Origin: a virus
Lineage: Duplodnaviria > Caudoviricetes
Length of the DNA stretch: 36,074 nt
Direction: 5' to 3' (one strand)
Virus record (IMG/VR): IMGVR_UViG_3300020044_004534
Span: 1-36,074 of that record
Below the pieces are notes generated by a model, which saw nothing but the letters and a program-made list of their open reading frames with translations, did no database searches and was not told the DNA's origin. This document shows positions 1 through 36,074 of this stretch, piece by piece; the first letter of the stretch is position 1, and the number at the start of each line of letters is the position of its first letter. Position numbers and translations under genes: made by a program.

Positions 1-65
1 GCGTAAGCCAAAATAAACCGTCCAACGACAGTTCCGTAAGATAAGTTGCTTGGGACATTCACCAT
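1..65 (-). CDS. Partial (5' end) virion/minor tail-type protein, runs off the window
   Basis: ATG at 65 gives MVNVPSNLSYGTVVGRFILAY..., open to the edge; preceded by a TGGTAGAAT -10 element; not in ORF track. Confidence 0.55.
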   Translation of the reverse strand, partial: MVNVPSNLSYGTVVGRFILAY

Positions 66-74
66 GATTACTCT

Positions 75-85
75 ATTCTACCATA
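75..85 (-). promoter_or_regulatory. Extended -10 late promoter (TATGG-TAGAAT), near-leaderless
   Basis: TAGAAT 9 nt before ATG at 65, no SD; same motif at 2649, 6770, 29987, 32838. Confidence 0.5.
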
Positions 86-86
86 C

Positions 87-272
87 TTAGGCTTCTCCGC
101 CATCAACAAAAACATAGCCTGCGCTATATGTTGAGCTTTGGGTTCCACCATCAATTTCTGATGTTTGTAGCCGTGTCGATTCCCAAGACACAGAGTTCCA
201 TACCCAGCTTTTTAAACCTGAAGTAAATACTTGTCCAACTGTTGGGTTTGTTGGAAAAACAATTGCAGCCAT
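87..272 (-). CDS. Small virion/fibre-associated protein
   Basis: FPTNPTVGQVFT..SWVWNSVSW motif typical of phage fibre-protein modules; TAATG coupling to upstream gene. Confidence 0.65.
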   Translation of the reverse strand: MAAIVFPTNPTVGQVFTSGLKSWVWNSVSWESTRLQTSEIDGGTQSSTYSAGYVFVDGGEA

Positions 273-409
273 TATTTACCTACTTCTTTAATGTCTGTTA
301 TTTGTTGCCCACATGGTCCACAGATGCACAGTTCTACTGGGTCCTCGAATTGGATTACAATGCCGTTGTTTTCACAGCCACTTGTGTGGCAGGTTAGTGC
401 TTTAATCAT
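272..409 (-). CDS. 45-aa Cys-rich (zinc-ribbon-like) protein following the fibre gene
   Basis: [16 protein letters not shown]...CICGPCGQQITDIKEVGK; TAATG overlaps at both ends; below ORF-track cutoff. Confidence 0.75.
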   Translation of the reverse strand: MIKALTCHTSGCENNGIVIQFEDPVELCICGPCGQQITDIKEVGK

Positions 410-2022
410 TATCCTGCTGCTGCTCCTGATGTCATTTGAATTGCTTGCCAGTTAGCTGTACGACCAGCGTTTCCTGCTGCTGTACCAGCCCAAGCGTAAA
501 CAGTAAAACCTGATGCTGTAACGCTACCAACTGTCGCAGAGGTTGAAGCGGTAGAAGACACCAATGTTGCTGTAACAATTGGTGCAACGCTAAATCGTGA
601 AGCTGGAAAAGTAACAGAGGCGCTTTGTGTTACAGAGACCGAGCCAGCAGCCATGCGGTAAGGGATACCAGTTCCAACTATGTTTCCTGAAACATTAACA
701 TCGCCAGTAGTTAAGTCAACTGAAAGCGCAGTAACATCATAAATTCCGTCGCTATTGGTGTCACCTAGAACGTAGAACTTTCCGCTATTTGCACCAATAA
801 AAGCATCTACATCGCCAATATCCGCAAATCGGATGTTTGGGGCTGCTCCTTGCAAAGTAATTGCAGGGGTTGAGGCTACAGAATTTGACCAGTTAGACTC
901 GTAGGAAGAAACAATGCTTCCTCCAACATTAATTTGACCACCTGAAAAATTTATCCCTAGAGGAGCTGCGGCACCATTGTTACGAACTTGAATTTCATTA
1001 TTGTCAATAGCCATGTTAAGGGCAGATGATGAACCAATTTGAAGCGCATGACCAGTAGAGACTAAATCTAAGTCGGTTGTGCTTGTTAGTCGAATAACTG
1101 GAGATGTTACGGTGCCAGTAAATGTAGGTGATGCAAGTGGAGCTGCCTCTGGAACATCCTCAAGATTGTGCGTATGTCCTACAGCCGCAATACCAGCATC
1201 GAATAATCCTCTGTTAATCCAAACGCTTCCACTACGTTGCAAAATCTGACCTGAAGATGGTGAGTTAATAGAAACATCATGCAACTCTTCAAGTTCAAAA
1301 CCATTCTGAACTTTTACAAAAATCTCACCATTATTTTGCTGGGCTCGGGTAACAATACCAATAAACACTAAGTGATTTGGTGTATATGGTTTATTTGCTA
1401 AACCAAAAAGCAAAGTACCAGAAGGGCCAAGCCAAACAGGATCCCCAACCGTTGCTGTGCTCGTATTAATACCAGCAAGCAAACCTTCTGTAATTACAAA
1501 ACCAAAGCCATTAATTGCTAGATTTTGAGCAATAAGTCCCATGGTTTTTGAAGAAGTTGATTCTGAGCTGTATGATGCTAAACCAACAATCATGTTAGTT
1601 CCAGAACCGCCAGTTGAGCCAGTTACATATACTGGTTGACCAATGGTTAATGCAACCCCAGCTTTTACTTCATGCTTAACCTGTGACGTATAGTTGTCAA
1701 TCCAAGTTGTATTGTAATCAACAGTATCAATTTTTGCAAGAATCTGACCAGTGGTTCCACCAGCAGGTACACCAACACCATCTTGACCTGGCACACCAGG
1801 AGAAGGTTCAACCCATGCACCGTCGTAGTAAATGTATTGGTTAAGAGTAGTTTCATCAAGCCATGTGTCGCCCTCTACAGGGTCAATTGGTGGTGTTGGG
1901 CCAACAAAATATCTTCCAGGCTCACCTTGTGGACCAGCAGGACCAGTTGCGCCATCAGCACCATTAACACCATCAACCATACACCATCGGCACCAGCAGG
2001 GCCAACAAGAGAAGCCAACCAT
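409..2022 (-). CDS. Fibre protein, C-terminal part (collagen tail, DUF2190-like segment, beta-rich C-terminal domain); probably continuous with the 2639 ORF via a frameshift near 1980
   Basis: G-X-Y repeats resume at [18 protein letters not shown]; GDTWLD and ELHDVSI fibre motifs; the first ~15 aa of the track ORF look non-coding. Confidence 0.75.
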
Positions 2023-2639
2023 TCAGCTTCTGTGCCAGTAAACCCATCCATTTGAGCAACTTGGTAAGCTGACAAACCAGTCAAACCCTGAGAACCTTGA
2101 GGTCCTGTCGCACCTGTTGCACCAGTTGCGCCAGTATCACCCTGTACGCCTTGGATGCCTTGAGCTCCTTGTGGACCAGTCTCGCCTTGAATACCTTGCA
2201 AACCCTGTGGACCAGTAGCGCCTGTAGCACCAGTGGCTCCAGTCTCACCTTGAATACCCTGCGGCCCCTGAGGGCCTTCAGGACCGGTTAAACCAGTCTC
2301 ACCCTGGATTCCCTGAGGACCCTGGATTCCCTGCTCTCCTTGAGGCCCCTGAGGGCCTGTAGCACCATCTAAACCATCTGCGCCCGCAGGACCAGTAGCC
2401 CCCTGCAAACCCTGCTCACCCTGAATACCCTGAGGACCAGGCTCACCCTGAGCACCCTGTGGACCTTCAGGACCTTGAGGACCCGCAGGACCCTGAGGAC
2501 CAACAGTTCCACCACCAGTGCCAGAGTCGCCTCCGCCACCACCCATAGGGCGTTTCTCGAGCTTCTTAATCTCAAGCTCAACCTTATCGCCCCACTCCTG
2601 AGACTGGGCAGGTAGATTGCTATCTGGAAAAATAATCAT
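1875..2639 (-). CDS. Collagen-like fibre protein, N-terminal part
   Basis: ATG 2639 ([10 protein letters not shown]...), long GPQG/GATG repeats, [21 protein letters not shown] motif common in phage collagen fibres. Confidence 0.8.
1925..2505 (-). repeat. Collagen G-X-Y coding repeats
   Basis: Tandem 9-nt-period repeats encoding GPQ/GAT/GIQ. Confidence 0.9.
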
Positions 2640-2648
2640 GATACCCCA

Positions 2649-2658
2649 ATTATACCTT
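2649..2658 (-). promoter_or_regulatory. Late promoter -10 (AAGG-TATAAT), near-leaderless
   Basis: TATAAT 9 nt upstream of ATG 2639. Confidence 0.55.
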
Positions 2659-2742
2659 AGAGAAAAAGAAATGCCCTGGAACAAAAGCTCAACAGGGCAT
2701 TTCTATGTGAACACAACACACAGTAGGCAGGAGAAACCTACC
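2659..2742 (-). ncRNA. Candidate small RNA with anti-SD loop
   Basis: TGC-TATAAT at 2748-2756; hairpins with loops UUUCUCCUG and UUGUGUU; 12-bp terminator stem AGAAATGCCCTG/CAGGGCATTTCT plus U-tract; no credible ORF. Confidence 0.55.
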
Positions 2743-2760
2743 CTGCAATTATAGCACAGG

Positions 2761-2795
2761 GTAAAAGAAAACCCCCACCGAAGTGGGGGCTTTCC
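2761..2795 (-). terminator. Intrinsic terminator after major capsid gene
   Basis: CCCCCAC-TTCG-GTGGGGG followed by TTTTCTTTT on minus strand. Confidence 0.9.
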
Positions 2796-2808
2796 AATTT
2801 GGAGCTTA

Positions 2809-3912
2809 TTAAGCGCCTGCACCAGTTGATGCCATGGTACCAGCAGGAACCAAGAAACCACCAGTAGCAATGTGACGAATACGCATCTCGAAGTCGTCGT
2901 TGTCGAATGAACCATCGCGAGCAGGAACGTCGCCTCCACCAAGGAAGGTTCCACCGTTCATCTTGATGCGAAGCTCAGGAGTCTCGTAACCACGAAGGAA
3001 ACCAAGAGCAACTGAAGGGTTCAAGGTTGCAGTCGGAACTGGAATTAGGAACCAGAAAGCGTCTGCAGAACCGTTGATCTTCTTAATCCAAGGGTTAACA
3101 ACAATCTCAACCTGTGAACCGATTGGGTTGCCTGAGATGGTACGAGTGGTTACGTCGCCAACAACAGTGTCAACCTGAACGGTCTGAGTTGCAAGAATCT
3201 TGCGAGCAGTTAGCTCAAGAGCCGCAGGGATAACAAGAGCAAACTTTGAAACAGGAGTAACAGGCTTACCGTTGTAGGTCTGCAAGTTAGCAGCCTGGAT
3301 TGCAAGCTCAAGGTTCTCAAGAGTCAAAGCACCGTTACCTGAGTAAAGGTTCTGGTTGGTTGAGTTGAAGTTAGCGGTGTTTAGACCAGCAACAGCAACA
3401 AGCTGCTTGGTAACTTCTTCATCTTCCTTGCCGGCAGCCTTAAGAGCAAGCTCCTGAGGTAGACGCTCAAGTAGACCAACGTTGCCGTCGTTAACGATAG
3501 CTTCCCATGAGAAACGGATACGCTGACCGGCCTTCTTTAGCTGAACTGACTGCTCAGTAGCTGCGAAGAAACCAGCAGTTGGGTACTCGTCATACTCGCC
3601 AACAGTTGGAAGTGAACCATCACGGTAAACATCGCCTGCGTTGCCCTTGCCCTCATCCTCGTAAGCGAGGTTTAGGTAAGTCTGTGGACGGAAGTCGTCA
3701 AGAACAAGCTTCGATGCGAAACGGTCCCAAACCTTTGGAGCAGCCTCGTAGTTACGAAGAAGGATCTTGTTGATTGCTGGAGTAAGCTGCACAGGTAGGT
3801 CAGAAGTGCTGATACCTTCCTGAAGCTTAAGCTTGTCCATGCGGTCGCCGCTTAGGGCACCTTCGAGAAGCTTTGCAGCCTCTACGTTACGCTGAGTAAT
3901 AATTTCAGACAT
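2809..3912 (-). CDS. Major capsid protein (HK97 fold)
   Basis: 367 aa after protease and cement genes; DFR...L..VGE..EY, GR.F.FSWEAIVND-like motif (GQRIRFSWEAIVND), FDNDD..MRIRH; strong terminator follows. Confidence 0.9.
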   Translation of the reverse strand: MSEIITQRNVEAAKLLEGALSGDRMDKLKLQEGISTSDLPVQLTPAINKILLRNYEAAPKVWDRFASKLVLDDFRPQTYLNLAYEDEGKGNAGDVYRDGSLPTVGEYDEYPTAGFFAATEQSVQLKKAGQRIRFSWEAIVNDGNVGLLERLPQELALKAAGKEDEEVTKQLVAVAGLNTANFNSTNQNLYSGNGALTLENLELAIQAANLQTYNGKPVTPVSKFALVIPAALELTARKILATQTVQVDTVVGDVTTRTISGNPIGSQVEIVVNPWIKKINGSADAFWFLIPVPTATLNPSVALGFLRGYETPELRIKMNGGTFLGGGDVPARDGSFDNDDFEMRIRHIATGGFLVPAGTMASTGAGA

Positions 3913-3924
3913 TTTTACCTATCC

Positions 3925-4269
3925 TTACGCAGCAGCAGCAACTAGACGGACATAAATGTCGCCAGCTGAGGTGCCAGACTTAGCAGTCACAGCGTGACCA
4001 ATGAACTTGTTACCTGAAGCAGTAACGTTGATAACGCCAGCTGAAGTCATGTAGACAGCTGCGCCTACAGTGATTGCAACTGATGTTGAAAGCTTGACAA
4101 CGCCATTTAGCTTAAGAGTGGTGTAGTAGTTACCATCTTCGCCAACAGCAGCGTCACGCTGTGCTAGGCCAACAATCTGACCAACCTGAACAAGGTCACC
4201 AGAGTTAACGGTGCTTGCAACAGGAAGGACTAGCTCATTGCCGTCTTTGTAAATCTCGTTAAGAGCCAT
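3925..4269 (-). CDS. Capsid cement/decoration protein (DUF2190-like)
   Basis: 114 aa, V.SGDLV.VG..VG.A..D, G..VY, IG.AV motifs; between protease and capsid. Confidence 0.8.
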   Translation of the reverse strand: MALNEIYKDGNELVLPVASTVNSGDLVQVGQIVGLAQRDAAVGEDGNYYTTLKLNGVVKLSTSVAITVGAAVYMTSAGVINVTASGNKFIGHAVTAKSGTSAGDIYVRLVAAAA

Positions 4270-4278
4270 TTACTTTCC

Positions 4279-5271
4279 TTACTTCTTTGAGATGCCAGAG
4301 ACGATAGCGTCTAGTGCATCAGCGTGGGTGATTTTAGCTGATTCCTGCACAAAGCCGACGTTGTCGGTTGATGCTGGGGCAGCAGGAGCTGACTCACGAA
4401 CAGATGCAAGGTAAGCCTTCTCATCTGCAATAAGCTCGTCAACAGTCTTGATGTTGGTCTCAGACTTTAGCGACTCAGCAACACGGCTGATAGCTAGAGC
4501 TGGAAGACCAGATTCGTTGAACTTAACAGCAACGTCTACAGGGTCAACTGCTTCGACCTCGTCGGCTGCGTCAGCTTCAACTGCTGCATCCTCCTCGGCT
4601 TCGGCAGGAGTTGCAGACTCTACAAGAACCGAAACCGATTCGCGCAGAGGGCTGATAGCTTCAACAAAGGTAGCTTTGATGTCAGCAATCGCTGCATCGA
4701 ACTCTTCCTTAGTAATCATGCTTTCATTTCCTTCCGAAGAAGACTCTGCCAAAACAGCGTCCTCATCTTTTCTGGTGTAGCTCTCAAGCAGAGACAAAAA
4801 CTTGCCTCCAGCCCCAGCTACAGTGACAACATCGACACTTGTTAGCGGATCTGCCACAAGTGTTTCGATGATTGGCCCTTGTCGGCCCTCTGCCTCACCA
4901 ATCTTGGCTTCACCAAGAGCATGGATTGACAAACCTACATCCCCAGCCATCTCACGAATAATCGGAGCATAGTGGGAATAAAATTCGATATCTGCAACCA
5001 AACCATTTTCGGCAAAAATTGCATCTGAAACAAGCTTACCAGCAAGTTGGTGAACGTCACGTTCTGGACGGTCCCCTGCCTCAGAAATTGAAGGGTGGTT
5101 CATAAAAACCTTAGTTCCCTTTTTGAAAACAGTCGGACCATAGGCTGCCAAAACGTCGGCACTGTAATAACCTGATGAACCCCAACCGCTTTCGATAACC
5201 TTAACACGCCACTTGTTGCCCAACGACGGGGCAAGGGTAAGGCCCATGTTTTCATTTAGCGTAATAGCCAT
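4279..5271 (-). CDS. Capsid maturation protease with fused scaffold
   Basis: GWGSSGYYS, FMNHP, GLSI, SVDVVT..GAGG; acidic Ala/Glu-rich C-terminus; synteny. Confidence 0.85.
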   Translation of the reverse strand: MAITLNENMGLTLAPSLGNKWRVKVIESGWGSSGYYSADVLAAYGPTVFKKGTKVFMNHPSISEAGDRPERDVHQLAGKLVSDAIFAENGLVADIEFYSHYAPIIREMAGDVGLSIHALGEAKIGEAEGRQGPIIETLVADPLTSVDVVTVAGAGGKFLSLLESYTRKDEDAVLAESSSEGNESMITKEEFDAAIADIKATFVEAISPLRESVSVLVESATPAEAEEDAAVEADAADEVEAVDPVDVAVKFNESGLPALAISRVAESLKSETNIKTVDELIADEKAYLASVRESAPAAPASTDNVGFVQESAKITHADALDAIVSGISKK

Positions 5272-5306
5272 GCAAAACTCTCCGAATAAGTTATCTTCTT
5301 CACATT

Positions 5307-5315
5307 ATTGTAGCA
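5307..5315 (-). promoter_or_regulatory. Extended -10 promoter (TGC-TACAAT) for head operon
   Basis: Intergenic between portal and protease. Confidence 0.5.
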
Positions 5316-5330
5316 CACATGCAAACAATG

Positions 5331-6737
5331 TTAAGCAGTTGGTTTAGCGTCCTGTGCTTTCAAGTCGTTAGCATTAGTTTGCATAGAACCAACAGCACCA
5401 CTGTTACCCTGTGAAGGAATAGGAGAAGAACCAGTCGAAGCAGAAGTGTCAGATGAAGGACCAGTCGGGTGCATTTTTGGAATGTCCAAAGTTTCAAGCA
5501 CAGAAGCACGATACTCGTCATCCCAAATGGCGTTAGTTTCCTTAGCCAAAGCCAAAGACTGCATCACACGCTGAGAAGCTTCAGTTTCAATCTTAGGCCA
5601 GTTAACACTAGTGCCCTTAGCACCCATAAAGTTAAGCACACGCTTGTAGAACAAAGTCCAAACATGTTGACGAGCTTCCATAGCTTTAACAGTAGGCACA
5701 TCCAAAGTCTGTGCAGTACCATAAGCGCCTGAAGAACCAGGGTCAGAAAGCAAAGCCACAATAGAAACTTCCAAAGCAGAAGCAACCATAGAAGCCAACG
5801 CACGACCATTACCCAAGTCAACACCAGAACCAGACTTTGGCATAGCAGACAACTCCATACCGTCACCCATAACGGCTGTAGCACCAGCAGTAGACGGTGT
5901 AGCAATCGAAGCAGCAGCAGCAGTAGCACCAGCTTTAGTCTTAGACTTCAACTGCCAAGCAAACATTGCCAAAGCCTTCAACATGCGAGAACCATCTTTT
6001 AGGAACTCGTTATATGCGTGAGCCCATGGCATAGCAGCCAAAGCATCAGGAACACCCCACACAACACCAGCACGACGGTTCACATGAGAAGCAAACATGA
6101 AAGAGTTAGCATCAACAGGTTGCTTGCTAATAGACGAAGCATAACGACCCTCAGGCACATAAGTGTCAGCAGGATACCAAACATTCATAACAGTATCCTT
6201 AGCAGCACCAGTAGCCAAATCCTGCTCTTTACGAGTCCAAGTACGGCGGAAATAACGCACAACCTCAGCATCGTCAGGGTCAGTAACAATACCAGTAATC
6301 TGACCAAAAGGCACACGCTTAAACAACTTAGTCTTCACATCACCCAAAACAAAGAACTGACCATCAGTGAAATGGCTACGTTCATTAATAACCTGTGCCT
6401 CTGGTGAAAACAAAACATTCTGATTCTGTGGCTCATCAATGAACTTCTGAAAACGAGGCTGCAAATCACCAAAAGCAACACCACGACCAAAAATGTACGA
6501 AGTGCGAAGACCAGAACCACGCTTAAGAAGAGGGTTACCGTCAGAAGTTTCACGAATACGAGCAGCAGCATCCTGCAACTCAGTCAACTCAAAACCATCA
6601 GTGGTCGAGTTGATAGTGTTCCAACCCTTGTCATCAAAAGCCAAAACAGCTTGAGCCATAGAGCTGTAAGACTCCCGAAGAAGCTCATTTTCAGCGATTT
6701 GTGCCTGTAAAACCTCAGAAAGTTGCTGAGAATCCAT
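5331..6737 (-). CDS. Portal protein
   Basis: 468 aa between terminase and protease; NPLLKRG, DGQFF, WGVPD, G.A.TLD.PT motifs of actinophage portals. Confidence 0.85.
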   Translation of the reverse strand: MDSQQLSEVLQAQIAENELLRESYSSMAQAVLAFDDKGWNTINSTTDGFELTELQDAAARIRETSDGNPLLKRGSGLRTSYIFGRGVAFGDLQPRFQKFIDEPQNQNVLFSPEAQVINERSHFTDGQFFVLGDVKTKLFKRVPFGQITGIVTDPDDAEVVRYFRRTWTRKEQDLATGAAKDTVMNVWYPADTYVPEGRYASSISKQPVDANSFMFASHVNRRAGVVWGVPDALAAMPWAHAYNEFLKDGSRMLKALAMFAWQLKSKTKAGATAAAASIATPSTAGATAVMGDGMELSAMPKSGSGVDLGNGRALASMVASALEVSIVALLSDPGSSGAYGTAQTLDVPTVKAMEARQHVWTLFYKRVLNFMGAKGTSVNWPKIETEASQRVMQSLALAKETNAIWDDEYRASVLETLDIPKMHPTGPSSDTSASTGSSPIPSQGNSGAVGSMQTNANDLKAQDAKPTA

Positions 6738-6772
6738 GAAAAAGTCCTTAAATAAGTGTTATTACACCTATT

Positions 6773-8284
6773 CTACCATGTCCAAGCATCATACAAAGCA
6801 AAATCATTACCCAAAGTAGCAGGATCCATCGAAATAACATCACCAACACTACGCCCAGCATGCGGAGAATTAAACAAAGAATCCAAATTAACCGACGCAT
6901 ACACGGCAGCATCCAAATTGTCAGGAGATTTCACACCACGAGAACGCATATCATCTTTCGATTCAATCTGAATCGCACCAGAACCAGCAAACTTATACCG
7001 CAACATCATCAACTCTTCAAGAAGTTTACTATCATCAGGGTCAATATCAATCAAACCAGCCAACATTTGCTCACGCAAAGAATCAAAATTATAAGCACGA
7101 GCATTAAACCAACGAGTCTTATCAGGAGAAGAAGCCGAACCCAACATCGAAATGACAGTATACTTACCCTCACCCATAGCCGCCAACTGGTCCACAACAG
7201 GGCCACCAAGGCCCGCACCATCCACACGAACCTCACGACAACCCAGTTCAAGAGCAGCCTGATGCACACGGTTAGCAGACTCCAAAGCAGAAGCTTTAGA
7301 CCAAGAAGCATACTTACGCAAACGACCACCACGGTTAATGTAAATGACAGAATCATCCTCACCAAACCGGGCCAAGTCCACACCCATCACAACCTTAACC
7401 TCTTCATCCTCCACAACCTCAGCATCAATAGCCTTATCCAAAGCTGTTTGAGAATAAAACGCCGTATCGTCCTCGTCAGGAAACTCAGCCAAAATCTTAG
7501 ACTTATACCGAGCAGAATCCTCACCCCAAGAAATTTTCTGACGCTCAACCCAAGCAGGTTGAATCAACAAAGGCAACAACTCAGGCTGAACCTCATTCTT
7601 TTCATCAGTAAAATTTGGTGTATCAAACGCCGAAATTTTAATCTTATGCCAAGTAGGATCATCTCTAAAAATTTTATGAAAAGGCGTACCCCTCTGGTCT
7701 GGGTTACCAATCGCCAAAACACGGGCACCCTCAGTGTTAGTAACCGCTTCAGTAGCCGTATACAAATCCTCAGGAATACCACCAGCCTCATCCAAAATAA
7801 CCATCACATAACGGCGGTGAATACCCTGAAAGGAAGAAACCAAATCCTTATCAGCAGGACGACGACCCCAAGCCATCACATAACCATCATCCAACTTCCA
7901 CTCCTGAGACTGATTAATCGACCCAGGCAAAGTCACACCATTACCCTTAGCCAAATCAAAATTAGTTTTAATCTCAGTAAACAAAACACGAGCAATCTGC
8001 ACATAAGTTGGTGCAGAACAAATCACAGCAACATCACGAGGATCATGAGTAGCAACCCACCAAACAGCCAAAATGCCTGCAAGGCCAGACTTACCAGCAC
8101 CATTACAAGACACCACAGCCGTGTGCGTATTCTCAACCACAGACTGTGCAATCTCACGCTGCTTAGACCACAAATCCTTACCCAACACCTCCTTAGCCCA
8201 CAAAGCAGGGTCAGTTAAATAAAGCGAATTTTTAGACCGCCGACGCAAATCAGCAATCACACCATCCAAAACATTATCCAACAT
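6773..8284 (-). CDS. terL: Terminase large subunit
   Basis: Walker A SCNGAGKS, Walker B VILDEA, AIGNP, nuclease GVDLARFG.D and SPD..DA; start likely ATG 8284. Confidence 0.95.
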   Translation of the reverse strand: MLDNVLDGVIADLRRRSKNSLYLTDPALWAKEVLGKDLWSKQREIAQSVVENTHTAVVSCNGAGKSGLAGILAVWWVATHDPRDVAVICSAPTYVQIARVLFTEIKTNFDLAKGNGVTLPGSINQSQEWKLDDGYVMAWGRRPADKDLVSSFQGIHRRYVMVILDEAGGIPEDLYTATEAVTNTEGARVLAIGNPDQRGTPFHKIFRDDPTWHKIKISAFDTPNFTDEKNEVQPELLPLLIQPAWVERQKISWGEDSARYKSKILAEFPDEDDTAFYSQTALDKAIDAEVVEDEEVKVVMGVDLARFGEDDSVIYINRGGRLRKYASWSKASALESANRVHQAALELGCREVRVDGAGLGGPVVDQLAAMGEGKYTVISMLGSASSPDKTRWFNARAYNFDSLREQMLAGLIDIDPDDSKLLEELMMLRYKFAGSGAIQIESKDDMRSRGVKSPDNLDAAVYASVNLDSLFNSPHAGRSVGDVISMDPATLGNDFALYDAWTW

Positions 8285-8783
8285 TCTCAGTCTCAGCAAT
8301 CAACTCATACTTAGCCAACAACAAACCCTCAGTCACAATCTCATCCAACTCATCAGACGAAACCAAAGGATAACGCTCCCTCAACTCCTTCTTCGCAAAC
8401 TGCAAAGCCGCATCCAAAGCATTAAACAAAACCCTCTGCTGAAACTCAGACAGTTTCAAAACATCAGCATCCAAAGTCAACTGTTGAGCATCAAGGCGCT
8501 TACCAATCAACTCAAGGGTCTTCAACAACAAACGAGCCGAATCCAAATCCTTAAAATCCACAGCATTCTGAGTCAACGAATCCTTCAACTCATTCAACTC
8601 ATGCAACAACAACTGCTGACGCTCATGCTCAGACCACACATCACGCTTCGCCATCAACCCCTTCACATGTTGCACAGCCTGTGCAGCAGGAACACCAGTC
8701 AAAGCCTGCATCTCATCCCCAGACTTACCAGAAGCAGCAAGTCTAATAAGGGTCTCATCAAGAAGCGAAACATCCTTACTCAA
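8274..8783 (-). CDS. Putative terminase small subunit
   Basis: TTG start after GAGGAGG; N-terminal HTH-like and helical; overlaps terL start. Confidence 0.6.
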   Translation of the reverse strand: MSKDVSLLDETLIRLAASGKSGDEMQALTGVPAAQAVQHVKGLMAKRDVWSEHERQQLLLHELNELKDSLTQNAVDFKDLDSARLLLKTLELIGKRLDAQQLTLDADVLKLSEFQQRVLFNALDAALQFAKKELRERYPLVSSDELDEIVTEGLLLAKYELIAETENVG

Positions 8784-8955
8784 CCGAATCCTCCTCAAAC
8801 GGTTGCACAACAGGCACACCCATCAAATCCAAACGCTGATGCAAACCCTCAACCAACATAAACAAAGACACCACAACCCCCATAATATCCTCATTAGAAG
8901 ACGGCAATCCCTCTTCCGAATCATCCACAAAAGGATCAGTTAAACCACGAGACAT
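8776..8955 (-). CDS. Hypothetical protein
   Basis: MSRGLTDPFV...; overlaps next gene; codon skew matches neighbours. Confidence 0.55.
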   Translation of the reverse strand: MSRGLTDPFVDDSEEGLPSSNEDIMGVVVSLFMLVEGLHQRLDLMGVPVVQPFEEDSVE

Positions 8956-8982
8956 ACAAGCCCTTTCAAAAACAATCAAAAA

Positions 8983-9108
8983 CTAACGCAAAAAATTTTT
9001 AGAAACACGTTTCGGCTTAGAAACAATCTCACCCGGACGTTTCATAAGATTAAGTGCAAGCAACATCTTCTGAGCCTGAGACCACCCAGCCGTATCAAAA
9101 TCAGACAA
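8983..9108 (-). CDS. Hypothetical 41-aa protein
   Basis: TTG start, MSDFDTAGWSQAQKMLLALNLMKRPG...; fills gap, overlaps upstream stop. Confidence 0.4.
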   Translation of the reverse strand: MSDFDTAGWSQAQKMLLALNLMKRPGEIVSKPKRVSKNFLR

Positions 9109-9337
9109 CCTCGGCATGATACGCCTCCAACGCACAATTCACCAAATCCCACAACTCATAATCAAAAGCATCCATCTCAAAATAAACCTCAGCAACAACC
9201 TCAGACGGATGCGCCTCCTCAGTAAACCGAGCACACCAAACCTCAACCGCAGACGAGGCATCAGCCGGGTCAACCAAATCCAACGAAATCACAGACGTAG
9301 CAAAACCATCCACATTAACCAAAATACGAGCTTCCAT
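9101..9337 (-). CDS. Hypothetical protein, likely leaderless
   Basis: TGA-TAGGAT -10 (9344-9352) 6 nt before ATG 9337. Confidence 0.6.
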   Translation of the reverse strand: MEARILVNVDGFATSVISLDLVDPADASSAVEVWCARFTEEAHPSEVVAEVYFEMDAFDYELWDLVNCALEAYHAEVV

Positions 9338-9715
9338 AAACACATCCTATCATGAGGTGGTGTGGAGGATAGGTCAAAAAAGTTCAAAAGGTTTACAAAC
9401 TGCATGTGGGTGTGGAAGCCTTACCACTTTCTGGTTTTTGGTTATAAAAGGATTTCTTTAGTGTCGGGTATTCGTTTGGTTGGCGTGTGTGCGACATAAA
9501 GAGGGTTTGTGTGCGAGCGTAGCGAGCGCCGCTTTTTGGGTGGGGTGTCGGGGTGCAAATCTTTGATTTGCAGGGCGACGGCGGTTTGTCGGTTGTCGGG
9601 TTGTTGCGCTTGTGCCAAGCGTCCCCGTAGGGGCATGGACCTAGCGGAGCGTAGCGGAGTCTGATCCATGAACCTGGAACAAGCTTGGCAACCCGGCGGG
9701 GCAACCGCTTTGGGT

Positions 9716-9750
9716 AAAGCGAAACCCCCGATTGCTCGGGGGTCTGCTTT
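9716..9750 (-). terminator. Intrinsic terminator downstream of amidoligase
   Basis: ACCCCCGA-GCAA-TCGGGGGT then TTCGCTTT on minus strand. Confidence 0.7.
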
Positions 9751-9760
9751 GGGTGGTGGG

Positions 9761-10555
9761 TTAGATTCTGAAACCTAACTCGTTTAGGACTTGGCTGGCG
9801 CTTTGTGCGTTTAGTAGCCAATACAGTGGGCGGTTTTTTGCGACATGTTCGACGATTGCTCGGCATAGGAAACCTCGGGCAACAATTAGGTCGGCGTTTG
9901 TTGTTCCTGCGAATTGGCGGAATTCGATTGTTGTTTTTGCTCGGATTCCTGCGAGGTGGTGCAGGATTCCTTGAGCATTGACGGCTAGGTAGCGTTCGCT
10001 GATTTGTCCGCTTGCGGTGTCCCGAATGTTGCTGTCGCTGATGTGGCTGGCGTATGAGGTGGTTTCACGCCCGATTAGTTCGATAATTTTGGGTTCGATT
10101 GCTCGCCAGATTCTAAGGGTGTTGGCAACCTGTGGGGCGGTTAGGTCGCTGGCGTTGACATGAATGTGGTTGCCTGTGTCGCTTCCGCAATAGGCGTCGC
10201 CTAGGGTGTTTCTGACGGTGTCGAGGCGTTTGGTGTCGTGGGTGGTTAGCACTGGGTCATAATCTTTTGGTGCTGCTTCGGTGTGCTGGCACTCGTCGCA
10301 ATGGCTGTCCTCGTCGGTATCGCAGTTTGGGCAGTTGCATTTGTGGTCGCAGATGTCGCAACTGCACTCGCAACCGTCGCTGTCAACGCTTGCGTCGTAG
10401 TGGGTGGTGAAACCTGCGTCTTGGAGTTCGCTGGCGTATGTGCCGATTGTTGAACACTCGATTTCGTAGGACCAGCGTCGGCAGTCGGTATCTGGTTGGC
10501 GTGTTGCCCAGTCAACGAATTTTTGCATGGTTTCGGCGTTTTGAATTGCGTTCAT
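9761..10555 (-). CDS. Amidoligase (COOH-NH2 ligase type 2 / Amidoligase_2-like)
   Basis: YEIEC, DASV, E..P, G.HIHV (TGNHIHVN), RYLAVN, TIEFRQFAGT motifs; SD AGGAG. Confidence 0.85.
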   Translation of the reverse strand: MNAIQNAETMQKFVDWATRQPDTDCRRWSYEIECSTIGTYASELQDAGFTTHYDASVDSDGCECSCDICDHKCNCPNCDTDEDSHCDECQHTEAAPKDYDPVLTTHDTKRLDTVRNTLGDAYCGSDTGNHIHVNASDLTAPQVANTLRIWRAIEPKIIELIGRETTSYASHISDSNIRDTASGQISERYLAVNAQGILHHLAGIRAKTTIEFRQFAGTTNADLIVARGFLCRAIVEHVAKNRPLYWLLNAQSASQVLNELGFRI

Positions 10556-10605
10556 TTTGTGGCTCCTAATTTTGGTGTGGCTCGCCGTGTGGTTTGCCTA
10601 CGGCA

Positions 10606-10634
10606 AGCCTAATCGGTTTGGGTTTGTTTCGCAA
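10606..10634 (-). promoter_or_regulatory. sigma70-type promoter for amidoligase
   Basis: TTGCGA-N17-TAGGCT. Confidence 0.65.
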
Positions 10635-11166
10635 CCCTGTTTCGGCGTGTCGGGAAAATTGGACAAACTTTTTTTGTCCAATTTGGACTTGTCCAAAAAA
10701 TTCGGGCGCAACACTCCCCTATAAAGCCATTAGGCTTGGGGAGTGTTCAGTAAAGGTTTTCGGGTTTTTGCCACCAGTGGGGGGCTGGGGTCCTCCCCAG
10801 TTTCGAGGGGGTTTGGGGGATGGATTCCCCCAATGGAAATGTGCATGGCGACTAAGCCATGCCTTTTCTGGTTTTGGTTTTGGTTTTTGTTTCACCGCCT
10901 TGGGCGGTGCAAAAAGGGTGTAAGGCTTCATGCCTTGAATAATTCTGTCGGGCGTTAGCCCGTCCTAGCGAAGGTCGAGCGGATGCGAGTGCCTTCGTGG
11001 TAGCGAAGCGATTATAACCCCGTTAGCGGGGGCTTGTCCCCTGCTGTAGGGGTTATTTGATGCTTTGCTGCTTGGGGGCCCCACCCACCACCCCTTGCTG
11101 GTTTGCTATGAGATTGTGTTGAGATTGGGGCGGGGCGGATTTTGGGGGGTTTTTCCAAACAAATAC

Positions 11167-11195
11167 TTGACAAGATCATGTTGAGATGTTATAAT
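11167..11195 (+). promoter_or_regulatory. Consensus sigma70/SigA early promoter
   Basis: TTGACA-N17-TATAAT with TG extension. Confidence 0.85.
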
Positions 11196-11251
11196 CTTGA
11201 AATTTGGGGGCAACTTCCACAAAAACATTCCACAAAAAACCCCAAAACAAC

Positions 11252-11280
11252 TTGACAACACGACACAACCATGTCATACT
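11252..11280 (+). promoter_or_regulatory. sigma70-type early promoter
   Basis: TTGACA-N17-CATACT with TG extension. Confidence 0.7.
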
Positions 11281-11313
11281 TATCAGACAAGGACAAAACA
11301 AAAGGAGAAAGTC

Positions 11314-11415
11314 ATGAACTACTACTACAAATGCCAAGAATGTTTCAGGGTTTTCGATATCCGTATTGATATTGAGGCACAGGAGTGGTTTTACGGACAC
11401 GATTGTGAATCATAA
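11314..11415 (+). CDS. 33-aa zinc-finger-like microprotein
   Basis: AAGGAGAAA SD, MNYYYKCQECFRVFD...GHDCES (CxxC...HxC). Confidence 0.7.
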   Translation: MNYYYKCQECFRVFDIRIDIEAQEWFYGHDCES

Positions 11416-11434
11416 ACTTTTTTTCAAAAAACAC

Positions 11435-11463
11435 TTGACAAACACTTCATAAACAATTAGACT
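11435..11463 (+). promoter_or_regulatory. sigma70-type early promoter
   Basis: TTGACA-N17-TAGACT. Confidence 0.75.
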
Positions 11464-11507
11464 TTATAACATAACGCAACACAACAAAAGAAAGTAGGCA
11501 CGATACT

Positions 11508-12593
11508 ATGTGTGGAATTGGCGGTTTTTCTCTATCAAACGGTTCAAAGTTGAACCCTCGCAAACTTGCAAACGCTCTCCTTACCGAAATGGATGTGCGT
11601 GGCAATCAGGCTTCAGGCTACGCTTACCAGTCTAAGTCTGGTGCTGGTTTTTTCAAGCAGGACACGGCAGGTTCTAAATTGCCTCTTAGGGGCATGTCTA
11701 AGGGTGCTACGAATGTGATTCTTCACACCCGCTATGCCACTCATGGCACGATTCGGGACATGGCTAACAATCACCCTGTTCAGTCGCCTGACAAGTCGAT
11801 TAGCCTTGTTCACAATGGTGTGATTTATAATCATGACCTTGTTCGTTCTGAGTTGTCTGCTAAGTTGCCTGAGGTTGACACGGCGGTTGTTCCTGCTATC
11901 CTTGAGCAGTTTGACCGTGATACTAATAAGTTTTCTATGTTGGACGGCGACGCTTCTGTTGCGTGGTTGGATGAGGAAGATCGTGGCGTGTTGAAGGTTG
12001 CTCGTATTAGTCATTCTCCTTTGGTGATTGCACAGTTGAAGTGTGGCTCGTTTGTGTTTGCTTCGACTGAGAGTATTCTTCTGAATGCGCTAAAGCGTGC
12101 TGGTGTGAAGCCGGTGTTTATTGAGACTGTTCCTGAGCGCACTTTGTTGGTTGTTCGTGGTGGGCGTTTGGATTCTGTTGAGACGCTTCCTGAGACTGAC
12201 CCGAAGTTCCAAGACACGGCGTGGTATTCGTATGGTTCTTATCGTGCTATGACTTCTGGTGGGCATTCTAAGGCTTCTCAGCCTAAGTCTACTGGTGGTT
12301 GGTCTTCGTATGAGTCTGCTTTTGGTGAGGTTGAGGTTCCTGCTTCGTGGGAGTTGGCTGGTGATGAGTTTGTTGATGAGGATTTTCCTCAGGTTGAGGG
12401 TTTGTCGGCTAATTGTTTTGGTGAGTATTTTGATAGGGAGGGTTCGTATGTTGGGACTGTGGAGGATTTGTTCCAGTGGGGTTATATTGAGCATGATGGT
12501 GAGACTCATCCGTGGCAGGATGGTGTTCAGTATCAGTTCAATTCTGGGTTGAATCGTAATTTTTATGGTGGTGTTTATGGCATGTGGGAGTAG
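11508..12593 (+). CDS. Class II (Ntn) glutamine amidotransferase
   Basis: N-terminal MCGIGG, RG, HTRYATHG, NNHP, HNGVI, VDT motifs. Confidence 0.92.
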   Translation: MCGIGGFSLSNGSKLNPRKLANALLTEMDVRGNQASGYAYQSKSGAGFFKQDTAGSKLPLRGMSKGATNVILHTRYATHGTIRDMANNHPVQSPDKSISLVHNGVIYNHDLVRSELSAKLPEVDTAVVPAILEQFDRDTNKFSMLDGDASVAWLDEEDRGVLKVARISHSPLVIAQLKCGSFVFASTESILLNALKRAGVKPVFIETVPERTLLVVRGGRLDSVETLPETDPKFQDTAWYSYGSYRAMTSGGHSKASQPKSTGGWSSYESAFGEVEVPASWELAGDEFVDEDFPQVEGLSANCFGEYFDREGSYVGTVEDLFQWGYIEHDGETHPWQDGVQYQFNSGLNRNFYGGVYGMWE

Positions 12594-12623
12594 CGTGTTT
12601 TTTTTGTTGCTCTCTCCATCTGC

Positions 12624-12902
12624 ACTATTTATATAAATAGTATTATAATATATAATCTATATATATATACATACACATAAAACCCCCTACTTGTAATCAA
12701 ATATGTATCATTTTCCCTAATTTTTGATACATATTTGATTACTTTCACCCCCTACCAAAAACACGACATTTAGAAACACTACATTTTTTACATAAAAAAA
12801 TACTATTTCTGCAGTAAAATAAAATAGCACATAGCACAATAGCAATTACACATTTGATTACAAACACCATATTTGATTACACTGATTACATATTTGACTA
12901 CA
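12624..12902. repeat. AT-rich palindrome plus iteron-like repeats (candidate replication origin or operator array)
   Basis: 18-bp palindrome 12624-12641; 18-bp inverted repeat 12693-12710/12725-12742; direct CATATTTGATTACA-like repeats 12851-12902. Confidence 0.7.
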
Positions 12903-12918
12903 CTTTTAGGAGATTGAA

Positions 12919-13278
12919 ATGATTACTTTGCCACCTGCAGTTGACGGCAGAAACCTTGTTGGAGTTTTCTCAATTCGACGCAACGAATGGGCTGACGACA
13001 TTCGACTTGGTTCTATGCTAATTGGCGACATTCAAACCATTACCACTTGGCAAACTCGTGGCAAAGAGCAAGTCGAAGTTATTGAATACTGTTTCACCCC
13101 TGCTAACGAGATCGAGCCTTTCCCACTACGCACAACTTACGAAGCGTGTTGGTTTGACATTCTTACTCTTGTTGCTAACAACCAAGATTTGGCTATCGAG
13201 TTCACTGTTCGTGTTCATAACAAAATCAAAAAAAGTGTTCCAAACACTTGCGAAGTTCCACAAAATGACATAGACTAA
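12919..13278 (+). CDS. Hypothetical protein
   Basis: SD AGGAGA, ATG. Confidence 0.7.
   Translation: MITLPPAVDGRNLVGVFSIRRNEWADDIRLGSMLIGDIQTITTWQTRGKEQVEVIEYCFTPANEIEPFPLRTTYEACWFDILTLVANNQDLAIEFTVRVHNKIKKSVPNTCEVPQNDID
13248..13276 (+). promoter_or_regulatory. sigma70-type promoter
   Basis: TTGCGA-N17-TAGACT. Confidence 0.6.
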
Positions 13279-13328
13279 TAGCAACAGACACATTCACACC
13301 TATTCACTAAACATAAAAGGAGCCTCAG

Positions 13329-13586
13329 ATGAGAAAAGTAAAAGCGGTTGGTGTTTACACCAACGACGGTTTCACCCCTGTTGCAGTGTTCACCTCTAAG
13401 ATGAAAGCAAAACAGTGGGCTATTGACAACTCGTTTGTTGGCGGTGGCGAACACAAGTCTTTGTATTGTGAATACTTCTACTACATGACACCTGCAGAGG
13501 TTGAAGCGTTGCCTTACACACAATGCGCACAGTTTGAATTGGCTATGCGTTCAGCAATGGACGACTTTGAAAGGAGAAACAAATAA
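13329..13586 (+). CDS. Hypothetical protein
   Basis: SD AAGGAG; TAATG coupling to next gene. Confidence 0.75.
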   Translation: MRKVKAVGVYTNDGFTPVAVFTSKMKAKQWAIDNSFVGGGEHKSLYCEYFYYMTPAEVEALPYTQCAQFELAMRSAMDDFERRNK

Positions 13587-13795
13587 TGAAAACACTAATC
13601 TATTCGGCACTATCATTCACTAGTGCTATTACCTTTGTGGGGTTTGTTCAGTCGAATGTTTTGTTTTACGCAAACAAACCTGACCCTATGATTGCTGGTC
13701 GTGTTGGTGACTTTGGTGTTGCTTTCATGATTTGTATCAGTCTGTGGTTGTTGACTGCACAACATTATTCTTTTGTAAAAAAAGTTTCAGAATAG
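13586..13795 (+). CDS. Small membrane protein
   Basis: Two hydrophobic segments; SD AGGAGAAAC. Confidence 0.7.
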   Translation: MKTLIYSALSFTSAITFVGFVQSNVLFYANKPDPMIAGRVGDFGVAFMICISLWLLTAQHYSFVKKVSE

Positions 13796-13797
13796 TG

Positions 13798-13826
13798 TTG
13801 ACAATTTGCACAGAGTGTGCCACAAT
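13798..13826 (+). promoter_or_regulatory. sigma70-type promoter
   Basis: TTGACA-N17-CACAAT with TG extension. Confidence 0.6.
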
Positions 13827-13899
13827 TACTAGTATCAAAGATTTAGAGTTTTGCACCGAATGTGGTTCAGAACATCTAACAAACAATTAGGAGAACATT

Positions 13900-14352
13900 A
13901 TGAGTTTTACAGTTTCGGGTCTTGTTGCTACAACACCACGCCACCTTGTGACCCAAGAGGGTTTACCAATTACTTCGTTCCGTTTAGCGTCAAGTGAACG
14001 CCGTTTCGATAGCACACGCAACCGCTGGGTTGAGGGCGACACTAACTGGTTCACTGTGACTGCTTTCAAAACGCTTGCTATCAACTCTGCCGGTTCTGTT
14101 AGCAAAGGTGACCGCATTATTGTGACTGGTGATTTGCGTGTTCGTGATTGGGATAATGGTGAACACCACGGCACTACTGTGGAGATCGAAGCGATTAGCA
14201 TGGGCCATGACCTTACTTGGGGAACATCTACTTTTGAACGCACTGTGTTTGCTCGTGAAGACCTTGACAGCCCACAACCTGCACAAACTACACAACCTGT
14301 TGAGCCTGCCCAACCTGCACACGAGTGCAACTGTGGACGGTGTGACCGATAA
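13900..14352 (+). CDS. ssb: Single-stranded DNA-binding protein (OB fold, actinobacterial type)
   Basis: SFRLAS..RRFD...W.EGDTNWFTV.AF..LA.N...S..KGDRIIVTG.L..RDW. Confidence 0.92.
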   Translation: MSFTVSGLVATTPRHLVTQEGLPITSFRLASSERRFDSTRNRWVEGDTNWFTVTAFKTLAINSAGSVSKGDRIIVTGDLRVRDWDNGEHHGTTVEIEAISMGHDLTWGTSTFERTVFAREDLDSPQPAQTTQPVEPAQPAHECNCGRCDR

Positions 14353-14501
14353 TGGTGATTGTGAAGAAGAACAACATTGTGATTGTTCGTGCAAAGAATT
14401 ACCGTCAAGCAATTAGCATGTTCGCTAATCGTGCAGGATACGATTTGGAGTATGCGATTGTAAATGATGGTTTCATTATTGAAGAAATTGAGGAGGCGTA
14501 A
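14352..14501 (+). CDS. Hypothetical 49-aa protein
   Basis: MVIVKKNNIVIVRAKNYRQAISMFANRAGYDLEYA...; TAATG overlaps at both ends. Confidence 0.7.
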   Translation: MVIVKKNNIVIVRAKNYRQAISMFANRAGYDLEYAIVNDGFIIEEIEEA

Positions 14502-14875
14502 TGTTTGCAATTCTAAAAGAGTATAGTCTGAATGTGTTTTACAAAGATGACATGAATCCGTTGGATGAAACTGTTTGTATTCAACCAAGTGTTTACATGC
14601 TAATGGATAACGGCACTTCGACTAGAACATACTTTCAAGGGTTTACTCTAACACTTGCTGAGAGCCGAGCAATTATGCCAGACTTTCCACAAGTGGATTG
14701 GGGAACTGATTTCTTTATTGGGCTTGAACCTTTTTATGTTCTTGCGAAAGCGATTCCGCAAACTTTGGCTGACACTTTGGCAGAGTTACCAGATGTTGAA
14801 ACCATTGACAATGGTGAGCAAACTAATTACACTAAACATGGGGAAGTCAAATGGCTTCCTAGTAGCAGACGATAA
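14501..14875 (+). CDS. Hypothetical protein
   Basis: SD GAGGAGG; translational coupling. Confidence 0.75.
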   Translation: MFAILKEYSLNVFYKDDMNPLDETVCIQPSVYMLMDNGTSTRTYFQGFTLTLAESRAIMPDFPQVDWGTDFFIGLEPFYVLAKAIPQTLADTLAELPDVETIDNGEQTNYTKHGEVKWLPSSRR

Positions 14876-14887
14876 GGAGATTATCTA

Positions 14888-15083
14888 ATGGCAACTTTTG
14901 AGTTTTGGTATTCAGAAACTTACACTTTCAAAGGTTTCTTTGAGGCGGTCACAGGCTGAGGCTGATGAAATGCTTGAAGATGTGCGTGACGGAAATGGTT
15001 TGATGGGCGACATTTTGCCTCGATTCAACTTCAAAGACAAAGGTTATGAGATTGAACTTGACAACGCAAAGGAGATTATCTAA
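14888..15083 (+). pseudogene. Hypothetical protein split by an apparent frameshift near 14948
   Basis: SD+ATG 14888 reads MATFEFWYSETYTFKGFFEA then stops at 14959; protein-like SQAEADEMLEDV... continues in another frame to 15083. Confidence 0.55.
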
Positions 15084-15445
15084 TGAGTGATTGGAATCCT
15101 GACAAGGCTTTTGCTTACCGTTTCCAAAGCGACTATGCTGAGATCGTTTTCAATGTTTTTGGTATGCAGGAGTGGTCTGAGGAAGAGTTTGACAGTGCGG
15201 CTGATTCAGACTTGGCTTCTTATGTTGCAGATGGTGGAGATTTCTGGTTAGATGATTGCTGGGAAGTTGAAATTGATGGTCTCGACAGGGTTGCTTCCGT
15301 AGCAACCGAGCCACTACTACAATTGTTTGCCCGAATCATGAAGGGGCTTTTGATTGCACACCGTTCTGCCAACTTTGTGAAGGCAACCAAGAATTTGAGG
15401 AGAAAAAGTAATGTCGAACTGGTCAAGGTTCAAATGGGTTGTTAG
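15083..15445 (+). CDS. Hypothetical acidic protein (3' end doubtful)
   Basis: SD+ATG; C-terminus overlaps next gene by 35 nt and an alternative frame looks more coding. Confidence 0.6.
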   Translation: MSDWNPDKAFAYRFQSDYAEIVFNVFGMQEWSEEEFDSAADSDLASYVADGGDFWLDDCWEVEIDGLDRVASVATEPLLQLFARIMKGLLIAHRSANFVKATKNLRRKSNVELVKVQMGC

Positions 15446-15677
15446 TGTCGGTTCTTTAGACGAGATCGTTTTGGTAAAAAACTTTACCGCATACTGTCGA
15501 ATGAATGACATTGCACACCGCATGCCATTACCGGCTGAAACACTAGACGATTACACTGATTACATGTTCAAAGTTATGGAAGATTACACACCTGAGGGCA
15601 AATATTTTGGCACACCAAACGATTTGACTATGGATGTGTTTGGTTTCTTTCCACTACCTGACAAGAGGAGACGCTAA
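15411..15677 (+). CDS. Hypothetical protein
   Basis: SD AGGAGAAA; coupling. Confidence 0.7.
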   Translation: MSNWSRFKWVVSVGSLDEIVLVKNFTAYCRMNDIAHRMPLPAETLDDYTDYMFKVMEDYTPEGKYFGTPNDLTMDVFGFFPLPDKRRR

Positions 15678-15925
15678 TGTTTGTTCGTGATTTGAAAAAC
15701 TTTCTTGAATCACAGTATGATGATGATGACCGTATCATTTACCGTATTGTTTCTCGTGAAGATGTTGAGGACGCTAATTATAAAAACCCTGAACTTTCTG
15801 ATGAACAATGGAATGATGTGCGTATCCTTGTCGAAGAGTATTTGAGCGACATGGTTACGGTTGCTATTGATGATGCACTTGAGGAAGTTTTGTATAATTC
15901 TGTTGGAAGAATTACAGGACTTTAG
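15677..15925 (+). CDS. Hypothetical acidic protein
   Basis: SD AGGAG; TAATG coupling. Confidence 0.75.
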   Translation: MFVRDLKNFLESQYDDDDRIIYRIVSREDVEDANYKNPELSDEQWNDVRILVEEYLSDMVTVAIDDALEEVLYNSVGRITGL

Positions 15926-15982
15926 GAATAAAACAATAAGGTATAGACTTATACTTTATACACAAACTATTTAGGAGAAAAT

Positions 15983-16261
15983 ATGAACACATACGAATTG
16001 AAAATGACTGCCGACTATCGAGACATGGGCAAAATCATGTCAGTGTTTCTTGACGGTGCAACCTCTGTGCTAACTTCAGAGAACGAACTATCGAACATCA
16101 AATCTGATTGGGGTTATGTTGACGGTAGCGACGCAGACCAACAGGAAGCAATTGTTTCGTTTGAAACCATGAAACTAACTGTTGCAAGCATGGCTTCCTT
16201 TGTTGACGAGTTTCCAAATGTTGACATTTCGTTCCGTCTGTTGGGTGCGGTAAATGACTAA
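15983..16261 (+). CDS. Hypothetical protein
   Basis: SD AGGAGAAA. Confidence 0.75.
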   Translation: MNTYELKMTADYRDMGKIMSVFLDGATSVLTSENELSNIKSDWGYVDGSDADQQEAIVSFETMKLTVASMASFVDEFPNVDISFRLLGAVND

Positions 16262-16751
16262 ACTTTCATCACATGCTAAAGCAACACTTGATGCGGTTCA
16301 AGAGAAACACCTCACATACACTATTGCTCGGGCCACCATTGAGGCGGAACTGAAAGCAGAACTTGAAGAGCGTGTATCCTCTTACCGTATTGATCGTGAT
16401 GTGGCTGTTAGACTGGCTGATGAGGCTGGTGTGCCACGAACACAAATAGGTAAGGCTATTGGCACAACCAATTACCGAACCATCCAAGACATCCTGAACA
16501 CAGCCAATGAGGGTATCCCTCATGTTGACCAAGTGAGCACAAAGTTTAGTCTCTCTTCAGTCAATGCTGAAATGGGTATTTGGAAACTATCTCTGCACAA
16601 TGTTGGGGCCGGTAACATTTCTGGTTCTGCAGAGGTCAAGTTGTCTGGTGACGATTTGATGTTCATTGATGGGGACGAATTTATTGTCCCTCAAACCTAT
16701 CGCAATGGGCTTGCTGAAGAAGTTATTCGGCAGATTGCGTGGAACAACTAG
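16254..16751 (+). CDS. Hypothetical protein with possible helix-turn-helix
   Basis: A.EAGVPRTQIGKAIGTTNYRTIQDIL resembles an HTH. Confidence 0.7.
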   Translation: MTKLSSHAKATLDAVQEKHLTYTIARATIEAELKAELEERVSSYRIDRDVAVRLADEAGVPRTQIGKAIGTTNYRTIQDILNTANEGIPHVDQVSTKFSLSSVNAEMGIWKLSLHNVGAGNISGSAEVKLSGDDLMFIDGDEFIVPQTYRNGLAEEVIRQIAWNN

Positions 16752-16752
16752 G

Positions 16753-16941
16753 ATGGTTTTAGTCACCGTTTTCTTGGTTACGGTGATTAGTATTCCTGTT
16801 GTTTCTATCCTGTTGGGGGCTGTCCAGACAAAAAACTGGACACCCCCAATAGAAGCCACACCAGATTTTCTAAGCACAGACATTTACACACAACACGAAG
16901 CGTATAACCGCTACGAAGATAGACTTTATAAGGAGATGTAA
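16753..16941 (+). CDS. Small membrane-anchored protein
   Basis: ATG 16753, hydrophobic N-terminus, TAATG coupling. Confidence 0.55.
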   Translation: MVLVTVFLVTVISIPVVSILLGAVQTKNWTPPIEATPDFLSTDIYTQHEAYNRYEDRLYKEM

Positions 16942-17222
16942 TGACATATTTTGAAGATGATTTCGATAACAACAATGAAGGATTCATAGACTTTGATAGC
17001 CTCAATGAGGAAGCCGAGATTCATAGGATTCAGTTGCATGAGGTAACAGAGGACACAAGCATTGCTGTTGGTATTCACCCTGTGGATTCTAGTAGTTTTG
17101 AAGTGTGGGCTGATGGTGGTTTGTTTGGTGAGAAAACCAAATACTTTTACGACTTTGAAGATTTTAGATTGTCGGCTAAGGAACTTTATCCTGACGCAGA
17201 TTGGGAGAATATCGGTTGGTAG
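16941..17222 (+). CDS. Hypothetical acidic protein
   Basis: SD AAGGAG. Confidence 0.7.
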   Translation: MTYFEDDFDNNNEGFIDFDSLNEEAEIHRIQLHEVTEDTSIAVGIHPVDSSSFEVWADGGLFGEKTKYFYDFEDFRLSAKELYPDADWENIGW

Positions 17223-17227
17223 ATTCA

Positions 17228-18619
17228 ATGCTGAAACCGTATCCTTATCAGGAGACGGACATTCAACGCATTGTTGCTAACAATGGCACAGGTATTGTTG
17301 CTACACAAGTAGGTGGCGGTAAAACCCTTATTGCTATTGAAGTGGCAAAGCGTGTCGGTTCTAAAACTAATCTTGTTATTGCACCTAAAGGCACACACAA
17401 ACGCGCCTGGGAGAAGACGATTGTTCGCCAGATCCCTGATGCTTCTGTGCGTTACATCAACAGCACAAAAGATGGTCAGCAGGCTTTTGTTGACTTGCAC
17501 AACAATGTTGCTGGTTGGTATTTGGTTGGGCCAGAGTTTTTCCGCAAGTTCCATTGGGCTGCTTGCAAACCAGAGTTGGCTATTTTTGATGAGGTGCATC
17601 GTGCGTCTAATCGTAAAAGCAAAACAGCAACCATGTTGCATACTCTAAAAGCAGAGCGTCGCATTGGTTTGTCTGGCACAATTGCCGGTAATAAGATTGA
17701 AGGTTTTTGGTCAGTGATTCGTTGGGTTCATCCTGAGGTTGCTGGTAAGAGTTTTTGGAAGTGGGTTGATGATTATTGTGTTACAAAGTTTGACCCGTTT
17801 GCTGGCAAGATTGTTTCAGGCGAGCGTAACGCTGGTGGTATTGTTGCTTCTTTGCCTTGCTATGTTCGTCACCTTAAGCGTGACAAGTGTTGTGATGTTC
17901 ACCCTGAGGGGATGGACGCTGACCTTCCGGCTATGCAAGTTGAAGAGCGCACAGTTGAGTTGTCTGCTGAACAGAAACGCATTTATAAAAAGATGGAGAA
18001 GGATCTAATTGTTTGGCTTGAAGGTAACCCAATGGTGGCAGAAGTCCCCATTGCTACTCGTATACGCTTACGTCAGATTACTCTCGGTGTCCCTACTGTT
18101 GACGGTGATGGAGTTGTTTCGTTTGCGAATGATTGCAAGTCCTCGAAGATTGATGAATTATTTTCAATCATTGGTGACTTACCAGATGGCGAACCTTTGC
18201 TTATTCTCACTCATTCACAAAAGTTTGCCGCTGTCGTCACTTCTCGTTTGGAGAACGCTGGAATCTCTGCTTTTGAATGGTCAGGTGCGAAGTCTCAGCA
18301 CGAAAGAGATAACGCGTTGGAAGCATTTATTGCAGGAAAAATACAGGCAGTCGTTGCTGTCATTGCAGCAATTGGAGAGGGAACTGATGGTTTGCAGGAG
18401 GTATGCTCTACTGTAGTATGGTTGTCTAAAGATGATAACCGTTTACTGAATGAGCAAGCAGCAGGTCGTTTGGACCGTCAAGGTCAGAAGAAAAGCGTGA
18501 TGTCGTTTGACATTATTGCTGAAGGCACATATGATGAAGGTCAGTTATCTAAGTTGGTAACAGACCAGTTGGCAATGAACGCAAGTTTGCGTGGAATGGA
18601 AGGAACAAGTGTTGACTAA
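17228..18619 (+). CDS. SF2 (SNF2-like) DNA helicase
   Basis: PYPYQ, VGGGKT, DEVH, LSGT, GTDGLQ, QAAGRLDRQGQ; start ATG 17228. Confidence 0.92.
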   Translation: MLKPYPYQETDIQRIVANNGTGIVATQVGGGKTLIAIEVAKRVGSKTNLVIAPKGTHKRAWEKTIVRQIPDASVRYINSTKDGQQAFVDLHNNVAGWYLVGPEFFRKFHWAACKPELAIFDEVHRASNRKSKTATMLHTLKAERRIGLSGTIAGNKIEGFWSVIRWVHPEVAGKSFWKWVDDYCVTKFDPFAGKIVSGERNAGGIVASLPCYVRHLKRDKCCDVHPEGMDADLPAMQVEERTVELSAEQKRIYKKMEKDLIVWLEGNPMVAEVPIATRIRLRQITLGVPTVDGDGVVSFANDCKSSKIDELFSIIGDLPDGEPLLILTHSQKFAAVVTSRLENAGISAFEWSGAKSQHERDNALEAFIAGKIQAVVAVIAAIGEGTDGLQEVCSTVVWLSKDDNRLLNEQAAGRLDRQGQKKSVMSFDIIAEGTYDEGQLSKLVTDQLAMNASLRGMEGTSVD

Positions 18620-18821
18620 GGAAGATATTGACCTCATGTCTGAGGGTCAGAAGCAGATTTTGTTGGAGGGTATGAAGATTGGTGCTCGTCAGCGTGAGGA
18701 TTCGGCGTTGAAGGCTTTGTATTGGGCTCGTGATGAGGCTGAGAAGGAAGGTTTTTCAAAGTCTTATATTGATGGTATTGAGACTGCTATTAAGTTTATT
18801 GAACGAGGTAGGGCAGACTAA
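18591..18821 (+). CDS. Hypothetical protein
   Basis: Fills gap; true start probably GTG/TTG near 18609. Confidence 0.6.
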   Translation: MEWKEQVLTKEDIDLMSEGQKQILLEGMKIGARQREDSALKALYWARDEAEKEGFSKSYIDGIETAIKFIERGRAD

Positions 18822-18823
18822 TC

Positions 18824-19219
18824 ATGCAACTGTGCAGAAAACAAGACTGCACAAGTAAAGTTCTCGCTAAAGGCATGTGCAACAAACACTACAAACAAGA
18901 CAGGAGGTCACGGATGCCAAAGTTAACAACCTCATACATTCCAGTGAACAATGTTTTGTGTGAAGAATGTGAGAGACCAGTCCAAGCGAAGATGCTTTGT
19001 GCAGGACACTACAAAGCCAAATGGCGTAGAGAGAATCCTGAAAAGGCTAAAGAAGAAAACAGACGCAACCACTTGAAGGAAAGAGAACGGAACCGGCTAC
19101 GCCGTGAAGCAGGGTTACCTGTGCGTAGACGCAAATCAACTATGAACCTTCAGAAAGAACTCGCATACGAGAAGATGGACATGTGGGAGTTTGTTAAAAA
19201 AGAAATGGGAATTGCATGA
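18824..19219 (+). CDS. Protein with two C-x-C...C-x2-H zinc-finger repeats
   Basis: C..QDC...AKGMCNKHY and CEEC...AKMLCAGHY. Confidence 0.7.
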   Translation: MQLCRKQDCTSKVLAKGMCNKHYKQDRRSRMPKLTTSYIPVNNVLCEECERPVQAKMLCAGHYKAKWRRENPEKAKEENRRNHLKERERNRLRREAGLPVRRRKSTMNLQKELAYEKMDMWEFVKKEMGIA

Positions 19220-19734
19220 TTATTGGAATTACAGGCTATGCTGGTGTAGGTAAGGACACGCTTGCAGATTTGCTTAAACCTTACAAGTTTCACAAGCGTT
19301 CATTTGCTGACAAAGTTCGTGAAGCATATTACGAAGTTGCACCTGATTCGCATCGTGAAGCAATTCAAATGTATGGTTGGGATCTTGCCAAGCGAGGCAA
19401 CATTCACATCCGTATCGGTTTGCAAGGTGTTGGTGCAATGTGTCGCAAAGTGTTTGGTAAAACATTTTGGATTGACCAAGCAATGCCAACAGCTGATGAA
19501 CTGCTTGACCTGAATATTGTGTATGCTGATGTTCGATACCCGAACGAGGCTGAAGCAATTTGGGACAAGGGCGGTTATGTGATTCGTTTGAAACGAGACG
19601 CAATTCAACCTGTCAATGGTCACGAATCTGAGATTTTACTTGATACAATTGAGGCTGATCTTGTGATTGAAAACAAAACACCCGAAGAAGAACTTGACAT
19701 TTTGTTAAAGTTTGTTAACATAAATAAGCATTAA
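19216..19734 (+). CDS. Deoxynucleoside monophosphate kinase
   Basis: IIGITGYAGVGKDT, SFAD, DVRYPNE, HESE. Confidence 0.88.
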   Translation: MIIGITGYAGVGKDTLADLLKPYKFHKRSFADKVREAYYEVAPDSHREAIQMYGWDLAKRGNIHIRIGLQGVGAMCRKVFGKTFWIDQAMPTADELLDLNIVYADVRYPNEAEAIWDKGGYVIRLKRDAIQPVNGHESEILLDTIEADLVIENKTPEEELDILLKFVNINKH

Positions 19735-19749
19735 GAAGGAGGCTGTTCA

Positions 19750-20112
19750 TTGGCTGGTTTCACAAACGACAAATACGAACCTGAATACTATGGCATTGGT
19801 CGTAACGCAATCCGCCAATGGGCTGCTTTATCTGAGGCTATGAATGATGAGCCTTGGTATCCTTGTCTAAACAACCCTTACTATTACACAGATTATGAAG
19901 GCCACAACCTTGACCCTTTAACAGTTGATGATGTTGAGTCTCTCTGTGCAGATTGTCCGTTGTTGAAGTTGTGTTACGATTTTGCTGTAGCAAGCGAACA
20001 AGAGCATGGCATTTGGGGTGGTGTTTCTTTTTATAAGAACCTCACCGTCATTGATGAGAAATATGTTTATATGGAGAATGGGAATAATTCCGAGGATGGA
20101 ATGATTTTCTAA
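19750..20112 (+). CDS. whiB: WhiB-family Fe-S transcription factor
   Basis: C...LCADCPL...C...GIWGG. Confidence 0.85.
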   Translation: MAGFTNDKYEPEYYGIGRNAIRQWAALSEAMNDEPWYPCLNNPYYYTDYEGHNLDPLTVDDVESLCADCPLLKLCYDFAVASEQEHGIWGGVSFYKNLTVIDEKYVYMENGNNSEDGMIF

Positions 20113-20136
20113 GTAACACAACAATTAGGAGAATAA

Positions 20137-20859
20137 ATGTTGCACGATATGCAGGTTAAAGATTTAACCGTTAGGTTGTTTAAACTTAAAACAGACCGTG
20201 ATAAACAACGCAAAGTTGGCGCAAGTCAAATTAGCGACCCTTGCACTTATCACCTTGCTAAGGCTCTGATGGGTAAACCAGAAGCAGAGTTTAGATATTG
20301 GCTTGGTGGAAAATTGGGAACCGCAACGCACATGTTCATTGAAGATGCGATTAGCAAAACAGATGTTGCTGAGTTCCCTGAATTGTCTGGTGCTGTAGTT
20401 GAGAAGAAAATCATTCTTGGTGAACTTCCCAACTATGGCACAGTCAGTAGCAAACCTGACCTTGCATTGATTGATGTTGGTCATTTGATTGACTGGAAGA
20501 CAAGCACTCGTGACAAGATGAAGAAACTTCAAAAGGTTTTGGACGCTTGGGAGAATGGTGTTGAGCCGAAAGATTCTGCTTCTGTGTATACTTTGCAGAA
20601 ATATATTGCACAGGTTCAGTTGTATGCTTGGGGTTTGGAGAAGGCTGGGACACCGGTTGATGGTTGTTCTTTGGTTTTCATTAATCGTGATGGCACAACA
20701 GAGGCCGACATTTGGACTCACACGTTCGAGTATGACAAATCTTTAGCTGAGGCTATGTGGTCTCGATTGGAAAAGATCTGGTCAATGCTTGAATCTGGTG
20801 CTGGGCCTGACAAGTTTGAACAGGATGGAGATTGTTTTAAATGCAACATGGGAATATAA
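20137..20859 (+). CDS. Cas4-like PD-(D/E)XK exonuclease
   Basis: GAS...PC, GTA.H, E, D...DWKT, QVQLY, C-terminal CxxC. Confidence 0.85.
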   Translation: MLHDMQVKDLTVRLFKLKTDRDKQRKVGASQISDPCTYHLAKALMGKPEAEFRYWLGGKLGTATHMFIEDAISKTDVAEFPELSGAVVEKKIILGELPNYGTVSSKPDLALIDVGHLIDWKTSTRDKMKKLQKVLDAWENGVEPKDSASVYTLQKYIAQVQLYAWGLEKAGTPVDGCSLVFINRDGTTEADIWTHTFEYDKSLAEAMWSRLEKIWSMLESGAGPDKFEQDGDCFKCNMGI

Positions 20860-21117
20860 AAAGATTAATTATCGGCGTGTCGCTAGTATCTACAGTGTTT
20901 CGTGTAGTTTTTGGTGTTATACTTTTACTAGCATTTAAAGAAGTATCAACCGAAGGGTTGAAGATTATTTTGTGGACCTCAGGAATGGGCTTCATACTTT
21001 TCTCAATCTTCAAACTTTACAAGTTACAAAAGTTTTTAAAAAAGATTTAAAAACAGGGAATAAATCAAATATGGTATGCTATTATACCTATTACACACAA
21101 ACAAAAGGATGATAAAA

Positions 21118-21852
21118 ATGGGTGACACAAACTTCCCCGAATTAGCCTTTGCCAAATTCATTAAAAAGGCAGACCAGCTAAATGCACCAAAATCAATTCT
21201 TCTCTACGGAGACCCAAAGAACGGCAAGACTTGGCTCGCTGCATCAGCAAGCGAAGTAGAAGCACTCTCACCTGTGCTACTAATTGACGTAGAAGGTGGC
21301 GCATCAGCCATTGCACGAGACTGGCGTGACGTTGACGTAATCAACGTAGAATCACACCAGCAACTAGATCAGGTCCTAGAGGGCCTAATCACCACCGAAC
21401 ACAAATACAAGACTGTTATCATTGACACTCTTGGTGTAGCGATGGACCGAGCAGAAAAGTTCTTCGGTGAAAAGCCAGAGAACAAGAACAACAAGTTTGG
21501 TAAATGGGGCGAGTTGAAAGAATGGACAAACAAAACAGTCCGAGCCCTTCACTCAGCACCATTCCTAGCAATCCTGATTGCACATGCACAGGACGAAAAG
21601 GATGAACAAACAGGAGCAGTAAAGGTTATGCCAATGCTCCCAGGTTCAGCCAAGAACACTCTTCCAGCAATCCCCGACATCATCGGATACATGACTGCTG
21701 AGAAGACCGAAGACGGAGTTAAGCGTGTGCTAAACTTGCAGTCCTCAGACCGTTTGGTATCGGGTAACCGATTCGGTTTAGCACCAAAACTTTATGAGCC
21801 AACCATGAAGAAAATTATCGACAAGATTAATGAACTAGGAGAAGTAAAATAA
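21118..21852 (+). CDS. AAA-family ATPase (AAA_24/Sak4-like recombination protein)
   Basis: LLYGDPKNGKT, IDVEGG, VIIDT, IAH; start ATG 21118. Confidence 0.85.
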   Translation: MGDTNFPELAFAKFIKKADQLNAPKSILLYGDPKNGKTWLAASASEVEALSPVLLIDVEGGASAIARDWRDVDVINVESHQQLDQVLEGLITTEHKYKTVIIDTLGVAMDRAEKFFGEKPENKNNKFGKWGELKEWTNKTVRALHSAPFLAILIAHAQDEKDEQTGAVKVMPMLPGSAKNTLPAIPDIIGYMTAEKTEDGVKRVLNLQSSDRLVSGNRFGLAPKLYEPTMKKIIDKINELGEVK

Positions 21853-22328
21853 TGAGCGACCTCATTCTCAACATTCCGGCAGACCTACCGGCATCAAACT
21901 CTGGTCAAAGCCTACAGCCTGTACCAAAGGGCAACTATTCTGTAACCGTATTTGACATCAAGTCAGAGACCGTAAACTCGGGTGCTAACGCTGGTAAGCC
22001 ACGTTGGAACGTACAGTTGCGTGTGTCTGAAGGTCAGTACGAAAACCGTCGCTTCTTCGCATACATTCCACTGTATGTGGCTGGCGACTTCTGGAAGACA
22101 CAGTCTTTCTTCGAGTCACTAGGTTACGAAGTCAAGGGTGCGTTTAAGCTTCCTGAGGTTAACGAAGTGCTTGGCAAGGCACTGACTGCTCGCATCACTG
22201 TGCGTGAAGCAGATGGTCAGTACGAGGCTTCAAACAACGTTGCAGGCTTCAACGCCCCAACCTCTGGTGGTTCAGCCGCAGACAACCTTGCTGCAATCGG
22301 TGCAACACCTGCCGGTAGCGTCTGGTAA
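21852..22328 (+). CDS. DUF669-like phage ssDNA-binding protein
   Basis: P.PKG.Y.V, G.Y.NRRFF; follows the Sak4-like ATPase. Confidence 0.75.
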   Translation: MSDLILNIPADLPASNSGQSLQPVPKGNYSVTVFDIKSETVNSGANAGKPRWNVQLRVSEGQYENRRFFAYIPLYVAGDFWKTQSFFESLGYEVKGAFKLPEVNEVLGKALTARITVREADGQYEASNNVAGFNAPTSGGSAADNLAAIGATPAGSVW

Positions 22329-22374
22329 TACCTGAATGGGCAGTCCTGAGACATGACTTAAAACTGTCTCACAA

Positions 22375-22444
22375 GCCTCCACTGGTGGAGCATGGGTTCC
22401 CTCCTTTCCCATGCAGTCAAGTTCGATCCTTGACCGAGGCACGC
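22375..22444 (+). ncRNA. tRNA-like RNA with anti-SD loop (not a canonical tRNA)
   Basis: Acceptor-like GCCTC/GAGGC, T-arm GTCAAG-TTCGATC-CTTGAC, 7-bp stem GCATGGG/CCCATGC closing TTCCCTCCTTT; immediately 5' of two tRNAs. Confidence 0.6.
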
Positions 22445-22451
22445 AACATAA

Positions 22452-22524
22452 TGGGATATAACTCAGCTGGCAGAGTGTTCGACTGTTAATCGAAATGTCG
22501 CAGGTTCGAGCCCTGCTATCCCAG
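22452..22524 (+). tRNA. tRNA-Asn(GTT)
   Basis: Cloverleaf TGGGATA/TATCCCA; anticodon arm TTCGA-CTGTTAA-TCGAA; GGTTCGAG T-loop; CCA not encoded. Confidence 0.9.
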
Positions 22525-22528
22525 CAAC

Positions 22529-22604
22529 GCCACCTTAGCTCCAATGGTAGAGCGCCGCCTTTGTAACGCGGATGTTATCGGTTCGAGTCCGATAGGTGGC
22601 TCCA
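22529..22604 (+). tRNA. tRNA-Thr(TGT)
   Basis: GCCACCT/AGGTGGC acceptor, loop TTTGTAA, GGTTCGAGTCC, encoded CCA. Confidence 0.85.
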
Positions 22605-22641
22605 CAACGTAACATTAAAAGGAGAAAGAAAGAAGGGCAAA

Positions 22642-24834
22642 ATGGAAATCGTAGACTTCCTCGAAACAATCTATGGCAACGGTGCAGGCTACGCAACCAT
22701 TGTGACCAAAGACGCACACGGCAACCCAACAGTGCAAAAGTTTTTCAGCTACCCAGACGAAATCGACGACATGGTCGAATACTCAAAGAAGAACGCATCA
22801 AACGATGTCTACTTCTCACCAATCGTCTACTATGAACAGCGTCGCATTCGTGAAAACGCAAAATCGGTAGCAGTCGTATATGCAGACGCAGACACTTGTG
22901 CACCAGAAAACTTCAGACTACAACCATCAATCGTGGTAAAAACATCTGAAGGACGCTGGCACACATACTGGGTGCTAGACAACTCATACGACCCACACCG
23001 CATCGCAATGGCCTCCAAGCGTGTCGCATACGCACACAAAGACCAAGGCTGTGACCTGTCAGGTTGGAACCCAACCAAACTATTGCGTATCCCAAAAACA
23101 GCAAACGAAAAATACGCAAACAAACAAATCGTTACAGCATACTCAACAGGTGTTGTTTATACTCTTGAAGAAATTGAAAAAGTATATTCAGACATCACAG
23201 TCGAGTCTGTGCTAGAAGTAGACACCACACCACTACCAGAAAAAACCCCAGAGGTTATGGCAGTGTTGGCTAAACTTCCAGCAAACGCAGACATCATGGC
23301 CCTATACATGGAAGAACCATTCCCTGGAGCCGACATGTCAAAGATGTTGTGGAAACTAGAAATGGAACTGTTCCGAGCAGGTCTAACAGCAGACGAAGTA
23401 TTCGTAATCTGTAAACATGCAAAGTGCAACAAATACCACTCACCAAGTCGTGCAAAACGCTTAGATGCAGACGGCGACCTATGGCGTGAAGTATTAAGAG
23501 CGCAACAGTCATACATTCAACCAGAAGCAAACATCGAACCACTAGCAGCACAAGCCGAATTTGAAAGAGACATCGACTTCCTAAACGAAGAAGAACGTGC
23601 TTTCGTAAAACAGCGACCAACATTCATTGATAAGTATGTTGGTTGGGCTGCAAAAAAGACCGACGGAGCAGTGCAATACCAGATCGCTTCAGCGTTCACC
23701 ATGCTCTCAGCTGCCTTCTCCGACACCGGATACGGCACACCAAAGTATGGCAAACTCGGTCTAAACCTTTGGTTCATGGTCTTAGGAGAAACAACCCTAA
23801 GTCGTAAATCAACATCACGCCAACTCATGCTACGCATGCTACGTTCATACGAAAAATTTGTTGGCTACCAAATCGATATCGGTTCAAACGTAACCGCTGA
23901 AGGTTTGGTAAAACACCTTGCAGGTCGAGACAAAATGACCTCCTTGTTCCACCGAGACGAAGTTCAAGGTATGTTCAAAGAGTTCGTTACCAAAACCTAC
24001 ATGGCAACAGCTGCAGACCAGTTCACCGAACTCTACGACGGACACGTCCCAGTAGTAATTCGTTCAACAGGTGGCAAAAACGCTAGTTCCGCCGTTCAAT
24101 CAGATCGTGCAGAAACCAACTTCATCATGTTCCTCATGGGAATTACAAGTAAAGTATCAGAAATCCTGACAGTAGATTACTTCCGTTCAGGATTCCTAGC
24201 CCGATTCTTGTATGTTGTTGCAGACGCACCTGCTAGAACCTACGAACTAGAAGCAGTATCGCAAGCAGAAGACGAAGTGGCCTCATACCAAGACTTCGAG
24301 ATGGATGAACTAGTACGCTCAATCTATGACAGTGCACTCTACTGGCAGAAAAAAGGCGCACCATTCCCTCGCCCAGTCCGAATGACCGATGAAGCACTAG
24401 AACGATTCAACAAGTTCAAGTGGGACATGGGAACATTCACCGAAGGTCACCCAAACGAAGACTCAATCGAGCCTTCACGTCAACGACTTGCACTATCCAT
24501 TTGGAAATGTGCAATCCTGTTAGCAATGTATGACCGTTCTGATGAAGTGCAAGTAGACCATGTGTTGATTGCAATTCACTACAGCGAAGACTGGTTCCGT
24601 AACCTAGTTCGCATGGCTGACTCAATCAGCGAATCAGAATGGCAACGAGAAGTAGACAACCTCGAAGCACTAGTCACCAACAAAGGTGGTCGTGTGCGTT
24701 ACGAAGAAGCCTACAAGCGTTTTGGAAACAAACGCAAACGTGAATTTGATGAGATGGTAGAAGCCCTCAAGTCACAGGCACGAATCAAAACCGTAGTTGA
24801 AAATCAGAAGACATTCTTGGAGGTAGTAGCATGA
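22642..24834 (+). CDS. DNA primase-helicase (RepB-type primase N-terminus plus DUF3987-like ATPase)
   Basis: DVYFSP, YADAD, TS.GRWH.YW.L, LLRIP.T.N.K; GETT..RKST, RDE, SGFLARF. Confidence 0.8.
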   Translation: MEIVDFLETIYGNGAGYATIVTKDAHGNPTVQKFFSYPDEIDDMVEYSKKNASNDVYFSPIVYYEQRRIRENAKSVAVVYADADTCAPENFRLQPSIVVKTSEGRWHTYWVLDNSYDPHRIAMASKRVAYAHKDQGCDLSGWNPTKLLRIPKTANEKYANKQIVTAYSTGVVYTLEEIEKVYSDITVESVLEVDTTPLPEKTPEVMAVLAKLPANADIMALYMEEPFPGADMSKMLWKLEMELFRAGLTADEVFVICKHAKCNKYHSPSRAKRLDADGDLWREVLRAQQSYIQPEANIEPLAAQAEFERDIDFLNEEERAFVKQRPTFIDKYVGWAAKKTDGAVQYQIASAFTMLSAAFSDTGYGTPKYGKLGLNLWFMVLGETTLSRKSTSRQLMLRMLRSYEKFVGYQIDIGSNVTAEGLVKHLAGRDKMTSLFHRDEVQGMFKEFVTKTYMATAADQFTELYDGHVPVVIRSTGGKNASSAVQSDRAETNFIMFLMGITSKVSEILTVDYFRSGFLARFLYVVADAPARTYELEAVSQAEDEVASYQDFEMDELVRSIYDSALYWQKKGAPFPRPVRMTDEALERFNKFKWDMGTFTEGHPNEDSIEPSRQRLALSIWKCAILLAMYDRSDEVQVDHVLIAIHYSEDWFRNLVRMADSISESEWQREVDNLEALVTNKGGRVRYEEAYKRFGNKRKREFDEMVEALKSQARIKTVVENQKTFLEVVA

Positions 24835-25229
24835 GTCCACACGACTCGCTAATGTTTGTAGCATTAGCAATTCGCATGAGAGATAACGCAGAAAAACTAT
24901 CACCAGAAGAGTTTGAACAACTACTAAAGGAAGTTGCATGGTTTGGTGTGATGTCTAATAGGCAACTCGCCAAACTGTGCAAATACCGAATGAGCCATGT
25001 TCGTATCGGTAAAATCATTCCAAAAATTAGTAAAACTGGTGGAGAAGTAAACCCATCAGACCTTGAAAAGATGCGAGCAATTATCTTTTCAAAAAGCATC
25101 AACCAAGTTGACTACAAACTAGTCCTAGATGTTGCCAGCAATGGCACATCGCAACGCATGTTGTCAAGGATTACAGGAATTAGTCAAGGGCTTATTAGTA
25201 GAAAGAAAAACGATGGATCTTTTCAGTAA
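24831..25229 (+). CDS. Hypothetical DNA-binding protein (HTH-like)
   Basis: SNRQLAK and SQRMLSRITGISQGLIS. Confidence 0.7.
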   Translation: MSPHDSLMFVALAIRMRDNAEKLSPEEFEQLLKEVAWFGVMSNRQLAKLCKYRMSHVRIGKIIPKISKTGGEVNPSDLEKMRAIIFSKSINQVDYKLVLDVASNGTSQRMLSRITGISQGLISRKKNDGSFQ

Positions 25230-25359
25230 AAAAGCCAAGTTCGATTTAGTGAAAGAAGACGAGAAAGCTTTAGAGTTTCACAAAAATCGTTACGATAATG
25301 GCAGTAGAGATCCCCTAGCCAAACTGTGCTGGCAAACACTCGAGTTGCGTAGACGATGA
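25213..25359 (+). CDS. Hypothetical protein
   Basis: ATG 25213 (MDLFSKKA...), ATGA overlap with next gene. Confidence 0.5.
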   Translation: MDLFSKKAKFDLVKEDEKALEFHKNRYDNGSRDPLAKLCWQTLELRRR

Positions 25360-25799
25360 AGTTCCTATCACTCGACCCAGGTGGCACAACAGGGTTCGCA
25401 ATCATCAACTATGGGCGCACACAAGCGCCTATAGTTGAGCGATTCGGACAAATCACTGACGGCTTAGATGGCTTCATAAAATGGTATGACATCAACGGCA
25501 GATACGACTGGTCTTTTGTAGTCTGTGAATCGTTCATCCTACGACCAGGGGTCCATGGTGCAGATATCACCCCAGCATACGTTATCGGCGCATTAGCCGC
25601 CCTAGAAGCCGCACATGACTGCACAGTGGCATACCAGCCACCAAGCCAGAAGAAACTCTGTGACGATGATGTGCTAAAAAGAATGGGCTTATACCAGCCC
25701 GGTAAACCACACGCCAATGACGCAATTCGCCACGGTATAATTTACTTAAGAAATCAAAAACATTTACCAACGCTAAAACTTGGTTGGTCGGAGGAATAA
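25356..25799 (+). CDS. RuvC-like Holliday junction resolvase
   Basis: LSLDPGGTTG, VVCE, HANDA.RH. Confidence 0.85.
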   Translation: MKFLSLDPGGTTGFAIINYGRTQAPIVERFGQITDGLDGFIKWYDINGRYDWSFVVCESFILRPGVHGADITPAYVIGALAALEAAHDCTVAYQPPSQKKLCDDDVLKRMGLYQPGKPHANDAIRHGIIYLRNQKHLPTLKLGWSEE

Positions 25800-26014
25800 T
25801 GCCAACATACCAGTATCGTTGCGACCAATGCGAATGGGAATATAACGAAGTTCGTAGCATCCACGAATCGCAACAAGTAACACATTGCCCAAACGAGCAA
25901 TGCACTAAACCGCTTCGTAGAATCTACACTGTACCACCAATCGCCTTCAAAGGCGACGGCTTCTACAGCCGAGACCAAAAACTCCAAGTCACATTTGACG
26001 GACAGGAACTCTAA
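25799..26014 (+). CDS. FmdB-family zinc-ribbon protein
   Basis: MPTYQYRC..C...CP..C..PLRR....P.I.FKG.GFYS.D. Confidence 0.85.
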   Translation: MPTYQYRCDQCEWEYNEVRSIHESQQVTHCPNEQCTKPLRRIYTVPPIAFKGDGFYSRDQKLQVTFDGQEL

Positions 26015-26610
26015 TGCCTTACTACATCACAAACAAACACCCGAAATGCAAAAGTGGCTGGGCAACAGTCAACAGCGCATACGAACTAAAGTCTTGCCAC
26101 AAAACAAAACAGCAAGCAGTAGACCACATGGTTGCAATCTCACTTGCACAAGACCTACAGCCGGGTGGAACCTTTCCAAAAGACCGCAAGAAAGAAACAT
26201 TCCTATCAAAGTTTGGTTTCTTCAAAGAGTCAGCAGACAACACTTACAACCCACCACAAGGTGTGCAGAACGCTGCAAAGCGAGCACTGAAATGGATCTC
26301 AGAAGGCAAAGCCGGTCCAGGGTTTACGAGCGTAGGTCGTCGTCGAGCTTCACAGTTGGCTTCTGGCGAATCGGTAAGCCGTGATACTGTTGCTAGAATG
26401 AAGTCATACTTTGCACGACACACCGTTGACAAAAAAGCAACAGGATTCAACTCTGGTGAAAAAGGATTCCCAACACCAGGCCGTGTCGCTTGGGACGCTT
26501 GGGGTGGCGATGCCGGTGCTGCATGGGTTAAAAGAATCAACCTAGACAAAAACACAAGCAACGACAACCACAGCAACGATAACAACAGCAATGACGACAA
26601 CAGTATGTAA
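26014..26610 (+). CDS. Conserved phage hypothetical protein (modules typically seen in head-morphogenesis proteins)
   Basis: MPYYI...C..GWA.V...CH.TK..A..HM.A module plus PP.GV..AA.RAL.W...RM.SYFARH..D...AW..WGGDAG..W module. Confidence 0.7.
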   Translation: MPYYITNKHPKCKSGWATVNSAYELKSCHKTKQQAVDHMVAISLAQDLQPGGTFPKDRKKETFLSKFGFFKESADNTYNPPQGVQNAAKRALKWISEGKAGPGFTSVGRRRASQLASGESVSRDTVARMKSYFARHTVDKKATGFNSGEKGFPTPGRVAWDAWGGDAGAAWVKRINLDKNTSNDNHSNDNNSNDDNSM

Positions 26611-26675
26611 TTGCTGCACTACCAGATACGAAGATGTGCAAAACCCGAAGCCGTGTGGCTTAGGGTGTAAACCAT

Positions 26676-28031
26676 GTGGCTCATGTGTCACAAAAACGAA
26701 AGGGCGAACCATTGCCAAAAAGCTGTAAACTTTGCGACATGCTGCCTAACGCAGACTTATCACATGCGCTACTAAACAACTCAAGCCGTTGGATTGCCAG
26801 CAACTTCGAGATTGGTCGCACAACCGTAAACAAACACCGAGCACGTTGCATGGGCATCACTGTGCCACAAGCAACTGACAAGAAAATGCTAGAGACAGAA
26901 CTACAGTCACTAGAATGGTCAGGTGACAAAGGTGTTTGGAATACTGGGCTAATTGACAACGCACTCGAAGGAATCTCACACGAAGCAATCCTTGCAAAGT
27001 TTGGACACGACCCTGAAAAGGTTGCCATTCGTGGAGTGTTGCGAGAGTCACACAAAGAATACTGGAGCCGTGACCTTGAGCAAATGCTTTGGAAGCACAG
27101 TTACTCATTCTCTGTGGAGAAGCGCACAGGTGTGCCAGTAGAAAACATTGACCCAGTAGCATTGCTAAAGCAACTCGCACAAGGCTCTAAGGCAACACCA
27201 AAGCCTGTAGATGGTGTGCCGTCAACATTCGTTCTCGACTGGGCCGACTGGCAGTTTGCTAAAAAAGAAGGTGGCGGAACCGAAGGTCTAATCACCCGAC
27301 TACACAGAGCCTTCAACCAAGCCGAAGAGCGCATCCTAGAACTACGCAAAATCGGTAGAGCACTAGACGAACTAGTAATCATTGGTGGCGGTGACATGGT
27401 AGAAGGTTGTGTCATTTACCCAAACCAGTCATACGAGATCGACGGCAACCGTCGTGAACAAATCCGTGGCACAGTAGCCCTAATCCTGCAAGGAATTGCA
27501 CAACTAGCACCATACTTCAAGAGTGTGCGTGTAGTAGTAGCCCCCGGTAACCACGGCGAACACCGCATCAACGGTAACAGAACAACCATTGGCGACAACG
27601 ACGACCTGCTAGTATTTGAAATGGCAGAAATCGCTTGCAACAATGACCCACGATTCCAACATGTGAAGTTTGAAATTGCTGAAAAAGAAATCTCAGTAAC
27701 TACAAAGATTTACGACTGGGTTTACGGTGTCACACACGGTGACGTTTATGGACGTGGCTCAGGCACAGGAGTGCGAAACAAAGTATTTGGTTGGTTTAAA
27801 ACAATGGCTGCAAACCGTCACCCTGTTGGCATGTCAGACGTTTTAGTAACACACCATTTCCACCACGACGCACTAGAAGATTGGGGCAACACGCTATGGA
27901 TTCAAAATCCAACAATGGACGGTGGAAGTCACTACTTCAAAGAATTTTCAGGCCACGACACAAAGCCCGGAATGAACAGTTGGGTAGTTACACCAGAGGA
28001 ACGTCTACAAGACAAGCAGATTCTTCGCTAA
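26676..28031 (+). CDS. Calcineurin-like metallophosphoesterase (Mre11-like) with N-terminal Zn/HTH region
   Basis: ADWQ, GGDMVEG, PGNHG, THGD, HHFHH. Confidence 0.85.
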   Translation: MAHVSQKRKGEPLPKSCKLCDMLPNADLSHALLNNSSRWIASNFEIGRTTVNKHRARCMGITVPQATDKKMLETELQSLEWSGDKGVWNTGLIDNALEGISHEAILAKFGHDPEKVAIRGVLRESHKEYWSRDLEQMLWKHSYSFSVEKRTGVPVENIDPVALLKQLAQGSKATPKPVDGVPSTFVLDWADWQFAKKEGGGTEGLITRLHRAFNQAEERILELRKIGRALDELVIIGGGDMVEGCVIYPNQSYEIDGNRREQIRGTVALILQGIAQLAPYFKSVRVVVAPGNHGEHRINGNRTTIGDNDDLLVFEMAEIACNNDPRFQHVKFEIAEKEISVTTKIYDWVYGVTHGDVYGRGSGTGVRNKVFGWFKTMAANRHPVGMSDVLVTHHFHHDALEDWGNTLWIQNPTMDGGSHYFKEFSGHDTKPGMNSWVVTPEERLQDKQILR

Positions 28032-28081
28032 AAGTCTTTGCTGAAGAAATATATGACGAAGAGTCAAATGTTTCAATCACA

Positions 28082-28255
28082 ATGATTTTTGTGTGCGCTT
28101 GTGAAGACACGGTTTACCGTTACGGTGAGAGCAGTCACTTTTTCTGCTCTCACTGTGACAGGCCATGTTTTGTACAAGACTGTGTACAATGTGAAGTCTA
28201 TGCAAACGCTGATGAAATAACACACGAAGGAGAAGAAGATGGAGATAACTTTTAG
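28082..28255 (+). CDS. Small Cys-rich protein
   Basis: CAC...FCSHCDRPC...C..C; start uncertain. Confidence 0.55.
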   Translation: MIFVCACEDTVYRYGESSHFFCSHCDRPCFVQDCVQCEVYANADEITHEGEEDGDNF

Positions 28256-28931
28256 GTCAGACATGACCGTTGAACTAATTGACAGTATGGGAGATGATGC
28301 AAGTGTGGTTAAAGCTGCTCGTGTTTCAAGCGGTAGTATTGCTGATGGTTCTGCTGGGGATATTGGGTTAATCAACTACCTAATGCGTGACCGTCACGGT
28401 TCACCATTTGAGCATAATGCTTTTACATTCCGTATCGAAGCACCTATCTTTGTGTTTCGTGAGTTTATGCGACACCGTATTGCGTCATATAACGAAGAGT
28501 CGGGTCGTTACAAGCAGCTAGACCCAGTGTTCTATACGCCACCAGCAGACAGACCACTGATTCAGATTGGTAAGCCTGGTGCGTATACGTTTGAAGAAGG
28601 CACAGCGGAGCAGTCGGCATTAGTCAAAGAAGCTCTGTTAGCCAATAGCCAAGACGCATACGAAATCTATGAGAAGATGCTAAAAGAAGGTGTCGCACGA
28701 GAAGTTGCTCGCATGGCACTCCCTGTGAATATTTACTCATCGATGTATGTAACAATGAACGCACGAAGCCTAATGAACTTCCTATCACTACGCTCACTAG
28801 AGCAAGGTACTTATCCATCATTCCCACAGCAAGAAATTGCTTGGGTAGCAGACGGAATGGAAGCACACTTTGCAAACAAGATGCCAGCAACATATGCGTC
28901 ATTTGTAAAGAACGGCAGAGTAGCACCATAA
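28239..28931 (+). CDS. thyX: Flavin-dependent thymidylate synthase
   Basis: HGSPFEH, RHR..SYNEESGRY, REVAR..LP, N.RSL.NFL.LR. Confidence 0.97.
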   Translation: MEITFRSDMTVELIDSMGDDASVVKAARVSSGSIADGSAGDIGLINYLMRDRHGSPFEHNAFTFRIEAPIFVFREFMRHRIASYNEESGRYKQLDPVFYTPPADRPLIQIGKPGAYTFEEGTAEQSALVKEALLANSQDAYEIYEKMLKEGVAREVARMALPVNIYSSMYVTMNARSLMNFLSLRSLEQGTYPSFPQQEIAWVADGMEAHFANKMPATYASFVKNGRVAP

Positions 28932-29389
28932 TGCGACCAACATGGGACACCATCTGGTTGCAAATAGCAAAAACAATTGCACTCCGTTCACGATGCGACA
29001 AAGCACAAGTAGGCGCAACCATTGTAGACTCAAAGCAACGATCTGTTGCAATGGGCTACAATGGTCCAGCATCAACATACAAAGGTAAAGGGCAATGCTC
29101 CAACTGGTGTGGTCGTGCACAAAACAAACAAACAGATGCCGCATACGACAACTGCCCAAGCATCCACGCTGAAGCAAACGCTCTACTATATGTAGACCGT
29201 TCCGCAACAGAAGGTGCAACAATCTACATCACCCACCCACCATGTATGGGTTGTGCAAAACTAATCAGCAACTCCGGAATCAAAAAAGTAGTCTTTGAAC
29301 AAGGAGAATCTGACAAGCACAGAAACCCAGAAGCAGTAATAGCCTTCCTGCATGAGTGTGGAATCCCCTGCTACTCTTACGACAGGTAA
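28931..29389 (+). CDS. dCMP deaminase
   Basis: RP.WD, RS.C, VGA, GYNG, HAEANA, PCMGC; start ATG 28931. Confidence 0.93.
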   Translation: MRPTWDTIWLQIAKTIALRSRCDKAQVGATIVDSKQRSVAMGYNGPASTYKGKGQCSNWCGRAQNKQTDAAYDNCPSIHAEANALLYVDRSATEGATIYITHPPCMGCAKLISNSGIKKVVFEQGESDKHRNPEAVIAFLHECGIPCYSYDR

Positions 29390-29430
29390 AACAAAACCCC
29401 CAGCCAAATAAGGTTGGGGGTTTTGCCTTG
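29388..29430. terminator. Bidirectional intrinsic terminator between convergent arms
   Basis: CAAAACCCCCAGCC-AAATAA-GGTTGGGGGTTTTG. Confidence 0.85.
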
Positions 29431-29444
29431 TCGGGTAAGCCTGC

Positions 29445-29693
29445 TTATGGCAGGAAACTCGTAACCAATGAAACAACCACAGCAGCAACAGCAAGCCACA
29501 AAGCAACAGCAGCAGACTTGTTCTCACGTTGAGTTTTCAACTGAGTCATGTCATGCTCCAACATTGCCAAACGGCTATCATGTGCATCTAATTTCTTTTC
29601 AACACGTTGTTGCGATTCTTGCACGTTACTAATCTTTTCCTCAATGCGCCCAATAGCGATGAGTATCGTTACATCTGTGGTATCTTCAGGCAT
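29445..29693 (-). CDS. Coiled-coil plus C-terminal TM protein (lysis-cassette membrane protein)
   Basis: GRIEEKI...HDSRL coiled coil, terminal hydrophobic helix. Confidence 0.75.
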   Translation of the reverse strand: MPEDTTDVTILIAIGRIEEKISNVQESQQRVEKKLDAHDSRLAMLEHDMTQLKTQRENKSAAVALWLAVAAVVVSLVTSFLP

Positions 29694-29948
29694 TTACTTT
29701 TCGCTGTCGTTCTTTTCAACCAGCTTGTTGAATGACGCATCGATTTCTTCAACAGTAATCTGACCATCGTTCAGGTAACTGCGAGACATTTCCTCAGCAA
29801 TTTCCATAACACCAACAGCAGCAGCCATGATGCAAGATTGCCAGAAAGCCAAACCAATAGCAGAACCACCAACGAAAGTTCCGCTAATTTTCAAAATAGT
29901 GTAGGCAAGTGTGCGACCAGAGATCGCTTTAACTAGTTCTTTGTCCAA
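29694..29948 (-). CDS. Holin-like membrane protein
   Basis: Hydrophobic helices, DGQIT.EEI motif; start likely TTG 29948 after GGAG. Confidence 0.65.
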   Translation of the reverse strand: MDKELVKAISGRTLAYTILKISGTFVGGSAIGLAFWQSCIMAAAVGVMEIAEEMSRSYLNDGQITVEEIDASFNKLVEKNDSEK

Positions 29949-29999
29949 TTTATACTCCAATGATTATGCGCCCATTGGATATAACCATTATACCTTATG

Positions 30000-30167
30000 T
30001 TATTCTTTAGGATTACGAAGACGGTAAGTGACAGCCCAAATACCTAAAGTGATTAGAATAAGGTTGCCTGTCACAGTTTTTGCTGAACCTTCAAGCACAA
30101 GCCATGCTGTGCCAAGACCAACAAGGGTCCATGCTTGGTCCAAAATGTCTCGTAGAAAATCTTTCAT
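30000..30167 (-). CDS. 55-aa two-TM membrane protein (holin-like)
   Basis: MKDFLRDILDQAWTLVGLGTAWLVLEGSAKTVTGNLILITLGIWAVTYRLRNPKE; TAATG overlap; not in track. Confidence 0.75.
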   Translation of the reverse strand: MKDFLRDILDQAWTLVGLGTAWLVLEGSAKTVTGNLILITLGIWAVTYRLRNPKE

Positions 30168-31282
30168 TACTTTATCTTTCTTGTTGAAGCACTAGCCGCA
30201 ACGCTTGCGCTTGCTGCTACTTGTGCAATTTGACCTGCGATAATTGCGCCCACTACAACTTTTTGCGATTCTTCACGAACTTCCGGTGCCATGTCAGCAC
30301 CAAGATTACCAAGAGCATTGAATACCTCCAACACTGCAACAGCAGCGTTTCCGATAAGTGGGATTGCTGCTAATTCTTCAGGAACTTCAGGGTCATCAGC
30401 TTCAGCAGCTTCAGCTAACTGTTCAACTACTTGTTCCTGTGTTAGGATTGTTTCTTCAAGTATTTCTACAGGAGGTTCAGTTGAAGGTTTTTCTACTACG
30501 GGTGGTTCTGGTTCTATTGTGTTTTCTTCCACTGGTTCTGGTGGTAACTGGGGTTCAGGCGAAGATGTCACTGGTGGCTCAGTCGGCTCTGGGCTTGGTT
30601 CTGGGCTTGGTGTTTCTGGTTCTGGCGACGGTTCTGGAGAAGGCTGAGTTGGCTCAGGAGAAGGCTCAACGCTTGGCTCGGGACTAGGTTCAATGGTTGG
30701 CTCTGGGCTAGGTTGAACTGTTGGTTCTGGTGTTGGTTCAACAATAACTGGTTGAGTAAAAGCGCTTGGTTGAACAATATCCCAATACCCTGTGCCATCT
30801 AAAGGCAACATGTATAGGGTAGAACAGGCTCCACCGCCGTACTCATAGAACCAAGCATCCAAAACATATGAATGGTTAGCGATTGGTGTAAAAGCGTTCA
30901 CAGAGCCGCCACAGCCCTTCAGGGACCAGTCCTCAATAACCGAGATACCGTCAAGCGTTAGGCTAAATCCGTCATCAGCAATAGCCATAAGATACACAGG
31001 AACATCTGAAGTAAACACCATAGTGCCTGTGTAATGAATTGCCACAAAATCATTACCACAACCAAGAATGTCATCGCCACCCCAGTCTGCTTGAATGTTA
31101 GCAGTGTAAGTGGTTGCACAGAAAGTCATAGCCTCAGCGTTACGCTCAGGATACAAAAAATCTGGACTGAAATTATAAACATCCAACTTCAGATTATTTG
31201 CCTCATCACCCTGTGCCGGTTGCACAAGAAGAAACGACAGAATAGCCAGCGAGATTGCTGCAAAAAATCTAACGTGTTTCAT
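30167..31282 (-). CDS. Exported protein: signal peptide, PA14-like domain, Pro/Glu-rich linker, C-terminal hydrophobic anchor
   Basis: MKHVRFFAAISLAILSFLLVQPAQG; DWGG, ADDGF.L.LDG..VI.DW, FYE.GGGA; (PSPE)n. Confidence 0.75.
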   Translation of the reverse strand: MKHVRFFAAISLAILSFLLVQPAQGDEANNLKLDVYNFSPDFLYPERNAEAMTFCATTYTANIQADWGGDDILGCGNDFVAIHYTGTMVFTSDVPVYLMAIADDGFSLTLDGISVIEDWSLKGCGGSVNAFTPIANHSYVLDAWFYEYGGGACSTLYMLPLDGTGYWDIVQPSAFTQPVIVEPTPEPTVQPSPEPTIEPSPEPSVEPSPEPTQPSPEPSPEPETPSPEPSPEPTEPPVTSSPEPQLPPEPVEENTIEPEPPVVEKPSTEPPVEILEETILTQEQVVEQLAEAAEADDPEVPEELAAIPLIGNAAVAVLEVFNALGNLGADMAPEVREESQKVVVGAIIAGQIAQVAASASVAASASTRKIK

Positions 31283-31291
31283 TCCACTCCA

Positions 31292-31335
31292 AATACAAAA
31301 ATGGGCTGCGAAATTAATCGCAGCCCATTAGTTTT
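31292..31335. terminator. Intrinsic terminator after endolysin
   Basis: AATGGGCTGCGA-AATTAA-TCGCAGCCCATT with T-rich flanks on both strands. Confidence 0.8.
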
Positions 31336-31341
31336 TAGTTT

Positions 31342-32133
31342 TTAGTAAAGCTTTAGAACATCGCCAGGTTGAAGAGGCTTGTTCTCGTTCAGCTCTTGAA
31401 GCCTCTTAACACGAGCTTCAATTGTTTTCCCATCAACAGGGTGATCTTCAGCAATAGCCCAATACGAGTCACCAGACTTAACAACATAAGTCTTAGGCTC
31501 AGGCTTCACAGAAGGCTTCTCAGCAGCCACAGGAGCCGCCACAGGCTTCGCAACCTTAGCAACCTTAGTAGGTTTGCCATGAACAGCAACAGGGGCTACA
31601 GGGGCGTTCTCAGGGGTTTCTAGTTTAGCTGAAGCAACAATAGCCTGCTTTGCTTTCTGAATCTTAATAAACTCCAAAGGGTCCACAAAGTTCTTACCAG
31701 TAGCAGACCAAACATACTTCTTACCCTTAAAGATTTCAAAGTGCAAATGCTTGCCAGTAACATCACCAGACGCACCCATCTTACCAACAATCGCACCAGC
31801 AGTAACACGCTGACCAACCTTAAGCTTCAAAGAACCAAGCTCATTGTGGGCATAAACAGAGATATAAAACTCTCCATCAATCTTGTGCAACACCATAGTG
31901 TGATAACCGAAGCCACCAACAGAACCATCACCCTTGCGGAGCTTAGAAGGTCCACTGAAAATTACTTTACCATCAGCAAAAACCTCATTGTAAAGCAAAC
32001 CATTACCCCAAATGTCAACACCATTGTGGTGAGACTTCTTACCAGAAGTAGGGTGTGTACGCCAACCAAAAGGCGACGTTACACGCCACTCTTTGTTTTT
32101 GCGACCATCAATTGGATACTGAATTTTTCCCAT
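31342..32133 (-). CDS. Endolysin: M23 peptidase plus LysM
   Basis: SPFG.R.HP, HNGVD, YAH, G..TG.HLHFE; YVVKSGDSYWAIA...LQPGDVL. Confidence 0.92.
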   Translation of the reverse strand: MGKIQYPIDGRKNKEWRVTSPFGWRTHPTSGKKSHHNGVDIWGNGLLYNEVFADGKVIFSGPSKLRKGDGSVGGFGYHTMVLHKIDGEFYISVYAHNELGSLKLKVGQRVTAGAIVGKMGASGDVTGKHLHFEIFKGKKYVWSATGKNFVDPLEFIKIQKAKQAIVASAKLETPENAPVAPVAVHGKPTKVAKVAKPVAAPVAAEKPSVKPEPKTYVVKSGDSYWAIAEDHPVDGKTIEARVKRLQELNENKPLQPGDVLKLY

Positions 32134-32144
32134 TATTATTTTCC

Positions 32145-32831
32145 TTACGCGATCTCGTATGAGAATGTTACCACAACATAGTCTGTATTTGATACAGCAA
32201 CAGGTGCAGCGGTTCCATTAGGTGCAAAGTTGCTCAAGCGAGCAGCAGGTGCGGCATAGATGTAACGCACAATAGCATTAGAAGTGCTAGTCTGAGCAAC
32301 AGTCAAAGCATATAGAGCATTAGATGAAGTAACCTTAACAAAAGTTCCATAACCAATCTGTGCCCTAGAGTCCAAAATAGCTGCACCAGTAACAGGCAAG
32401 CTAATGTTAAGAGTAGAAACACCTGGGGTATTAACGTTTGCTGTCATTTTAATCTGCACAGTTACGATACCGTCGGATACCATATAACGATTAGTGTTGA
32501 AAGTAAAACCAGTAACAGCAGTAGGAGTATAATCCCCCCAAGGCTGAGACTGAAGCTTCCAAGCCGTACCGTTATAAATCCACTCAGACTTAGTACCAGT
32601 CACATAACAGCGTGAACCAGCAGTCATGCCAGTAATAGCTCCACGAAGCGAGTCATTAGCAACAGTGTACTGATAGTTTTGCAAGTGGTTGTTGATACCT
32701 GTTAAACCAGTGCTAGAGTTACTCAAAGCAGTTTCAACAGTGTCAGCAAGATTACTGAACGCTGTGTGAAGTGGTGCAATGTTGTCTGTGGCTACTGGAT
32801 AATAAATTCCATAATTAGTTGTAGTTGGCAT
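32145..32831 (-). CDS. Minor tail protein, leaderless
   Basis: TT.YGI.YP, W.YNGTAW; AAGG-TAGAAT 6 nt before ATG. Confidence 0.75.
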   Translation of the reverse strand: MPTTTNYGIYYPVATDNIAPLHTAFSNLADTVETALSNSSTGLTGINNHLQNYQYTVANDSLRGAITGMTAGSRCYVTGTKSEWIYNGTAWKLQSQPWGDYTPTAVTGFTFNTNRYMVSDGIVTVQIKMTANVNTPGVSTLNISLPVTGAAILDSRAQIGYGTFVKVTSSNALYALTVAQTSTSNAIVRYIYAAPAARLSNFAPNGTAAPVAVSNTDYVVVTFSYEIA

Positions 32832-32845
32832 GCTTCTATTCTACC

Positions 32846-34576
32846 TTACTTAGCTTCAAGTGCTGCAATACGAGCTTCAAGAGCTTCGTTCTTCAAAATG
32901 AGTTCCTTAATAGCCTGTGCCATCAACGGAGTAAGTTTAGCATCCATAACCTGTTGATAGTCCGGATTGCCATCTTCATCAACAGCATCCTTCTCACCGA
33001 TAACAGCCTCAGGATGCACAGCCTGAACCTCGTGTGCAATAAAGCCTGTCTGTAGGTTTTGCTCAGGGTCAACTTCTTTAATCTTACGGAACGTGTAAGC
33101 CTGAATACCCTTCATGCGCTCAAGAGCATCAGTTACAGGCTGTACATCTTCCTTAATTCGGTAATCTGAACCAGAAGCAAATGCTGGTGTACCACCAGAT
33201 GTAGTATTAATTACACCGCTAGATGTGCCATTATAGATAAACTGCACCATACGAGCTGTTCCTGTTGCGTTGAACTTATGCAGATAGCATGGGTTACCGT
33301 CTGCCGCATCAACCGAAAAAACACCATAACCAGTTTTGCTTAGGTGTGCACCAGATGCCTGTGTTGCAGCAAGACCACTACGCTGATTTGTTGACAAACT
33401 TACATCTGAGTTCCAAGTTACTAAACTGCTATTGTAGTAAAAGTCATCAGAGTTTTCAACACCATCAACGACAGGACGTAGGCCACCTACCGCATTGGCT
33501 GCAGTTGTAGCCAATAGTCTCACACCATTCTCAACACCTGTTGCGTCTAAATTAGTGCGACAGCTAGTGTTTCCAATAAAAGTAGAATTACCAACAATGT
33601 AAAGATCTGTAGCAATAACACCACCATCAGTCGTCAAGCCACCATCAGTTAGACTCGTAGTAGCAGAAAACCTATCTGGCTCCACATTCAGGTCAGTAAT
33701 ATTGGACCCAACATGAAAACCATCCAAGTCCATAAGCGCATATTCACCATATGAACCTCTAACAACAACTTTACTCTGCCTAACTGGATATGTGTAACTT
33801 ATTCCAATTGTCTTAACAAAGCCAGTAACAGCAGTTGTTTCAGTAGTCAAAACAGTAATATCAATATTGCTACCATTTACCACAGCATTAGTGATAACTG
33901 TGCGCTGCGTGTTATATACTCCACAGTTAGACATTGATATATATGAACCAGTAACATAGGTTGCAAGGTTTTCTGCATTATTTGCAACCTGGAAAGTTAA
34001 AGATGTTCCATTACCTTGAATTGTCATGCCAACAATAAGAGTGGCACCATAGTTTCCAGAACGCTTATCAAGAAGCTCCAAGTAAAGACTGGAACCTTTA
34101 GCAGAACCATGAATCTCAGAACCCTCAATAAGGACATCGTTTGCCAAGAAAGCACCTGGAGTATATTCAGTAACGTTAGTTACAGGATTAGAGTAAGATT
34201 GAGCACCAGAAATTGCAAAGCTAGGTTGATAAACCGGCACCTCAACATCAAGGCCAAGACCAGCATCATAAACATAACCAACACGCTCAGGATCGCCAAC
34301 AAGCAAAGTTCCATTAACAGACAAATTCTTGTCAGCAATAGCATCCGTCACAAAAGTAGCATTAGAAATACCAACACTAGTAGAACCATCCTGTGTAGTC
34401 CCATAAGTAAAAGCTGCAGACGAACCAGCATTTTGAACATAGTCAACACCAACAATAGGTTTGCCAACAGCAGACTGCAAACGGCTAACATCAGTCTCAA
34501 GCTGGGTTAGCTGACCATCAGTAGCATCAACCCATGGTTGCATAGAAGCAGGTGCATTACTTACAGGTTTAGACAT
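32846..34576 (-). CDS. Tail fibre/spike with C-terminal intramolecular chaperone (peptidase S74)
   Basis: SDYRIKEDV...GFIAHEVQ.V.PEAV.G.KD...L..AIKEL...LEARI..LE. Confidence 0.88.
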   Translation of the reverse strand: MSKPVSNAPASMQPWVDATDGQLTQLETDVSRLQSAVGKPIVGVDYVQNAGSSAAFTYGTTQDGSTSVGISNATFVTDAIADKNLSVNGTLLVGDPERVGYVYDAGLGLDVEVPVYQPSFAISGAQSYSNPVTNVTEYTPGAFLANDVLIEGSEIHGSAKGSSLYLELLDKRSGNYGATLIVGMTIQGNGTSLTFQVANNAENLATYVTGSYISMSNCGVYNTQRTVITNAVVNGSNIDITVLTTETTAVTGFVKTIGISYTYPVRQSKVVVRGSYGEYALMDLDGFHVGSNITDLNVEPDRFSATTSLTDGGLTTDGGVIATDLYIVGNSTFIGNTSCRTNLDATGVENGVRLLATTAANAVGGLRPVVDGVENSDDFYYNSSLVTWNSDVSLSTNQRSGLAATQASGAHLSKTGYGVFSVDAADGNPCYLHKFNATGTARMVQFIYNGTSSGVINTTSGGTPAFASGSDYRIKEDVQPVTDALERMKGIQAYTFRKIKEVDPEQNLQTGFIAHEVQAVHPEAVIGEKDAVDEDGNPDYQQVMDAKLTPLMAQAIKELILKNEALEARIAALEAK

Positions 34577-36072
34577 TAAATTGGCTCCATCAACGGAATA
34601 GTAGCAAAATCGCTATGTGTCATATAATCAGTAGGCGAAGAAGTTGGTGTAAACATTGCTGCAGAAAAATCGTTGAAAGTCTTACCAGCCCACAACGAAT
34701 TAAAATCAGCAAAAGTTACATACTGTTCAGCAGTAAAGCTAATTGCGCCATAAGAATAGTCTACATCAATGATACGGTACTTAGAGTTTTCCCACTCAAA
34801 AATAGCACCAGGCAAATAACCAAACTCTTGAGAACCAGCCTCATCAACAGCATTAGTTGAAATGCCAACTTTAATATTCGGTCCAGCAATACGCTGATTT
34901 GTGCGATAAATAACATCCCAAGCTAAAGAATCAGTAACCATAAAAGGATTCTCTGTATAGTCCGTAGTCTCAGTATCGTCAACTTCATCACTAACAATGC
35001 CAGTAGTAGTTTCAACAGTCTTAGCTTCAACCACTGTGCCACTAGCAACAATACCCAAAGCAGGATCTTTGCTCGAAAACGCTAAAGCCCAAGGAGTTGT
35101 TGCGCTAGTATCAGGACCAATGATAGTCATCTTAATTTCATAAGGGTCATTAGTTAGTTCAAGTTTCAAACCTGCACCAGCAAGTTTGTCAGCTGCAACA
35201 ATGTTATTGTTCTTGTCATAAAAAGAATAAAAACCATTAGTGTAAACACTTGGCACAGTACCAATAGAAGACTTCTGAATATAGTCAGTGTATTCAGGGA
35301 AAAAGACAGTGCTAGGAACCTGTTCAATATATTCAGGTGTAGCAATAGAGTCAATAGCCATAGTGGTTTTTAAAGACTCTTCTTTAGACTCATTAAAATC
35401 TACAGTAAAAATTGTTGAGTTCTTTTCAGAAACAAAAGCAATAGCACCAGAAGTAAACTTTGTTTTACCAATACGATATTTTGTACGTTCAACAGGTGAA
35501 GGAATTTCAACATTGAAAGTGCTAATCTAAGAATTTTTGATAGAGATTTGCTTGCTTGCTACAGGACGGATAACAACTTTGCCATCCATGAAATACATTT
35601 CAGCTTGAACAGTTGTGCACAGAAACTTCAAAGCCTTCAAATAAGTCATACGCCAAGGCGGTGTAACAATGTTATTAGAAGAAACAACAACATCCATTTG
35701 ACCTGAAGTCAAACCAGCATCCAAAAGGTAAGCTTTGAACACGTTAGTAATCGTGTCGTTTTTAGCTTTCATATATCTAGTTTTGTTCAACTTGTCAAAC
35801 ACTGAAACAGAAGTGGTAGAAGCAACGTCACGGTCAATAGAGACGCTAACAATTTTTCCTTCAAAAGATCCACGGTCTGAATCGGTAAAGTTAATCTGAT
35901 TACCAATCAACAACTTGCTTGTTGGGTGAGTAAAGCCATCAGTATCAACATCGTTAGATTTTGCTACAACAGACAAGCTAGGAATGTCACCAGTTGAAGA
36001 ATCAAGCGACAAAGGAGTAATTGATTCACTGTAACTGTAATCTGTAACAACACCAGATTGGTTACCTACAAC
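34576..36072 (-). CDS. Minor tail (baseplate-type) protein, 5'-partial, interrupted by one in-frame TAG at 35527-35529
   Basis: Track ORFs 35527..36012 and 34576..35361 share a frame; the 55 codons between them and the sequence up to the window edge are open. Confidence 0.7.
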
Positions 36073-36074
36073 AA

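Follow-up and report, generated by a model that had tools for sequence, protein, structure and literature searches.

Genomic setting and layout of the unit

The analysed stretch of DNA (the window) is a 36-kb virus record (36,074 nucleotides; estimated completeness 74%) with the virion genes on the minus strand and the replication genes on the plus strand, the latter comprising a Cas4-like exonuclease, a Sak4-like protein, a primase, ThyX, a WhiB-like regulator, and two tRNAs. The presence of a WhiB gene and of capsid relatives among Clavibacter, Arthrobacter, Curtobacterium, and Microbacterium phages suggests that the host is actinobacterial. A long non-coding stretch rich in hairpins and repeats (10560-11260), possibly an origin or a genome-end region, separates the divergent arms. 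On the plus strand, a second TTGACA-type promoter and AGGAGAAA lie at 11250-11420 ahead of an ORF of about 33 codons with a CxxC pair, below the size limit of the ORF list, and an open frame of 452 codons antisense to the terminase gene (6860-8218) is probably a shadow ORF.

Behind the capsid gene, whose leader contains AGGA without G as the next base, the minus strand carries a short unit (Table 1) in which an extended -10, a hairpin with a CUCCU loop, a terminator, and a second promoter follow each other in this order. The earlier note had described the unit as self-contained and non-coding, with two loops complementary to the leaders of early genes. All coordinates that it gave for the unit (2659..2756) and the pairing sites were correct on re-check: TGCTATAAT is present on the minus strand at 2756-2748, and the named words were located at 13572 (AGGAGAAAC), 20115 and 11478 (AACACAACA), 20127 (AGGAGAA), and 11493 (AGTAGGCA). 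The 12-bp terminator stem with its U tract is present at 2667-2704, but this extent was incomplete, four more pairs lying beyond the 2-nt bulge at 2691-2692. As the second -10 stands so close to the next ATG, the fibre gene is expected to have no leader, or hardly any, and not to depend on the RNA.

The RNA of the window, 81-84 nt in length, folds with z = -7.3 to -7.9, and none of 200 shuffles was equally stable. With the transcription start at 2742, some of the CUCCU bases are paired in the minimum free energy structure (mean unpaired probability 0.49, lower than in any other of the 50 copies); with the start at 2741, the CUCCU loop is open. One low-depth contig of sequencing run X6, probably DNA, falls on 2560-2730 of the window; it matches the terminator and the GU segment and differs in the 5' arm of hairpin 1.

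Table 1. Features of the unit, its neighbours, and the candidate pairing sites in the window.
Feature	Position	Strand	Basis or remark
Collagen-repeat fibre gene	1875..2639	-	PF01391; always the directly downstream gene in this clade
Second -10 promoter (AGG-TATAAT)	2649..2657	-	9 nt ahead of the next ATG
Predicted non-coding RNA of ~81 nt	2661..2742	-	Fold z -7.3; covariance model score
Terminator hairpin with conserved 2-nt bulge (U2692, U2691), then U tract	2661..2704	-	Bulge between G-C and G-C/A-U pairs
GU-rich segment, hairpin in the window	2704..2721	-	Candidate second seed for ACA-rich leader elements
Hairpin 1, loop with invariant CUCCU at 2733-2729 (putative anti-Shine-Dalgarno seed)	2722..2742	-	Conservation, covariation
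Extended -10 promoter (TG-C-TATAAT), no -35	2748..2756	-	Predicted start 2742 or 2741
Intrinsic terminator-like hairpin and U tract, end of capsid transcript	2763..2795	-	Sequence, fold; same slot in relatives
Major capsid protein gene	2809..3912	-	Upstream neighbour; matches phrog_133 and others, annotated major capsid proteins of Micrococcales phages
Early-type full sigma-70 promoter (TTGACA-17-TAGACT), amidotransferase gene	11435..11463	+	Sequence
Amidotransferase leader, complementary to GU segment and stem arm	11478..11500	+	Candidate target, not exceptional
AGGAGAAAC, 9-nt match to loop 1	13572..13580	+	One of the 12 AGGAG-led early starts called in the window
Cas4-like leader with AACACAACA and AGGAGAA	20115..20133	+	Candidate target, not exceptional

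Conservation and structure of the RNA

A search with the capsid protein retrieved 136 relatives, 80 of which were kept. The covariance model, built from 14 copies, found one copy each in 61 of the 80 loci, and all 19 loci without a match stop short of the downstream gene. When the model was built without the copy of the window, the window RNA scored 52.8 bits (E 5.7e-10). The bulged-terminator pattern alone matched in 57/80 relatives, CTCCT lying at most 75 nt upstream in all 57, and the same word was present in 40/40 distinct capsid-selected copies defined only by their position ahead of the downstream gene. Ten further copies came from a pattern containing CTCCT and are not independent; the first pattern scan, which covered 27 of 64 parts, likewise included CTCCT, gave many matches in coding regions, and was excluded from the independent counts.

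The architecture of the unit is uniform. T-A-x-A-x-T of the -10 is invariant in 37/37 copies, and the distance from the -10 to the first stem is 5-7 nt in 50/50. CUCCU is invariant in all 37 copies while its flanks vary, as the proposed check of loop conservation asked, and in 35 of the 37 distinct copies it is predicted to be unpaired (probability at least 0.8). The base that follows is U in 32, G in 3, and A in 2 of the 37 copies, never C; the preceding base (C or U) does not track the use of AGGAGG versus AGGAGA, as judged by eye. The loop sits on a covarying stem: the own arms of hairpin 1 form on average 6.7 bp versus 3.6 bp for swapped arms (37 RNAs), a stem of at least 5 bp is found in 36/37 copies versus 25% of the arm-swapped pairs, and all six of its pairs vary on both sides. 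The outer terminator stem also covaries. In the alignment of the 14 sequences, both partners vary in 13 of the 19 pairs, which none of 500 shuffles matched, the result being somewhat favoured by a structure derived from the same sequences. The two-loop design proposed before holds for the window, where hairpin 2 is real, but this form of the GU segment occurs in only 3/37 distinct copies. The counterpart in relatives is mostly a single-stranded linker or missing; a GU-rich linker is present in 17 distinct copies and in none of the other 20.

The plus-strand copy of the loop word might be what remains of a ribosome-binding site whose gene was lost or is tiny. AGGAGAAA is found on the plus strand at 2729, and 13/37 copies have a plus-strand start codon at Shine-Dalgarno distance. 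However, an opposite-strand ORF of at least 30 aa exists in only 3/37, the stems covary, and the promoter and the U tract are on the minus strand; on these grounds this origin is largely refuted and highly improbable.

Known families gave no counterpart. The proposed comparison with Rfam came out negative, as Rfam 15 yielded no family for the unit at the gathering threshold: in the window only the two tRNAs were at or above it, the 19 weak matches by E-value, nearly all on the capsid terminator, were without exception far below it, and the 6C sRNA was absent from the results. A BLASTN search with the region found no match in 50,697 annotated phages, and of two distant copies searched in this way one had a single unrelated match and the other none. 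A strict pattern matched once among 185,579 prokaryote genomes, with neither promoter nor U tract, and this match was judged to be due to chance. The unit is not described in the literature on phage sRNAs that was covered, nor in the available parts of a 2025 review of phage sRNAs (PMC12197685) and of Weinberg 2017 (PMC5737381). No match was present in the three of six supplementary files of Fremin et al. 2023 (PMC10690425) that were covered, and the unit may be among the 8,495 unnamed candidates of that study. Judged from comparative sequence data, the unit is a real, conserved, uncatalogued phage ncRNA gene, standing alone with its own promoter and terminator as the earlier note had proposed.

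Use of AGGAG by early and virion genes

CUCCU is the exact complement of AGGAG, and, as had been claimed for loop 1, this Shine-Dalgarno word is favoured by early genes and avoided by virion genes. Early and late were defined as the strand opposite to and the same as the capsid gene, respectively, and ORFs in uncultured genomes were called by script, stretch by stretch. In 17 relatives and the window (G029, with no capsid match, was left out), AGGAG preceded 190/535 early-strand ORFs versus 46/582 capsid-strand ORFs; 12 AGGAG-led early starts were called in the window. After removal of G015, G017, and G027, which are near-duplicates or have hardly any early genes (G030 and G031 served in the model search only), AGGAG was the most early-biased of the 1024 start-site 5-mers in 14 dereplicated genomes (166/467 versus 33/471 genes, p 4e-28, with orthologous leaders not independent of each other). 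The bias holds in large and small genes alike. Among leaders with AGGA, the next base is G in 156/216 on the early strand versus 29/145 on the capsid strand, and all 14 genomes show this direction. AGGAG was found in 0/14 capsid, 0/14 decoration, and 0/12 protease leaders, while GGAG is present in 12/12 protease leaders; by their sequence, virion leaders retain the 4-mers but break the 5-mer. Inside coding regions AGGAG occurs at 0.72 per kb in late versus 1.11 per kb in early genes.

The same word was counted, as a control, in the annotated structural genes of cultured phages. It leads 38/93 genes in six phages in which no more than 85 nt follow the capsid gene, which leaves no room for a unit, versus 11/87 in nine phages with a longer gap (p 2e-5) and 8/50 in four with a CUCCU-type unit (p 0.003), the groups having been set after the gaps were seen and differing in lineage; the corresponding figure in the clade of the unit is 20/241. 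In relatives (L004-L080), cargo genes occupy the slot behind the capsid terminator, under the same -10-only promoter; judged by their N-termini, they are RNR-like, NrdH-like, and secreted-protein-like, and L012, L013, and L076 have a short lysine-rich ORF. Distinct leaders of RNR, NrdH, and similar cargo genes behind the capsid gene, which share the promoter type, contain AGGAG in 10 of 26 cases.

Phage Yappy has a strand asymmetry of 10/30 versus 2/55 and no match to the covariance model; therefore another cause can produce asymmetry in AGGAG. This bears on the idea that the unit is a cis insulator or leader of the downstream gene and that the Shine-Dalgarno asymmetry stems from, e.g., a RegB-like nuclease or translational coupling. 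In the clade the unit always lies directly ahead of the same gene (50/50, by the definition of the set) and travels with it where cargo genes are inserted behind the capsid gene, and T4 RegB, in the part of PMC3014915 available, inactivates early GGAG-led mRNAs without any RNA. Nevertheless, the unit has its own promoter and terminator, the downstream gene has a separate -10 located 5-10 nt ahead of its ATG, other lineages have other neighbours at this place, and an insulator requires no invariant loop. Against a RegB-like cause in particular, the RegB core GGAG is kept in all the protease leaders, and no RegB match was found among 33 (Pfam) or 55 (PHROGs) window proteins, a record about 74% complete in which absence is unproven. 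A cis role is thus quite unlikely.

Promoter classes and timing

None of the 37 RNA promoters has a -35 matching the consensus at 5/6 positions or better, the best match being at most 4/6. Full sigma-70-type promoters number 61 on the early strand versus 10 on the other strand in 18 genomes, and the portal, protease, fibre, and tail genes of the window have -10-only sites ahead of them. Elements of the -10 type are seen in the window at 83, 2657, and 32846 (minus strand), 5-9 nt before virion-gene ATGs. Leaderless-like starts were counted for 47/582 capsid-strand versus 8/535 early-strand ORFs. By its promoter the RNA belongs to the virion-gene class, from which it is presumed to be made late. 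Seven sequencing runs for window 1900-3900 consist entirely of assembled contigs, which can neither show nor exclude an 80-nt RNA. Near-identical pieces of the capsid gene occur in four freshwater RNA runs from a single study, and none of their RNA-labelled contigs, again uninformative for an RNA of 80 nt, spans the unit.

Pairing with early leaders

The Cas4-like and amidotransferase leaders had been singled out as targets in the earlier note, and neither stood out. Against shuffled RNAs, controls that lack self-structure and hence bind easily, net pairing was no better for the Cas4-like leader (p 0.52), the amidotransferase leader (p 0.36), or the 9-nt match at 13572 (p 0.82). In a ranking of pairing across genomes, the amidotransferase and Cas4-like groups took places 6 and 7 of 41 orthologous groups, and AGGAG is present in only 1/7 amidotransferase leaders. 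Furthermore, the partner of AGTAGGCA is a stem arm and no loop. The best-ranked groups were the Sak4-like and DUF669 genes, with AGGAG in 11/14 leaders each; no single outstanding orthologous target emerged among the 41 groups.

The signal lies in the class. In 13/14 genomes, early leaders outdo late ones in binding to the cognate 5' domain, with p<0.05 in 10. Matching between RNAs and their own genomes gave p 0.001 with near-duplicates included, 0.012 for 14 genomes, and 0.12 with composition control. CA-rich 5-mers occur in 71/248 early leaders of genomes with the GU linker versus 29/188 without it (p 0.001), CACAA ranking first and ACACA third of 1024 5-mers in this association, and neither late leaders nor the coding regions of early genes differed in this way by linker. 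As only three changes of the linker are required on the terminase and primase trees, the tracking of CA-rich early leaders by the GU linker is suggestive.

These results also bear on a variant of the pairing model in which the selected targets are mRNAs of the host or of co-infecting phages, the phage's own early AGGAG being an ordinary strong Shine-Dalgarno sequence. The avoidance by virion genes would fit equally well, the seed is generic, and the cognate matching is not significant after the control, yet the presence of the GU linker goes along with CA-rich words in early leaders of the phage itself, albeit through the three changes mentioned. We regard such a choice of targets as rather unlikely.

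The terminator bulge and related units in other phages

The bulge of the terminator hairpin follows the motif G-U-N-G-A/U-C-C in 36/37 copies, one copy being without it. Within these, the preceding G-C pair (36/36), the bulged U (36/36), and the G-C (35/36) and A-U (36/36) pairs that follow are nearly invariant, and the second bulge base after U is U, A, or C. The layout resembles the arginine-sandwich motif of HIV TAR and 7SK, where, in the part of PMC6189040 available, a bulged U after a G-C pair is followed by G-C and A-U pairs; the bulged pyrimidine, the preceding pair, and the A-U pair two steps above are all found in 36/37 copies. Unlike in those RNAs, the motif is here in a phage terminator stem, where a U:A-U triple and arginine binding are putative. 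Because of this secondary-structure layout, a protein partner of the bulge is plausible. No convincing candidate for a conserved arginine-rich partner was found, the portal and one tail-region protein family being the only conserved arginine-rich ones.

A protein partner would also fit a decoy, i.e., an RNA that mimics the 16S 3' tail and soaks up an anti-SD-recognising host nuclease or protein without pairing with mRNAs. The anti-SD core of the 16S tail, CCUCCU (PMC6107228, in part), is present in 29/37 copies and UCCUU in 32/37, mycobacterial toxins cleave at the anti-SD or beside it according to the accessible parts of PMC12620021 and PMC12274833, and no specific targets were found. However, only CUCCU is invariant: UCCUU is absent from 5 copies, that of the window among them, and the longer 16S tail context ACCUCCUU is retained in 6/37. 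A decoy further leaves the avoidance by virion genes of exactly AGGAG and the association of GU and CA words unexplained, and is in our view unlikely.

In a pattern scan without CUCCU, bulged hairpins (G-U-N-GAG...CUC-C and a U tract) were seen to close what look like small transcription units in many distant phage contigs (L285-L341), some of them behind a terminase most like those of proteobacterial phages. CTCCT lay at most 65 nt upstream of 13/31 non-clade bulged hairpins with a U tract versus 0 and 2 of 45 control windows. Brevibacterium phage LuckyBarnes has a short unit between its terminase genes (L344:2643-2730), with an extended -10 and the same bulged hairpin and without a CUCCU loop; AGGAG is found in 7/15 of its structural genes.

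Unannotated units of a promoter, a pyrimidine loop, and a terminator lie behind the capsid gene in the cultured phages CN1A (L204:4092-4343), Jojan60 (L203:4077-4295), Musetta (L348:9951-10146), Amigo (L202:14423-14687), and CMP1 (L208:4110-4298); only that of CN1A scored with the covariance model (35.7 bits). An in-frame ATG stands in CN1A right after the second -10, upstream of the annotated start. Jojan60 (ON045087.1) was deposited as a Stenotrophomonas phage, and its host label may be wrong because its capsid, Cas4-like gene, promoter style, and RNA type are shared with actinophages.

Interpretation of the unit

To our knowledge, the handover of ribosomes to virion genes in lytic phages that encode neither an RNA polymerase nor a sigma factor is mostly unexplained, and lytic-phage sRNAs with known function are few. 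We lean towards the reading that the unit encodes a class-wide anti-Shine-Dalgarno sRNA, made late, which pairs with AGGAG-led starts and lowers early and host translation while virion genes escape. It is proposed because the invariant CUCCU loop exactly complements AGGAG, a word used early and avoided by virion genes. The features expected of such an RNA were found as far as the molecule goes (its own promoter and an intrinsic terminator, no ORF, a conserved unpaired seed on a covarying scaffold); on the side of the targets, the class-level signal is strong and the gene-level and cognate tests are not significant. Points against this reading are also the AGGAG in cargo-gene leaders of the same promoter type, the lower frequency of AGGAG within late coding regions, the asymmetry of Yappy, and a loop that may be half paired in the window copy. 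From these features we infer expression, late timing, pairing, and repression.

According to this anti-Shine-Dalgarno model, an abundant late RNA of about 81 nt would display a copy of the 16S anti-SD core in its exposed CUCCU(U) loop. The loop would pair with AGGAG as a class and compete with 30S subunits at AGGAG-led starts, so that translation of early phage and host mRNAs would drop; virion genes would escape by avoiding AGGAG or through starts predicted to be leaderless. Where present, the GU-rich linker might add pairing to ACA-rich elements ahead of the Shine-Dalgarno sequence, and the bulge may bind a protein that makes a seed of 5-7 bp effective.

What is new is the genome-wide avoidance by virion genes of the loop's exact complement together with the invariant bulge. 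The model predicts that one Shine-Dalgarno base (AGGAG versus AGGAU or UGGAG) should decide sensitivity. The bulge points to an RNA-binding partner, and variants of the unit are present in cultured Microbacterium and Arthrobacter phages. A joint reading, offered tentatively, would be a temporal switch in the Shine-Dalgarno code: a late RNA-protein particle, with a TAR-like bulge and a mimic of the 16S tail, might silence all AGGAG-led early phage and host messages, virion genes having changed to AGGA-H, B-GGAG, or leaderless starts. On this reading the bulged hairpin would be a separate, widespread phage RNA module that occurs in distant phage contigs as well, in one case with no CUCCU loop.

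Comparison with known systems

The likenesses and differences below are taken from portions of the cited sources. The actinobacterial 6C sRNA (PMC6486639) has pyrimidine-rich loops that pair with many mRNAs and no known RNA chaperone; it differs in being chromosomal and in its two C-run loops, whereas the phage unit has one CUCCU loop (37/37) and a bulged terminator. The cuckoo RNAs of Alphaproteobacteria (PMC4615179) similarly combine an invariant anti-SD-like loop with highly variable stems, but they consist of two to four hairpins each with CCUCCUCCC, in contrast to the single CUCCU(U) hairpin of the phage unit. GcvB (PMC3879156) directs a GU-rich seed against ACA enhancers, much as the optional linker of UGUGUUGUG type would face the ACA-rich words of early leaders. 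GcvB is, however, an enterobacterial chromosomal sRNA, the phage linker is present in only 17/37 copies, and there is no sequence family match between them. Among lytic phages, PAK_P3 (PMC4933390) produces abundant late intergenic RNAs of about 100 nt with proposed silencing of translation; no anti-SD loop is described for them in the part of the source covered, and their proposed targets are tRNA T-loops and single genes.

A parallel in logic is T4 RegB (PMC3014915), for which early mRNAs are singled out by a Shine-Dalgarno word. RegB is an S1-dependent protein nuclease with GGAG as its cleavage site; it is active very early, and late mRNAs containing GGAG are resistant. In the phage unit the agent is a predicted RNA seed, and the late genes avoid the 5-mer itself. 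The unit would thus be an RNA counterpart of T4 RegB, a generic translation-class switch usable in actinobacteria.
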